Positions 1 through 64,000 of a DNA stretch of 64,000 nt are shown piece by piece (within the stretch, counting starts at the first letter, position 1; every line of letters begins with the position of its first letter). The stretch is from the NCBI GenBank assembly GCA_041937175.2, contig CP166615.1:64001-128000 (forward strand). Direction: 5' to 3'. The notes beneath the pieces were generated by a model that was given only the letters and a program-made list of their open reading frames with translations, was not told where the DNA came from and ran no database searches. The position numbers and the translations under genes are program-made. The stretch is from Limnothrix sp. BL-A-16. Its GTDB lineage: Bacteria > Cyanobacteriota > Cyanobacteriia > CACIAM-69d.

Positions 1-194
1 GCCGCTCTTGGTTTGTGGACTCTTGACCTTTGGATCTTCAGTGTAGATCCGAATTTGGAATTTGTGGGACTCGTTCCCCTGGGCGTTTTTTGAAACAGAT
101 TTGCTCGTCAATGAACGCCGATAACGCTGACGAATAACGCCGACTCGCAAGCTCTTGTGCTCGCGTCTTTGTGATTGAAAATAGGATGCTGACC

Positions 195-1187
195 ATGCCG
201 ACCGCTATGACTCGCCCCCAAACGCAGCGATCCAAGTCGCGAGAAGGTGACAGTGCCGATTTGGTTCGCGCCTATTTGCACGAAATTGGCCGAGTTCCGT
301 TGCTGACTGATGAACAGGAAATTATTCTGGGCAAACAAGTGCAGCAAATGATGCGGCTCTTGGACATTCAAGAGAAGCTGGCGGGCGAGTTGGATCGATC
401 GCCCACGGAGCAGGAATTGGCCGCCGCTGCCCAGGTTTCGGTGGAAGATCTGCGCCAGCAATTGCGGATGGGCGATCGGGCTAAGAAGAAAATGATCGAA
501 GCCAATTTGCGCCTTGTGGTTTCGATCGCCAAGAAATACCAAAAACGCAACCTAGAACTCTTAGACCTGATCCAAGAAGGCAGCTTGGGTTTGGAGCGCG
601 GGGTGGAAAAGTTTGACCCCATGATGGGCTACAAATTTTCAACCTATGCCTACTGGTGGATTCGCCAAGCGATTACGCGGGCGATCGCCCAACAATCACG
701 CGCCATCCGCCTGCCGATTCACATCACCGAAAAGCTGAATAAGGTGAAGCGGGTGCAACGGGAGTTAACCCAAAAACTGGGTCGATCGCCCAAGCTCTCG
801 GAAGTGGCGGCCGAGCTGGAGTTGGAACCGGCCCAAGTGCGGGAATTCATGCTGATTTCGCGGCAACCGGTTTCCCTGGAATTGCGAGTGGGTGACAACC
901 AAGATACGGAACTTCAGGACTTGCTGGAAGATGAAGGCGATCTGCCGGAAGATTACGCCAGCCGCGAGGCCCTGCGCTTGGATTTGCAAGCCCTGTTGGC
1001 GGAGCTGACTCCTCAACAACGGGATGTGATTACCCTGCGTTTTGGCCTCGAAGATGGTCGGGAACTGTCTTTGGCCAAGGTGGGCGATCGACTCAACATC
1101 AGCCGTGAGCGGGTGCGTCAGTTGGAACACCAAGCCCTGAAGCAACTGCGCCGTCGCACCGATGTGCGGGAATATTTGGCGAGCTAA
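195..1187 (+). CDS. Group 2 RNA polymerase sigma factor (RpoD/SigA family, SigB-like)
   Basis: Region 1.2 DLVRAYLHEIGRVPLL, region 2 NLRLVVSIAKKY and KFSTYAYWWIRQ, region 4 SRERVRQLE. Start uncertain (171/186/195). Confidence 0.93.
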   Translation: MPTAMTRPQTQRSKSREGDSADLVRAYLHEIGRVPLLTDEQEIILGKQVQQMMRLLDIQEKLAGELDRSPTEQELAAAAQVSVEDLRQQLRMGDRAKKKMIEANLRLVVSIAKKYQKRNLELLDLIQEGSLGLERGVEKFDPMMGYKFSTYAYWWIRQAITRAIAQQSRAIRLPIHITEKLNKVKRVQRELTQKLGRSPKLSEVAAELELEPAQVREFMLISRQPVSLELRVGDNQDTELQDLLEDEGDLPEDYASREALRLDLQALLAELTPQQRDVITLRFGLEDGRELSLAKVGDRLNISRERVRQLEHQALKQLRRRTDVREYLAS

Positions 1188-1255
1188 CGGCCGCCTCAAT
1201 CCGCCTGCAACAAACCGATTGCGACCGACTGATTTCGACAAACGAATTGCAACAA

Positions 1256-1286
1256 AAAGCGGCGTTCCCGATCGGGTCGCCGCTTT
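1256..1286. terminator. Hairpin downstream of the sigma factor gene
   Basis: AAAGCGGCG...CGCCGCTTT inverted repeat. Confidence 0.5.
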
Positions 1287-1568
1287 CCAGTTCTAGTTGC
1301 GTCGTTTTAGTGCATCCGAGGAAACGAAAAATCTGTCGTGAGGCAAGCCGCGTCTCCCAAAACGCGATTGCATCAGGAATTCAATCTTCGCAGTGTGCTA
1401 TCCGGTCGGATTTGCTTCGACCTGATTGTAGCTGAAGATACGAAAAATTTTGTAACATTTTTTTGCAAAATCTGGCCAAGATTCTGTAAAGAATTTGCAA
1501 AATCTCCAAACACCTGCTGCATCCCTCGCTTCTCCCAAAGCACCGGTAACGGCGATGGCTTTTGAACG

Positions 1569-2117
1569 ATGACTCTCAAACTTTCCCGATCGCTCCTGGA
1601 GCAACTTTGCCAAGCAGCGGAAGCAGCTTTGCCCTATGAATGTTGCGGCCTGTTGCTGGGCCGGCAAGTGCGCGCATTAGTTGAATCACCGGTTGAATTA
1701 CCGGTTGGCCTAAGGGATCCAGCCCCCGAAGCTTCCATGGGGCCGATCGAGGTGATTGTCCATGAGCTGTGGCCCGCCAATAACGACTGGGAACAGCTCA
1801 CCGATGAACCCTTTCGCACTTTGGATCCGATCCCCGCTGGCGAAACCAGCCCCGAGCGGCGCTACGCGATCGCCCCGACCACGATGTTGGCGGCCATGCG
1901 GGCCGGCCGTGCCCGTAACCTTGATATCATTGGGGTTTATCATTCACACCCGCAACATCCGGCCGTTCCATCCGAGTTCGATCGCGCCTGTGCTTGGCCT
2001 GACTACTCGTACCTGATCCTGTCGGTAAAAGGCGATCAAACTGTGGACTGGCAAAGCTGGCGACTCGATCCCGATCGCCAGTTTCAGCCCGAGCCGATCG
2101 TCCTCTGTGGATCCTGA
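1569..2117 (+). CDS. M67/JAMM (Mov34/MPN) metallopeptidase, Mec-like
   Basis: PYECCGLLLG and the JAMM motif YHSHP..PSEFD; directly upstream of moeB. Confidence 0.9.
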   Translation: MTLKLSRSLLEQLCQAAEAALPYECCGLLLGRQVRALVESPVELPVGLRDPAPEASMGPIEVIVHELWPANNDWEQLTDEPFRTLDPIPAGETSPERRYAIAPTTMLAAMRAGRARNLDIIGVYHSHPQHPAVPSEFDRACAWPDYSYLILSVKGDQTVDWQSWRLDPDRQFQPEPIVLCGS

Positions 2118-2289
2118 TTGTTGATCTCAACTGCCCCTGGCGCGCCCGGTTGCTTGCCACTGCGATTCGTTGATTTTCCCCCAGGTCAATTGCCCCCAAG
2201 GTGATGCCTGGATTGGAAACCCCTCACAGCGATCGAGGGCGCGATCGCCCCCCGCGATCGGGCATCGAACCCAAACCACCTCGCAACCT

Positions 2290-3453
2290 ATGCTGAATAT
2301 CGATACCAGCAACACACAACTCCTAAAAGAAGAGTACGAACGCTACTCTCGACACCTCATCCTGCCCGAAGTGGGACTGGAAGGCCAAAAGCGCCTGAAA
2401 GCCGCCAGCGTGCTCTGCATTGGCAGCGGCGGTTTGGGTTCGCCCCTGCTGCTCTACCTCGCCGCCGCCGGTATTGGCCGGATTGGCTTGGTGGACTTTG
2501 ACGTGGTGGACTACTCCAACCTGCAACGCCAAGTCATCCACGGCACATCCTGGGTTGGCAAACCCAAAATCGAATCCGCCAAAAATCGGATCCTCGAAAT
2601 TAACCCCTACTGCCAAGTGGATCTGTACGAGGCGCGGCTCAGTTCTGAAAACGCCCTCGACATCTTCCGCCCCTACGACATCGTGGTAGACGGAACGGAC
2701 AACTTCCCCACCCGCTACCTGGTGAACGACGCTTGTGTTCTGCTCGACAAGCCCAACGTTTACGGCTCCATCTTCCGGTTCGAGGGCCAAGCCACCGTCT
2801 TTAACTACGAAGGCGGCCCCAACTACCGCGATCTCTACCCCGAACCCCCGCCGCCGGGCATGGTTCCCTCCTGCGCCGAAGGCGGTGTGTTGGGAATTTT
2901 GCCGGGGATCATTGGCGTAATCCAAGCCACGGAAACCGTCAAAATCATCCTGGGCAAGGGCACGACCCTGAATGGTCGTCTGTTGCTGTATAACGCCTTG
3001 GATATGAAGTTCCGGGAACTGAAGTTGCGGCCCAACCCTGAACGTCCCGTCATTGAAAAGTTGATTGACTATCAACAATTCTGTGGGTTACCGCCCGTGG
3101 GCCAAGCCGAAGAAAAGCCCGACGTGGCCGAAATGAGCGTCACGGACTTGAAATCGTTGATCGACAGCGGCGAAGACTTCCTGCTCTTGGATGTGCGCAA
3201 CCCCAATGAGTTTGAAATTGGCCGCATTCCGGGATCGGTGTTGGTGCCGTTGCCCGACATCGAAAGCGGCAATGGGGTTGGGAAGGTGAAAGACCTGCTC
3301 AAGGGCCGCAAGTTGGTGGTTCACTGCAAGATGGGTGGGCGATCGGCCAAGGCCCTCGGGATCCTGCAAAAGTCTGGCATTGATGGCATCAACGTCAAGG
3401 GCGGGATCAATGCTTGGAGCCAAGAGGTGGATCCTTCGGTTCCCCAATACTAG
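2290..3453 (+). CDS. moeB: MoeB/MoeZ adenylyltransferase with C-terminal rhodanese domain
   Basis: ERYSRHLIL, GSGGLGS, SNLQRQ, PSCAEGGVLG, rhodanese HCKMGGRS. Confidence 0.95.
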   Translation: MLNIDTSNTQLLKEEYERYSRHLILPEVGLEGQKRLKAASVLCIGSGGLGSPLLLYLAAAGIGRIGLVDFDVVDYSNLQRQVIHGTSWVGKPKIESAKNRILEINPYCQVDLYEARLSSENALDIFRPYDIVVDGTDNFPTRYLVNDACVLLDKPNVYGSIFRFEGQATVFNYEGGPNYRDLYPEPPPPGMVPSCAEGGVLGILPGIIGVIQATETVKIILGKGTTLNGRLLLYNALDMKFRELKLRPNPERPVIEKLIDYQQFCGLPPVGQAEEKPDVAEMSVTDLKSLIDSGEDFLLLDVRNPNEFEIGRIPGSVLVPLPDIESGNGVGKVKDLLKGRKLVVHCKMGGRSAKALGILQKSGIDGINVKGGINAWSQEVDPSVPQY

Positions 3454-3505
3454 TTCTTGATCCCAGCTTGCAATCCCAGCTTGCAATCCCACTGAGTTGT
3501 GCGGA

Positions 3506-3565
3506 TCTGGTTGGTACAAATCTGGTTGGTGCAAATCTGGTTGGTGCAAATCTGGTTGGTGCAAA
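3506..3565. repeat. Tandem repeat, 4 x 15 bp (TCTGGTTGGTRCAAA)
   Basis: Read directly; one substitution among four units. Confidence 0.9.
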
Positions 3566-3602
3566 GCGGCGGTTCATCTTCATGAAGAGGACTGCCGCTT
3601 TT
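3563..3602 (+). terminator. Rho-independent terminator-like hairpin after moeB
   Basis: AAAGCGGC...GCCGCTTTT. Confidence 0.55.
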
Positions 3603-3888
3603 GCATGGTTCGATTTCCTGAGCATCCTTGGGCAGAGGGCGATCGCCCCTCAGGGGTGATCGGGCTACCTAGACTTTTCAACCCCTTTCGATAAAATGGA
3701 AATTGAACGGTTCAGTAAAAACTCCTAGCCTCCATCGCTCGATTCGTCCATCGAGGGTGCGATCGTTCGGCGCTTTGGCCCTCCGGTCAGCATTACCCAA
3801 TCCCTTAACTTTCTTGGGTTAATTGGCTGTCCCTGCCTCAGTTCCGCTCGGTATTTCTGGTCGTCCAAATGCTCTGTCTCCAGTTGTG

Positions 3889-4458
3889 ATGGCCCCCACA
3901 GTTCGCCAAGAAAAACATCAGTGGCGCAAGCTGAGTTTCCCTTCAACGCTGCATTTGTGCCCTGTTCTGGATTTGTTAGTGGAAGATGTCCCGGAGCCTT
4001 GGCGCTTTGAAGTGCGCCTTGGGTTGCAGGAGGCTTTGGTCAATGCGGTGAAGCATGGTAATGGCCTTGACCCGGGAAAACGAGTGTGTGTTCACTTTTC
4101 CGCTCGCAGCCACCGCTACTGGTGGATGATTTCCGATCGGGGGGCAGGATTTAAGCCCCCCTGTTGTTGCCATGCGCCGCCGTTGCCACCTGTGGCCATG
4201 GATGCGGATCTGGATGATGTGACCATGGATTTGGATGCGGTGGAAGATCTGTTGCCGGGTAACGAGGGGGAATGCGGCCGCGGCTTATTCATCCTGCATC
4301 AAGTGTTTAATCGGGTGGAGTGGCAAGAAGACGGCCGCGTGTTGCATCTGTACAAGGAAACGGATCCGATCCGAATCTCGAAGCGGCAGCGATTGGCCCA
4401 AGCGGCCCAAGGTTTGCGGGCCAGTTTGCGAGAACGCTATGTGGCGTTCGTGCGTTAG
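3889..4458 (+). CDS. pmgA: PmgA, anti-sigma/RsbW-like HATPase regulator
   Basis: LSFPSTLHLCPVLDLL..EVRLGLQEALVNAVKHGN..DRGAGF..ECGRGLFIL; start could be 3823. Confidence 0.8.
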   Translation: MAPTVRQEKHQWRKLSFPSTLHLCPVLDLLVEDVPEPWRFEVRLGLQEALVNAVKHGNGLDPGKRVCVHFSARSHRYWWMISDRGAGFKPPCCCHAPPLPPVAMDADLDDVTMDLDAVEDLLPGNEGECGRGLFILHQVFNRVEWQEDGRVLHLYKETDPIRISKRQRLAQAAQGLRASLRERYVAFVR

Positions 4459-4751
4459 CGATCATGATCGGGGCAGGGCGGGGCGCTCACGGTGCGATCG
4501 AGCCATCCCGCCGCCTGCTGCAAATGCTCAAGGGCCATTTGGGGTTGGTCGCGCAACAGGGCCACCAAGGCTGCGGCCGCCTGCTCCCGGGCCCGGATCG
4601 ATCGATTCCCCTTTTGTCGATGCCAATCCCCGTTGCTCAGCGCCAACCGAGACGCGAGCACCTGGGCCAACTCCAAATCGGTCAGCTCCTGACAGGGTTT
4701 CGTTTCCAGGGGATTGGTAATTGGCTGATGGGCAAAAAGGGAAGGTTTCAT
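4455..4751 (-). CDS. Conserved cyanobacterial hypothetical protein (DUF6439-like)
   Basis: LAQVLASRL..DWHRQK..RAREQAAAAL..GWLDRTVSAPPCP family pattern. Confidence 0.75.
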   Translation of the reverse strand: MKPSLFAHQPITNPLETKPCQELTDLELAQVLASRLALSNGDWHRQKGNRSIRAREQAAAALVALLRDQPQMALEHLQQAAGWLDRTVSAPPCPDHDR

Positions 4752-4894
4752 AGGTTGTTCGATCGCCCCGTCGAAGCTAAGGGGCAGGAAGTCAGGAAAT
4801 ATTGCCTTCAGTGTGGCGACCTTTCCCGGAAAAATCAAATCTAATTACTAATTCAAACCATCGGATCCAAACCATCAGTCCAAACCACTAGAGA

Positions 4895-5255
4895 CAAGGG
4901 GCTTGGGGCATGTCGTCGTTGAGCACGAAACCCTAGATCTGCCGGGATCGTGGGGGACAAGGGGCTTAGGGCATGTCGTCGTTGAGCACGAAACCCTAGA
5001 TCTGCCGTTGGCGGATCGTGGGGGACAAGGGGCTTAGGGCCTGTCGTCGTTGAGCACGAAACCCTAGATCTGCCGGGATCGTGGGGGACAAGGGGCTTAA
5101 GCCCCTTGTTACGACCATTAGGGCACGGAAGATCAACCGGTTCGGCCGCCTGATTGAGCGCGTTAACCTCCCACCCTTGTTACGACCATTAGGGCACGGA
5201 AGATCAACCGTTTCAGCATCACCTCGATCAATGACGACACCCCCTAAGCCCTTTG
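4895..5255. mobile_element. Compound/nested family-A MITE cluster (three copies of one arm, two of the other) inside a split palindrome
   Basis: GGGCMTGTCGTC arms start at 4906, 4969 and 5037, each right after CAAGGGGCTTR; intact palindrome 5089-5108; ends GACGACACCCCC|TAAGCCCTTTG at 5244. Confidence 0.8.
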
Positions 5256-5406
5256 CCCCCTCTGATCGCGCAATGGTCAGGGTTTTGGGGATCTGATGGC
5301 TGCTCTGAAGTCTCGTACCCCTTTGATCGCTGATTGCGCAGCGATCGGCAAGTTCGAGGTAGCTCAATTTCGAGGTGACGATCGGCTCAGATTGATGGTT
5401 GCGCAA

Positions 5407-5634
5407 TTACGATTCCACGATCGTTAATTCACCATCCCGAAAATGGCCGCGAAACTTCCCTTCAAATTGCACCAAAAAGGGAAAGTTGGCGCTGACGGGG
5501 CGGCCCTGGTGCTCAGTGACGATCGCAATGATTTCCCCTTCCTTGCCTTCCAGGTTGTAGGGTTTGCCCCGATGCTCCGGGTAGTGGTAGACCTCTACGG
5601 TGGTGCTGACACGCACGCGATCGCCGACTTTCAT
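5407..5634 (-). CDS. ftrV: Ferredoxin-thioredoxin reductase variable chain
   Basis: MKVGDRVRV..VYHYPEHR..GRPVSANFPFLVQF..FRGHFRDGEL. Confidence 0.92.
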   Translation of the reverse strand: MKVGDRVRVSTTVEVYHYPEHRGKPYNLEGKEGEIIAIVTEHQGRPVSANFPFLVQFEGKFRGHFRDGELTIVES

Positions 5635-5821
5635 AACCTCTGACAGCTCGCTAATAAACTTGGGTGGTTGAGCACGATCTGGAATGCCCAGAACGCAGAA
5701 TTACCTACGTGGCGTTCGGTTCCAGTCGCGATTTTGGTCGTGATTCTGGATTTTCCCACACAAACCGCAGCGGAAACGGGTGATTAAGAGATCAATAACT
5801 AGCCATCAAAAAATTCACTGA

Positions 5822-7894
5822 CTAGGGGCCGGGAACGGGTAGTTCTTCGGTGGTGGTGCTGGGCGCAGGCTTGCCCGGCTGTGTGGGGCGGCTGGGCGAG
5901 GAGGGTGTACGGTTGGGATCGGGTCGATCGCCCCCGGAGGGACGCAGGGCGATGGCCAGGGCGATCACCCCCAAAATGACCAAGGCGATCGCGCCCAGAC
6001 CCATCCACTGGGGTTTGCCCAGTCCCGGGTGCGATCGGCGGCGACGCTGGGAACGGGGGGGACGGCTGGTGGTTTGCAACAGGGCTTGGGACGCTTCGGA
6101 CATTTCCGATTCCCAGGTGGCCGGAGCCAGGGCCACGGCTTCGGGGGCCGCAGTCCAGGGATCGGGAATGCCCACGTTCAGGGGACTGAGACGACAAAGC
6201 AGGGCCACGGCGGTGGTGTTGTCGCTGCCATTGGTGGCGACGGCGGCGGCCACCCAGGCTTTGAGGGTCTCGTTGAGCGATCGCGTGCCGGTCACAATCC
6301 CCAATCCGTATTCCCGCCAGGTTTGTTCCACCCAACCCCGATCGCTGAACCCATCGGAACAAAGCAACAGCAGCCCATCCTCATCCACAATCCAGCGTTG
6401 AACATGGGGGTGCAAATTCTCTGCTTCCTTGGCTCCCAGGGCTTGGGCGATCGCGCTGCCATTGGGTTGGTTCAGGGCTTCGCGATAGGCACGGAAACCG
6501 GTTTCTGCCTCGCGGCCCGCCAGGTCGTCATCCACCGTCAAGGGAATGCAGCCGCCCATGGAAATCCAATAGGCTCGACAGTCGCCCACGTGAGCAATGT
6601 AGAGATCGCGGGCAATGGTGGCTTGTTCCACGAAGGGGGGCCGCAGGGGTTGGGGCAGGGCGATCGCCAGGGCGGTGGTGGTGGCCATCCGCTGGCGGGC
6701 TTCCCGGCCTTGGCTGTCGTTTTGGGTGGCAATCAGATTGTTGGCTACCCGCAGCATGGCCCGAATCTGTTCCGTGGCGATCGGGGCTTCGATCGATTCG
6801 CCGCTTGTAATCGCCTCAGAAATCAGAGCTTGGGCCTGCAATTGCAATGACTGCATGGCCATTTGGCTGGCCACTTCGCCCCGTTCGCGCCCACCCAACC
6901 CATCGCAAACAATCGCCACGCCGGGATCAATCGCCCCCACGGGCGGCAAGGGCGAAAAGGTGTCGGGATAGCAGGTGTCTTCGTTGTTCGATCGCTGGCG
7001 ACCCGGATCCGTGAGGCCCGCTGCGGTCACCGTCAAATCGTATTGAGCTTGGGTTTCTTGGATCAGGCGATCGAGCAGGCTGGCCGCTCCGGCCGCATTC
7101 AACGCGCCTTGGCGAATTTGGGTACACCAATCCTGAAGCCGCACTCCCAGCAGGGCATCGGTTTCCGTCGAGACCTGTGGCAACCAACCGGTTAGCCAAG
7201 CAAACCACAAATCCCCCAACCGCCGAAAATTCCCTTCCCGATCAGCCTCATCGGCCATCAACTCCCGCAGCCACAAACGCCCCCCCTGAATCCGCACGTT
7301 TTGTAACGAAAGCAGGCTGGCGGTCACGCCTTCCGCTGCCAGGGCGGGCCATAGGTCTAACAGTTGTCGCAACCAATGGAGTCGCCGCAGATTTCGGGCC
7401 CCACCCCAAGCTTCATTAATGCTCGGGTAGGGTTGACCCTGATCGTTCAGGGGCGCGTTTTCCAGCAGGATTGTATCGGGTGACTGATCACCCATTAAGC
7501 AAAGACCATAAAACTGAGGCACGTGGCGGGCCCAGCGATGGAGCCGCAGATAGGGCAGGGATCGATCGGGCAGTTGGGGCGGCACATCGGGCGATCGGGC
7601 CGGTTCCGTCTCCAGCCACACAGACGGCGCTTGCACGTAATAGCGCCCGGCCACCATGCTGCCCACCGGAATCGCTGCCGCCACTTCTCCCACGGCCCAC
7701 AGGTAGCGATAGAGCAGCGGTGTTTGACACTCGCTACAGCGCTCCCGCCCGATCGCATTGCGAGGTTGGGCACAATTTGGATTTACGCAATAGATGGGCG
7801 GCTCAAGTCCGTTCATGGCTGGCAAGCACAGTAGCGGATACCGCTCGATTGTATCCCTGGAATCTTCCGGATCCCGCCGATCCACGGATCCCAT
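5822..7894 (-). CDS. Membrane-anchored PP2C Ser/Thr phosphatase with N-terminal 4-Cys motif and degenerate kinase-like region
   Basis: YCVNPNC..CSEC; GRQRSNNED, VCDGLGG, HVGDCRAY, LCSDG, GSDNTT; C-terminal TM helix. Start 7894 or 7816. Confidence 0.88.
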   Translation of the reverse strand: MGSVDRRDPEDSRDTIERYPLLCLPAMNGLEPPIYCVNPNCAQPRNAIGRERCSECQTPLLYRYLWAVGEVAAAIPVGSMVAGRYYVQAPSVWLETEPARSPDVPPQLPDRSLPYLRLHRWARHVPQFYGLCLMGDQSPDTILLENAPLNDQGQPYPSINEAWGGARNLRRLHWLRQLLDLWPALAAEGVTASLLSLQNVRIQGGRLWLRELMADEADREGNFRRLGDLWFAWLTGWLPQVSTETDALLGVRLQDWCTQIRQGALNAAGAASLLDRLIQETQAQYDLTVTAAGLTDPGRQRSNNEDTCYPDTFSPLPPVGAIDPGVAIVCDGLGGRERGEVASQMAMQSLQLQAQALISEAITSGESIEAPIATEQIRAMLRVANNLIATQNDSQGREARQRMATTTALAIALPQPLRPPFVEQATIARDLYIAHVGDCRAYWISMGGCIPLTVDDDLAGREAETGFRAYREALNQPNGSAIAQALGAKEAENLHPHVQRWIVDEDGLLLLCSDGFSDRGWVEQTWREYGLGIVTGTRSLNETLKAWVAAAVATNGSDNTTAVALLCRLSPLNVGIPDPWTAAPEAVALAPATWESEMSEASQALLQTTSRPPRSQRRRRSHPGLGKPQWMGLGAIALVILGVIALAIALRPSGGDRPDPNRTPSSPSRPTQPGKPAPSTTTEELPVPGP

Positions 7895-8064
7895 TGATGG
7901 ATCAAGTTGAATCAACTGGATTACTCCATCGATTCAACAGTGTTCACCGTTCACCGGAAACGAATCAACGGGCCCCCTCAACAGGACAGCCCAAAACCCG
8001 AAAGCTAGAATGGCCTCAGACCGGTCGGCTCTTGCCACCCCTCCCTTCTGAACAGCCGGTTCCT

Positions 8065-8508
8065 ATGTCCTTAACCACCCTTTGGATCCTGCTTGGTGCA
8101 GGGTTGTGTTTAGCAGAACTGTTTGTGCCCACGGCCTTTGTGGCGGCGGTGATGGGAGTCAGTGCGCTGGTGGTGGCTCTGGTGTCGGTGGTGTTGCCCA
8201 GTGCGCCCCTGCAAGTGGGGCTGTGGTTGGGGTTGTCGGTGGTGATGATTCGGGCGGCCCGGCAATGGCTCGATCGCCCCGCCCCGAAGCAACATTGGGA
8301 CGCGATCGAGGGGCAAACCCTCACCGCAATTGCCCCCGGCCAACCCGGCCGCGTCCTCTATGAAGGACAATCCTGGGCCGCCCGTTGCCAAGACACCAGC
8401 CAGGCGATCGCCCCGCAAACCCCTGTGTATATCGTTGGCCGCCAGGGGACAACCCTGTGGGTGCTACCGATCGAGCATTGGCCAGACAACCTAGAAACAG
8501 AGGCATAA
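8065..8508 (+). CDS. NfeD family membrane protein
   Basis: Hydrophobic N-terminus, C-terminal GRVLYEGQSWAARC OB-fold; abuts the SPFH gene. Confidence 0.9.
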   Translation: MSLTTLWILLGAGLCLAELFVPTAFVAAVMGVSALVVALVSVVLPSAPLQVGLWLGLSVVMIRAARQWLDRPAPKQHWDAIEGQTLTAIAPGQPGRVLYEGQSWAARCQDTSQAIAPQTPVYIVGRQGTTLWVLPIEHWPDNLETEA

Positions 8509-9447
8509 ATGAGCACTTTCTTGATCCTTGCCCTCGCCCTGGGCGGCACAGCCCTCTCGGGCATCAAAATCATCAACCAGGGTGATGAAGCCTTGGTGGA
8601 GCAGTTGGGAAAATACAAGGGAAAACGCCTGGAACCGGGCATTAACTACGTGATTCCCGTGCTGGAGCGTGTGGCCTATCGGCAAACCTTGCGGGAACGG
8701 GTGATTGATATTCCGCCCCAGCAATGCATCACCCGGGACAATGTGAGCATTACGGCCGATGCCGTGGTCTATTGGCGAGTGGTAGATCTCGAAAAATCTT
8801 TTTATAAGGTTGAAAATCTGCAAATGGCCATGACGAATTTGGTGTTGACCCAGATTCGATCGGAAATGGGCAAATTGGAACTGGATGAAACCTTCACCGC
8901 CCGGGAACGGGTGAACGAAGTTCTGCTTCAGGATTTGGACATTGCCACGGATCCTTGGGGTGTGAAGGTGACCCGGGTGGAACTGCGCGACATCATCCCC
9001 TCCAAGGCCGTGCAGGAATCGATGGAGCTGCAAATGTCCGCCGAGCGGCGCAAACGGGCGGCCATTCTCACCTCGGAAGGGGAGCGGGAATCGGCGGTGA
9101 ACTCCGCCCGCGGCCAAGCGGAGGCCCAAGTGCTGGAGGCGGAAGCTCGGCAAAAGGCGGCGATTTTGGCGGCGGAGGGGGAACGTCAGGCGATCGTCCT
9201 GAAGGCCCGGGCTGACCAAGAGCGACAGGTGCTGCAAGCTCAGGCTACGGCGCAGGCCCTGAAAATTGTGGCCCAGTCACTTCAGCAAGATCCCAAAGCG
9301 GCGGAGGCCCTGCAATTTTTGATCGCCCAAAGCTATTTGGCGACGGGCCAGGCGATCGGCAGCAGCAACAGCAGCAAGGTGATGTTCATGGATCCGCGCA
9401 ATATTTTGTCCACCCTCGAAAGTCTAAAGACATTGACGGGCGATTAA
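8509..9447 (+). CDS. SPFH/band-7/stomatin-like protein
   Basis: [40 protein letters not shown]. Confidence 0.95.
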
Positions 9448-9456
9448 GCCTAGGGG

Positions 9457-9510
9457 GCGATCGGGCAGCGGCTCCAATGCGCGATCGGGCAGCGGCTCCA
9501 ATGCGCGATC
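9457..9510. repeat. 24-bp tandem duplication bounded by GCGATC
   Basis: GCGATCGGGCAGCGGCTCCAATGC x2 followed by GCGATC. Confidence 0.85.
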
Positions 9511-9783
9511 AAGCCAATCCCTCAGCCCTTACCACTCATCAACAGTTCATTAACTTGCGCCAGTGGTCTCAGGCGCTTGGGCAATCTTCCGGCCCTGCGC
9601 TTAAATGGGGGCGGGACTTGCGGCGCTCGGCCTTGGATCGATCGGGATGGATCGGGATCGGTCAGGATCGATCGGGACTGGATGGATTCTGGGTTTGGAT
9701 CTGGACTCGGATCGAGTCGATCGAGCCGTGGCGACCATTTCCCAATCAGCTTCCCCGGGACTCAGCGAGGCATTAACCAAATC

Positions 9784-10722
9784 ATGAAATATGGAATCGA
9801 CATGGGCCACAACGCCCCTCCCGACACTGGGGCGCGCGGCATCCGGTTTGAAGATGAGCTGACCATCGCCGTTGGCACAAGGGTGATTAACAAGCTGCGA
9901 GCCTTGGGACACACGGTGGTCAATTGCACCCCCCGTAGCGCCTCCAGCGTCACCAACTCCCTTTGGCAGCGCTGTAACGTGGCGAATCTCAACCGGGTTG
10001 ATGCATTTGTGTCGATTCACTTCAACTCCTTCAACACGGTGGTGAATGGTACGGAAGTTTTTGCGGCCAGCACCACGGGCGAACGGTTGGCGGCTCCCCT
10101 ACTGCGCGAAATTGTAGCCCTGGGATTCAACAGCCGTGGGGTCAAAAATGGCGCGCATTTATACGTGATTCGCAACACGTCCGCGCCGGCCATTTTGGTG
10201 GAATGCTGTTTTTGCGATTCTCGTCGGGATATGGATTTGTTTGATCCCGAAAAGATGGCTAACGCGATCGTGAAGGGATTAACGGGACAATTACCCAAGC
10301 CCGAAGCCACCCCAACGCCAACCCCGGCGCAGTCCAGCGCCCAGGTATTGGAATTGCAGCGCACCTTGAACCGGCTCCGAATTTTAGATCGCAACAACCA
10401 GCGCCTAGCTGAAGATGGGTTCATTGGCCCGTCCACCACATCGGCCACCCAACGATTGCAGGCGATTTTGGGTTTGGTAACGGATGGAGTGGCGGGCGAT
10501 CGCACCTGGGTGAACATTCGGCAAATTTTGGCCAAGCCGATTTTGCGGCCCAACCAAAGCTCCGGCCCCGCCGTGCGCTACTTGCAATTTCGGGTGGGCG
10601 TGGCGATCGATGGCATCTATGGCCCCGGAACCCTGGAGGCGGTGCGCCGTTTCCAAACCCAAAACCGCTTGACGGTGGATGGCATTGTGGGGCCACAAGT
10701 TTGGGCCGCCCTGATTGGCTAG
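9784..10722 (+). CDS. N-acetylmuramoyl-L-alanine amidase (Amidase_3) with C-terminal peptidoglycan-binding domains
   Basis: IDMGHN, FVSIHFNS, ILVECCF; DG.xGP repeats. Confidence 0.93.
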   Translation: MKYGIDMGHNAPPDTGARGIRFEDELTIAVGTRVINKLRALGHTVVNCTPRSASSVTNSLWQRCNVANLNRVDAFVSIHFNSFNTVVNGTEVFAASTTGERLAAPLLREIVALGFNSRGVKNGAHLYVIRNTSAPAILVECCFCDSRRDMDLFDPEKMANAIVKGLTGQLPKPEATPTPTPAQSSAQVLELQRTLNRLRILDRNNQRLAEDGFIGPSTTSATQRLQAILGLVTDGVAGDRTWVNIRQILAKPILRPNQSSGPAVRYLQFRVGVAIDGIYGPGTLEAVRRFQTQNRLTVDGIVGPQVWAALIG

Positions 10723-10780
10723 CGGAATGGGCCTCAAGGCCTGAGCAATTACGATCGCCCGTTCATGCGCTAGAAAACAT

Positions 10781-10823
10781 AAAAAGGCCGATCGATTGCG
10801 ATTCATGGGCAATCGATCGGCCT
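10781..10823 (-). terminator. Hairpin terminator between convergent amidase and map
   Basis: AAAAAGGCCGATCGATTGC...GCAATCGATCGGCCT. Confidence 0.6.
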
Positions 10824-10952
10824 GCCTAAGGGCTTGGGTTTCCCAACCTTTGCTCGGTTATTGAGCAGTCGCCGAGACTGAATCCCAGCATGCAAGCCCG
10901 AAACTTTAAAATTGCAACTTCAAGGCCGGCTGCTGAATCGAGGGTGTCTTGA

Positions 10953-11256
10953 GGGTCTGTCGTCATTGCTTGAAATCAGGTGAAAACGGCTGATTCACCA
11001 TGCCCCCAGTGCCGTAACAAGGGGCTTAAGCCCCTTGCTGCCCACGATTCGCTAACGGTGGAATTAGGGTTTCAGGCGACATACCCCCAGTGCCGTAACA
11101 AGGAGCTTAAGCCCCTTGCTGCCCACGATTCGCTAACGGTGGAATTAGGGTTTCAGGCGACATACCCTCAGTGCCGTGACAAGGAGCTTAAGCCCCTTGC
11201 TGCCCACGATTCGCTAACGGTGGAATTAGGGTTTCAGGCAATTTGACGGCAAGCCC
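10953..11256. mobile_element. Family-A MITE with internal 81-bp unit triplicated
   Basis: Degenerate TIRs GGGTCTGTCGTCA / TGACGGCAAGCCC; units start at 10999, 11080 and 11161, each carrying the palindrome. Confidence 0.8.
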
Positions 11257-11300
11257 GCGACTCTGGTGTAAAGCTCTTGGTATGAAGCTCTTGGCGCGAT

Positions 11301-12143
11301 TTAAACCTTAGTGCGATCGGTCAAAATTTCAAAGCCATCCTCCGTCACCAGCACCGTGTGTTCCCACTGGGCTGACCAAGAGCGATCGACCGTTACGGCC
11401 GTCCACTTGTCACTCAAAATCTTGGTTTTCTTGGAACCCGCATTCAAAATCGGCTCGATCGCCAGGGTCATCCCCGCCCGCAGCCGCACATTCGGCAGCT
11501 CACGGGTTCGGAAATTAAACACCGCCGGTTCTTCGTGCAGATTGCGCCCCACGCCGTGACCGGTGAAATCTTCCACCACCGAGTAGCCATTGGCCTTCAC
11601 CACGTCCTCGATCGCCCCGGCAATGTCCAGCAGCGTTGCCCCCGGCTTCACCTGATAAATTCCCGCCATCAGGGACTCTTCCGCCACCCGTGCCAGGCGA
11701 TCGGCCTCCGGAGAGACCTGCCCCACCCGCACCGTCACACAGGAATCGCCATGGAACCCGTTGAAATAGGCTCCCGTGTCTACCTTCACAAGGTCGCCAC
11801 TTTGGATCGTCTTTTTCGAGTTGGGAATTCCATGCACCACTTCATTATTAATGGAGGCGCAAATGGAAGCTGGGAACCCGTGATAGCCCTTGAAGCTGGG
11901 CACGGCTCCCAGTTCACGAATTCGCTTTTCCGCATGGCGATCGAGGTCGGCCGTGGTCATACCCGGTTCTGCCAACTCCAGAATTTCCTTCAGCACCGTT
12001 GCCACGATCGCCGAAGCCTGCCGCATGATCTCGATCTCGCGCTTCGATTTGATTTCAATACCCCGGCGATTTTTTTGAATGCGCGGGCCCGTTTGCGAGT
12101 CGGCAGGCTTGGACTTGGGCAGCAGGTCGGCAAAAACGTTCAT
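11301..12143 (-). CDS. map: Type I methionyl aminopeptidase
   Basis: [44 protein letters not shown]. Confidence 0.96.
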
Positions 12144-13124
12144 GGTGTTAGCAGGTGGTGTTAGCGATCGAAGCGACAGTGGGGAAGGCAATGTCCCTCT
12201 AGAGCTTATCAAAAAACTTTACAAGCCTGGGGGACTCTGGCCGGGGCTGGGTAACAGCCGGGTGCTTGCTGACTTAAGGCCCTGGCCGGCGCTGCCCAAG
12301 CCGGGGCGCACCCAATTCCCGTCAGCCATAGCCCAGCACTCAGCAATGGCATCAGGATCGATATCAGGATCGATCGCCCGATCGCTCGTTTGGCTGTTTT
12401 GAACCCCAGTTGCGTCTTAGCAAATAAGGTTGCCATTATTGGCGCATTGGAATCGATCAAAAAAATGTCAATTTCCGTAAGTTCTGAATTTTCATGATCC
12501 TAATTTCCCGATTCTCGAAAAAGTGATTCAATCAAACTGGGTTACCCCGTCATTTTCTTGATCTTTGATTAATCAACAAATCAATAACCCATTCAATGCT
12601 TGAAAAACAGTCAAAAACATCTTTCAAAACAAGATAAAAAAGCCTGAAGCTCGATTTTGGTAATGAATTGGATCGATTACCCTACTGCCCTAATTGTCCT
12701 AAATCTAGTGTAGGACGGGCTGGTGGCTTCACAAATGGTAAATCACTGGACAGGAGCGCGGTTACTGACTAAAAAACAAGATTGGAAAACCGCGTGCGAG
12801 ATCGATATTGGTGGATCGATCTCGCCAGGGTAAGGCATACTCAAAGTGACCCTTGACCATGCCACTTCTCCCGAACAGCCTCCCTGTGCTCTGAACAGTC
12901 TGCAAGAGCACAGCGTTTGTTGTCTAATTCCTGATGTAATGGAGGAGATCTGCATGATTGGCGGTAATCGACGGACTGTTGCGCTCATTGCCCTGGATGA
13001 TGCTGATGCTGCCAAAAGCGACTGGTAAGCTCCCGCTATCGCCCTGGTTCGACTGCGATCGACTCAATTTGGGTGCAGCCCGATTTCCTCTCCCTGGACT
13101 CTCGCGTTTTGACCCCTTGGCCCT

Positions 13125-14084
13125 ATGAGCGATATTCCCTCCATCCTCCAAGACCTCGCACGGGAGTTAGAACGCGACCCAGAAATTGTTCGCATTAAAA
13201 AACTGCTGCTGTTAGCCTGTACGGGGCACTGGGAAGGCGATAACCAGAAAATTGCCCTGCTCGATACGGGGCGGTTGCTGCAACGGCTGCAATCCTTATC
13301 GCCCACGATGAATCATCTAACGACTCGGTTAAACCGGGCAGCAGCTCACCTGAATAAGCCTCAGGTGTATGGGGTAATTGCCAGTCGCATTAGCCAGCGA
13401 TTGGGGAATCTTTGTCATGATCCGGACGGGGAAGCCACCCTTACCAGCACGGAACCGCGTTTGCCGGTGGAGTCTGGAGACGAGCGGACGGTGCTGTCTT
13501 TCCAAGGCCCCAGCCACAGTGCAGAACCGGCGATTGTGGCTCGGGATCCATCCCAGGACACCATGACCAATCGGCCGGTGATGAATTTGGCGGCCTACGA
13601 TTGGTTTGCGGTGCGATTTGAATTATTGCGGGCTACAAACCCGTTGCGGGTGAAAATTCTCAGCTTTTTCACGCTGGATCCCCAAACCAGTTTTAATGCC
13701 TATACTTGGGCTTCTATTAAGTCGGAATTGCTCGATCGCCTGTTGTATCGGCTTTGCGAAGCTTGTCCAACCCTGGATGATTTGGAAGAACGCTTGCAAA
13801 GCACGGTGAATCGCTTCCCGGAAGTGGAAGAATATGCCCAGGCTGCGGAGTCCATGATTCGCGTGCTCGATCGAGCCATCTATTCAGCGGATCCGGAACC
13901 GAAACCCCTGGCCCAAGAATCCTTTGGCGCAACGGGACGTTTTCCGGGCTTTGAAATGTTTGGCGAGGCGGCGGAAAAAACGCAACTTAGCTCTGGCTTA
14001 CCCATGGAAGCTGAGGATGAGGATGATGAGACAGAACGATCGATGTTTGCGATCGAAAATGTCTTTACCCGATCGCATCCCTAG
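13125..14084 (+). CDS. Hypothetical protein with two related helical domains
   Basis: 319-aa ORF; RIKKLL...L.RL...PT... pattern recurs as RVKIL...LLYRL...PTL. Confidence 0.7.
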   Translation: MSDIPSILQDLARELERDPEIVRIKKLLLLACTGHWEGDNQKIALLDTGRLLQRLQSLSPTMNHLTTRLNRAAAHLNKPQVYGVIASRISQRLGNLCHDPDGEATLTSTEPRLPVESGDERTVLSFQGPSHSAEPAIVARDPSQDTMTNRPVMNLAAYDWFAVRFELLRATNPLRVKILSFFTLDPQTSFNAYTWASIKSELLDRLLYRLCEACPTLDDLEERLQSTVNRFPEVEEYAQAAESMIRVLDRAIYSADPEPKPLAQESFGATGRFPGFEMFGEAAEKTQLSSGLPMEAEDEDDETERSMFAIENVFTRSHP

Positions 14085-14179
14085 GCACACTGAGGCTGAC
14101 CTGAGCGATCGCCCTTGGCCCAGCTCTGCGCGCGGCCTGCCACATTCCCTGTCTTCTTTCCTGGAAGCCCAACAGACCC

Positions 14180-15184
14180 ATGGACGCACAAGCCATCTTG
14201 CAACGCTACAAAGCAGGTGAGACCAACTTCAGTGGCCTCAACCTGAGCGGCTGCAAACTGATTCGCGCGGATCTCGTGGGTGTGAATTTCACCGGAGCCG
14301 ACCTCAGCCACGCCAATTTGATTTTGTCTTACCTCAATCGGGCGGTGCTGCGAGGGGCCAACTTAACCCACATCAAACTGAGCGGGGCCAACCTCGATCG
14401 CGCCAACCTGAGTGCGGCGAACTTGCGGGATGCGGACTTGCACGGGGCCCGGCTGGAAGCGGCCGACCTGCGCAATGTGAATCTTTCCCTGTCGATTTTG
14501 ACCGATGCCAACCTGGTGGAGGCGGACTTGCGCAACGCCAACCTTAGCGGCATCAATGCCCGAGGGGCCTGCCTGCGGGGGGCCAATCTGCGCGAAGAAA
14601 AGCGGGTCTATCAAGGGGCCAACCTCCGGGGAGCCGATTTGAGCTTTGCAGATCTGCAAGGGGCGGATTTGTCTGGGGCGGATCTGACCCGTGCGAATTT
14701 GACGGGGGCCAACTTGCGGGAAACCGTCCTGCGCGGGGTGAACTTGATGGAAGCCAACCTGAGCGGGGCCATTTTGTGTAATGCGGCCCTCAGCGACAGC
14801 AACTTGGAGCGGGCCACACTGCTTCAGGCAAATCTCACGAGTGTGCGGGCTGAGCGAACCATTTTCAATGAATGTAATCTCAACGGCAGTGTGTGTCAGA
14901 TGGCGCTGTTTGCGGATGCTAAATTTGCCCACGCCAAGATGTTGCAGTCGGATTTTTCCTATGCGCGCTTAACTCGGGCTGATTTGCGCCGGGCGGATAT
15001 GACCCGATCAAACCTGTCTCAGGCGGATTTGGTGGATTCGTTCTTGACGCGCACCAACTTGCGAGATGCCAACATGACCAAGGTGCTGTTAAATCGGGCG
15101 GAAATGAGCAGTGCAAACCTCAACGGCGCAAACTTGACCAACGCCACCATGCCCGACGGTCAAATTTATTATCAGAATTACTAA
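14180..15184 (+). CDS. Pentapeptide repeat protein
   Basis: Continuous A(D/N)Lxx repeats; C-terminal ATMPDG. Confidence 0.95.
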   Translation: MDAQAILQRYKAGETNFSGLNLSGCKLIRADLVGVNFTGADLSHANLILSYLNRAVLRGANLTHIKLSGANLDRANLSAANLRDADLHGARLEAADLRNVNLSLSILTDANLVEADLRNANLSGINARGACLRGANLREEKRVYQGANLRGADLSFADLQGADLSGADLTRANLTGANLRETVLRGVNLMEANLSGAILCNAALSDSNLERATLLQANLTSVRAERTIFNECNLNGSVCQMALFADAKFAHAKMLQSDFSYARLTRADLRRADMTRSNLSQADLVDSFLTRTNLRDANMTKVLLNRAEMSSANLNGANLTNATMPDGQIYYQNY

Positions 15185-15207
15185 CACTCCTCAACCGACG
15201 ACAGGCC

Positions 15208-15852
15208 CTAGGCCGCCTGAGCCAGGGCCGATCGCAGCGCGTCCAAATAGCCCCCCACGTTGTAGGTGTTTAGGCGGTAGCTGACCGGGTGGACAATGAG
15301 TCGGGCTGTGCTTTCAAACAACACCTCAATTTCCACCAAGCCGTTCTCCTTGAGGGTGCGCCCCGTGGCCACCAAGTCCACGATCGCCTCAGACATGCCC
15401 GTGATCGGCCCCAATTCCACGGAGCCGTAAAGGGGCACAATCTCCACCGGTAGATCCAACGATTGGAAATATTCGCGGGCACAGCGCACAAATTTGGAAG
15501 CGATGCGGCTATGGGCCGGCAGGTCGATCGCCCGTTGATAGGGCCCATCCGCCTGGACTGCCACCGACATGCGACAGCCCCCAAAGCCCAAATCCAGAAC
15601 GTTGGCAACGTTGGGCGCTTTTTCCCGCAGCACGTCGTAGCCCACAATGCCCAACTGCGCTTGGCCACATTCCACATAAACCGGCACATCACCATTGCGC
15701 ACCAGCATGGCCCGCGCCGTACCGGTGGGGTCGGTCACTTGTAGTTGGCGGTTGCTTTTGTCGAGCAGGACGCTGAAGTCTAGGCCCGCAGCGGCTAGCA
15801 ATTGCACGCTATCGGCCAGGAGGGAGCCTTTGGGAATGGCGATGGTCAGCAC
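15208..15852 (-). CDS. hisG: ATP phosphoribosyltransferase, short form
   Basis: [43 protein letters not shown] start inferred. Confidence 0.95.
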
Positions 15853-15977
15853 AGGGCGATCGGGGGGTGGGATGGGGCAAGGTTTCGCCCGCCTATTGTA
15901 TAGATCTATTTCCCGCGTGGCGCATCTTTTGTTTGGGTGCTCGTGTCCTTTGGGCTGAATTGTGGCCCAAGCTTGCG

Positions 15978-16205
15978 TTAACGTCGCTGACTCGATCGAC
16001 CGCTGGGCAACAGGGGAAACAGGCCCGCCGCCACCACGCCCGCCCCAAAGCCCGTGGCCAACAGGAAACCAAATGGCATTTGCACGGTGCGAGATCCAAA
16101 CCACTGCACGGAAACAAGGGTGGCGTTTTGGACGGAGATGAGGGCGATTCCGATCGTTCCTGTGGCCACAATCAGAGCGATCGCCAGGTTGACTAGTTTG
16201 CCCAT
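15978..16205 (-). CDS. LapA/DUF1049 family small membrane protein
   Basis: Two TM segments around [16 protein letters not shown]. Confidence 0.75.
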
Positions 16206-16316
16206 TTTTTACCTAATTTTTGACCTATTGTTTTGACTGAATTCGGTATTTTCCATCGAGTAATTCAACAATTGCTTGAAAACGTTGCCTGGAAAGCTAC
16301 CAATCTGCCTTAAAAA

Positions 16317-16784
16317 TTACCAAGTGCTGAAGGGGCGATCGGCTAAGGCAGAATTGCGATAGCGGGGATCGTGAGACACTTCTTCACCAATCCAGTCTGG
16401 TAACTGCACCGGTTGATCGGGGCGATCGAGTTCAATTTCTGCCACGATCAGTCCCGCATTGCTGCCAAAAAATTCATCGATTTCCCAGCAACCTTCCGCA
16501 CAGGGTAACCGATAGCGAATTTTGTCGATCGGGGGCGAAACACAGAGCGTCGCCAACATTTCCGTGGCATCAATGACGGGAATTTCGTATTCGTATTCCG
16601 ATCGTGCCAGGCCGTCGGTTTGGCCTTTGATGGTTAGAAATGCCCGATCGCCCGCAATGCGTGCCCGCACGGTGCGTAAGGGATCTGACCACAGATAGCC
16701 CTGTTGGTAGCGTTTGCCCGGCTGGACAAGATCGCGCCAACGGTTCGATCGCACCAGAAATTTCCGCTCAATCTCGATCGCCAT
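16317..16784 (-). CDS. CYTH domain protein
   Basis: EIERKFLV, QGYL, RSEYEYEIP, WEIDEF, EEVSHDPRYRN. Confidence 0.93.
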   Translation of the reverse strand: MAIEIERKFLVRSNRWRDLVQPGKRYQQGYLWSDPLRTVRARIAGDRAFLTIKGQTDGLARSEYEYEIPVIDATEMLATLCVSPPIDKIRYRLPCAEGCWEIDEFFGSNAGLIVAEIELDRPDQPVQLPDWIGEEVSHDPRYRNSALADRPFSTW

Positions 16785-16828
16785 GGGAAGTCGCTGTTGA
16801 TCAGGATATTGAGTCTGAATGTTCAGGT

Positions 16829-16880
16829 TTGAATATTCGAGCTTGAATATTCGGGTTTGAATATCTCGCTTTGAATATCC
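16829..16880. repeat. Degenerate 14-bp tandem repeat (TTGAATAT core x4)
   Basis: Read directly upstream of the CYTH gene. Confidence 0.6.
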
Positions 16881-16983
16881 AGGACTGAGGCTTCAGATTT
16901 TCCCTAAATTTTCAGGGATCTCTTCAACCGTTTGGGTTTATTTTTAAGTTTATTGTTAGTTTGCTGTTCCTTGGGGAACGGGA

Positions 16984-17056
16984 TGGAGCTAAGCGGATTC
17001 GAACCGCTGACCCCTTCAATGCCATTGAAGTGCTCTACCAACTGAGCTATAGCCCC
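16984..17056 (-). tRNA. tRNA-Ala(GGC)
   Basis: GGGGCTATAGCTCAGTTGGTAGAGC..CTTCA-ATGGCAT-TGAAG..GGTTCGAATCC..AGCTCCA. Confidence 0.97.
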
Positions 17057-17477
17057 GTTCAGCGAAGTCAATAATCGCCTAAAAGTTTGGATTCGTCAAC
17101 CCAATCGACCAAATTCTTTTTCGGCGGAATTGGGATCAGGTGCGCTAAGGTAGCACTGCTTCTGTAAAGAACCATTACGAAATTAATCCTCCCGCCGATC
17201 GCGCCAGTCCGACTAGCCAATGGCACGAGCCATCGAGTCTTGCGGGGCGATCGGCTCCGGCAGAACTGCTCCACAGCTTTAACTGCTCCCATCAACTGAT
17301 CGACCCATGAATAACCCTTCAGTTCCTCCAACGGTGTCCCTTGGGTTGCCGATCGGCTTGGATCGATCGCCCCAAAGGCGGTTTCGATCGGGTCTCTGTG
17401 GTGACCGCCCTGGCCCCTCGGCAAAGCTTGGGTTTGCAACCGATTCTGAAACGAATCCCCGCGTCAGGCTCGGTTTC

Positions 17478-18857
17478 ATGCCCGTGACGCGGGGGCAACG
17501 GCAATTTGGCCCACGATCGATTCATCGGCGGTGGCTCAGTGGCCTCTGTGGCTTGGCCCTGTTGGCCAGCGGTTGCCAAAACGCCATTCCCCCCAGCGAT
17601 GCCCAACCGGCCCCGCCGGGAGCCGCCGATCGTGCGGGGCCGCCTTCGGTGGACGTGGCCTTGGCCAAAACTGCCACTCAGCAAACCACCCAGGACTATA
17701 GCGGTACGACTCAGCCCGTTCGGGAAGTGGCCGTGCGATCGCGGGTGGAAGGCTACGTGCTGGATATGCGATCGGATGTGGGGCAACCGGTGCGCCAAGG
17801 GCAACTGTTGGCGCGGGTGGATGCGCGGTTGCTGACCTCCGAGGCCGTGGAAGCCCAAGCGGAGGTTTCCGCCCGGGAGTTGGAAGTGGCCAGCAACCAA
17901 GCCCAAATTGGCGAAGCTCAGGCCCGCGTTGGCGAAGCAGAATTGCAATTGCAACAGGCTAAGTCTGATCTTGATCGCCTAGAGCGCCTGTTTCGGGAAG
18001 GGGCGATCGCGGAGCAAAACGTGGAAAACGCCCGCACGGCCGTGGGAACCGCCGCCAAAGCTCTCCAGGCTGCCCGACAACAGGTGAAAACCCGCCAGCA
18101 AACCGTGGCCGTGGCCCGGCGCAGGGTGGCCGCCCAACAGGCGATCGCCGATCAGGCTCGCCAACGCCAAGATTTTGCACTGGTGCGATCGCCCCTCAGC
18201 GGTCGTGTGTTGGCCAAGCTGTTGGAACCCGGCAGCCTGGCCCAACCGGGCAGCGAAATTATTCGCATTGGTGACTTCAGCCAACTCAAGATTCTAGTGC
18301 GTCTGTCCGATCGATCCCTGGCGGGTGTGCGGCTGGGGCAAGGGGCCCGGGTGCGGCTGGATGCCTTGCCGGGTCAAGAATTTACCGGGCGGGTCACGGC
18401 CATTTCTCCCTTGGGCGATGCGGTGGCTCGGCAAGTGCCCGTAGAAATCACTCTTCCCAACCCCGACGGGCGCTTGGGGAGTGGTCTATTGGCTCGGGTG
18501 AGCTTTGCCCAGGCGGCCGCCGCTCGGGTCACCATTCCCGAGCGGGCCTTGGCGGTGGCTGATATGACCGATCGCGCTCCCGGTGGGGCAAGTGGTCGCG
18601 GGGGACGTTCTGCCGGAGCTGGGCAACCCGCCGCCAATGCGCCTGCTCCCACCCAAGGCACGGTGTTTGTGGTGCAGGGGGAAGGAGAAGCCGTGACCGT
18701 TGCGCCCAGGTTGGTGCAGTTGGGATCCCGGTTTGATGGCCAGGTGCAAGTGCTCTCGGGTCTGCAACCGGGCGATCGCTACGTCCTGCGCAGTAGCGGC
18801 CCTCTGGCTGCGGGCGATCGGGTGCGACTGAGTGCAATTTCTGAACCCGCGAGGTAA
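17478..18857 (+). CDS. RND efflux periplasmic adaptor (membrane fusion protein), lipoprotein
   Basis: Lipobox LASGC, VRSRVEG, coiled coil, VRSPLSG, SGLQPGD; start could be 17307. Confidence 0.9.
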   Translation: MPVTRGQRQFGPRSIHRRWLSGLCGLALLASGCQNAIPPSDAQPAPPGAADRAGPPSVDVALAKTATQQTTQDYSGTTQPVREVAVRSRVEGYVLDMRSDVGQPVRQGQLLARVDARLLTSEAVEAQAEVSARELEVASNQAQIGEAQARVGEAELQLQQAKSDLDRLERLFREGAIAEQNVENARTAVGTAAKALQAARQQVKTRQQTVAVARRRVAAQQAIADQARQRQDFALVRSPLSGRVLAKLLEPGSLAQPGSEIIRIGDFSQLKILVRLSDRSLAGVRLGQGARVRLDALPGQEFTGRVTAISPLGDAVARQVPVEITLPNPDGRLGSGLLARVSFAQAAAARVTIPERALAVADMTDRAPGGASGRGGRSAGAGQPAANAPAPTQGTVFVVQGEGEAVTVAPRLVQLGSRFDGQVQVLSGLQPGDRYVLRSSGPLAAGDRVRLSAISEPAR

Positions 18858-18862
18858 GGCAA

Positions 18863-21800
18863 ATGTTTGATTCGCGGCCCACGGGCTTTAGTCTCAGCGC
18901 CCTATCGATCCGTCGTCACATTGCCACCTTGATGTTGGCGGTGGCGGCGATCGTCCTCGGGGGCTTTTTTGTCAGCACCATGCAAGTGGACTTGCTGCCC
19001 TCCATCACCTATCCCCGGATTGGCCTGCGGGCCGATGCGCCGGGCGTGTCGCCGGAAGTGGCGATCGATGAAATCACCCGTCCCCTGGAGGAGGCCCTGT
19101 CAGCCACCGAAGGCGTGGTGCAGGTTTATTCCCAAACGCGAGAGGGCAGCATCAGCCTGGACTTATATTTCCAGCCGGGCGGCAACCTAGACCAGGCCCT
19201 GAATGATGCAACGGCGGCCTTTAACCGGGCCCGGGGCCGGCTGCCGGACGCGGTGGAAAATGCGCGGCTGTTCAAGTTTGACCCCTCTCAGTTGCCGGTG
19301 TATGAGCTGGCGGTGACCTCGCCCACCCAATCCCCTGCCCAGTTGCGGGTGTTTGCCGATGAGGAACTCTCGCGCGAGCTGAATGTGGTGGATGGGGTGG
19401 CCTCGGTGGATGTGTCCGGCGGGGTGGAAGAGGAAGTGCGAATCACGCTGGATCTGCAACGGCTCCAGGCGATCGGGCTAGATCTGCAAACGGTGTTGGA
19501 TGGCTTGAGCGATCGCAACCAAGATATTTCCGGCGGCCGGATTTATGCCCCCGATGGGGAACCCCTGACCCGGGCCACGGGCCGGTTTCGCAGTGCGGCT
19601 GAGTTAGCCCAATTGCCCTTTGTGGTGCGGAATGGCAACGGCAGCGCCCCCACCCAAACGGTGACCCTCAGCGACTTTGCCACGGTGGTGGATGGCACGG
19701 CGGAGCAACGGGTGGAAGTGCGCCTGAATGGTCAGCCGTCGGTGAAGCTGAGTGTGCAAAAGCAGCCCGATGCCAACTCGATCGCCGTGGTGGCCGCCGT
19801 CAAACAGCGGCTTCAGGAACTGGCGGCCAATGGCACAATTCCGGGGGATGTGACCCTGTTGCCCACCTTGGACGAGTCGGTGTTCATTCAAAATGCCGTC
19901 TCCAACGTGATGTCCTCGGGCTTGATGGGGACGGGGCTGGCGGCCTTTGCGGTCTTTATCTTTTTGGGATCTCTGCGCCAAACCCTGATTGTGTCGATCT
20001 CGATTCCGCTGGCCACCTTGGCGGCGGTGATTTTGATGCGGTTTTGGGGCCTGACGATCAATGTTTTCAGCTTGGGGGGTTTGGCCCTCGGGGTGGGGAT
20101 TGTGGTCGATAACTCGATCGTGATGATGGAAGCGATCGTGGAAGGAACCCGCACCAATGGCCGAGAGGTGGAGCCAGCGGAAGTGGTCGATCGGGCGATC
20201 GCCAGCAGCCAAGCGGTGGAGTCGGCCCTGTTGGCTTCCACAAGCACCAACCTGGTGGCCGTGTTGCCCTTTTTGTTCATCGGCGGGTTCATCGCCCTGC
20301 TGTTTAATGAACTGATTTTGACCATCAGCTTTGCGGTGGCGGCCTCGATTTTGGTAGCGGCCACGGTGGTGCCGTCCATGGCGGCGCGGTTGCTGGCGGT
20401 GCGTTGGTCGAGCGGGGTGGGCCGTTGGTGGCCCCTGCGGGCGTTCGATCGCTGGATGGATGGGGTGATGGTCAACTATGGCCGGCTGCTAGGCGGGCTA
20501 ATGCGGGTGCGGCTGTTGGTGGTGTTGGTCATCGCCACGGCCCTCACGGTTAGCAGCCTGTCGGTGATTGGCTACATTCCCCAAGAAATCCTGCCGCGCA
20601 TTGCCACGGGCCAAGCGCAATTGGTGGCCATCTTTCCACCCAGCACCACCCTGGAAACCAATCGCCAGGTGATGGAACGGGTTGACCAAATTCTGCGCCA
20701 ACAGCCAGAAACGGAATACGCCTTCACCACGATCGGGGGATCCCTTTTTGGCAGCAACACCAACGAAAACCCCCTGCGCAGCACCAGCACCATCACCCTG
20801 AAACCGGGTGCCGATGTGGAAGCCTATGTGGAGCGGGTGAATGGGCAACTCCGGAAGCTGAATTTGGTGGATATTCGTCTGCGGTTGCGTCCCGGGGAAG
20901 TGCGGGGCTTGATTTTGAATAACTCGCCCGTGCGGGGGGCGGAGTTGGATGTGATTTTGCAAGGGAACGATCCGGCGGCCCTGGCGCGGGCCGGGCGGCA
21001 GGTGCTGACGGCCCTCGATGAGCAGGCCACGCTGGCGGCCTTTCGACCCGACGGCGATCGCCCGCAGCCGGAGGTGCAAATTCGCCCGGATCCCACCCGT
21101 TTGGCCGATCTCGATCTGGACATCACCGACATTGGCCAGGCGATCGAAACGGCGATCCAAGGCTCCGTGCCCACCCAATTGCAGCGGGGGAACCGGTTGG
21201 TTGATGTGCGCGTGCGGCTCGATCGCGCCGCCATCAGCAATCCCTCCCAACTGCTAGACCTGCCCCTGTTTGCCGGGGCCGATCGGCTCGTGCGCTTAGG
21301 CGAAGTGGCCAGCCTCGACAACGCCCAAGCCCCCAGCGAAATTCAGCGAATTAACCAGCGATCGGTGTTTTTGGTGGCCGGGAACCTGAATCCCGGAGCC
21401 AGCCTCAGCGATGCCCTCGCGGAAGTGGATCAAATCCTCAGCAAGCTGGAATTGCCTGCGGGGGTAACCCGGTTGCCCAGCCCCGCCGCCGAAAGCAATC
21501 GCCAAATCCAAGGAGCCTTGCCCCTGTTGGGTGGTTTGGCGGCCTTCCTGGTGTTTGTGGTGATGGCGGTGCAATACAACTCCCTAATTGACCCGCTGGT
21601 GATCATGTTTGCGATTCCCCTGGCCGTGGCCGGCGGGATTCTGGGTCTCTATTGGACGCAAACGGCGATCGGGGCCACGGTGGTGGTCGGTGCGGTGCTG
21701 CTGGTGGGAATTGTGGTGAACAACGCCATCATCATGGTGGAACTGGCGAACCAACTGCGTGAACAATACCAACTCACCCGCAAAGCCGCGATCGTCCAGG

Positions 21801-22159
21801 CCGCACCCCAGCGACTCCGCCCGATCCTGATGACCACGATCACCACGGTTTTGGGAATGTTGCCCATGGCCCTAGGGATGGGAGCCGGGGGAGAATTTCT
21901 GCAACCCTTGGGGATTGTGGTGTTTTCGGGGTTGTCTCTGGCCACGTTGCTGACCCTATTCTTGATCCCCTGCCTCTATGTGTTGATGCATGAGTGGGTC
22001 ACCTGGCCAGCAGCCTGGCTGAGCCGCCGACCCCGGGCGATCGCCCCGGTGATGGAAGGGCCCCTTGATGGCGAGCCAGAATTGGATCCGGTGACGGTTT
22101 CGATCGAACCGTCCGAGGCCGCCACAGCCGGAGACCGGCCGCCGGACTATACCCGTTAA
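18863..22159 (+). CDS. RND efflux permease (AcrB/AcrD/AcrF family)
   Basis: 1098 aa; GIVVDNSIV, GIVVNNAII, RLRPILMT. Confidence 0.96.
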   Translation: MFDSRPTGFSLSALSIRRHIATLMLAVAAIVLGGFFVSTMQVDLLPSITYPRIGLRADAPGVSPEVAIDEITRPLEEALSATEGVVQVYSQTREGSISLDLYFQPGGNLDQALNDATAAFNRARGRLPDAVENARLFKFDPSQLPVYELAVTSPTQSPAQLRVFADEELSRELNVVDGVASVDVSGGVEEEVRITLDLQRLQAIGLDLQTVLDGLSDRNQDISGGRIYAPDGEPLTRATGRFRSAAELAQLPFVVRNGNGSAPTQTVTLSDFATVVDGTAEQRVEVRLNGQPSVKLSVQKQPDANSIAVVAAVKQRLQELAANGTIPGDVTLLPTLDESVFIQNAVSNVMSSGLMGTGLAAFAVFIFLGSLRQTLIVSISIPLATLAAVILMRFWGLTINVFSLGGLALGVGIVVDNSIVMMEAIVEGTRTNGREVEPAEVVDRAIASSQAVESALLASTSTNLVAVLPFLFIGGFIALLFNELILTISFAVAASILVAATVVPSMAARLLAVRWSSGVGRWWPLRAFDRWMDGVMVNYGRLLGGLMRVRLLVVLVIATALTVSSLSVIGYIPQEILPRIATGQAQLVAIFPPSTTLETNRQVMERVDQILRQQPETEYAFTTIGGSLFGSNTNENPLRSTSTITLKPGADVEAYVERVNGQLRKLNLVDIRLRLRPGEVRGLILNNSPVRGAELDVILQGNDPAALARAGRQVLTALDEQATLAAFRPDGDRPQPEVQIRPDPTRLADLDLDITDIGQAIETAIQGSVPTQLQRGNRLVDVRVRLDRAAISNPSQLLDLPLFAGADRLVRLGEVASLDNAQAPSEIQRINQRSVFLVAGNLNPGASLSDALAEVDQILSKLELPAGVTRLPSPAAESNRQIQGALPLLGGLAAFLVFVVMAVQYNSLIDPLVIMFAIPLAVAGGILGLYWTQTAIGATVVVGAVLLVGIVVNNAIIMVELANQLREQYQLTRKAAIVQAAPQRLRPILMTTITTVLGMLPMALGMGAGGEFLQPLGIVVFSGLSLATLLTLFLIPCLYVLMHEWVTWPAAWLSRRPRAIAPVMEGPLDGEPELDPVTVSIEPSEAATAGDRPPDYTR

Positions 22160-22208
22160 ACTCAGAGATCAACGGCGATTGCAACAGCATTCTCTGGAGA
22201 TCTCGTCT

Positions 22209-23969
22209 ATGCCCACTTCCCTGCGCCGATCGCCCCCACTGCGATTTGGCCAGGCCCAGTCGATCGGGGCCGCTGCCACTGCGGCCCTGATTGTGCTTGT
22301 GGCAACCAGCGTGCTGGTCGGTTCCGAAAACCGCCAATTTCGCAGCCAGGAACGGGCCGCGGTACTCAGCAAACTCAGCACGGTTCGCGCCAAGCTCGAA
22401 GGCTATATCAACTCCCAACTGCTGCTGGCCGAGTCCTTGGCGGCCTATGTGGCCGCCAACCCCCAAGTAACCCAGGCGGAATTTGCCCGCATGGGTACGG
22501 TGCTGCTGGAAAAAAACAGCGGCATCCGCAGTGTCAACTTGGCTAAGAACTCTGTCATTAGCCATATTTACCCCTTACGGGGGAATGAGTTGGCCTTGGG
22601 ATTGAACTTGGTGGCCAAACCGGAGCAACGGGCCGCCGTGGAACGCGCCATTCAACAAAAGCGCTCCACCATTGCCGGCCCCGTGAAGTTGGTGCAAGGG
22701 GGAGTCGCTTTCATTAACCGCACCCCGGCTTTTGTGGTGGATCAACCGGGTTTGAACCCGTCACCGACCTACTGGGGGCTAGCCAGTGTGGTGGTGGATG
22801 AAATGGCGATCTATGAAGCGGCGGATTTGCCGAAAGTGAGCCAAGATTTGGCGCTTACCATTCGGGGCAAGGACGGCCTGGGAGAGCGGGGCGATGTGTT
22901 TTGGGGGCAGGCTCAGGTTTTTCAGCAGGATCCGGTGTTGGTGGGGGTGGCGATTCCCAATGGCACTTGGCAGTTGGCGGCAACTCCCCGATCGGGCTGG
23001 CGCGATCGATCCCCGATCGCGGGGGGGATTTGGCTGCTGGGCGGTGCGCTGTCGATCGGGGTGGGGGCGGTGGTTTGGAAGCTGATGGGCGAACCGACCC
23101 GCCTGCAACGGGCCGTTGACCAAGCCACGGCGGAGTTGCAAACGGCCCTACAGGATTTGCGCCAGGAAATGGACAACCGCCAGCAGGTGGAAGCGGCCTT
23201 GAGCAACAGCCAATTAGCCTTAACCAAAACCCAAGCGGAGTTAGAAATTGCCCATCGCTTACACAAAATGCTGCTGCCGCCCAAGAGCGAATTGGCGGCG
23301 ATCGAACCGTTAGAAATTGCCAGCTTCACGGCGGCAGCGGCGGAAGTGAGCGGTGATTATTACGATGTGATTTGTCAGGGCGATCACATCAAAATTGGCA
23401 TCGGTGATGTGACGGGCCATGGCCTAGAAAGCGGCCTCTTAATGCTGATGATTCAAATGGCAGCTCGCACCCTGCTGGCGGCCTGCGAGCACAACTCAGC
23501 CCGCTTTTTAAACACGATTAACCGTGCAATTTATGAAAATTTACAACGCATGAATTTGCACAAACATGCCACCTTGGCGCTGCTGGATTATCAAGGGGGG
23601 CGGCTGTGTTTAACGGGGCAACATGAGGAGGTGATTGTGGTCCGATCAAGCGGCACGATCGAACGATTTGACACGATGGATTTGGGCTTCCCGATCGGGA
23701 TTGAGCCGGATATTGCCCATTGGGTGCAGAAGGCCACCCTGGAACTTCAAGCGGGTGATGTGGTGGTGCTTTACACGGATGGCATCACGGAAGCCCAGGG
23801 CGATCGACAGACAGCCTACGGATTAGAGCGGCTTTGTTGGGTGGCTTGTCAGCAGCGCGATCGCCCAGCGGCCGAGATTTTGGAGGCGATTGTTGCTGAT
23901 TTACGAAGTCACCTCAATCACCAACAGCCTGAGGATGATATGACCCTGTTGGTGCTGAAGCAACGTTAG
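22209..23969 (+). CDS. CHASE-domain membrane sensor with SpoIIE/RsbU-type PP2C phosphatase
   Basis: TM-CHASE (AGPVKLVQGG)-TM-coiled coil; VSGDYYD, IGDVTGHG, YTDGITEA, EDDMT. Confidence 0.9.
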   Translation: MPTSLRRSPPLRFGQAQSIGAAATAALIVLVATSVLVGSENRQFRSQERAAVLSKLSTVRAKLEGYINSQLLLAESLAAYVAANPQVTQAEFARMGTVLLEKNSGIRSVNLAKNSVISHIYPLRGNELALGLNLVAKPEQRAAVERAIQQKRSTIAGPVKLVQGGVAFINRTPAFVVDQPGLNPSPTYWGLASVVVDEMAIYEAADLPKVSQDLALTIRGKDGLGERGDVFWGQAQVFQQDPVLVGVAIPNGTWQLAATPRSGWRDRSPIAGGIWLLGGALSIGVGAVVWKLMGEPTRLQRAVDQATAELQTALQDLRQEMDNRQQVEAALSNSQLALTKTQAELEIAHRLHKMLLPPKSELAAIEPLEIASFTAAAAEVSGDYYDVICQGDHIKIGIGDVTGHGLESGLLMLMIQMAARTLLAACEHNSARFLNTINRAIYENLQRMNLHKHATLALLDYQGGRLCLTGQHEEVIVVRSSGTIERFDTMDLGFPIGIEPDIAHWVQKATLELQAGDVVVLYTDGITEAQGDRQTAYGLERLCWVACQQRDRPAAEILEAIVADLRSHLNHQQPEDDMTLLVLKQR

Positions 23970-24004
23970 GATTCCTGTTAACAATCCAAACCCAAAATTC
24001 AGTC

Positions 24005-25150
24005 CTAAAAATCTACACCGCGCTTCAGATCCATGCCTTTTTCCGCATAGTGCTTGTGGCAAATCATCTCAGAATAAACGCTGGCTAGATTGAAGTAGGC
24101 CGGTGGATTCAGGCAACGGCCCGTGATGATAATTTCAGTGTCTTTGGGTTTGCGTAATAGGTCACGGGCGATCGCCTCCCCATCGAGCAATTCCAAATCA
24201 ACGGTGGGGTTGAGTTCATCCAGGACGATCGTTTTATATAACCCCGAGGCGATCGCCGCGCGGGCCAGTTCCCAACCGCGTTCTGCTTCGATGTAGTCCA
24301 GTTCCTGTTGCTGACCGCGCCAGACGATCGCATCGCGCCCAAACCGCAGATGATCCACCAGGCTGGGATAGCTCTGTTGCAGAGCGGCGATCGCGGCATC
24401 TTCGGTGTAGCCGCTGCCCCCTTTCAGCCATTGGGCAATCAGCACCCGGTGAGAGCTGTCCCGGCCAATGCCCCGTCCGATCGCCTGGAGCGCTTTGCCG
24501 AGGGCGCTGGTGGATTTGCCCTTGCCCGCGCCCGTGTAAATTTCAATGCCTTCAATGCCTTCCAAGTTCAGGTTGGGATCTAATTCCCGAGGGCGCATTT
24601 CCGAGTGCAAATCGGCAATGTCTAGCAGGGCCGTGGGGGCACTGCGGCCCGTGGCAATAATTTCCAACTCCGATGGCTTGTTTTTCAGGGTGCTGATCAC
24701 CTCGTCAAGATCCAGTAACCCCAAGTCCAAAACGGGGTTAATTTCATCCAACACAACGACGGAATATAGCCCCGAGGCGATCGCCCCTTTGGCCACGTCC
24801 CAACCCCGCTGGGCTTCCAGGCGATCGAACTTGGTCACACCTTCGGGCCCGAAATATTCCGATCGCCCTGTGCGTACCTGGTCAATCAGGTGGGGAAAGC
24901 CCCGCTGCAAGGCCGCGATCGCTGCGTCTTCGTCGTAGGGGCGATCGGGCCCCTTTAAAAACCGCAACAGTAAAACTCGGGTTTGCCAGTCGCTGTGGAT
25001 ACCCAAGCCAATCGATCGCAACACAACGCCCAAGGCCGCTTGCGATTTGCCTTTACCCGCGCCATCGTAGACGTGGATTTGCCCCAATTCCCGATCGTCG
25101 CGGGTCTGGGCTGTGCGAATACCAATGCCGTTTCGTGGTGCGGTTCTCAT
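24005..25150 (-). CDS. cobO: Cob(I)yrinic acid a,c-diamide adenosyltransferase, tandem two-domain form
   Basis: Two GAGKGKS P-loops, two VLDE motifs, terminal GVDF. Confidence 0.92.
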   Translation of the reverse strand: MRTAPRNGIGIRTAQTRDDRELGQIHVYDGAGKGKSQAALGVVLRSIGLGIHSDWQTRVLLLRFLKGPDRPYDEDAAIAALQRGFPHLIDQVRTGRSEYFGPEGVTKFDRLEAQRGWDVAKGAIASGLYSVVVLDEINPVLDLGLLDLDEVISTLKNKPSELEIIATGRSAPTALLDIADLHSEMRPRELDPNLNLEGIEGIEIYTGAGKGKSTSALGKALQAIGRGIGRDSSHRVLIAQWLKGGSGYTEDAAIAALQQSYPSLVDHLRFGRDAIVWRGQQQELDYIEAERGWELARAAIASGLYKTIVLDELNPTVDLELLDGEAIARDLLRKPKDTEIIITGRCLNPPAYFNLASVYSEMICHKHYAEKGMDLKRGVDF

Positions 25151-25269
25151 GCCGATGCTACAAACGTTGCTGAAGGTTACTGAAAAACCGGAATCTGAGC
25201 CATTGCTCAGGGGCCTGTGTCTGGTGCCGCTTGAGTCGTCAATGGGATAGGGAACAAGGCATCGCCCTA

Positions 25270-25397
25270 GGGCCTGTCGTGATCAGGCGGAAACGATTGA
25301 TTTTCCATGTCCCAGTCGTCGTAACAAGGGGCTTAAGCCCCTTTCCACGATCTGCTAACGGTGGCATCAGGGCTTCAGGTGATTTGACGACACGCCC
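25270..25397. mobile_element. Family-A MITE, single copy at a CTAG target
   Basis: cTA|GGGCCTGTCGT...ACGACACGCCC|TAg; central palindrome 25325-25344. Confidence 0.85.
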
Positions 25398-25625
25398 TAG
25401 GCTCCGGCTGCCGCTTTTCCCGCAGCGCCAGCGATGCAAACTGCCAGGCCATAATCCCAATGCCGCGCCCTCAGGATCTTAGACCGAAGCGCCCAGACCC
25501 GATCGCCCCGATCAGTTCGATCGGGATCCAACCACCCCCGATCGCTGAGAAGCTAGCCCGGTAAAATCAGCATTAACCGACCCCAACTCCCATCCTGCAA
25601 ACCCTGACAACCCCCGATCGCCCCT

Positions 25626-26207
25626 ATGCCTCTGATCTTGCCTTTGCCCACCGTTATTTTTCAGATTCTGTTTCTGTTCATCGCGATCGCCAGTGAAGCG
25701 GTGATCTTCAATCGGCTGGCGGGCATGAACCAGCGCCGCAGTGTGGAATATGCCGCCGCCATGGAACTGCTGGTGCTGTGCATGGGATGGGCTTGTTTCT
25801 TCACGGCCTATGAATTGTTTCCGCCTGCGATTCAAAACGATTTACAAGCGCTGATCTTGCAAGGCGTTTGGTCGAGTGAGCTAAATAATTGGTTATTAAT
25901 TGTTGTCCCGATCGTCTTTTTCCTGATCTTTGAACTGAAGTCGATCGCCGTTCAATTCCTAGACTTAATCTTGAAATATCCTGCCCCCGGTGCTGATTTA
26001 GGCATTCCGGAAGAGCCGGAAACCGAAACAACCCCCACCCTCACCATCACCATGCGCAAGCAGCTTCAGAGCTTTTTTCAGCGCTACCAATCCATTCAAA
26101 GTGAATTGGCCAAGAAAACAATTTTTTGGGGACATATTGCCAGCACCGGCATTGGCGCTTTGGTGATTGCCATTCAAAGTATTCTCTTCGCCCTTCGTCA
26201 GGCTTAG
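25626..26207 (+). CDS. fraC: Filament integrity protein FraC
   Basis: LP..VIFQILFLFIAIASEA..RRSVEYAA..GW N-terminus; first gene of a fraC-D-E arrangement. Confidence 0.8.
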   Translation: MPLILPLPTVIFQILFLFIAIASEAVIFNRLAGMNQRRSVEYAAAMELLVLCMGWACFFTAYELFPPAIQNDLQALILQGVWSSELNNWLLIVVPIVFFLIFELKSIAVQFLDLILKYPAPGADLGIPEEPETETTPTLTITMRKQLQSFFQRYQSIQSELAKKTIFWGHIASTGIGALVIAIQSILFALRQA

Positions 26208-26270
26208 GGTAATTCATCGAGTTCAAAGACAACCGTAAGTCCACCGTAATTTATAGGAAATTGACAGGCA

Positions 26271-26867
26271 ATGCTCAAAGAAATCAGCAGTGATTTTTGG
26301 AAAATTGTCCAACCCAGAAAAGCCTTTTCCTGGCAAACCTTGCTCTGGGTTAGCATTGGCTTTTTAATCTTGTCTGTGATGGCCCGCTTGGGAGCGAATA
26401 ACCTGGAGTTGCAGCGTACCTTTTCGGGGTTTAGTGCCTTGATGTTGGCCCTGTCTGGGGTGGTTTGGTCGATCGAACAAAAGCCAATTCAAATTCGAGG
26501 CGTTTCCCTCGGCCCTTGGATGGCCGGAGCCTTGTGCTCCCTGTTGCTCTATCGGTTCTTGGCGGATCCCAGCAGCGATCGCACCGATGCCCTGTACCTA
26601 GCTTGCTTAACCTTTCCGCTCAGTTCAATTACCATCAAAATTGTCCAAGACTTTCTCAGCAAGCCCACGGATTCTCGCTACAAAGTGCCAATCAAAGAGC
26701 GCATTCCTTTGGCCATGTGGTTGCTGGGACACTTTTTGCTAGCCTTTTGGATTCGGTTTGCTTTCATGATCCAATCCTGGATTGATCAGCATCCGGCCTT
26801 GAATAACAATGATGTCCGAGCCTATGCGGCGAGTATGTTTGTTTGGCCAGTCGATCTGTTCCAATAG
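26271..26867 (+). CDS. fraD: FraD/DUF5357 septal junction membrane protein, short form
   Basis: P.KAFSWQTL, SLGPWMAGAL, FWIRF...QSWIDQHP; position between fraC and fraE. Confidence 0.72.
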   Translation: MLKEISSDFWKIVQPRKAFSWQTLLWVSIGFLILSVMARLGANNLELQRTFSGFSALMLALSGVVWSIEQKPIQIRGVSLGPWMAGALCSLLLYRFLADPSSDRTDALYLACLTFPLSSITIKIVQDFLSKPTDSRYKVPIKERIPLAMWLLGHFLLAFWIRFAFMIQSWIDQHPALNNNDVRAYAASMFVWPVDLFQ

Positions 26868-27015
26868 CTCTGCTCCAATAGTGTTGATGGGGCTAATGAG
26901 CATTACTAATGATCATTAACAGAATCAAGGGTCAAGCGGTTTGGAATTAATCAGCATTGGATTGATCAAGGTCAAGTTTGTTAGCCTTGAATCTTCGTCT
27001 TGAATTCATTGGCTC

Positions 27016-27067
27016 TGGATTAGTTGATGTTGGATTAGTTGATGTTGGATTAGTTGGTGTTGGATTA
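27016..27067. repeat. Tandem repeat, about 3.5 x 15 bp (TGGATTAGTTGRTGT)
   Basis: Read directly. Confidence 0.9.
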
Positions 27068-27123
27068 ATCGGCTTTGCCCTTTCTATCTTGTAGTCACGT
27101 TGCGTTCAGAATTCGTCAGGAAC

Positions 27124-27942
27124 ATGGGTCAATTAACAGGTTGGCGAGCATTCTTGGCTGGGTTCAGTGGCCAGCGAATTTGGGCGATCGCCCACAATGC
27201 TTTTTTGGAGGCTTGGCGCGCCAAAATCGGCTATTTACTTTTGGTCTATGCCGTAGCCCTGGTGCTGGCGATCGCCCTAGTGCCCTTAATTTCCGCTGGT
27301 GATTCCGCTGGCAAAATCGTGCTCGATGGCTGTTTGGCCGCCACCAGTCTGCTGGGACTGTTGGTGACAATTTTGGTGGGCACAAGGCTGATCGATCGCG
27401 AAATTGAACGCCGCACCATTCTGCTCGCGATCGCCAAACCCCTCAGCCGCACAGAATTCATGCTGGGCAAACACTTGGGTCTGTCGATGTTGTTGGCGGC
27501 TTGGGTCACGGGGGCCACGCTGGTGCAAACGGTGGGCCTGTGGCTGTGGGGACGGGCCAGCTTTGAACTCAGCGCCATGGTGTTGACGGCCCTGTTTGCT
27601 TGGTTGGAACTGGTGTTGATTGCGGCGGTGACCCTGTTGCTGGGATCCTTCACCAGCCCCCTGCTGGCGGTTGTGCTGACCCTGGCGATTTACCTGATGG
27701 GCCACATCAGCCGCAACCTGCTGACGATCGGGATTCAGCTTCAAGATCCCCTGATGCAGCGGCTGACAGAAATTCTCTATCTAATCCTGCCGGATTTGGA
27801 GCGGTTTAACCTCAAAAACCTCGCCGTGTATGGCCTGATTCCCGAAGGGCATCTGTTGATCGGTGATGCGGTGTATGGGGTTTTATACGCTGTGCTGCTG
27901 TTGTGTGGGGCAATTTTTGCCTTTTCGCGCCGAGAGTTTTAA
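27124..27942 (+). CDS. fraE: ABC-2 type transporter permease, FraE-like
   Basis: REIERRTI..IAKPLSRTEFMLGKHLG, LPDLERFNLKN, FSRREF; synteny with fraCD. Confidence 0.8.
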   Translation: MGQLTGWRAFLAGFSGQRIWAIAHNAFLEAWRAKIGYLLLVYAVALVLAIALVPLISAGDSAGKIVLDGCLAATSLLGLLVTILVGTRLIDREIERRTILLAIAKPLSRTEFMLGKHLGLSMLLAAWVTGATLVQTVGLWLWGRASFELSAMVLTALFAWLELVLIAAVTLLLGSFTSPLLAVVLTLAIYLMGHISRNLLTIGIQLQDPLMQRLTEILYLILPDLERFNLKNLAVYGLIPEGHLLIGDAVYGVLYAVLLLCGAIFAFSRREF

Positions 27943-28074
27943 GAGGATGTCTGAGCAGTGGCTGGGGGAGCTTGCAAAGGTGCTAGTAGCCTTAGGAACA
28001 AGGGGCTTAAGCCCCTTGTCTGCGTTGATCAATCCAACTCACCAGGCGACAATTTGAGCTTTTCAGATATCCTC
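27943..28074. mobile_element. Family-B MITE starting immediately after the fraE stop codon
   Basis: TAA|GAGGATGTCTGA...TCAGATATCCTC|TAG; palindrome 27999-28018. Confidence 0.85.
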
Positions 28075-28258
28075 TAGCGGCCATCCTCCAGCTCAGGAGG
28101 CGATCGCCTATTCAACACATCCCCACGCGAATCGCCAATATACGCATACAGGACGAGAGACCTCGAGTTTTTCAAGAATCTCCCCTAAATCGATTGGAAA
28201 TGTGTACTTTCGGGAACCCTTTGGCTTATCCTGAAAACGACTTCGTTGCAAAATCCCT

Positions 28259-29104
28259 ATGACCGCCAACGCAACTTCCCGCCGTCCGCATCGCCGCTGG
28301 GCCTGGCCCCAGAACCTCTCCATTCCCTGGCAGGTGACGATCGGCTACATGTTGCTGCTGTTGCTGTTGCCCTTTGCGGCCATGTTCAGCAAAGCCAGCA
28401 CCCTCCCGATCGAGAGCTTCTGGGAAACGGCCACCGCCCCGATCGCCCTGGCCACCTACCAAGCCACCTTTTTAACGGCTTTTTTGGCCGCTGCGGTCAA
28501 TGGTCTGGCGGGGTTTATCGTTGCCTGGGTGCTGGAGCGCTACCAATTTCCCGGTAAGCGGCTGCTGGATGCGGCGATCGACCTGCCCTTCGCCCTGCCC
28601 ACCGCCGTCGCTGGCCTGACCCTGGCGACGGTTTACAGCGAAACGGGTTGGCTTGGCTCCCTGTTGGCTCCCTTCAAAATCCGCGTTTCCTTCACTATCA
28701 CTGGGGTTTGGGTAGCTATGCTCTTCATTTCCCTGCCCTTTGTGGTGCGCACTTTGCAGCCCGTGATTCGGGAAATTGAATCGGAACTGGAAGAAGCGGC
28801 CTGGAGCTTGGGGGCTTCCCCTTGGCAAACCTTCACCCGAGTGCTGTTGCCGCCCCTGTTGCCCGCCACCATCACAGGGGTAGCCCTGGGATTTGCCCGA
28901 TCGGTGGGGGAATTCGGCTCAGTAGTGCTGATTGCCAGCAACGTGCCTTTCCAAGATTTGGTCGCTTCCGTCTTGATTTTCCAAAAGCTGGAACAGTACG
29001 ACATCGAAGGAGCCACCGTCATTGGCACCACCATGCTGCTAATTTCCCTGGTCATGTTGTTGATCATTAACTTGCTGCAAGCTTGGGGTCGCCGCTACGA
29101 CTAG
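28259..29104 (+). CDS. cysT: Sulfate ABC transporter permease CysT
   Basis: DLPFALPTAVAGLTL, EEAAWSLGAS, GEFGSVV. Confidence 0.95.
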   Translation: MTANATSRRPHRRWAWPQNLSIPWQVTIGYMLLLLLLPFAAMFSKASTLPIESFWETATAPIALATYQATFLTAFLAAAVNGLAGFIVAWVLERYQFPGKRLLDAAIDLPFALPTAVAGLTLATVYSETGWLGSLLAPFKIRVSFTITGVWVAMLFISLPFVVRTLQPVIREIESELEEAAWSLGASPWQTFTRVLLPPLLPATITGVALGFARSVGEFGSVVLIASNVPFQDLVASVLIFQKLEQYDIEGATVIGTTMLLISLVMLLIINLLQAWGRRYD

Positions 29105-29249
29105 TTTTTTCCCAATGGAAGCGACCGCCGCAACCATCGCTCGCAGCCCTTCCACGATTAATCGTTAAAAGTGCGTCGCGCCTGCTGCCACCAGCCGCAC
29201 GCCACTCCTTCGTCAATCCACCTTTGCGAACTTTTCCCCGTCGGTCACC

Positions 29250-30116
29250 ATGGCTTCGACCCCTCTGAATCCCCCCAACGCTCCCCAGTCCTTGCCCCAA
29301 AAAAAACTCAAAGTTGATTGGGTGAAACTAGCTCTCATTTTGGGAGTTGCCGCCTACCTGCTGTTGGTGCTGGTGATTCCCCTGTTGAATGTGATTTACC
29401 AAGCACTCGCGGGCGGTTTCCCGGGGTTTTGGGCTGCGCTGCAAGAGAGCGACTTTCAAAAAGCCGTTCTGCTGACGTTGTTGATTGCGGTGATTGTGGT
29501 TCCTTTGAACACGGTTTTTGGGCTTTGTGCAGCTTGGGCCTTGACTCGGCGTAACTTTCCCGGCCGGGCCTTTTTGTTAAGCGTGATTGACCTGCCCTTT
29601 TCCGTGCCGTCGGTGGTGGCGGGGTTAATGTTAGTGCTGCTCTATGGGCGGGAAGGTTGGTTTGGCCCCTTGCTCCAAGAGTGGGATGTCAAGATCATCT
29701 TTGCGGTTCCGGGAATCGTTTTGGCTTCGGCCTTTGTGACCATGCCCTTTGTGGTGCGGGAAGTGTTGCCGGTGCTGGAGGATTTGGGCAAAGACCAAGA
29801 GGAAGCCGCCCGCACCTTGGGCGCGAATGAGTGGCAAATTTTTTGGCGAGTGACGCTGCCATCCATTCGCTGGAGCGTGATGTATGGGGTGATTTTGACC
29901 AATGCTCGCACCATGGGCGAGTTTGGGGCGGTGGCGGTGGTTTCCGGCAGCATTGCGGGCAAAACGCAGACTTTGCCGCTGTATGTGGAGGAAGCCTATA
30001 AGCAATATCAGACCCAAGCGTCCTATACGGCGGCGTTGCTGTTGGCTTGCTTGGCGTTGGTGACGTTGGTGCTGAAAACGGTGCTGGAGCGGCAAACTCA
30101 AACAGGGGATGAGTAG
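29250..30116 (+). CDS. cysW: Sulfate ABC transporter permease CysW
   Basis: DLPFSVPSVVAG, VTLPSIRW, NARTMGEFGAV. Confidence 0.95.
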   Translation: MASTPLNPPNAPQSLPQKKLKVDWVKLALILGVAAYLLLVLVIPLLNVIYQALAGGFPGFWAALQESDFQKAVLLTLLIAVIVVPLNTVFGLCAAWALTRRNFPGRAFLLSVIDLPFSVPSVVAGLMLVLLYGREGWFGPLLQEWDVKIIFAVPGIVLASAFVTMPFVVREVLPVLEDLGKDQEEAARTLGANEWQIFWRVTLPSIRWSVMYGVILTNARTMGEFGAVAVVSGSIAGKTQTLPLYVEEAYKQYQTQASYTAALLLACLALVTLVLKTVLERQTQTGDE

Positions 30117-30169
30117 CCGATCGAGCCGATCGCCCCGAGCCGCCATGGGAGAACAGCCTTGAGCCATCC

Positions 30170-30325
30170 CTAGCCGAATTTTTTCTTGGCGGCTTCGTAA
30201 ACTTCAACGGTGATGGTGGTTTCACCGGCTTCTTGGGCAAATTTCTCGATCTTTTTGCGGGCGGCGGGCCGGACAAAAAACGGAATTTCTTTGAGCTTGG
30301 CTTCGGCTTCGGGAGTCCAGTTCAT
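30170..30325 (-). CDS. Stand-alone PCP_red (ChlB C-terminal-like) small protein
   Basis: WTPEAEAKLKEIPFFVRPAARKKIEKFA. Confidence 0.85.
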   Translation of the reverse strand: MNWTPEAEAKLKEIPFFVRPAARKKIEKFAQEAGETTITVEVYEAAKKKFG

Positions 30326-30464
30326 AACTAAGCAAATCAGTAAGCAAATCAAGACCAGCAAATTAACAAGATTACCCTGAGGGCAAGGGGATTCACGGCC
30401 GGCCAAGCGATCGCCACCCGGAACAGCGGCAACTGAGGGCGGTGGCAACCGGGCCAGTTGGCTC

Positions 30465-31676
30465 CTAGGCCATCTCTTCGGCCAGGGTGCGGGCGATCGC
30501 CCCGAGGTTAAAGCCCGATGGGTAGCAATGTTCGGCTTTGCACCGCTTCAGTTCCGTTTCATTAATCACGATTTTGAGCCGCTGCATGATTTGGCGGGTG
30601 AGGTCGGCGCGATCGAGCGTGCCCACCACGGAGCCGATCGGACTCAAAACCACCAACCGTTGCACCTGCCGTTCTTCCATCAGCAGGGCTGCTTCGGCCA
30701 GGGTGGCGCTGTCCGCGATCGAGGTGAGGCGGTCAATGGGTTCAATGGCATCCACCACCCGAATCCAGGGCCAGCGCTCATGGTCAATGGCTTTGAGGCT
30801 TTCGGGATCAATCCGGCCCCGATCGCGCCCATCCACGGCCACAAAGTATTCCGGGCGATCGGCCGTCAGCAGGTAGTTATCCACAAAATCCCGCAGGCTC
30901 AGGTGACCATCCACGATCCGGAATTCCCGGGATTGGGCATTGGCCACCCGTTCATTCACCAGAGCTTCCTGCACGGTGGTCAGGCGTTCGTAACTGGCGG
31001 CATTGCGCAAACAGAACCAGCCAATTAACCCAATCCACCAGCCCTGGAGACCGCCGGGCACAAACAGGATCAGGAAGGCAGCCAAGCTGATGCCTAACCA
31101 GCCGATCGCCTGGCCGGCTTTGGCGGCCCAACGCACGCCCGTAAACCGGCTGCCGGTGGCTTTCCAAACCAGTGCCTTCAGCACCTGGCCGCCATCGAGG
31201 GGCAAACCGGGAATTAGGTTAAACACCGCCAGCACTAAATTAATCCGCGCCAAATTCAAGCAAAGGATGGTGAGCGGGCTGGTGGGAGCCAACCGCCCGA
31301 TCGCGGACAGCAAAATAAACAGGCTCAAGCTGACGAGGGGCCCCGCGATCGCCACTTGCATCGCGCCGCCGGGGGTTTTGGATTCCCGGTCGATCGCGGC
31401 CACGCCGCCAAACATGAACAGGGTGATCGAATTCACGGCGATGCCTTGCGATCGGGCCGCCAAGCTGTGGCCCAACTCATGCACCAGCACGGAGCCAAAG
31501 AGCAACAAAGCGGTCAGCAAACCCAACAGCCAGGTCAGCCCCGCGCCCCAATCGGGATAGCGGTTCGCCCACTCAACACTGTTGGCGGCCGAAAACCAAA
31601 CCAAAATTAAAAACCACGATGGATCGACTAGTAGCGGAATGTTAAAGATCGACCCCACGCGCCAACCGCTTTGCAT
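30465..31676 (-). CDS. Site-2 protease (M50) with CBS domains
   Basis: HELGH, AGPLVS, FNLIPGLPLDGG. Confidence 0.94.
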   Translation of the reverse strand: MQSGWRVGSIFNIPLLVDPSWFLILVWFSAANSVEWANRYPDWGAGLTWLLGLLTALLLFGSVLVHELGHSLAARSQGIAVNSITLFMFGGVAAIDRESKTPGGAMQVAIAGPLVSLSLFILLSAIGRLAPTSPLTILCLNLARINLVLAVFNLIPGLPLDGGQVLKALVWKATGSRFTGVRWAAKAGQAIGWLGISLAAFLILFVPGGLQGWWIGLIGWFCLRNAASYERLTTVQEALVNERVANAQSREFRIVDGHLSLRDFVDNYLLTADRPEYFVAVDGRDRGRIDPESLKAIDHERWPWIRVVDAIEPIDRLTSIADSATLAEAALLMEERQVQRLVVLSPIGSVVGTLDRADLTRQIMQRLKIVINETELKRCKAEHCYPSGFNLGAIARTLAEEMA

Positions 31677-31815
31677 GGTAACCGCCTCAATCGATCGAAC
31701 TCTTTCTTCCAGGGTAACGCGCTTCCTTGGATCGACTGAATCGACGCACGGAAATTGATAATTATCAGCTTTACAATCTCGTTAGGCTCCATTTTCCAAT
31801 TCCTTTTCCCCTACC

Positions 31816-32958
31816 GTGACTGCGATCGCCCCTGAACTCACCCAGTTTTCCGCCACCGATGCTTGTCCCTATGTTTGGACTTGGCAAGGCCATCGCATTT
31901 GCTATCAGCATTCGGGTGATGCTGGCCCCGCTGTGGTTTTAATCCACGGGTTCGGGGCTTCCTGGCGGCATTGGCGTAAAAATATTCCCTTTTTGGCGCA
32001 ACATTGCCGCGTGTTTGCTCTGGATCTAATTGGTTTTGGGGGATCGGCCAAGCCCACGCCCGATCGGGAAATTCACTACACCTTCGAGACTTGGGGGCAG
32101 TTGGTGGCGGACTTTTGCCGCGAGGTGGTTGGGGAAGCGGCGTTTTTGGTGGGCAACTCGATCGGCTGCGTGGTGGCCATGCAGGCGGCCGTGGACCATC
32201 CCGAGCTGGCGCGGGCGGTGGTGTTGCTGAACTGTTCCTTGCGCCTGTTGCACGATCGCCGCCGGGCCGAGCTGCCCTGGTTCAAGCGGGTTGGCTCCGG
32301 CTATTTGCAAAAAATCTTGGGTTGGCCTTGGTTAGGCCGGACTTTTTTCCAACAAATTGCCCAGCCGGCCACCGTGCGCAAAATTCTTTGCCAAGCCTAT
32401 CGAGACACCAGCGCGGTGACGGATGAGCTGGTGGAGATTCTGATGGAACCAGCACGCGATCCGGGGGCGGCCGATGTGTTTTTGGCCTTCACGCGCTATT
32501 CCCAAGGGCCGTTGCCGGAGGACTTGTTCCCGAAGCTGCCTTGTCCGGCCATGATTCTGTGGGGCGCGGCGGATCCTTGGGAGCCGATCGAGCGCGGGTT
32601 GGCCTTCGAGCAATACCCAGCCGTTGAGCGGTTTGTGAACTTGGAAGGGGTCGGCCACTGCCCCCAAGACGAGGCTCCCAAGCAGGTGAACTATTTGCTG
32701 CGGGATTGGATTCTTTGGAAAGCGGCGGCCAAGCAGCAGCATTCGCCCTTGTCGATCGGGGATTGGGTGGAAATTGCAGTGGTGCGGCCCGATGGAGACC
32801 CAATTTGGAACGGCTTGCGCGGCCAGGTGGAACAGGTGGGCGATCGGGCGGTGACGGTGCGAGTGGAACAGGGCCAAGGCATCCGGCACTTCTATCGAGA
32901 AGATGTGAGGGCGATCGAACCGCCGACGGATTTGGAGTGGGAAAAGGACGGGGAATAG
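31816..32958 (+). CDS. Alpha/beta hydrolase with C-terminal extension
   Basis: HGFG, GNSIG, GHCPQDE; about 75 extra C-terminal residues. Confidence 0.9.
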   Translation: MTAIAPELTQFSATDACPYVWTWQGHRICYQHSGDAGPAVVLIHGFGASWRHWRKNIPFLAQHCRVFALDLIGFGGSAKPTPDREIHYTFETWGQLVADFCREVVGEAAFLVGNSIGCVVAMQAAVDHPELARAVVLLNCSLRLLHDRRRAELPWFKRVGSGYLQKILGWPWLGRTFFQQIAQPATVRKILCQAYRDTSAVTDELVEILMEPARDPGAADVFLAFTRYSQGPLPEDLFPKLPCPAMILWGAADPWEPIERGLAFEQYPAVERFVNLEGVGHCPQDEAPKQVNYLLRDWILWKAAAKQQHSPLSIGDWVEIAVVRPDGDPIWNGLRGQVEQVGDRAVTVRVEQGQGIRHFYREDVRAIEPPTDLEWEKDGE

Positions 32959-33076
32959 GTTGCGCAGGGGGCCCATCAACGCCGCCGGATCCGGCCCATC
33001 ACTGCCCGATCGCCCCTGATACAATGGGGCCGAGCCGCTTAAACAAAACTTGATTTAAATCCCGAGAGCGATCGCT

Positions 33077-34354
33077 ATGGAAACGCCCGTCACCGACCTG
33101 GCCCCCGAGACCCAAGACAGCGCTGCCCAAACCACCGCCCCTCTGGATACCAAAGCATTTCGGCGATCGCTGAATCATTCCGATAATTATTTTCGGCGCG
33201 GGTTTGGTCACGGAGCAGCGGTGGCTGAAACCATGGCCACCTCTTACCAAAGCGGTTTAATTCAAGAATTGCGGGCTAATGGCAATGTGTTGACCCGGGG
33301 CGATGTGACCATTCGCCTAGCCCAAGCATTCGGGTTTTGTTGGGGAGTTGAACGGGCGGTGGCCATGGCCTATGAAGCCCGCAAACAATTCCCCACGGAG
33401 CGGATTTGGATCACCAATGAAATCATCCACAATCCATCGGTGAATGACCATTTGCGACAGATGGGCGTGTTGTTCATTGAAGTGAACCATGGCCAAAAAG
33501 ACTTCTCGGTGGTGAAGCGAGGAGACGTGGTGATTCTGCCGGCCTTTGGGGCCAGTGTGCAGGAAATGCAACTGTTGAACGATCGCGGTTGCATCATCGT
33601 AGACACCACCTGTCCTTGGGTAGCAAAGGTGTGGAACAGCGTTGAAAAACACAAAAAAAGCGATTACACCTCGATCGTTCATGGGAAATACAACCATGAG
33701 GAAACGATCGCTACTAGCTCCTTTGCCAATAAATATTTGGTTGTGCTGAATATGGAGCAGGCGGAATACGTCAGCAACTATATTCTGCAAGGTGGAGATA
33801 AGACAGAATTCCTCGCCAAATTTGCCAAGGCCTGTTCGCAGGGGTTCGATCCCGATCGGGATCTCGATCGGGTGGGTGTGGCGAACCAAACCACCATGCT
33901 CAAGAGCGAAACCGAAGAGATCGGGAAGCTGTTTGAGCGCACCATGATGCAGCGGTTTGGCCCCGACAAACTGAACGATCACTTCATGAGTTTCAACACC
34001 ATTTGTGATGCTACCCAAGAACGGCAAGATGCCATGTTTGAGTTGGTGGATGCGCCGATGGATTTGATGATTGTGATTGGTGGGTTTAACTCTTCCAACA
34101 CCACCCATTTGCAGGAAATTGCCATCGAACGGAACATCCCTTCCTATCACATTGACAGCGCCGATCGAATTCTGGATGAACGGGCGATCGAGCACAAACC
34201 CCTCCACGGCGACATCGAACGTGCCGAAAACTGGTTACCCGCCGGGCCGATTACTGTGGGCATCACTTCCGGTGCGTCCACACCGGATAAGGCCGTTGAG
34301 GAAACGATCGAGCGAATTTTTGCCTGCAAAGAGCGCCTCGCTCAATTAGGTTAG
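33077..34354 (+). CDS. ispH: 4-hydroxy-3-methylbut-2-enyl diphosphate reductase
   Basis: [36 protein letters not shown]. Confidence 0.97.
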
Positions 34355-34519
34355 CCAGAATCTTGATCCTGAAAGACTGTCGAAAAGCCAAACTTGCTAC
34401 TCTGTATGCCCTAGGGATCGGCCCAGACAAGGAGCTTCAGCCCCTTGCCCCATGACAGTTGATGGGCGATCGTGATAGGCAACTTTGCTAGCCGACAAAA
34501 GCCCCATCAAAAATGCCAT

Positions 34520-34559
34520 AAAAACGGGGTTCTGGTTAAGAGCCAGTACCCCGTTTTTT
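34520..34559. terminator. Bidirectional terminator-like hairpin
   Basis: AAAAACGGGGT..ACCCCGTTTTTT between convergent genes. Confidence 0.7.
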
Positions 34560-34573
34560 GTGGCAAAAGCTTA

Positions 34574-34848
34574 GAGGATGTCTGAGCAGTAACGACTTGC
34601 AAAGCACTAGCAGTCGTGGGGGCAAGGGGCTTAAGCCCCTTGTCTCTATCGGTCAAATTGATCGATAAGACCCACAAGGTAGCATTTCGATTGTTTAGAC
34701 ATCCCCTCAGAGGATGTCTAAAAAGTATCTTTCGGCACGGGCAATGCACCAAGAGTCGTGGGGGCAAGGGGCTTAAGCCCCTTGTCTCTATCGGTCAAAT
34801 TGATCGATAAGACCCACAAGGTAGCATTTTGATTGTTGAGACATCCCC
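34574..34848. mobile_element. Two head-to-tail family-B MITEs (34574-34706 and 34710-34848)
   Basis: TTA|GAGGATGTCT..AGACATCCCC|TCA|GAGGATGTCT..AGACATCCCC|TCA; palindromes at 34623 and 34765. Confidence 0.88.
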
Positions 34849-35024
34849 TCACAGCAACTTGAGTTGACTAGGGAATTTAGATCCCTATGTTTGAACCCAA
34901 TAGCTAGATCCAATCTTAGTTGACCTCAATCATTCCATCAGAGAAATGCTGCTAGAGAGAACCTGTTAGATATTGTGTCCTTTGCCTTCTTTGCTTGACC
35001 TTTATTGAACCTTTGCTCGTGGAG

Positions 35025-35324
35025 CTAAAAGCGTCTGGTGGCCAGATCGCGACCATCCGATAACCCCAACGATTCCACCCGATCGCCTCTGGATTCCGTA
35101 ACTCGTTCAGCTACTTCTTGGTAGCGGTTTTTATAGCGTTGCTGCGCGATCGACAGCAGCAAATAAACCACCGCCAAATAGACCACCGATGCACCCAAAA
35201 TGGTCCAAGACGTTTGCTGCGGAAACACCAAATGCGCCACATTATGAATCGGCAATGAATACCGATTTGCGATCACCAATCCTTGGTAGAGGGCCAATCC
35301 CACCAACAGTCCCAGCGCGTTCAT
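35025..35324 (-). CDS. Hypothetical small membrane protein
   Basis: 99-aa ATG ORF with two hydrophobic segments. Confidence 0.5.
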   Translation of the reverse strand: MNALGLLVGLALYQGLVIANRYSLPIHNVAHLVFPQQTSWTILGASVVYLAVVYLLLSIAQQRYKNRYQEVAERVTESRGDRVESLGLSDGRDLATRRF

Positions 35325-36003
35325 AGCAGTAACTGTACATGAATATAGTTTTTGTGAGCTGAAAATATGGTCGCGCTGAAGCCAGCACTGAAATATGGTT
35401 CAGAACGCGATCGACATCCCCCGGTCGCCGTTCCAAAACAATGACAGCACTCACCATGGCGCACACCAAGGCCGAACCCTGACTCAAGGCAATTGAGAAT
35501 CGGAGTCCAACCTAGTGCTTAACCCCTATCTGGGTCTGGGCCTCACTGAATAGAACCATCCCATCGGGAACCGAAACACCCTTAAGGGTGCTGATTCGCG
35601 ATCGCTACCGGATTGGTTCGGGTCAGCAGACCTGATAGCGGCTTGGATCTGGTCGTCTTTGTGTGAGAATGCTCGTGCAATTCACATTTCGGAGTCCAGT
35701 CCTATTCAATTCGGCAAAGCTTGCAGCGGGCAGCTTTCCCATGAAGTTTTTAGAAACCCCTGACCTATAGAATAACACCTGATTTCTCAGGGTTGACAGT
35801 GAATTTTTGGTGGTTTTTACAAATCTTTAGAAATCCCCAAAAGCCCGTATTGATGGGCATTCGTGCAACAGCGATCCCCGATCAATCACCGTAATCTTGA
35901 CAAATCCCGATCCCACTCATCTACGCGGATTGGTCTGGGGTTAGCTTAAAATAATCACAGAATGCGTAAAATTTCGTAACCTGATGCTGCACCGGGCCAA
36001 TCC

Positions 36004-36975
36004 ATGACCTCGACGATTTCCCTGCTTTCTCCGGTTGAAGCCGATCTTGATGCCATGACGATGAACCTGCGCAAGCTGGTTGGCGCAAAGCATCCGATCC
36101 TCTATGCAGCGGCAGAGCACTTGTTTAGTGCAGGCGGCAAGCGTTTGCGACCGGCGATTGTGTTGTTGGTGGCCCGGGCCACGATGGGGTCAGCGGAAAT
36201 TACGGCCCGACATCGACGGTTGGCAGAAATTACGGAAATGATCCACACGGCCAGCTTGGTTCACGATGATGTGGTGGATGAAGCCGGAACGCGACGGGGT
36301 GTGCCCACGGTACACAGTCGTTTCAATAACCGGGTGGCGGTGCTGGCGGGCGATTTCCTCTTTGCCCAGTCCTCTTGGTATTTGGCAAATTTGGACAATC
36401 TGGAAGTGGTGAAGCTGCTTTCGGAAGTGATTATGAATTTGGCGGAGGGCGAAATTGACCAGGGCCTCAATCGCTTTGACACCAGCCTGACCCTGGAAGC
36501 CTATCTACAAAAGAGCTACTACAAAACCGCATCGCTGGTGGCCAACAGTTCCAAGGCGGCGGCGATTTTGAGCGATGTGGAGCGATCGGTGGCCGAACGC
36601 CTCTATAGCTACGGTCGCCATGTGGGGTTGGCGTTCCAGGTGGTGGATGACATTTTGGATTTCACCAGTTCCGATGAAGTGCTCGGGAAACCGGCGGGGT
36701 CGGATTTGCGCAGCGGCAATCTGACGGCTCCGGTTTTGTATGCGCTGGAGGAGTTTCCCCAACTGGAGGGGCCGATCGAGCGGGAGTTTTCAGAGGAGGG
36801 CGATATTGAAACGGCCCTGGAGTTGGTGCGATCGAGCCAGGGCATTGAGCGGTCTCGTGCTTTGGCGAAACATCATGTGGAGCAGGCGATCGAGGATGTG
36901 ATGGTGTTGGCTCCGTCGGCGGCGCGGGAGGCCTTGGTGGGGCTGGCACATTACGCGATCGAACGGATTTACTAA
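36004..36975 (+). CDS. sds: Solanesyl diphosphate synthase
   Basis: GGKRLRP, HDDVVD, DDILD. Confidence 0.93.
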   Translation: MTSTISLLSPVEADLDAMTMNLRKLVGAKHPILYAAAEHLFSAGGKRLRPAIVLLVARATMGSAEITARHRRLAEITEMIHTASLVHDDVVDEAGTRRGVPTVHSRFNNRVAVLAGDFLFAQSSWYLANLDNLEVVKLLSEVIMNLAEGEIDQGLNRFDTSLTLEAYLQKSYYKTASLVANSSKAAAILSDVERSVAERLYSYGRHVGLAFQVVDDILDFTSSDEVLGKPAGSDLRSGNLTAPVLYALEEFPQLEGPIEREFSEEGDIETALELVRSSQGIERSRALAKHHVEQAIEDVMVLAPSAAREALVGLAHYAIERIY

Positions 36976-37146
36976 GGCTGACTGGGTTTCCAGGGGGTCG
37001 ATCGGGTGATGATCGCCAACGGGTGATCATCCCAGATCAATCACGATCTCAAACCAGCAACCACTCCAGACAAGGCGCTCAAGCACCTTGCCCCCCAGGA
37101 TCCTGCGATGTAAGAACCGAGGGTTTGCGAATCCGAGCGATCGGCC

Positions 37147-38079
37147 CTAGCGTTTGGGATGGGGTTTCAGGATGCGTTTGGCCTTGGTCAGGGCCCGTTG
37201 CCAGATCGATCGTGATGGTGGCGGAGCCAAAGGAGAAACGGTCGGCTTCGGTTCGTGTAAATACCGATATTTCTCCCACAGTTCCCAGTAGGGACAACCG
37301 GGCTGAAGTCGAATGCCCGCCCAATGCAGATAGGGAACGGGTTTGTTGACTTTCGGATCGATCAAGCGATCGCCCTGCCAAACAAAATGTTTGCTACCGG
37401 CCCAGCTTCCGGGCCCCTTTTCGGGCCGCTGTGTCCAATTCCAACGCTTAGGAAATCGCCGTAAAACCATGTAGTTAATGATGGGTTGGTCGGACGTTTT
37501 CTTAGAAAAATCAAAATATTCTGGGTGAGCGGCACATTCAGCGAAGGTGTCGTACAAATCCTGTTCGGTGATTAATCCTTTGCGAGATCCCCACAAACCG
37601 CCGTTAAAAGTTCCCCGCAGATCTTCTTCTGTAAAAACACCCTGGTCTAGAACGGTTGATGTGAAAACGTCCTTCATGCCGCCAGCATGTTGATAGTCAT
37701 AGCAAACAAAGTCTGCTTCGGACAGCGCATCAAGGCATTGAATAATCGGCTCAAAAACAATCAGGTCTGTGTCAATGTAGAGAAATTCATCAAAGGGGCC
37801 AAACCAGCAAGCTTGTTTACGAAACTGATTCGGACGAGCGAAAAATTCTTGACCAAAGATGCTTTGAAGCTGAACAGAAAGGCGTTGAATAAACTCTAAA
37901 TCTTCAAATAATAAAACACCGAATCGATCGCTCAGAATTTTGGCAACCTTTTGGTAGTGATCATCATAGGGAATGAGCATAACGGGTGTTTCGGCATCAG
38001 TTGCCCGAATACTTTCGAGCAGCGTGATCGCATGTTCCGTTACTTTGTCATTGGCGATGATATAAAATCCACGACTCAT
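37147..38079 (-). CDS. GT-A fold glycosyltransferase-like protein (Npun_R2821/R2822-like family)
   Basis: MSRGFYIIAND, WFGPFDEFLYIDTD (DxD), FNGG, DQPIINY, YLHWAG. Confidence 0.75.
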   Translation of the reverse strand: MSRGFYIIANDKVTEHAITLLESIRATDAETPVMLIPYDDHYQKVAKILSDRFGVLLFEDLEFIQRLSVQLQSIFGQEFFARPNQFRKQACWFGPFDEFLYIDTDLIVFEPIIQCLDALSEADFVCYDYQHAGGMKDVFTSTVLDQGVFTEEDLRGTFNGGLWGSRKGLITEQDLYDTFAECAAHPEYFDFSKKTSDQPIINYMVLRRFPKRWNWTQRPEKGPGSWAGSKHFVWQGDRLIDPKVNKPVPYLHWAGIRLQPGCPYWELWEKYRYLHEPKPTVSPLAPPPSRSIWQRALTKAKRILKPHPKR

Positions 38080-38398
38080 AGCCGATCGATCCTTTGCAAT
38101 TCAGTTCAGCCGATCCATTGCCATTTCAGCATAGGCCTGAACCTTTATTCTTGCCATCGGTTGCCAAATCCCCATAAATCGGAGCCATCTTGGATTGTGC
38201 TCAAAGATGGTGTGCTCAAAGATGATGGGCCCAAGAATGATGCGCCCAGGGACGATCGGTTGGGAAAAATTGAGCGATGAGATTGATCAAAAATAATCGG
38301 CTCAGAAATTCAAAGGGGCGATCGAACCCGCTCGATCGCCCCCCAATTTGCTCGATGGATGCCGTGAATCCCTGAAAACAGCAACCGCCAGTGTTTTT

Positions 38399-40612
38399 CT
38401 ATCGCATGTTGGTGCGTTGAATTAACTCTTGGGCTTCCCGGCTAGGCGTATAGCTGTAGCCAGCGGTTGAAGCGTTCGAGTCGTCCAGCAGTTGCGGCGT
38501 GAGCAACACCACCAACTCCTTGCGCTCATTGCGGCGATCGGTACGGCGGAACAAAGACCCCAACAGCGGCAAGTCACCCAAAATCGGAATCTTGCGCACT
38601 TCGCTGCGATCCGTGTCTTGAATAATGCCTGCCAGGACTAGGGTTTGGCCATCCCGAATCCGAATCGTGCCGGATGATAGCTTCCGCTCAGACAGTAAAG
38701 TGGCAAAGGCATTATCTTCAAGGGCCCCAAACCGATCAATCGGAACTTTCAGCGAGGGCGAAACCGACAGGGTAACAAAACCATTGTCATCGATTCGATC
38801 GACTTGAATCCCCAAAACGAGACCAGCTTTTTCCTTTTCAATGGTGAAAGTCGTGTTGCTCACACCATTGGACACTTCCGTTTCCGCCTCCACGGTTCCC
38901 ACCACTTCTTCAGTGAGTTCCACATTGGCCACTTGCCCTTCCTGAACCACCAAGGTTGGATCGGTCAGAATCTTGGCATTTCCGTTAATCACAGAAGCTT
39001 GGAGCTGGGCTAGGAAATCGTTGGCGATGTTAAAGCCATTGGGATTTTGACCATTCACATCGCCCGAAATTGAAAGGGGAACCGAAACGGGCCCAAACCC
39101 AACGGACTCGGGAGCCAAGTTGGTGGAGTAGGGCGCGCCCCGATCGCTCCAGTTAATCACCCCAATGCCGCCCGTGTTGACGATGCGAGTGCCACCCACC
39201 CCAAAGGAGAAACTCGTACCCAGGCGATCGTTTTGCAGCAGGTTGATGTCAATTACCCGCACATTCACCACCACCTGACGCAGGCGGCTATCAATCCGCG
39301 ACAACTGCTCAGAAGCCAGGGCGACCAAATCCCGCTGCCCCACCAAGGTGATGGTGTTGGTGCGCTGATCTACCGCAATTTGCAGGCCGCGAAGAATCGG
39401 CACCGAATCTTTCGGGTCATAGCGAAGCGGGTTAATGACCGTGCGCTCACTGGTGCGGGTTTGGGTCAAGGGAGCCGCTTGGACTTGCGCATCACCACCG
39501 CCCTGCTGCTGTTGCTCTGCCCCGATCCGCACAACCTCCGTGGTTCGCTCCGTGGCCGCCGTGGCACTTTCGGCCCCCAAAATCACCAAGTAACCGGCCG
39601 CTTCGTTGGCCCGCACTTGGTTGAGGCGCACGGAACGCATGGCCACATCCCGGGCCGCGTTGGGCAAACTCCGGCCCACAAAAATGGTGCGACCATTGCG
39701 GCTGGCCTGAAGACCACTAATCCGCAAGACGTAGTTGAAAACGTCCTGGGCCGATTCGTTTTCAATGTCGAGGCTAATGCGAGCATCGGCTCCGGTGGTG
39801 GGAGGCGTGCCGGGAGCGGTGGGGCTGCCGGGGGTGGGGCCAGCCGCGTTGTCCGCAAAGGCAATGTTCACGCCGCTGGCCCGGGCTAGCAGCGACAACA
39901 CTTCACGCACGGGGGCTTCTCGCAACACCAAACGGGGGATGATTTGGCTGCTGCCCAGGTTGATGGTGTAGGGCTGGATCGGTAGATCGGAAATGGCAAT
40001 GTCGCCAACGGGTGGGGCGATCGCCCGGGGCATGGTGGGAGGAGCCACCGCCGGACTGAGCACGGCCGGTTGACCGTCGATGGTGATGGTGGGGTTGGGA
40101 ACCAGGACGTTGGGTGCGCCGTTGCCAACCGGCGAGCCGGTGTTGGCAGGTGTTTGGGCCACGGGGCTACCAGTGTTGCTGGGGGTGCTTGGGGTGCTGG
40201 GGGTGGCCGTGCCGGCATAGCTCAGCAGAACGGCATTGTTGTTGCTGGGGCGAATGCGACCAGTGGGGCGAGCCGTGGTGCCGCGCACCGTTACCTGGAC
40301 GGTGCTCCCATCCAGTTGGGTCACTTCCACGGCCGCAATCCCGGGGGCGGGGTTGGCTCGGGTCACGTTGCCACCGGGAACCACCAACCGCGCGCCGGCC
40401 ACATGGGCAATCAGGCTGGTTCCTTGGGGAGGCAACAGGAACACCTGTGGTCGATCGACCGAATCGGTCACCAATTCCACATCCACACCGCTGCCGCTGC
40501 CGCTGATTCGCACATCCAGCACGTTGGTTTCGGCCAAGGCGGGTTGCACGATCGCCACCGTTGCCAACCCACCCATCAGCGCTGCATTGCCCAAAATCCG
40601 CTCGTAGTTCAC
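38399..40612 (-). CDS. pilQ: Type IV pilus secretin PilQ
   Basis: Signal peptide, AMIN-like domain, DGQTLVLAGII, KIPILGDLPLLGSLFR. Confidence 0.93.
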   Translation of the reverse strand: MNYERILGNAALMGGLATVAIVQPALAETNVLDVRISGSGSGVDVELVTDSVDRPQVFLLPPQGTSLIAHVAGARLVVPGGNVTRANPAPGIAAVEVTQLDGSTVQVTVRGTTARPTGRIRPSNNNAVLLSYAGTATPSTPSTPSNTGSPVAQTPANTGSPVGNGAPNVLVPNPTITIDGQPAVLSPAVAPPTMPRAIAPPVGDIAISDLPIQPYTINLGSSQIIPRLVLREAPVREVLSLLARASGVNIAFADNAAGPTPGSPTAPGTPPTTGADARISLDIENESAQDVFNYVLRISGLQASRNGRTIFVGRSLPNAARDVAMRSVRLNQVRANEAAGYLVILGAESATAATERTTEVVRIGAEQQQQGGGDAQVQAAPLTQTRTSERTVINPLRYDPKDSVPILRGLQIAVDQRTNTITLVGQRDLVALASEQLSRIDSRLRQVVVNVRVIDINLLQNDRLGTSFSFGVGGTRIVNTGGIGVINWSDRGAPYSTNLAPESVGFGPVSVPLSISGDVNGQNPNGFNIANDFLAQLQASVINGNAKILTDPTLVVQEGQVANVELTEEVVGTVEAETEVSNGVSNTTFTIEKEKAGLVLGIQVDRIDDNGFVTLSVSPSLKVPIDRFGALEDNAFATLLSERKLSSGTIRIRDGQTLVLAGIIQDTDRSEVRKIPILGDLPLLGSLFRRTDRRNERKELVVLLTPQLLDDSNASTAGYSYTPSREAQELIQRTNMR

Positions 40613-40740
40613 CGTTCGCTCCTCACTGCTGTTTTGTCGATCGTGGTTGTTGGGGTTAGGGAAAGGAAAATGGGTGTTCGCCAGGGCGATCGAGTCAGAA
40701 CATCATGATGCTGCGGATCCCTCGGCCCCCAATCTGGCGA

Positions 40741-41517
40741 TTACTTGGGTGCTTCGCCCTCCGGTTTATCTGCGTTTTCGCCTGCTTTGTTGGCTTCGGC
40801 GGCGGCCTGTTGGGCCAACTCCCGAGCCGAGAGTGGTAGGAGCACCTTTAACGAAAAATTGGTTTGAATCCGAACCTGGGGCGCGCCTTGGGCGACAAAT
40901 TGCCCAGTTTTGTCATCAAACCGCACCGCCTGCTTGGAGAGTTTTAGCTCGGAGGTCAAATCATCGATCGCCAGCATCGACTGATAGCGCTCAAGGTTGC
41001 GTAGGATGTTGCCGGTGCGATCATAGTCCGCCTCGAATCCCACCTTCAGCACCAGTTGCCGAATTTTGCTGTTGACCGCATCGCCCCAAGAACCATCGGT
41101 GACCATCTCTTCCGATGGACTTTTGACCGGAACAGGTTCCAGCTTGGTGATTTGGCCAAACTGTTCGGAAACAATCCGGTTGAGATCCAACGGCAGCACC
41201 GAAACCGTGGTGGGGGCGGGAAACAACGCCAGTACTTGCTCTTGGGTGGCGCGGGCCCGCTGTAAGTTGTCGAGGGTTTGCTGCACCTTGCGTTTTTCTT
41301 CGGCCACCTGTTCCAGGCGTTCTCGTTTGGTGGCCACATCCTCTTCAAGCTTTTTGTACTCTTCGTATTGGGGCATCACCACCTGAATCAGGAGCGCCAC
41401 GCCGCCAATGACACCGGCGGCGGCCACAACACCGCCCAGGATGGTGGGTGTGAAGGTAATCCCAAAAACAACGGGATCGCTGGGTTCCGTGACCGCTTGC
41501 TGTGCGCTAAACGCCAT
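40741..41517 (-). CDS. pilO: Type IV pilus assembly protein PilO
   Basis: FGITFTP TM segment, coiled coil, ILRNLERYQ; operon position. Confidence 0.85.
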   Translation of the reverse strand: MAFSAQQAVTEPSDPVVFGITFTPTILGGVVAAAGVIGGVALLIQVVMPQYEEYKKLEEDVATKRERLEQVAEEKRKVQQTLDNLQRARATQEQVLALFPAPTTVSVLPLDLNRIVSEQFGQITKLEPVPVKSPSEEMVTDGSWGDAVNSKIRQLVLKVGFEADYDRTGNILRNLERYQSMLAIDDLTSELKLSKQAVRFDDKTGQFVAQGAPQVRIQTNFSLKVLLPLSARELAQQAAAEANKAGENADKPEGEAPK

Positions 41518-42463
41518 TGTTGGTATTCTCCTTAGGCTCGCTGTCGCCGGCCGGTGGGGTGAGACCGGTGTTGGGGGTTTTGCCTTGTTCAGCCAAAATG
41601 CGGCGAATGGTTTCGATGCGCACCACAAGGCCGGAGGCTCCGTTGCGATCGAGCACCGGCAGCAACTCTTCGGCGGGCTTGGTCGTGTAAGCCGACTGAA
41701 TCGTGTACTTAATGACCTTCGGCGCAACGATTCTAACTTGGCCGCCGGCGGCCGCCGCAGTGGGCGGGGGTGCGGCTAGCACATAGGCAATGCCATCTTG
41801 CACCTCTTGGTTGGCCTGGACGATCTGGGCGGGGTTATCGATCGCCTGGCTGCCCACTAACTGGGTTTTGGCCGCATCCAAGAAAGGTGACTTTTGCAGC
41901 AGCAGCAAAAACTCGCCCACCCCTTCCAGGGAGTTGGCATAACCCTCGATGGTCAGGGTTTTCGGGGGGCGAATGGATTTGCTCGCGCTGGCGGCGGCCG
42001 CACCGGGGCTGGGCTTGGGGGTGCTGGCGGCGGCGGCGGTGGCAGCGTTCTTGTCTTCGACCTCGCGGATGGCCGTCATCTGCACGCCCACCGGCAGTCG
42101 ATCGCGCAAATCACCCAGCAGGGCAGACCAAGACTTCACGCGACTGAACACCCCCACCAAACCTTGGGTGAGCTGGTCGATCGCCTTCATCTCTGCTTCG
42201 GCTTGGGCCGCTTTGGCCAGCTCCGCTTCCAGATCTTGTAAGTCTTTATTGAGTTCGGCTTGGCTCTGTTCCAGGGCGGCTTTTTGGAGTTGGAGATAGC
42301 CCCAGAATCCGCCGATGGCCGCCGGAACCGCCAAACCCACCATCACACCCAAAATCAGCGGCAACTTACTCGCCTGGGCGACAGCAGCACCCGCTGTTTT
42401 GCCGGCCCCGGCGGTTTGGTACTCGGGGCGATCCTTCAGGAAGTTGATGTTGAGACTATACAT
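41507..42463 (-). CDS. pilN: Type IV pilus assembly protein PilN
   Basis: MYSLNINFLKDR, WSALLGDLRDRLP, LQKSPF. Confidence 0.9.
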   Translation of the reverse strand: MYSLNINFLKDRPEYQTAGAGKTAGAAVAQASKLPLILGVMVGLAVPAAIGGFWGYLQLQKAALEQSQAELNKDLQDLEAELAKAAQAEAEMKAIDQLTQGLVGVFSRVKSWSALLGDLRDRLPVGVQMTAIREVEDKNAATAAAASTPKPSPGAAAASASKSIRPPKTLTIEGYANSLEGVGEFLLLLQKSPFLDAAKTQLVGSQAIDNPAQIVQANQEVQDGIAYVLAAPPPTAAAAGGQVRIVAPKVIKYTIQSAYTTKPAEELLPVLDRNGASGLVVRIETIRRILAEQGKTPNTGLTPPAGDSEPKENTNNGV

Positions 42464-42684
42464 AGCGAGGGCAACAGTCGGGTGGCTCGGGGTTTGCAGT
42501 CTCGGGATTCAGCTCGGTCATCACCCGGGGCAGAAGGGCGGACGATCGACAAGGGGCGATCGGGCAGGGAGGCGATGGGTCAACTCAGAGGGTGAGCGGT
42601 TGAACCGACATTAACCAACAGGGGTAACAGCAATAACCCTTGCGAGTCAATGGCTGCGTGTCAGTGGCTCTGTGCGAGGGCCCC

Positions 42685-43836
42685 CTATTCCCGGTCATCA
42701 AGCGCATTCCGCAGCCCCAACCCTAACACGACTCCCAAGCTGGCGCGTTGGGCTTCGGTGATGTCGCTGTCGGCCTCCAAACCCAAGGATTCGATCGGAT
42801 CAACCCGCATCACGGGCACGTTTAACCGTTGGGTAAAAAACTCATCAATTTCCCCGATCGCCGCGCCGGGCCCCGCCAACATCAACTGGGCAATTTCCAA
42901 ATTTTCGCTTTGGTTGAGATAGAAATCGACCGATCGCCGCAACTCATCGGCCAACTCGCCCATCATCTTCACGATCGCCACCGAGCCGGGACTCATGCCC
43001 GTCGTGCCCGAAGCGGTTCCCACGGCCTCAATTTGTGAAATGGGAATGGTCATTTCCATCAGCATGTCCGTGCTGCGGCTGGGGGGCGTGTTCATCGCCC
43101 GATTCAGGGCCTCTTGCATTTGCAAAGTCCCGATCGGGACTGTCCGCGAAAACTGCGGCACGCCATCCACCACAATCGCAATTTCACTGCTATCAAACTG
43201 GATATCCACCAGCACCACGGCCTGATTAGAAGCGTAGCCCCGGAGCTGTTCGCGGATGGTGCGAATGAGGGCAAAGCTGCTGATTTCTAAGGTCTTGATT
43301 CGTAGCCCCGCCTGCTCAAAGGTGTCCAGATAAGCATCCGTCACCTCTCGACGTGTGGCCACCAGCAACACTTGCACCTTCTCGATGCCATCTTCATCGG
43401 TGAAGTAGCCGAGTTTTTGATAGTCAACATCCGCTTCTTCTCGAGGAAAAGGGAGATAAAGACCCGCTTCCTGGTTCATGTATTGCCGCAGCTCATCATC
43501 ATTGAGTTCCGCTGGCACAGGAATCAAACGAATCACGGTTTCGCGCCCCGGAATCGCCGTGGCCACTTCTTTCACCTTGACGCGGCTATCTTGAATCACC
43601 GCCTGAATGAGTTCGGCGGCGGCGGGGGGATCCACAATCGCGCCCTCCTCAATCACGCCTTCAGGAACTTCCACGGAAGAAAGAATATTCAGCTTGAATT
43701 TCTGGCCCTTTTTTTGGAGTTGAACCAGGTTAATTCGTTCGGGTGAAATTTCGATGCCGATGCCTTTTTTACCGCCTCCTAAGAGACTGCCGATCGCGTT
43801 GGTTAAGGGGGCAAACAAGTTTCCAGCAGCGTTCAT
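42685..43836 (-). CDS. pilM: Type IV pilus assembly protein PilM
   Basis: GIEISPERIN, YLPFPREEADVDYQ, LAGPGA, VVLGLGLR. Confidence 0.94.
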   Translation of the reverse strand: MNAAGNLFAPLTNAIGSLLGGGKKGIGIEISPERINLVQLQKKGQKFKLNILSSVEVPEGVIEEGAIVDPPAAAELIQAVIQDSRVKVKEVATAIPGRETVIRLIPVPAELNDDELRQYMNQEAGLYLPFPREEADVDYQKLGYFTDEDGIEKVQVLLVATRREVTDAYLDTFEQAGLRIKTLEISSFALIRTIREQLRGYASNQAVVLVDIQFDSSEIAIVVDGVPQFSRTVPIGTLQMQEALNRAMNTPPSRSTDMLMEMTIPISQIEAVGTASGTTGMSPGSVAIVKMMGELADELRRSVDFYLNQSENLEIAQLMLAGPGAAIGEIDEFFTQRLNVPVMRVDPIESLGLEADSDITEAQRASLGVVLGLGLRNALDDRE

Positions 43837-44135
43837 AGTTGGGGACGGTTAGGAGACCCGAAAATGGCAGTCAAGGGGCCGATGGGCAACCATCAGGGAT
43901 CCACAAACAGGGAAATTGTTTGGCCCCAAATGGGTTGGCAGGCAGGGAATGGATGGCTCAAAAAGCCGAAAACGCTGATGGTTTCAGCACTACCATGGAC
44001 TACGACGCATGGTATCCAATTTCGTTTAAGATCGCCATACCCGAGGGTAAAGAAATCTTGCTGGCCGTAGGTTTTCACGATTGACGGCGATCGGGAAATC
44101 GCTTCAAAATTCCGTGTAAATTCGGAGAGAGCACC

Positions 44136-45449
44136 ATGGGGATGGCCAAGATGCAGCGGAGAGGGCCGCACGGAGGGTGGAGCCGTCGATCGTTTTTGCA
44201 GTTGGCTGGCGGCACGGCGATCGGGCTGGCGGCCTGTGGCCGATCGAGTTCGTCATCGGCGCTGCAATTTTGGACGATGCAACTCCAGCCCAAATTCACG
44301 GACTATTTCCAACAGGCGATCGGGGAGTTTGAATCGGCCCGATCGGGCCTGCGGGTGAATTGGCTCGATGTGCCCTGGGCCGCCATGGAAAGCAAAATTC
44401 TGACGGCGGTGGCGGCCCGCCAGGCTCCGGATGTGGTGAATTTAAACCCCAGTTTCGCCTCCCGGCTGGCGGCACGCGGGGCTTGGCTGGCCTTGGGCGA
44501 TCGGGTTCCCGCTGCCGTTCAAAGGCGCTATTTGCCCAATATTTGGCAAGCCAACGCGATCGGGGGCGAACCCTTCGGCGTGCCTTGGTATTTGACCACC
44601 AAGGTGACGATTTATAACCGATCGCTCCTGGAACAGGCCGGGATCGATCGGCCGCCCGCCACCTACGAAGACTTGGCGGAGCTGGCCCAACGGGTGCGCG
44701 AAAAAACTGGTAAATACGGCTTTTTCATCACCTTTGCCCCCAATGATTCCGCCGAGGTGCTGGAAGCTTTGGTGCAAATGGGGGTGACCTTGGTGGACGA
44801 TCGGGGGCGGGCCGCCTTTGAGTCGGCCGCCGGGCGAGCCGCCGTGAACTACTGGGTGAACTTGTTTCGGCGGGGCTGGTTACCCCAAGAAGCCCTCACC
44901 CAAGGCCACCGTCGCGGCATTGAGCTATATCAGGCGGGAGAATCGGCCCTGGTGGGTTCCAGTCCTGAATTTTTGAATGCGATCGCGACTAATGCCCCCT
45001 CGATCGCGGCCCTGTCGGCGGCGGCTCCCCAAGTGGTCGGTTCCTCCGGGGTGCGTAGTGTGGCCGTGATGAACCTCACCATTCCCAAAAAATCGCCCCG
45101 AGCCGAAGCGGCCGTCGATTTTGCCCTGTTTTTAACGGACGATCGCCACCAGCTCAGCTTTGCCCAGGCCGCCAACGTGTTGCCCTCCACCCAAGGCGCT
45201 CTGGCCAGCTTGCGGGCTAGCCTGGCCCAGGCAACGCGCCCAGGCAACGCCAGCACGATCGACCAAGCCCGCAAAATTGCCGCCGACCAACTCACCAGCG
45301 CCCGCGTGTTGCTGCCCCCAATTAAAAACCTGAAGGATCTTCAGCAAATTTTGTATGAAAACATCCAAGGGGCATTGCTAGAGGAAAAAACCGTTGATCA
45401 AGCCCTGCGGGATGCGGCGATCGAGTGGAATCACCTAGCGCCCGGTTAG
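44136..45449 (+). CDS. Sugar ABC transporter substrate-binding lipoprotein (Tat signal)
   Basis: SRRSFLQ, LAAC lipobox, FWTMQL, APDVVNLN, VPWY. Confidence 0.9.
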   Translation: MGMAKMQRRGPHGGWSRRSFLQLAGGTAIGLAACGRSSSSSALQFWTMQLQPKFTDYFQQAIGEFESARSGLRVNWLDVPWAAMESKILTAVAARQAPDVVNLNPSFASRLAARGAWLALGDRVPAAVQRRYLPNIWQANAIGGEPFGVPWYLTTKVTIYNRSLLEQAGIDRPPATYEDLAELAQRVREKTGKYGFFITFAPNDSAEVLEALVQMGVTLVDDRGRAAFESAAGRAAVNYWVNLFRRGWLPQEALTQGHRRGIELYQAGESALVGSSPEFLNAIATNAPSIAALSAAAPQVVGSSGVRSVAVMNLTIPKKSPRAEAAVDFALFLTDDRHQLSFAQAANVLPSTQGALASLRASLAQATRPGNASTIDQARKIAADQLTSARVLLPPIKNLKDLQQILYENIQGALLEEKTVDQALRDAAIEWNHLAPG

Positions 45450-45641
45450 GTGGGGTTTTCAACAATCAAAAGGGACAGCACCACACGGAGCTGTCCCTTC
45501 CATCGGTCTTCGTCGAAAATTGGGGTTGCGATCGATACCGCACCGGTTTGCGATCAAACACCTCACCCGTGGCGAGGGGCGATCGAGCGACAGGAACTGG
45601 CGCGGCCTGAGATTGCCCAATCTCCATAGCCAACCAGGAAA

Positions 45642-46061
45642 CTACTTTTGACCCAACACCTGACCCTTCAGGGTTGCAATCTTGCTGGAGAGTTCCTGAC
45701 GGTTTTCGGCTCGCAGCAGGTAGCGATAAATGAACCAACCGGTGTAGGTGGCCCCAATCAGCTCGAACGTGGGCGACAGCAGCGGGATCTCGTTGATGGC
45801 ACCCAGCAGGGCCAACAGGATCTTCACTGAAATCAGCGCGAAAACAATCAGAGCGACGGTGACCACGGGCTGACGGTATTCGCCATAGAACTTGCCGACG
45901 TATTCCGGCAGTTTGGCCAAAAAGTCAGAAACTTGGTCAAGGATTTGCTGAAACTCAGCGTTGTTTGCTTCTTCGCTACTGGCCGGGGCTAGCGAACCGC
46001 CTTTTTCGGCACTTACGGAGCCAGCGTCGGCATAGTCAGATTTTTGCAGTTCGGGTTCCAT
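45642..46061 (-). CDS. curT: CAAD domain protein (CurT/CURT1 thylakoid curvature protein)
   Basis: AINEIPLL..FELIG..YTGWFIYRYLL..NRQEL. Confidence 0.85.
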   Translation of the reverse strand: MEPELQKSDYADAGSVSAEKGGSLAPASSEEANNAEFQQILDQVSDFLAKLPEYVGKFYGEYRQPVVTVALIVFALISVKILLALLGAINEIPLLSPTFELIGATYTGWFIYRYLLRAENRQELSSKIATLKGQVLGQK

Positions 46062-46380
46062 TGTTCACGACCGATATACAGCGTTTCGATAGTAGACTGC
46101 TGCCGCAAAGGGGGACTGTCCGATCAAAACATCCGATGGGAACCGTTGTTTTGGGAGGACAGCTCACGGTTTATGCAGTCAGTCCGGTGTGTGGTGGGTT
46201 GGGCTGGAGCGAGGGGCATTCCCGATCGAGCGATCGTGGTTTAGCTAGGAAAATACCCTAGACTCTTCAGAACTGCAATCCTGGGACGATCGCCCGGCAG
46301 GGGGCCTGCCGAAAGTCTAACCAAGCTAGCACGGCCGATGAATGTCGGTGGATGGAAGTTTTGTTGAGCAGGGCGAAACC

Positions 46381-47442
46381 ATGAGTGAACCAATGGAACA
46401 ACGGGGACTGGCTTCTCAATCCCGATCGACCCGATCGGCCGTTTTGCGAATTTTGGATGCCAACCTCGATCGGGCCCGGGAGGGGCTGCGAATTGTGGAG
46501 GAATGGTGTCGGTTTGGGCTGGAAAGTGCCGAACTCACCGAACAGTGCAAAGCCATGCGCCACGAATTAGCCCAATGGCACAGCGATGAAATGCGATCGG
46601 CCCGCAACACCCCCGCCGATCCCGGCACAACCCTGACCCACAGCAACGAAGAGACCCGATCGAGCATTCAGGCCGTTTTGCAGGCTAACCTGTGCCGCGT
46701 GCAGGAAGCCCTCCGTTCGATCGAGGAATATGGCAAGCTGCTGTCCCCCGAGCTATCCCAAGCTTGCAAGCAACTGCGCTACCAAACCTATAGCCTAGAG
46801 AGCCGTTTGCAGGGACGAAACCGCCACCAACAATTGGCGGCCGCCCGGCTTTATCTGGTGACCTCCCCCCATGAATACCTCTTTGAAGTGGTGGAAGAGG
46901 CCCTCAAGGGAGGGCTGTCCCTCGTGCAATATCGCGATAAAAATGAGGACGATGGACGGCGCTTGGCCAATGCTCAACGACTTTGCGACTTGTGCCATCA
47001 CTACGGGGCGCTGTTTTTGGTGAACGATCGGGTTGATGTGGCGATCGCCGTCGGGGCCGATGGGGTTCACTTGGGTCAGCAGGATTTTCCCCTGGAAGCG
47101 GCCCGGCAGATTTTGGGGCCCGAATATCTCATTGGCTGCTCCACCACCAACCCGGCTGAAATGGAGCGGGCCCTGCGGGGCGGTGCTGATTACATCGGCG
47201 TGGGCCCCGTCTATGAAACCCCCACCAAAGCGGGCAAGGCGGCCGCTGGGTTGGAGTATGTGGCCTTTGCGGCGGAAAAGTCGCCGGTTCCCTGGTTTGC
47301 GATCGGGGGCATTGATGCCCAAAACTTGCCGGCCGTTTTGGAAGCCGGTGCGCAACGGGTAGCCGTGGTGCGGGCCCTGATGGCCGCAGAGCAACCCAAA
47401 CAAGTCACCCAATATTTACTGTCCCAACTTCACGTCCTGTAA
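46381..47442 (+). CDS. thiE: Thiamine phosphate synthase, cyanobacterial long form
   Basis: RILDANLDRAREGLR, QYRDK, ADGVHLGQ, ETPTK, AIGGI. Confidence 0.96.
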   Translation: MSEPMEQRGLASQSRSTRSAVLRILDANLDRAREGLRIVEEWCRFGLESAELTEQCKAMRHELAQWHSDEMRSARNTPADPGTTLTHSNEETRSSIQAVLQANLCRVQEALRSIEEYGKLLSPELSQACKQLRYQTYSLESRLQGRNRHQQLAAARLYLVTSPHEYLFEVVEEALKGGLSLVQYRDKNEDDGRRLANAQRLCDLCHHYGALFLVNDRVDVAIAVGADGVHLGQQDFPLEAARQILGPEYLIGCSTTNPAEMERALRGGADYIGVGPVYETPTKAGKAAAGLEYVAFAAEKSPVPWFAIGGIDAQNLPAVLEAGAQRVAVVRALMAAEQPKQVTQYLLSQLHVL

Positions 47443-47485
47443 CTTCGCGCCCTTCTAACTTCGCGCCCTCTAACTTCGCGCCTTT
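47440..47485. repeat. Tandem repeat, 3 x 15-16 bp (TAACTTCGCGCC core), starting at the thiE stop codon
   Basis: Read directly. Confidence 0.85.
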
Positions 47486-47610
47486 TAGCTCCAATTCCTT
47501 GAGTCCTTTGGGCAGGACGGGGGGCACAACCCGATCGCCGGGACTGTTGCCCCAATTGCCGCAAACTTTCCACACATCCAGACCCTTTGAGCCGTTTTGG
47601 AGGATCCTTC

Positions 47611-47835
47611 ATGAGTGAGCTATCCAGTTCAACCATTGCCTTGCAGGTGAATGGCGAAGCCCGCCACTGTGCTCCTGGCACGCAGCTCCCGGATTTTTTG
47701 ACACAATTGGGACTAAATCCGCGTTTGGTGGCCGTGGAATATAACGGTGAAATCTTGCATCGGCAGTTCTGGGAACGCACCACGTTGCAGGAAGGCGATC
47801 GGCTGGAGATTGTCACGATCGTGGGTGGTGGCTAA
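47611..47835 (+). CDS. thiS: Sulfur carrier protein ThiS
   Basis: VAVEYNGEI..GDRLEIVTIVGGG C-terminus. Confidence 0.95.
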   Translation: MSELSSSTIALQVNGEARHCAPGTQLPDFLTQLGLNPRLVAVEYNGEILHRQFWERTTLQEGDRLEIVTIVGGG

Positions 47836-48117
47836 GGGTGGGGCTAGGGGTTTAAGCCCCTTGTCTGTCGGGTCGGCGGGCGGACAATCTGGAGTTGAAG
47901 TCATCGGAATTGCCCGATCGGGATGGATTGCCCACCGATGCCCAGACCATCAAAGGCTGATGATTTTTAAGCGGATGATTTTGAAGGATTGCGATTCGGG
48001 AAATTGCAATTCAGAAAATTGCGATCCAAGGTAATAACGATCCAGGTTGATCGCCACCGATTGCCCAGTGATCACCCACCAATCATCTGAATCGATCGTC
48101 CGATGGGGCGTGATCGC

Positions 48118-48176
48118 AAAAAAAAGCTCCCCACCCGAAGGCGGAGAGCTGAGATATCGTCAGGGTGCATCTACCT
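48118..48176 (-). ncRNA. nsiR1: NsiR1-like small RNA, single copy
   Basis: Minus strand GGTAGATGCACCCTGA, then hairpin AGCTCTCCGCC-TTCG-GGTGGGGAGCT and a T-run; upstream of and opposite to hetF. Confidence 0.8.
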
Positions 48177-48207
48177 GTCTTTTCCCTTCGCAGAACCGTA
48201 CGGGTTG

Positions 48208-48213
48208 TCCGGA
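48208..48213 (-). promoter_or_regulatory. DIF1 motif TCCGGA at about -35 of the NsiR1-like RNA
   Basis: TCCGGA lies 33-38 nt upstream of the GGTAG 5' motif. Confidence 0.7.
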
Positions 48214-48356
48214 TAAGCTGACGAAAAAAGTTTTAGCTAGTTTGGTTTTGGACTGTTCTTATTCACTTTCCTCTTGTTCGTTTTCTTCCATTGCCACCCT
48301 ATGGCTGTCTGATTTTTGGCTGTCTGATTGTTCGCCCGCTGTAGCGCCCTTGTCCT

Positions 48357-50045
48357 ATGCCGACTTCCGCGATCGCCAAAGCCGTCTTGGAATTTCACCT
48401 GTCGATTACGCCGTTGGGTGGGGACGATCGGGTGTTGATTCGCACGGAACGAGCGCCCAAGGGAGTGATGTTGGCGGAAGAGCAAGCCATCTGGCCGATT
48501 GGGGAATGGTTGGTGCAGGCGGAACGGTTGATGGCGGATCCGCTGTGGGATCTGTTTCGCACGGAGCCAGCAACCGATGAGCGCCTGGCCAGCCTGGTGG
48601 CCTTGGGAGAACAGCTATACAGCGCGTTATTTCAAGGTTCCATTCGCGATCGATGGATTTCTGCCCAAAGCGTGGCCGATAGCCAAGATGCGGCGCTACA
48701 TTTGCGGTTGGGACTGCGGGGCGATCGATTGCTGCAACTGCCCTGGGAAGCGCTCTATGGCGATGGGCGACTGTTGACCACGGGCACGGATATCACCTTT
48801 TCTCGCTATCGATCGCAGTTTGGCCGCTCCGGTAGCTTTGATGCGCGGCGGTTGACCCTGCGCCGCTCAGATTCATTGCGAATTTTGGTGGCCCTGGCGG
48901 CTCCCGACGACCAAGCGGCCTTAGCCGTGGAGCAAGAGGTGGGGCGGTTGCGCCAAGAGCTGCAACAAACCACCGCCCACATGGAAATCGATGTGCTGGA
49001 TCAGCCCGATCGGGAACAACTCACCCATGCCCTCGAACAGGGGCAATACCATGTGTTTCACTACGCCGGCCACAGCGACCCGGGCCCCGATGGGGGCAGT
49101 TTGCACTTGGTGAATCGGCGCACGGGCCTGGCGGAACCCTTGGCGGGCAACGACTTGGCGGGGCTGTTGGTGAATAACGGCGTGTGGCTGGCTTTTTTGA
49201 ATTCTTGTCGGGGCAGCGACTCGCCGGTTTATCGATCGGATGCGCCGGAAACCGATGCGGACACGTTGGCGGCGGCCCTGATGCGACGCGGTGTGCCGGG
49301 GGTGCTGGCCATGTCGGAGCAAATTCCCGATGATGTGGCGATTACTCTGATGCAGTTGTTTTATCGCAACCTGCGTCCGGACTATTCCCTGGATTTAGCC
49401 ACCAGCCGAATGCGTCAGGGGTTGGTTTCCACCTATGGTTCGGCGCAGTTCTATTGGGCCTTGCCCATTTTGTATTTGCATCCCGACTTTGACGGGTTGC
49501 TATTTGCGGCGGGTGTACCCATCTCGCTGCCGGGGCGATCGCCCTTAATTCCCAACGGTGAGCCACTGCCCACCACTCCGCGATCGCCCGATGAGTCGGG
49601 GTTGCGGCCCCCAATGCCCCTCAAGGGTCTGGCCGATGAGCAGCTAGCGGATGATCAGTGGGCCGATCAAACCATGGCGGTGAATCTGGAGGAGCTAGTG
49701 GCGCGATCGCCCTCGGATGCCGTAGGGAGCGATCGCCCGGACACAAGTCGCAGCCAGCATGGTCCCAATGGCCAAAGTGGCCAGAACGAGCAGGGCAACT
49801 TACCGGCGGCCGCAGCCACGGCGTGGGCGGATCGATCGCGCCCTCGGTTTGACCTGGGATCCGCCGACGCGGACAATGCTGCCCGATCGGGGGCTGCCAA
49901 GGCCGTCACCGTGCCCCAATCTTGGTTAGTGGCTGGAGCCTTGGCCGTGCTGTTGGGGGCGGGTGGGTTGTGGTGGACGGGGGCCGGTCAGGAACCCGAT
50001 CGCAGCCAATGCCCCAACCCACCGCCCCGATCGCCCAATCCCTGA
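48357..50045 (+). CDS. hetF: HetF-like CHAT-domain protease, N-terminal part (frameshifted after the TM helix)
   Basis: EFHLSITPLG..LIRTE..LAEE..WP N-terminus, LPWE, HYAGHS, LNSCRG, FYWALPILY. Confidence 0.85.
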   Translation: MPTSAIAKAVLEFHLSITPLGGDDRVLIRTERAPKGVMLAEEQAIWPIGEWLVQAERLMADPLWDLFRTEPATDERLASLVALGEQLYSALFQGSIRDRWISAQSVADSQDAALHLRLGLRGDRLLQLPWEALYGDGRLLTTGTDITFSRYRSQFGRSGSFDARRLTLRRSDSLRILVALAAPDDQAALAVEQEVGRLRQELQQTTAHMEIDVLDQPDREQLTHALEQGQYHVFHYAGHSDPGPDGGSLHLVNRRTGLAEPLAGNDLAGLLVNNGVWLAFLNSCRGSDSPVYRSDAPETDADTLAAALMRRGVPGVLAMSEQIPDDVAITLMQLFYRNLRPDYSLDLATSRMRQGLVSTYGSAQFYWALPILYLHPDFDGLLFAAGVPISLPGRSPLIPNGEPLPTTPRSPDESGLRPPMPLKGLADEQLADDQWADQTMAVNLEELVARSPSDAVGSDRPDTSRSQHGPNGQSGQNEQGNLPAAAATAWADRSRPRFDLGSADADNAARSGAAKAVTVPQSWLVAGALAVLLGAGGLWWTGAGQEPDRSQCPNPPPRSPNP

Positions 50046-50689
50046 ATCCGCCAAACGATTGGAACAGCACCGACACGGAAACGGTGCAGGCGATCGCCCT
50101 GCAAGCCTTGCGCCAAAAGCAACTCCCCACCGCTGTGCAGGCGATCGAAGCCCTGCTGGCCCCCAACCGCAACGCCGCCGCCATTGCCCGGGACGTGCTG
50201 CAAACCCTCCCCAACAGCCAAGACACCGCCGAAACCCTCTTCTTGCGCGGGCGGGTGACCTGGCAACTGGCACGCCAACAGCAACCGGACTATAGCTTCA
50301 ACGATGCCCAACGGTTTTGGGAGCTGGCCATTCAACAGAACCCCAATGATCCGCGCTATCACCTGGCCTTAGGGTTTGCGCATTTTCAGACCCAAACCCT
50401 CGATCGGGCTGAGCAAGCCTTTGCCGAATCCCTGAACCTCACCCAAACCGCTGACGGAGCCATCCTCAGCGATAACCTGGCCCTCACCGCCCAAGCGGGC
50501 CTGGCGCTGGTGGCCCAGGCCCGGGCCCAACAAAACAACGACTCCGCAGCCCTGCAACAGGCCATTCGCTACCGCGATCAGGTGCAAGCCAACGCTGGCA
50601 GCCAGTTTCAGCCCCCCGTTTTGGCGCAGAATTGGCTCTGGACAGAGTTGGCCCTCAGTCAATGGCAGCAACTACTCAGCCGATCGTAA
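49922..50689 (+). CDS. C-terminal TPR-like part of HetF in the -1 frame
   Basis: Overlaps the end of the CHAT ORF; FLRGRVTWQ, AQRFWELA, YHLALGFA, QNWLWTE. Confidence 0.75.
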   Translation: MVSGWSLGRAVGGGWVVVDGGRSGTRSQPMPQPTAPIAQSLNPPNDWNSTDTETVQAIALQALRQKQLPTAVQAIEALLAPNRNAAAIARDVLQTLPNSQDTAETLFLRGRVTWQLARQQQPDYSFNDAQRFWELAIQQNPNDPRYHLALGFAHFQTQTLDRAEQAFAESLNLTQTADGAILSDNLALTAQAGLALVAQARAQQNNDSAALQQAIRYRDQVQANAGSQFQPPVLAQNWLWTELALSQWQQLLSRS

Positions 50690-50843
50690 TCTTTTGACAT
50701 CTCGCCATTTGCCCCGATCGATCGCCCCCAAGACCGGGGCCAGATCTCCCCTTTGTTGGCCAGAGTTTGGCTCCGTTGGCTTGCGCTGTGCCCCTTTGCC
50801 CCGTTTTCTCGATCCCAACGCTCGATCGCCTTTGCTACGAACC

Positions 50844-50857
50844 GTAACGTTAATTAC
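50844..50857. promoter_or_regulatory. Candidate NtcA box upstream of rbcL
   Basis: GTA-ACGTTAAT-TAC matches GTA-N8-TAC. Confidence 0.5.
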
Positions 50858-51215
50858 GAAAATTCATAAGATCCCAAAGTATTTGCAAAGTTCTAGCTAT
50901 ACCTTTCCTGATATATTTTTTTTGGGCAATTCGGCTACAACTTCGCGAGAGTGCAGCCCGTTGGCGGTATCGTCTCGACCGTCACCTTTGAAGAAACTGC
51001 TTCTCTCGGATTTCTAGCTGCTTGATCGCTCGTCTAAGCGCCGATTCATCCAAAATAATGCCATTTGCATAATGCGATTCGCATTCCTCGGTTTGCGAAG
51101 CTCCAAGATCTAAGGAGCTTCGCAAGATTCTGCTGTGAAGACGCTGCTGATCTCTCAATCGCCCACCACTTTCGCCGACCCTCGATCGACGAAGCAGTTC
51201 TTAGGAAGGGACGTT

Positions 51216-52640
51216 ATGGCTTACGCACAGACGCAATCAAAAGCTGGCTACGACGCTGGCGTAAAAGACTACAAGCTGACCTATTACACGCCGGACTACA
51301 CGCCGAAAGATACTGATATTTTGGCTGCGTTCCGCATGACCCCGCAACCGGGCGTTCCCCCGGAAGAAGCTGGGGCAGCCGTGGCCGCTGAGTCCTCGAC
51401 CGGGACTTGGACCACTGTGTGGACTGACCTGCTGACCGACCTCGATCGCTACAAGGGTCGTTGCTACGATCTAGAGCCGGTTCCCGGTGAAGACAACCAA
51501 TACATTGCCTACATCGCTTATCCGCTGGATCTGTTTGAAGAAGGCTCCGTTACCAACCTGCTGACCTCGCTGGTGGGTAACGTTTTCGGCTTTAAGGCCC
51601 TGAAAGCGCTGCGTCTGGAAGACCTGCGGATTCCCGTCGCTTACCTGAAGACCTTCCAAGGCCCCCCGCACGGGATTCAAGTAGAACGCGATCGGATCAA
51701 CAAGTACGGTCGTCCCCTGCTGGGTTGCACCATCAAACCCAAGCTGGGTCTGTCGGCGAAGAACTACGGTCGTGCCGTTTACGAATGTCTGCGCGGCGGC
51801 TTGGACTTCACCAAGGACGACGAAAACATCAACTCGCAGCCCTTCCAACGCTGGCGCGATCGCTTCTTGTTTGTGGCTGATGCCATTCACAAGGCCCAAG
51901 CGGAAACCGGCGAAATCAAGGGTCACTACCTGAACGTGACCGCTGCCACCTGCGAAGAAATGCTGAAGCGGGCCGAGTACGCCAAAGAACTCGAAATGCC
52001 CATCATCATGCATGACTTCTTGACGGCTGGCTTTACCGCCAACACCACCCTGTCGCACTGGTGCCGTAACAACGGCGTGCTGCTGCACATCCACCGCGCC
52101 ATGCACGCGGTAATCGACCGTCAGAAGAACCACGGGATCCACTTCCGTGTGCTGTCGAAGTGCTTGCGGATGTCCGGTGGTGACCACATCCACACCGGTA
52201 CGGTGGTGGGCAAGCTGGAAGGCGACCAAGCCGTAACCCTGGGCTTTGTGGACTTGCTGCGCGAAAACTACATCGAGCAAGACCGCAGCCGTGGGATCTA
52301 CTTCACCCAAGACTGGGCTTCGATGCCGGGCGTGATGGCCGTGGCTTCGGGTGGGATCCACGTGTGGCACATGCCCGCACTGGTTGACATCTTCGGCGAT
52401 GACGCAGTGCTGCAATTCGGCGGTGGTACGCTGGGTCACCCCTGGGGTAACGCTCCGGGTGCAACGGCAAACCGTGTGGCTCTGGAAGCTTGTGTCCAAG
52501 CCCGTAACGAAGGCCGCAACCTGCTGCGCGAAGGTGGCGACATCCTGCGTGAGGCTGCTCGCTGGTCTCCTGACCTGGCTGTGGCCCTGGAACTGTGGAA
52601 GGAAATCAAGTTCGAGTTCGAGGCGGTTGATACCGTCTGA
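51216..52640 (+). CDS. rbcL: RuBisCO form IB large subunit
   Basis: [38 protein letters not shown]. Confidence 0.99.
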
Positions 52641-52774
52641 TGATGCGGCGAGCCGGTTGATTGGCCGATCGAGGGGGAAGCCGCGCACCGATGGAAATCG
52701 GTAAGCCGGTAGCGGTTTCTGGATCTGCGATCGTCTAGCATCGTGAAAACGTTGGGCGATCGCGGAGGCTGCGT

Positions 52775-53182
52775 ATGGATCTCAAGCAAATTGCCAAGGA
52801 TACGGCCAAGATGCTGCAAAGCTATTTGACCTACCAGGCAATGCGGACTGTCCTCGCGCAACTACATGAAACTAATCCCCCCAAGGCGGTTTGGCTGCAT
52901 CGGTTTTCGGCGGAGAGCAATTTGCAGGATGGGGAAGCCTATTTGCAATCACTGCTGACCGTTGATCCGGATTTGGCCTTTCGTCTGATGACGGTGCGTG
53001 ATGAGTTGGTCAGTGATGTGACTGACTATTTGCCGGAGATGGTGCGTGAAGGGGTTCAAAAGTCCAATGGCCATCTCCGCCGCCAGCACCTCGAACGGCT
53101 AACACAACTGGTTTTGGCTGAGGAACCCGATCGACTCCTGGAATCGGAGCGGCGATCGGGTGACCACTCGATCGATGATTAA
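52775..53182 (+). CDS. rbcX: RuBisCO assembly chaperone RbcX
   Basis: MDLKQIAKDTAK.LQSYLTYQA; between rbcL and rbcS. Confidence 0.97.
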   Translation: MDLKQIAKDTAKMLQSYLTYQAMRTVLAQLHETNPPKAVWLHRFSAESNLQDGEAYLQSLLTVDPDLAFRLMTVRDELVSDVTDYLPEMVREGVQKSNGHLRRQHLERLTQLVLAEEPDRLLESERRSGDHSIDD

Positions 53183-53276
53183 TTCCACTCCTGGAATTAG
53201 CCACGGGATGAGTGAATCGCATTCAAATTGCATTCGTTGAAGTTTTTTCTCTTCGCCCCGTTTGGAGACAACTGGC

Positions 53277-53612
53277 ATGAAGACTCTGCCCAAAGAGCGT
53301 CGTTTTGAGACCTTCTCGTATTTGCCTCCCCTCAGCGACCAACAGATCGCCAAGCAAATTCAGTACATGATTGACCAGGGCTACATCCCCGGCGTTGAGT
53401 TCAACGAGAACTCGGATCCCGAGGTGTACTACTGGACGATGTGGAAGTTGCCCCTGTTCAACGCGCGTTCGGTGCAAGAAGTGTTGACCGAAGTGCAAGC
53501 TTGCCGCTCGGAATATGGCAACTGCTACATCCGCGTTGTGGGCTTCGACAACATCAAGCAGTGCCAATCGGTGGGCTTCATTGTGCACCGTCCTAACCTG
53601 AGCCGCTACTAA
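53277..53612 (+). CDS. rbcS: RuBisCO small subunit
   Basis: [31 protein letters not shown]. Confidence 0.98.
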
Positions 53613-53678
53613 GTCGCGGTGGGAGCTAGCTAGCGCGATCGAGATCGTTAGCGGCTAAAGTGGTCATTTTGAATGAGC

Positions 53679-53714
53679 AGCAGGGGTGAGGTTGACTCGC
53701 CCCTGTTTGTTTTT
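53679..53714 (+). terminator. rbcLXS terminator
   Basis: CAGGGGTGAG..CTCGCCCCTG hairpin followed by TTTGTTTTT. Confidence 0.65.
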
Positions 53715-53818
53715 CTGCGGGTTTTTTCCGTAATCCCGCCGATTGGCAGGGCATACTGAGAACAGGCTTGAAGGCGAATACCGGTCAATCGCTCACGGAT
53801 GCTACGGATGCTGGGTCT

Positions 53819-54340
53819 ATGGTGGAAATGAAGGTTGCGGGAATTGCATTGGATGCGGCGAGCCGCACGCCGATCGTGTTGCTTCGAGATACGGCCGATC
53901 GGCGTGCCCTCCCGATCTACATTGGGCCGGATCAAGCCAAGGCGATCATCAGTGCCATGGAGGATCGGCCACCGCCGCGCCCGCTCACCCACGATTTGAT
54001 GGCAAATTTGCTCCAGACTTGGGAAATGACCCTGGAGAAGGTGATTGTCCATTCGCTGCAAGATGGCACGTTCTATGCGGTGCTCTGTGTGCGGCAAGGG
54101 GATGTGCAAAAGGATATTGATGCGCGCCCAAGCGACGCGATCGCCCTGGCCCTGCGCACCGATAGCCCCATTTGGGTGATGGAGGAGGTAATTGCCGATG
54201 CTTCGGTGCCGGTCGATCGAGACGCGGACGAGGCCGAGCAAGCCGCTTTTCGGGACTTTCTCGCTAATTTACGCCCGGAGGATTTCTCGGAGCGGGGCAA
54301 TCGTTTCCAAGGTGAGCCGACTAGCGAATCGGAGAGTTAG
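53819..54340 (+). CDS. Bifunctional nuclease family protein (DUF151)
   Basis: RALPIYIG, PRPLTHDL, IDARPSDAIALALR. Confidence 0.93.
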   Translation: MVEMKVAGIALDAASRTPIVLLRDTADRRALPIYIGPDQAKAIISAMEDRPPPRPLTHDLMANLLQTWEMTLEKVIVHSLQDGTFYAVLCVRQGDVQKDIDARPSDAIALALRTDSPIWVMEEVIADASVPVDRDADEAEQAAFRDFLANLRPEDFSERGNRFQGEPTSESES

Positions 54341-55496
54341 GACGGCAAAAGCTGACGCGGCTGTAAAGGGCGAAGGCGGCATCTTCGCGCATGGGCTGGG
54401 CGTTGCGGCGAGGAACAGGGATTTGGGGATTGAGCCGATCGAGTAATTCTCGGTAATCCAAGGCTGTTTCCGCAAAGCCGGTGAACCGATCGAAAACCCG
54501 GGCGGTTGGGGTTTGCTGAGCCACAAAGGTCACGAGGGCGTTCCATTGGGTGCGCCGGGTGGGGCGACCGTCATCCAATTCCTGCACAAAGGAGTTGGGC
54601 GAAAATCCCATGGGCGCAAAGGCCACGCCCCGATCGAACTGATAGGCACTTTCGCAAAGGCGCAAAATGCAGCCCCGATCGGGTAAATGCAAATCCACAA
54701 GAGGAACCCAATCTTGGGTTTGATCTCGGCGCACAATTTGGCCGCGCGCATTCAAATCAATCACCGATTCCACCACGGGCACGGCTCCTAACACCCGTTG
54801 GCTCACCTCCGCCCACCGAAAGGCTAAGGTTCCCAACTGGTGTCGATCGTTTTCGCAAATCACGATCGGGTCTGGATCAACGGATTGGAAATGTTTGATG
54901 GTGAAAGTTTTGACGGCTTGTACCGCTTTTTCATCCACACAGAAGCAGGGAATTTGGTGTGATTGGAGGGCTTCCGCATAGACTTGCAGTTCTCCTAAGA
55001 GGCCGGTGCGATAGAGTCGCCAATCGCGGCTGGGCAACTGCATTCGGGCGGTGTAGGGATCTAAGTCAAAAATGCGGGCAAATTGTTTCGCCGCTTCCGG
55101 GCGATCGTCCGGGGCGATCGGCTCCAAAATTAAAATGCCGTGGGCGGGTTTTTGGGGGCGATCGCCCTGGTTGGCGGCTTGATGGGCGGTGGCTCGGGCT
55201 TGGGTAATGGCGGCTTGGCGCTGGGTGCGATCGGCCGTTTCCAAGCGCTGCAACCCCTGACGAGCTTGGGCCAAAATCTTGGGATTGGGGTTGGTGGTGT
55301 TTCTCAGCAACTCTCGATAAATGGGTTCCGCCACTGCTGGCCGCCCCGCCAGCTCATGGAGCCGCGCCGCATAGAGTTGCACCCAAGGATCGCGCGGGTG
55401 GCTCGTGAGCAGTGGATTCAGCAACCGGGCGGCGGTGCGATAGTCCTTGTTTTTAAAGGCTTCGATCACGCGATCGATTTCGGGGGGACGACTCAT
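54321..55496 (-). CDS. TPR-containing conserved cyanobacterial protein
   Basis: N-terminal TPR-like helices; DPYTARMQLPSR.WRLYR. Confidence 0.8.
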   Translation of the reverse strand: MSRPPEIDRVIEAFKNKDYRTAARLLNPLLTSHPRDPWVQLYAARLHELAGRPAVAEPIYRELLRNTTNPNPKILAQARQGLQRLETADRTQRQAAITQARATAHQAANQGDRPQKPAHGILILEPIAPDDRPEAAKQFARIFDLDPYTARMQLPSRDWRLYRTGLLGELQVYAEALQSHQIPCFCVDEKAVQAVKTFTIKHFQSVDPDPIVICENDRHQLGTLAFRWAEVSQRVLGAVPVVESVIDLNARGQIVRRDQTQDWVPLVDLHLPDRGCILRLCESAYQFDRGVAFAPMGFSPNSFVQELDDGRPTRRTQWNALVTFVAQQTPTARVFDRFTGFAETALDYRELLDRLNPQIPVPRRNAQPMREDAAFALYSRVSFCRPNSPIR

Positions 55497-55669
55497 GGGC
55501 GATCGAACCTACGATGGCCGTTGCAGCAAGGGATGGGGGAACTAAACTCAACTCAATTCAACCAAACCCAAAAATCTAGATCCCAAACGACTAGCTCCCA
55601 AGCCGCTAGCTCCCAAACTAGACGCTAACAACGATTCAAGGGGAAGGAATTTTGATTATGGATCCAAGC

Positions 55670-56272
55670 ATGGCACAGGTATGGCGGCGGTTGCGAGTGA
55701 CGATCCTCGGCGCTGTAATTGGCGCGATCGGAACCGGAGCCATGGCTGGCCCGCAGTCCGTGGCCGCCACCCTCACTCAGCCCCACCGGGCCGAGACCCA
55801 ACCGGAGCGCCCCCAAATGCCACCCCGAACGCCACCCCGGATGCGTTCACCAGTGGAGTTGACCGAAAATCAGGTTCGATCGCGCTTGGAAGGGCTGCTG
55901 GCCGCCATCAAAAACCAAGACATTGAGGCGATCGTCAGCTTCTATGCACCCAATGCGGCAATTCGGGCAACGGTGAACCTTGCCGGAGGATCCCAAATTA
56001 TTCGGCTTGACGGTCGCCAACAAATTCGAGATTTGCTGGAGCTAGCCTATCCCCAAATGCGCATGACCGCCGTTCGCTACGAAGATTTGGTGATTGAAAT
56101 TGCGCCCGATCGCTCCCAAGCGGTGGTGACCTGCACCCTGTTTCAGTCGGCGATGGCTCGCGATCAACCCCTGAACAGTGTGGCCAATCAGCGGTTGGTG
56201 TTTCGAGTCATTGATCAAGAAATTTTGATCACCGAAGATATTTCTGAGGAAAGGAGTCGGAGTTTTCCCTAA
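55670..56272 (+). CDS. Secreted NTF2/SnoaL-like protein
   Basis: Signal peptide; DIEAIVSFYAPNA..GRQQI pattern; start uncertain. Confidence 0.65.
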   Translation: MAQVWRRLRVTILGAVIGAIGTGAMAGPQSVAATLTQPHRAETQPERPQMPPRTPPRMRSPVELTENQVRSRLEGLLAAIKNQDIEAIVSFYAPNAAIRATVNLAGGSQIIRLDGRQQIRDLLELAYPQMRMTAVRYEDLVIEIAPDRSQAVVTCTLFQSAMARDQPLNSVANQRLVFRVIDQEILITEDISEERSRSFP

Positions 56273-56371
56273 AATTAGCCCCAACCTAGCGGCCCTGTGG
56301 GAAATTCGTGACCGGGAAAATTGCCCAAAGATTCCCACGCTGAAAACCGGAAACCCCGTGGAAAATATTGA

Positions 56372-57487
56372 TCAAGACTCAGCAGAATTCTGAAAGCGTG
56401 GGGCGCGGCCGTCATGACTCATGATGTGCAAATCCACTGACTGCTCCGTTAGGAGATTCATCAATCGGTAGGTTAAAGAGCCGCGCAGCAACAACTGCCA
56501 CCGCGATCGACGAGTTTCGCCCAGCACAATTTGTGTAATTCGATAATCTCGGGCCACTTTGGCGATCGCCTGGGGAATATTTGACGCTTGAACTTGTAAA
56601 AACTCCCCCCCAAACTCCTCGCAAAGTCGTTGACAGCCCTCAATTTGTAACGCTTCGTCTTTGCTTAAAAATCGATCGGGCGGACAAACAAATAAGCTAT
56701 ATAAGGGCGCATTCATATAGTTCGCCAACCGCGCTGCCCGTCGTAATAGGCGCATTGATCCCTCGTAGGTCGAAACACAGACCAACACTCGCTCGTGAAT
56801 ATTACAAAACGGGGTGCTGGAATCCTGATCGATCGCCTGTTCTTCAACATTGTCGGCCACCTCTCGTAACGCCAATTCTCGCAGAGCAATCAGGTGGCGA
56901 CGCTGAAAGAAATTGGTCAATGCCTGGGGAATTTTATCCAGGGCATAAACCTTCCCATCCTGTAGGCGCTCTTCTAAGGTTTCAGGGGTGACATCAATCA
57001 CCACCACCTCATTCGCTTCCTCAAGAATTCGATCGGGCACGCGCTCCCGAATCACAACGCCGGTAATTTGAGTCACGAGATCATTGAGGCTTTCTAAATG
57101 CTGAATATTCAGCGTCGAAAACACATCAATTCCCGCCGCTAAAATCAGCTCCACATCTTGATAGCGTTTGGGGCGATCGCTCGTGGGCACATTCGTATGG
57201 GCCAGCTCATCAATTAACACCAACTGGGGCTGGCGATTGCAAATGGCCGCCACATCCATTTCCGGGAGTAACCGATTTTGATAAGCAATTTGGGCAGGGG
57301 GAACCACCTCCAGCCCGATCGCTTTGTCGGCGGTTTCCTTGCGGCCATGGGTTTCCAATAACCCAATCACCACATCCATGCCCTCTGCTTTCAGTTGCTG
57401 GCCCTCTTCCAACATGCGGTAAGTTTTGCCGACACCGGGAGCCATGCCGATGAAGACTTTATGTTTACCGCGTTTGGGAATGTGCAT
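56372..57487 (-). CDS. kdpD: KdpD N-terminal sensor plus Usp domain (no TM or kinase part)
   Basis: GMAPGVGKTYRML, ETHGRKET, IDELAHTN, LRELALREVA. Confidence 0.9.
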   Translation of the reverse strand: MHIPKRGKHKVFIGMAPGVGKTYRMLEEGQQLKAEGMDVVIGLLETHGRKETADKAIGLEVVPPAQIAYQNRLLPEMDVAAICNRQPQLVLIDELAHTNVPTSDRPKRYQDVELILAAGIDVFSTLNIQHLESLNDLVTQITGVVIRERVPDRILEEANEVVVIDVTPETLEERLQDGKVYALDKIPQALTNFFQRRHLIALRELALREVADNVEEQAIDQDSSTPFCNIHERVLVCVSTYEGSMRLLRRAARLANYMNAPLYSLFVCPPDRFLSKDEALQIEGCQRLCEEFGGEFLQVQASNIPQAIAKVARDYRITQIVLGETRRSRWQLLLRGSLTYRLMNLLTEQSVDLHIMSHDGRAPRFQNSAES

Positions 57488-57538
57488 TGACCGATCAACC
57501 TAAGCAAACGTCAAACGGTGTGGCTAGGAATTAGCCGA

Positions 57539-59038
57539 TCATCGCCCATTGCCGGGCTTCGCCTTGTTGTTCAAGATGCTGTCGAGGGTCTGCCCCGGGG
57601 GCAAATCTGTGAAGACCCGATCGCCCGGTTTGATGCCTTGGAGCACCTGCACCTGATTGCCCAAGGTGGGGCCCAAAACCACCGCGCGAAACTCGGGTTT
57701 TTGGGTGGCATTGGGAACTAAAACGCCCGTGCGACCGCGATTGGTCACCACGGCCACCGTTGGCACAACCACCGCTTGGGGCAGGCGATCGCCCAAAAAG
57801 ACCAAATCCACATTCATGCCCGATCGCAACACCTCCTGTCCCGACAGAATCGCCACGCGCACTTCAAAGGAGGTGACATCGCGCTCCCGAATCGCTTCCG
57901 GAGCCACCAGCTTCACCCGTCCCCGAAAGACCCGATCGGGATAGGCATCGGCCGTAATTTCCACCGTTTGCCCCAACTTGATTTGGCCGATGTCCACTTC
58001 CGGAACTCGGGCCAACACCTCCAAACCACTGGCCAGCGCCGCGATCGAGGTGGAAGTTGCCCCACTGCCGGAGGAAGCGGACGTGGTGGGAGTCACGAAG
58101 GAACCGGGTTCCGCATACTTTTGGGAAATGAATCCGGCAAAGGGCGCACGCACCACAGTGTCATTCAATTGCGTTTGGATCAGGGCCATTTGGGCCCGGG
58201 CTTCGGCCACATCGGCCCGGGCGGCGGCAATATCTTCAATCCGGGAACCGTTCCGAATTCGATCGCGCCCCTTTTGGGATTCCAGCAACGCCGCCTTCGC
58301 CCGATCGACATCCGCCTTGGCGCTGCGGGCCTCTTGCTCAAACCCATCCAGGCGATCGCGCTCAATTACTCCTGCTTCTGCCAGCGATCGGTTGCGCTCC
58401 AGCCGTTCCCGCGCCAAATCAAGCCGCGCCTGGGCACTCACCACATCCGCGCGCGATCGGTTCACCCGGGCTTCCGCCTCTGCAATTTCTTCCGGTCGAT
58501 TGCCCGTTTGGGCCTCCGCCAGCCGTGCTTGGGCCCGCGCCAAGCCGGCCTGGGCCCGCGCCAGTTGCGCCCGCATTTCCGAATCATCCATTCGGGCAAT
58601 CACTTGGCCCTTTTGCACCGCATCCCCCTGCTCCACATACAACTCCACCAAGCGCCCGGAGGTTTTGGGACTCAGGTTCACGGTTTGGATCGGACGAATG
58701 GTGCCGCTCGCATCGATCTTGACTGTCAAATCAGCGGAGGTGACCGGAACGGTCAGCTTGGCCAAGGGATCAACCGCCGGATCCGCCGGCTTGCGCAATT
58801 GCCACAGACCCCAACCGGCGGCTCCCAAGATCGCCGTGGCCGCCACCCCCAGCAAGGGCCAAAACAAACGGCGCGATCGCTGCTCCCATTGGTTCAGCTC
58901 CTGGAGTGCCGAGGGTGAGGTCTGAAGGACAGATCCAGAGTCCGAATCAGCAGCCGGGGCACTTGATGGGGATTGCTGGGCCGTGCCCGATCGACCTGCA
59001 TTCGATCGCTGGGTATCAGGCTGAGACTCAAGTTGCAC
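57539..59038 (-). CDS. Efflux periplasmic adaptor (HlyD/MacA-like)
   Basis: TM, VNLSPKTSG, coiled coil, VRAPFAG, LRSGMNV. Confidence 0.9.
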   Translation of the reverse strand: MQLESQPDTQRSNAGRSGTAQQSPSSAPAADSDSGSVLQTSPSALQELNQWEQRSRRLFWPLLGVAATAILGAAGWGLWQLRKPADPAVDPLAKLTVPVTSADLTVKIDASGTIRPIQTVNLSPKTSGRLVELYVEQGDAVQKGQVIARMDDSEMRAQLARAQAGLARAQARLAEAQTGNRPEEIAEAEARVNRSRADVVSAQARLDLARERLERNRSLAEAGVIERDRLDGFEQEARSAKADVDRAKAALLESQKGRDRIRNGSRIEDIAAARADVAEARAQMALIQTQLNDTVVRAPFAGFISQKYAEPGSFVTPTTSASSGSGATSTSIAALASGLEVLARVPEVDIGQIKLGQTVEITADAYPDRVFRGRVKLVAPEAIRERDVTSFEVRVAILSGQEVLRSGMNVDLVFLGDRLPQAVVVPTVAVVTNRGRTGVLVPNATQKPEFRAVVLGPTLGNQVQVLQGIKPGDRVFTDLPPGQTLDSILNNKAKPGNGR

Positions 59039-59250
59039 AGGTTGCTACTCAGAACGCGCTAACTATGTTCATTATGAAAGGGATTTGGCGAACTGCGGGA
59101 GCCGCCGCCCGGTGAAATCTCCACACCCGGCGATCGCCCCAGCGGTCTCCCGATCGTCCCCAGTTTTTGCCCCCCGCGTTGCCCAAGATCCCGCCCTAGC
59201 CAGGCCAAGCGCTTCCTCAAAAAATTTTTTGAAAATTTTTTGGCTGCCTA

Positions 59251-59279
59251 TTGGGAATTTTCGATCCTTGTGCTATTGT
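59251..59279 (+). promoter_or_regulatory. Candidate sigma70 promoter of the tRNA pair
   Basis: TTGGGA-17 bp-TATTGT with extended TG. Confidence 0.5.
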
Positions 59280-59298
59280 TATCTCCCGTGGTGGAAGC

Positions 59299-59383
59299 GG
59301 GTCGATGCCCGAGTGGTTAATGGGGACGGACTGTAAATCCGTTGGCTATGCCTACGCTGGTTCAAATCCAGCTCGGCCCACCA
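59299..59383 (+). tRNA. tRNA-Tyr(GTA), CCA encoded
   Basis: GGGTCGATGCCCGAGTGG..ACGGA-CTGTAAA-TCCGT, long variable arm, GGTTCAAATCC. Confidence 0.97.
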
Positions 59384-59387
59384 CCCC

Positions 59388-59459
59388 GCCTCTGTAGCTC
59401 AGTGGTAGAGCGCACCCTTGGTAAGGGTGAGGTCACGAGTTCAATCCTCGTCAGAGGCT
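59388..59459 (+). tRNA. tRNA-Thr(GGT)
   Basis: GCCTCTGTAGCTCAG..CACCC-TTGGTAA-GGGTG..CAGAGGCT. Confidence 0.97.
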
Positions 59460-59540
59460 CTTTTGACAAGCTCGTTAGGGTCTTTGAGCCTCTATTGTCA
59501 ACCCTAATTCAATCTCTATAGCGAATTGAGCGCACCAGTT

Positions 59541-60749
59541 ATGGCCGCGTCTAACTTCGATTGGCTCCATCGCGGAACCGCCGATATTTTTCCCAACCAG
59601 CCTGACTCAACGGATCCGGCCCAGAACCTAGAGCGGTTGTTGGCCACGACCGATCGCCCCTTGCGTGTCAAGCTCGGCATTGACCCCACCGGCAGCGATA
59701 TTCACCTGGGCCACAGCATTCCCGTTCGGAAATTGCGAGCCTTCCAGGATGCGGGCCACACCGCCGTCCTGATTATCGGCGATTTCACCGCTCGCATTGG
59801 CGACCCCACCGGTAAATCGGAAGTGCGCAAGCAACTGACCGAAGCGCAAGTGCAAGCCAACGCGGAAACCTATTTGGATCAGGTGCGATCGATCCTGGAT
59901 TTTGAAACGCCTGGCCGCCTGGAGGTGCGCTACAACTCCGAGTGGTTAGCCAAGCTGGACTTGGGCAAAATCCTGGAACTCCTCAGCACCATGACCGTTG
60001 GCCAAATGTTGGCCAAGGAAGGATTTGCAGAGCGCTATCAGCAGGAAAGTCCCATCTTTTTGCATGAATTTCTCTATCCGTTGATGCAGGGCTACGACTC
60101 CGTGGCCGTGCGGGCGGATGTGGAACTGGGTGGCACAGATCAAAAATTCAACCTAGCCGTAGGGCGAGATTTGCAGCGCCACTTTGGTCAAAAACCGCAG
60201 TTTGGATTGCTCACGCCCATCTTGATTGGGACTGATGGGGTGCAGAAAATGTCCAAATCCCTGGGTAACTATGTGGCCCTGCGAGAAGACCCGCTTACCA
60301 TGTATTCCAAGCTGGAAAAGGTGGCCGATGCGCAACTGGAAACCTACTTTGAACTGATGACGGATTTACCGTTGGATCAGTTACCCGAAAATCCCCGCGA
60401 TCGCCAGAAATTGTTGGCCCTGGAAATTACCCAACAAATCCATGGCGAGGCGATCGCCCTGCAAGCCCAAAAGGATGCCATGAATTTGGTGTCGGGCGGT
60501 GGCGGTGCGGAAAATGTGCCGGAGTTTTCCTTGGCTCAGGTGGAATTTCCGGCTCCAATTTTCTATCTGTTGAGTGCCACAAAGTTATGCACTACCAGTA
60601 GCGAAGCCCGTCGCCAAATTCAAGGGGGCGGTGTAAAACTGGATGGCGAAAAGCTAGCGGATGTGAACCAAAAGTTTGAATCGGCGGCGGATTTGTTGGG
60701 CAAAGTGCTGCAAGTGGGAAAAAAGAAATTTGTGCGATTAGTGGCCTAG
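59541..60749 (+). CDS. tyrS: Tyrosine--tRNA ligase
   Basis: [29 protein letters not shown]4-like tail. Confidence 0.97.
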
Positions 60750-60916
60750 GAACAACCCAAAGCCCAGTAGCGCGACAGGCTTAATACATTGGGTCAAAGT
60801 TGCGGAGCCAGTCGTGGTAACAAGGGGCTTGAGCATCTTGCTGCTTAACGATCGGGTGGCGGTAACAGCCATATCATTTAACCCAGCGAATTAAGGCAGC
60901 CACGCTACTAGCCTGA

Positions 60917-61047
60917 GAGGATGTCTGAAAAGCCAAAATCGATACTCTGCACGCCTCATCGATCGACGAAGACAAGGGGCTTAAGCCCCTTGCCCCCACG
61001 ACTATTGGTGCATTGCCCGTGCCAAAAGACACTTTTCAGACATCCTC
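60917..61047. mobile_element. Family-B MITE with perfect 16-bp TIR and TGA duplication
   Basis: TGA|GAGGATGTCTGAAAAG...CTTTTCAGACATCCTC|TGA; palindrome 60973-60992. Confidence 0.92.
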
Positions 61048-61240
61048 TGAGAGTTGATCGCCCCTGGCAACCGACAAAACTCGGTTGTTATACTGGCTGG
61101 TCGGGCTAGCCTCTCCTGCGTGGTGCGGTGTCTATGGTGGTTGAGTGTTTCCAGCTTTCAACCAAGCTTGGCCATGTTGGGCTAAGCAACATTGGGCTGG
61201 GCAAGGCTTGGCTAGGGTTAATCAACAATTGGTGATTCCC

Positions 61241-61852
61241 ATGTTTAAGAATTTGGCTTCGGATGCCTTGGGCCTCAGTGACATTGGAGTGGTGATTCGT
61301 CCCCAGGATTACGGCAAAGTTGACGCGGACGACTACATCATCAATGAAGAAGGTGAGAAAATCTATTTTTTGATTAAGTCCAAGATGGATGAATATTGCT
61401 TCACCAACTTGGCGCTGATCCATGTGGATGGCACATCGGCTGTCAGCAAGAAACGCACTTTGCGGCGCTTTAACTATGCCCACCATGCCATTTCCCATGT
61501 GACTTTGGAAACAGCGGGAACGCTCGATCGGGATGTGGAAATTAAGTTTTCCATGGGCAGCCAGCATTACTCGATCGATGTGGCCAAAGTCCATATTCAC
61601 GAACTCAAGGACTTGTATAAAGCCCTGCTGAAAATCGCTTTGATTCAGCAGGAAAATACTGCGTTTCATGGCTATGCACAAACCAGCTTGAACACGGCGG
61701 CCACCACCATCAGTCGATCGACCAGCACTTCAACGGCCGAAGAGCAATTCAAGGCCATTAACCAATACGCATTCAATTGGTTAAAGTTGGCCCATGAGTC
61801 CTATGTGCGCAAAGATTTTGGGGAAGTTTTCGAGAAGTTTATTAATAACTAA
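61241..61852 (+). CDS. Bacterial PH domain protein (YvbH-like)
   Basis: MFKNLASDALGLSDIG, DEYCFTN, LETAGTLDRDVEIKF. Confidence 0.88.
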   Translation: MFKNLASDALGLSDIGVVIRPQDYGKVDADDYIINEEGEKIYFLIKSKMDEYCFTNLALIHVDGTSAVSKKRTLRRFNYAHHAISHVTLETAGTLDRDVEIKFSMGSQHYSIDVAKVHIHELKDLYKALLKIALIQQENTAFHGYAQTSLNTAATTISRSTSTSTAEEQFKAINQYAFNWLKLAHESYVRKDFGEVFEKFINN

Positions 61853-61874
61853 CTGCGGGCGGGGTTGGGGCTTA

Positions 61875-62161
61875 GGGGCCGTTGCCAAATCCTCGGAAAA
61901 CCTGATGCTACCGTTACCGAATCGCTAGGCAGCAAGGGTCTTAGGGCGTGTCGTCATTTCCTAGGATCAGGTGAAAACGATTGATTTTCCATGTCCCAGT
62001 TGTTGTAACAAGATGCTCAAGCCCCTTGTCCCTCACGATCTGCCAACGGTGGAATCAGGGTTTCAGGCGATTTGACGACACGCCCTAAGCCCCTTGTTAC
62101 GACGACGGGAACCGGGGAAAGCAACCGGCTCGGCTGGATCCCAGAAAATGATGGCGCTCCC
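61875..62161. mobile_element. Nested family-A MITEs: degenerate outer copy containing an inverted inner copy (61944-62085)
   Basis: Inner perfect 13-bp TIR GGGCGTGTCGTCA, flanked by CAAGGGTCT-TA and TA-AGCCCCTTG; outer arms match the family-A arms in reverse orientation. Confidence 0.88.
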
Positions 62162-63156
62162 TAATCTTCCTCAATGCGGTAACCCAAATCGGCCAGGCGA
62201 GCGGGCGATCGCCGCCACTTGGGTTGCAGTTTCACATACAACTCCAGGTAAACCTTGCCATCAATTAACTTTTGAATTTGTTCGCGGGCTGCTGTGCCGA
62301 TCGCCTTCAGCATGGAACCGCCTTTGCCGATGAGAATTGCTTTTTGGCTGGCCCGTTCAATGTGAATTGTGGCCAAGACGCGGGTAATTTTCGGGGTTTC
62401 CTCCACCCGATCGATTTCCACCGCCACGGAATGGGGAATTTCATCCCGGGCATGGAGCAAAATTTGCTCGCGGATTAGCTCACCCATGATGAATCGTTCG
62501 GGGCGATCGGTCACCAGTTCCGGGGGGTAATAAAACGGGCCCGGCGGCAGTCGATCGATCAGCGCCTGCAATAACTCCTCCGTGCCCTCGCCCTGGAGTG
62601 CCGAAAACCGCACGATCGGCCAACCCCGATCGGTCGCCAAGGCCGCGTAGGACTCTTCCACCGTCGGATCCGTTTGCAGATCAATTTTGTTCAGCCCCAA
62701 AACCACCGGCACGGGCGCTTGGGCCAACCATTCGGCCACGAAGCGATCGCCCCCGCCTGCTTCCACTGACCCATCCACCACAAACAGCAGCAAATCCGCC
62801 GAATGGATGGCCATGCGTGCATTGGCCACCAACACTTTGCCCAATTCGTGGTGAGGTTTATGAATTCCGGGCGTGTCTACAAACACAATTTGCGCGTCAT
62901 CCCGGGTCAGGATGCCCCGCAGTCGGTTGCGAGTGGTTTGGGCGATCGGGGAGACAATGGCCACCTTTTGCCCCACCAAACCATTCATCAGCGTGGACTT
63001 GCCCACATTGGGCCGCCCCACAATTCCCACAAAGCCCGATCGAAAATCGTCGGGAGCCGTCGGAATTCCCAAATTCAGCGCCTCTAGCATTTCATCCAAC
63101 GAGTTGGCCACAGCGGCGCGATCGTCCGTTGGCTGGGAATGCTGTTCAATGCTCAT
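62161..63156 (-). CDS. era: GTPase Era
   Basis: GRPNVGKST, QTTR, DTPG, NKID, KH domain ILIGKGG. Confidence 0.97.
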   Translation of the reverse strand: MSIEQHSQPTDDRAAVANSLDEMLEALNLGIPTAPDDFRSGFVGIVGRPNVGKSTLMNGLVGQKVAIVSPIAQTTRNRLRGILTRDDAQIVFVDTPGIHKPHHELGKVLVANARMAIHSADLLLFVVDGSVEAGGGDRFVAEWLAQAPVPVVLGLNKIDLQTDPTVEESYAALATDRGWPIVRFSALQGEGTEELLQALIDRLPPGPFYYPPELVTDRPERFIMGELIREQILLHARDEIPHSVAVEIDRVEETPKITRVLATIHIERASQKAILIGKGGSMLKAIGTAAREQIQKLIDGKVYLELYVKLQPKWRRSPARLADLGYRIEED

Positions 63157-63283
63157 AGGGTTGGGACTGACGATGTGGGAAATGGTGTTGGAGAAGATGG
63201 CAGGACAAGCCGTTCAAAAGTTTTCAGCCCACGGTGAAATCCATGGTGAAACCGATTGCTGAGCCGATTGTGCAGCCAATCGC

Positions 63284-63331
63284 TAAACAACTTGTTAAAC
63301 AGCTTGTTAAACAAATTGTGAAACCAACTGT
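63284..63331. repeat. Degenerate 12-bp tandem repeat x4 (TAAACAACTTGT)
   Basis: Read directly. Confidence 0.7.
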
Positions 63332-63527
63332 TAAAACGGATCGGCGATCGGGTGGCAGGTAGCGGATTTGGGGCGATCGCTTCGGGATCGAAATGGGGCA
63401 ATATGGCCAAGGTAGCTTCGGCAACCGCTTGACCATGGCCAATCCATGGCCCCGTCAAGATTCTAACCCGCCCTTGCCGTTGGGTCTTCCCACCCTTGCG
63501 TTAGGACAACTATTCGTCAACCCCCGC

Positions 63528-64000
63528 ATGACCGAGCCATCTCTTTTGCCCTCTCCCATCAACCCCGCTGACGATCCGCTTGAGGATCCCCTTGCCAAGG
63601 TGCGGGCCCAGTTCGATCGCGCCCCCTATCCCCGCATTCCGCTCGATCGCTTACCGGCCGAAACCCATACCTACTGGCACGATTTCCGCACCGCCTACTA
63701 TCGTCGCAACCAAAAAATTGCCAACACCGAAGGGCGGTTGATGCTGGATGTGGGCTGTGGCAGTGGATATGGCGTGTTGAGCATGGCTTTGGCTAACCCC
63801 GGCGCGCGCATTGTGGGGGTGGACTTGTCGCCCGCTTCCGTGGACTTGGCCCAAAAGCGCTTGGAGCACCATGGCTTGGGCGATCGCGTGGAATTTCATG
63901 CATTGGCAATGGAAGAGTTGCCGCAATTAGGCATGGAATTTGACTACATTAACTGCGATGAATTGCTATATCTGCAACCGGATCCCGCCGATGGGTTGGC
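63528..64000 (+). CDS. Class I SAM-dependent methyltransferase, runs off the window end
   Basis: Manual translation: QFDRAPYP..MLDVGCGSG..IVGVDLS..FDYINCDELLYL. Confidence 0.9.
   Translation, partial: MTEPSLLPSPINPADDPLEDPLAKVRAQFDRAPYPRIPLDRLPAETHTYWHDFRTAYYRRNQKIANTEGRLMLDVGCGSGYGVLSMALANPGARIVGVDLSPASVDLAQKRLEHHGLGDRVEFHALAMEELPQLGMEFDYINCDELLYLQPDPADGL

Follow-up and report, generated by a model that had tools for sequence, protein, structure and literature searches.

Nested transposition of a bacterial MITE into a target palindrome that it also carries at its center

The window analyzed here is a 64,000-nucleotide stretch of the genome of Limnothrix sp. BL-A-16, and its locus at positions 61873-62163 very probably records two successive transpositions of a single MITE family (family A), with a palindrome preferred by the transposase as target. 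This 20-bp palindrome, termed P, has the sequence CAAGGGGCTTAAGCCCCTTG with a central TTAA. In a first step, a family A copy entered the TA of a short spacer between the gene for a bacterial PH-domain protein and an Era-like GTPase gene. In a second step, a younger copy in inverted orientation entered the central TTAA of the older copy's P, with a further duplication of TA. The second step can be read directly from the sequence, and the nesting at this locus is a real case of nested transposition. The inner copy is located at the center of P because the transposase of family A prefers this palindrome. Since P also occupies the center of family A itself, every insertion adds a landing site, so that copies nest within copies. 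The features of the locus are the following:

61873-61874, no strand: left TA duplication of the outer copy, read from the sequence
61875-61943, minus strand: first part of the outer (older) family A copy, comprising the degenerate end GGGGCCGTTGCCA at 61875-61887, one arm and the left half of P
61933-61943, no strand: left half of P within the outer copy, CAAGGGTCTTA (also given as CAAGGGTCT-TA)
61942-61943, no strand: left TA duplication of the inner copy, corresponding to the P center of the outer copy, read from the sequence
61944-62085, plus strand: inner (younger) family A MITE, 142 bp, non-coding, read from the sequence and identified by blastn
61944-61956, plus strand: left terminal inverted repeat of the inner copy, GGGCGTGTCGTCA
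62009-62028, no strand: central palindrome of the inner copy in the form of allele P*, with the center TCAA and without TA
62073-62085, minus strand: right terminal inverted repeat of the inner copy, TGACGACACGCCC
62086-62087, no strand: right TA duplication of the inner copy, read from the sequence
62086-62161, minus strand: second part of the outer copy, comprising the right half of P, the other arm and the degenerate end TGATGGCGCTCCC at 62149-62161
62086-62096, no strand: right half of P within the outer copy, TAAGCCCCTTG (also given as TA-AGCCCCTTG)
62162-62163, no strand: right TA duplication of the outer copy, contributing to the Era-like GTPase stop codon
62161-63156, minus strand: Era-like GTPase gene

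The ends of the inner copy are complementary at 13 of 13 positions and TA is present on both sides, in agreement with the first-pass annotation, which had described a 142-bp element with perfect ends in the central TA of P. Together with the adjoining P halves, these ends form a 24-nt inverted repeat that is 96% complementary, the lone mismatch being in the left half-site. As to the outer arms, the segments 61867-61938 and 62022-62093 are 71% complementary over 72 nt, and the segments 61867-61897 and 61936-61966 are 71% identical. When the inner copy and one TA were removed in silico, the joined flanks aligned with the family A consensus with 77% identity over 115 nt, in the orientation opposite to the inner copy and with the junction at the P center of the consensus. 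The proposal that the flanks are an older, degenerate and inverted copy of the same element was thus borne out. The first outer part matches the reverse complement of the family A right arm, the second clusters with left arms in reverse complement, and both ends of the outer copy are flanked by TA. The inner copy shares 89% identity with the consensus, against 77% for the outer copy, and has a twin at C1:3230905-3231046 that differs by 1 mismatch in 142 nt and is located in another context, with a family B copy as host. No ORF of at least 40 aa was found in 61944-62085; searches of 61700-62300 against Rfam (E values up to 1) and for promoter and terminator consensus sequences returned no match. 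The imperfect palindrome noted earlier within the inner copy is indeed present, with 3 mismatches to P, and its center TCAA indicates that the TA was lost. As the inner copy thus bears a TA-less allele, nesting at this locus has probably stopped.

The first step is shown by the empty site in the same-genus genome G002, which at this locus contains neither copy but a 33-bp spacer with a single ...GCC-TA-ATCTTCC. A search of related strains for an outer copy free of its inner copy had been suggested; at the G002 site both copies are absent, and no outer copy is found there. In genome G001, the two flanking genes are on separate contigs, hence there is no orthologous locus to compare. In the window, the Era-like GTPase gene ends in a TAG stop codon made up of the last C of the outer element and the TA at 62162-62163.

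Family A has a length of 142 bp, the consensus ends GGGCCTGTCGTCA and P at consensus positions 66-85, and it duplicates TA on insertion, often at CTAG. With the inner copy as query, blastn returned 334 genomic matches, including 84 of nearly full length, and the exact 20-mer P occurs 326 times; this pattern is far beyond chance. An nhmmer search gave 840 hits, and 115 full-length copies were counted after removal of double-strand hits. TA was present on both sides of 75 of these 115 copies. As had been claimed, the copies carry the palindrome: P (with up to 3 mismatches) is present in 110/115, although its center is devoid of TA in 29/115. The family shows the features of bacterial MITEs, namely, a size below 500 bp, no coding capacity, inverted ends, a target duplication, many dispersed copies, presence/absence differences, and an autonomous IS with matching ends. 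Recursive nesting, also anticipated, was observed at six loci at which A is nested in A and in one three-level case (C1:3219727-3220081), in which a B copy holds an A copy that in turn holds another A copy. Right arms outnumber left arms (220 versus 130), with tandem arrays of right halves, and one-sided P halves beside family A copies are found on the right only in 26 cases and on the left only in 4. This excess and this asymmetry go beyond clean nesting and require deletion, slippage or another process.

The preference of the transposase for P is shown by statistics and by two pairs of empty and occupied sites. Both P halves surround 25 of the 115 full-length copies and one half is found beside 30 more, the other 60 being at non-P sites. 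The expected share of P is 1.5% over all 35,080 YTAR sites and 4.5% over the 11,960 YTAR sites outside ORFs of at least 120 aa. The corresponding binomial p values for 25/115, which take events as independent, are 1e-21 and 5e-11, and the enrichment over intergenic YTAR sites is about 5-fold from the two-sided cases alone. The palindrome is thus a strongly preferred target, as the first-pass annotation had proposed. In silico excision placed the junction at the P center of the host repeat in 24/24 repeat-assigned two-sided cases, for which the blastn labels of the hosts were family B in 17 (11 with alignments of at least 80 nt), family A in 6 and family C in 1. None of the 60 non-P copies is located elsewhere within an A, B or C copy. 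Where alignments were long, the nested copy and its host had the same orientation in 11 cases and were inverted in 6. Among the nested cases, similarity in both the inner copy and the host was confined to 3 of 300 pairs, indicating that most nesting events were independent. At the 40 non-P sites that have a TA on either side, Y was found at -3 in 71/80 half-sites, C at -4 in 44/80, and G at -5/-6 in 34-35/80, a base bias that echoes the P center. The transposase thus favors palindromic targets that fit the pattern GG(G/C)C-Y-TA-R-G(C/G)CC, of which P is the best match as well as an abundant one, and we infer that the target is read by the transposase as a symmetric dimer.

Similar junctions were present in the other genomes: ends directly abutting a P half numbered 34/126 in this genome (G000), 20/56 in G001, 13/65 in G002, and 2/12 in G003, which belongs to a sister genus. 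Furthermore, a record of the close relative Limnothrix redekei contains at two sites a 189-bp sister MITE in the P center with TA duplicated, and the orthologous sites here have intact P: the one at C1:1908111 is a solitary P, and the one at C1:534335 belongs to a family C copy. Both pairs derive from a pattern search that required a P junction, and they therefore show the mechanism and not its frequency. The sister MITE has family A ends and no internal P; of its 10 matches of at least 120 nt in this genome, a P half was present on the right only in 4, on the left only in 1, on neither side in 5, and on both sides in none, a mixed outcome with respect to P preference.

The transposase that mobilizes family A in trans is probably an IS5-family enzyme showing IS427-group features. 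Its candidate partner is an 862-bp IS that is intact in G003, has the ends GGGGGTGTCGTCATTT / GGGGCTGTCGTCAAAA, and is flanked there by P halves on both sides, with TA duplicated. A truncated remnant in this genome (C1:1150891) is located in the P center of an A copy. The two ORFs of this IS, which overlap at L023 1949-1974, match profile positions 2-112 and 111-258 of NF033580 with 139.9 and 135.4 bits (curated cut-off 110), and PF13340 and PF01609 also match. The profile match and tabulated features support its assignment to the IS5 family with IS427-group features. The search for an autonomous IS with the same ends thus led to this element and its remnant, and the predicted IS427-group parent acting in trans is supported by its matching ends, NF033580 match and 2-bp duplication. 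Judged by eye, the IS contains no P and has only its ends in common with family A, as in a type II MITE. Two Leptolyngbya plasmids carry relatives of this IS with the ends GGGCGTGTCATCAAT and a TA duplication, and both are located outside P; the nearest annotated plasmid hits of the partner are labeled only as IS5 family transposase.

In this genome, five candidate pairs of family A ends spaced 400-4000 bp apart were found. With the protein as tblastn query, we found no intact cognate transposase in this genome, G001 or G002, yet the inner copy has its near-identical twin in this genome, a sign of recent mobility. As to resident IS5-family elements, two candidate mobilizers were rejected: the 912-bp elements, present in nine copies that form two 91%-identical sets, have ends containing AGACCTCTTGCACGAAT, unlike those of family A, and the single-copy element at C1:3867267-3868000 has no family A end motif nearby.

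P is not confined to family A. It is a short, GC-rich, highly repeated intergenic palindrome, with 430 of 512 P sites outside ORFs of at least 120 aa. Families B and C are MITEs with ends and target duplications that differ from those of family A, and they have the same P at their center. Among 435 classified intact P sites, 102 are solitary and at least 91 are supplied by family A, and there are tandem arrays too. P is also found in eight genomes of other cyanobacterial families (12-50 copies each), and the exact 20-mer is present in genomes of at least five such families with unrelated flanks; family A was not found in those other families that have P. The idea that the target is the MITE's own was therefore not upheld. 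Allele P*, which has three substitutions and lacks the TA, is present in 68 exact copies in the genome, distributed over family A (32), family B (20), family C (11) and other contexts (5), and in both orientations relative to the arms. A text search of the literature with the 14-nt core of P gave no match, and the sole Y1_Tnp gene of the genome, which would be the RAYT link, has no P within 700 bp on either side.

Two readings that would remove nested insertion, or its proposed agent, from the explanation have very little in their favor. The locus might hold a single 164-bp element whose 24-nt inverted ends take in the P halves, or might be the product of local duplication or palindrome-mediated recombination. 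The 96% complementarity of the 24-nt inverted repeat would fit such a reading, as would the half-element tandem arrays elsewhere in the genome that resemble slippage products. This reading is already contradicted and highly improbable: 60/115 full-length copies stop at the 13-nt ends and have unrelated flanks, orthologous sites with intact P exist, and the outer arms extend into complete family arms that have degenerate ends and a TA duplication of their own. Moreover, G002 has an empty site, the inner copy lies in inverted orientation to the outer one and is closer to the consensus, and its twin has another host. The least probable reading, to which we give practically no weight, is that family A is an IS630/Tc1-mariner-type MITE moved by resident IS630-like elements. 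The TA duplication, often at CTAG, and three DDE_3 (IS630-like) copies in the genome would be consistent with it, but these three copies have CAGCCCTTACC at their ends, which bears no relation to those of family A; this origin was rejected on that ground, and the matching ends belong to an IS5-family element.

Returning to nested transposition into P, the question of why family A carries its own target allows several answers. The carriage of P may be an adaptation, in which each jump brings its own landing pad and a growing stock of harmless sites lowers the cost to the host and permits a high copy number. The presence of P in 110/115 copies, the contribution of family A to the classified P sites, and the 115 full copies compared with the 10 matches of the P-less, same-ended sister MITE are in line with this reading, and nested copies fall in non-coding repeats by construction. 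We nevertheless regard it as doubtful. Families B and C carry P centrally without targeting it (1/93 and 0/22 copies, respectively, landed in P), so that P carriage can be explained without self-targeting. A-borne P is occupied (6/97) not more often than solitary P (approximately 7/109) and less often than B-borne P (11/81), and family B hosts more nested copies (11) than family A (6). Non-P sites still hold 60/115 copies, 29/115 copies have a TA-less center, and P is found in other cyanobacterial families in which family A was not. Possibly, and we hold this tentatively, P is a small mobile or convertible module, much like the small dispersed repeats of the Nostocaceae, that entered MITE families and intergenic sites independently, in which case the MITE acquired a pre-existing pad and did not inherit it from an IS ancestor. 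Its central position in three families with differing ends and duplications, the solitary sites and tandem arrays, the exact 20-mer amid unrelated flanks in at least five other families, the distribution of the single allele P* and the lack of P in the 862-bp IS, as seen by eye, argue for a module. Against it, a non-systematic look revealed neither a target duplication nor a clean presence/absence polymorphism for P by itself, P is at the exact symmetry center of each family, as a shared ancestral core would give, about 12 bases flanking P are also alike between families, and the only Y1 transposase of the genome lacks flanking P. A more far-reaching scenario appears unlikely: P would be an independent module spread, probably horizontally, among cyanobacteria and used as a pad by one IS427-group lineage. 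If true, P-built MITEs would therefore form a self-expanding network of safe sites, with a pad per jump and Russian-doll nests. Direct nests would collapse to half-element arrays, and P*, which occurs in either orientation and in each of the three MITE families, would be an "immune" pad spread by conversion that shuts the process down. As P is a module common to other MITE families and solitary sites and is more widely spread than family A, the self-supply of targets looks incidental. It is plausible that nesting steers insertions into neutral DNA.

Family A thus illustrates cleanly, in a bacterium, how the content of a non-autonomous derivative can coincide with the target preference of its transposase, so that transposition feeds back on target supply and produces nested repeats. 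The reading of an extended palindromic target by IS5-family transposases can be put to the test in this system, which also brings to light a 20-bp palindrome common to several MITE families and cyanobacterial lineages. Nests and half-element arrays also give rise to assembly breaks and to local rearrangement in these genomes.

REP sequences typically start with a GTAG motif, from which the start of P differs, and, unlike REP/BIME, P is not associated with a Y1 (RAYT) transposase in this genome. The small dispersed repeats (SDR) of the Nostocaceae, reportedly described by Elhai et al. in 2008, are said to be about 20-27 nt long and scattered, in MITE-like contexts. By this description they resemble P, which is likewise a very short repeat scattered in cyanobacterial genomes in MITE-like contexts. 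P is, however, found in other cyanobacterial families, whereas the relevant part of PMC5861425 states that no SDR-like repeat occurs outside the Nostocaceae.

Insertion into REPs is documented, in the sections considered of Tobes and Pareja 2006 (PMC1525189), for IS1397 and ISKpn1 (IS3 family), IS621, ISPpu9 and ISPpu10 (IS110), and ISRm22 (IS4), and REP targeting is reported there in five IS families, including IS5. These IS elements have in common with family A the specific landing in a short, highly repeated intergenic palindrome. However, REPs are host repeats and not borne by the element, whereas family A bears the target at its own center and so nests in itself. QMITE2 of Coxiella burnetii is, like family A, a MITE with an internal palindrome recognized by an IS, namely, as the insertion site of IS1111 (PMC10969869). 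In the passages of that paper on this site, IS1111, an IS110-family element, is not presented as the mobilizer of QMITE2, whereas the palindrome of family A is entered by the same MITE family and the parent IS type. Self-insertions and multimers are known for the plant MITEs Castaway and Gaijin (Jiang and Wessler 2001, as summarized in PMC5172404), and PIF/mPIF has an extended 9-bp target preference according to the pertinent part of PMC6327408. MITEs of the IS5-related PIF/Harbinger superfamily thus resemble family A in their extended target preference, and some of their families self-insert at high frequency; they are eukaryotic and duplicate 3 bp (TTA/TAA), whereas family A is bacterial and duplicates TA. 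The summary of the Castaway and Gaijin work contains no report of a conserved central palindrome as a hot spot. IS1248 and ISPaes1 of Paracoccus, members of the IS427 group, are 832-865 bp long and have 12-21 bp inverted repeats, 2-bp direct repeats, and two overlapping ORFs joined by frameshifting (PMC3281130). The 862-bp partner fits all of these features, frameshifting being predicted from its overlapping ORFs only; unlike for the partner of family A, palindrome-specific targeting is not described for IS1248 and ISPaes1 in the passages of PMC3281130 that deal with them. No bacterial MITE that itself harbors the target favored by its transposase came up in our literature searches, and family A with P is a new variant of palindrome-targeting IS/MITE behavior.

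The genome around the window comprises 4.54 Mb (55% G+C), and the locus occupies the intergenic spacer of a convergent gene pair, with the following features in window coordinates:

61145-61852, plus strand: gene of a bacterial PH-domain protein
61853-62160: spacer between the PH-domain and GTPase genes
61875-61887 and 62149-62161: degenerate ends of the outer copy, with its own TA on each side
61944-62085: inner family A copy (142 bp), ends GGGCGTGTCGTCA and TGACGACACGCCC (13/13 complementary), flanked on the left by CAAGGGTCT-TA and on the right by TA-AGCCCCTTG
62161-63156, minus strand: gene of an Era-like GTPase (domains MMR_HSR1 and KH_2)

The first-pass annotation had described a 142-bp MITE in the central TA of a palindrome, with the TA duplicated, and the sequence at 61944-62085 reads as claimed. 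It had also taken the flanks for the arms of an older copy in the opposite orientation, and this was borne out by in silico excision: when the inner copy and one TA were taken out and the flanks joined, the product showed 77% identity to the family A consensus over 115 nt, in the orientation opposite to the inner copy, and the junction fell on the centre of P, the palindrome in the middle of this consensus. A repeat search detected a 24-nt inverted repeat around the inner copy (96% complementary), and matched 61867-61938 to both the inner right half (71% complementary, 72 nt) and the inner left end (71% identity over 31 nt). Folded as single-stranded DNA, the element gave a single extended hairpin whose tip is the central palindrome (-23.6 kcal/mol, z = -2.8). 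Rfam contained no family matching the locus region.

The empty site of the outer copy, sought in related strains, is present in G002, a genome of the same genus, where the flanking genes are 90-96% identical and are separated by a 33-bp spacer with a single ...GCC-TA-ATCTTCC. The target of the outer copy is the TA within the TAG stop codon of the GTPase gene (62161-62163); the TA duplication and the terminal C of the element rebuild this codon and so leave the reading frame intact. Of the two copies, the inner is the younger. It is 89% identical to the family A consensus and has a twin with 1 mismatch in 142 nt at C1:3230905-3231046 (C1, contig coordinates), the host of which is a copy of another MITE family, B.

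Used as a blastn query against the genome, the inner copy had 334 matches, of which 84 were close to full length. The consensus of the family A matches has 142 bp and ends GGGCCTGTCGTCA, and its positions 66-85 form the perfect palindrome P, CAAGGGGCTTAAGCCCCTTG. The genome-wide search for the family ends that had been advised earlier was carried out with nhmmer (840 hits) and retrieved 115 copies reaching both ends after removal of double-strand hits. TA flanked both sides in 75 of these full-length copies, and P was present with at most 3 mismatches in 110 and exactly in 69. Family A was found only in the genome under study (G000), in G001, and in the congener G002; the genome search gave end-only matches in G003, from another genus of the family, and the matches in G013 and G040 were confined to the P region of the query.

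The flanks of the 115 copies consisted of both P halves in 25 cases, the right half only in 26, the left half only in 4, and neither in 60. The contig contains 512 intact P sites (at most 3 mismatches) and 35,080 YTAR sites, 11,960 of which are outside ORFs of at least 120 aa. The preference for palindrome centres over YTAR sites, proposed in the first-pass annotation, was thus evident: the two-sided class amounted to 21.7%, versus an expected 1.5% (all YTAR sites) or 4.5% (those outside ORFs), with binomial p values, assuming independent events, of 1e-21 and 5e-11, respectively. After in silico excision, all family A copies in recognisable repeats were found at the P centre of their host, and none of the 60 non-P copies was found elsewhere within a member of A, B or C, C being a third MITE family; the three consensus sequences contain 3, 6 and 9 TA dinucleotides, respectively. 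As labelled by blastn, the hosts of the 25 two-sided cases were family B with an alignment of at least 80 nt (11), family B with an alignment below 50 nt, covering little beyond P itself (6), family A (6), family C (1), and no family match (1). In the long alignments, 11 inner copies had the orientation of their host and 6 were inverted. Among 300 pairs of nested cases, only 3 were alike (at least 85%) in both inner copy and host, and the three loci behind them might be copies of one composite.

Away from the palindrome, the pre-insertion site was mostly YTAR (CTAG 17, TTAA 11, TTAG 7, and CTAA 6 among 81 non-P hits, double-strand hits still included). Where the TA duplication was clean (40 non-P sites, 80 half-sites), an attenuated form of the P centre could be seen: Y occupied -3 in 71 half-sites and C occupied -4 in 44, and G was present at -5 in 34 and at -6 in 35. 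Insertion into P is also shown directly by a public record of Limnothrix redekei, in which a MITE of 189 bp, sharing its ends with family A and lacking an internal P, lies between P halves with the TA duplicated at two sites. The flanks are 92-95% identical to G000, where the orthologous sites are intact P (C1:1908111, solitary; C1:534335, in a family C copy). These loci were found by a junction-requiring pattern and therefore show the mechanism, not its frequency. The share of exact element ends directly abutting a P half was similar in four genomes: 34/126 in G000, 20/56 in G001, 13/65 in G002, and 2/12 in G003.

An IS5-family, IS427-type parent had been proposed, and a matching element was found in G003, where matching ends ~950 bp apart led to an 862-bp element with ends GGGGGTGTCGTCATTT and GGGGCTGTCGTCAAAA. 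Its two overlapping ORFs (123 and 150 aa) cover profile positions 2-112 and 111-258 of the IS5-family model NF033580, each scoring over the curated cut-off, and also match PF13340 and PF01609. These features agree with those listed for IS427-group elements of Paracoccus in PMC3281130 (832-865 bp, 2-bp repeats, frameshifted ORFs). The IS is flanked by CAAGGGGCTTA and TAAGCCCCTTG within a short MITE-like host. A protein query found no intact homologue of its transposase in G000, G001 or G002. G000 contains a truncated remnant, consisting of the left end plus a degraded N-terminal ORF, that starts at C1:1150891 (locus C1:1150823-1151250) and also sits in a family A copy, at the centre of its P; a long ORF, seemingly kinase-like by eye, directly follows. 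Relatives on two Leptolyngbya plasmids (59-62% protein identity, ends GGGCGTGTCATCAAT, TA duplications) are not inserted in P. The resident IS630-like and 912-bp IS5-family elements were rejected as mobilisers, having ends unrelated to family A.

The 75-nt stretches that follow all P half-sites clustered into six arm types, which pair into three MITE families with P at the centre and ~12 similar bases beside it:

Family A: ends GGGCCTGTCGTCA; TA duplication; 115 full copies, 55 adjoining a P half (25 two-sided)
Family B: ends GAGGATGTCTGAAAAG; 3-bp TNA duplication, identical triplets on both sides in 71/93; 93 full copies, 1 adjoining a P half
Family C: ends GTAGCGCG...; TAG on both sides in 16/22; 22 full copies, 0 adjoining a P half

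Families B and C do not insert in P. Examples in the window are a B copy at 60917-61047 (C1:124917-125047) and a C copy at 60767-60907 (C1:124767-124907). One intergenic TA (window ~27943-28075) carries a B copy here and an A copy in G002:C34 (loci L078-L081). Among 435 intact P sites classified, 91 belonged to A, 70 to B and 14 to C, 102 had no clustered arm on either side, and the rest were mixed or in tandem arrays. The notion of P as the MITE's own target was not sustained, as the same P is central in families B and C and occurs at these 102 sites.

With at most 1 mismatch, P was counted 387, 357, 140 and 46 times in G000 to G003, respectively, and 12-50 times in each of eight genomes of other cyanobacterial families (G011, G013, G015, G017, G021, G030, G037, and G040; loci L062-L076); a reversed-pattern control gave 0 in every genome. 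In these distant genomes P is mostly solitary, with mutually unrelated flanks, and sometimes precedes short tandem repeats of its own right half. Tandem arrays of P itself are present at C1:2371944-2372095 and C1:1008405-1008534 (spacers 17-24 nt, period 37-44 bp). The sole Y1 transposase of G000 has no flanking P, and a literature text search gave no paper containing the P core.

The recursive nesting envisaged in the first-pass annotation does occur, with A-in-A nesting at six loci and a three-level case (C1:3219727-3220081) in which a B copy holds an A copy holding another A, one tandem half being missing. Direct nests are tandem repeats of half-elements and should therefore be unstable, which may account for the one-sided P classes. 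Neither clean nesting nor nest instability explains the right/left asymmetry (26 right-only versus 4 left-only copies; 220 right versus 130 left arms genome-wide) or the family A right-half tandem arrays at C1:3246404-3246822 (period ~68 bp) and window 11018-11235 (C1:75018-75235; period 81 bp).

The imperfect palindrome noted in the inner copy (62009-62028) is P*, an allele of P with 3 substitutions and the centre TCAA. A TTGA or TCAA centre was present in 29 of the 115 family A copies, and exact P* has 68 genomic copies (32 in A, 20 in B, 11 in C, and 5 in other contexts), which face either way with respect to the arms. Such a distribution suggests that the central module may have passed among unrelated elements by conversion or exchange.

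Our literature search found no bacterial MITE that bears at its centre the target preferred by its own transposase and nests recursively; Elhai 2008 and Jiang and Wessler 2001 may bear on this. The elements move by ordinary cut-or-copy transposition, through an enzyme of the IS427-group type whose palindromic target is unusually specific; self-nesting itself is real, and its best reading is as a side effect of the palindromic core that several MITE families have in common. Repeated palindromes as IS targets are well documented, for five IS families (PMC1525189), and the internal palindrome of Coxiella QMITE2 is a target of IS1111 (PMC10969869). Plant MITE families with frequent self-insertions are on record (PMC5172404), and the target preference of PIF/mPIF is likewise extended (9 bp; PMC6327408).
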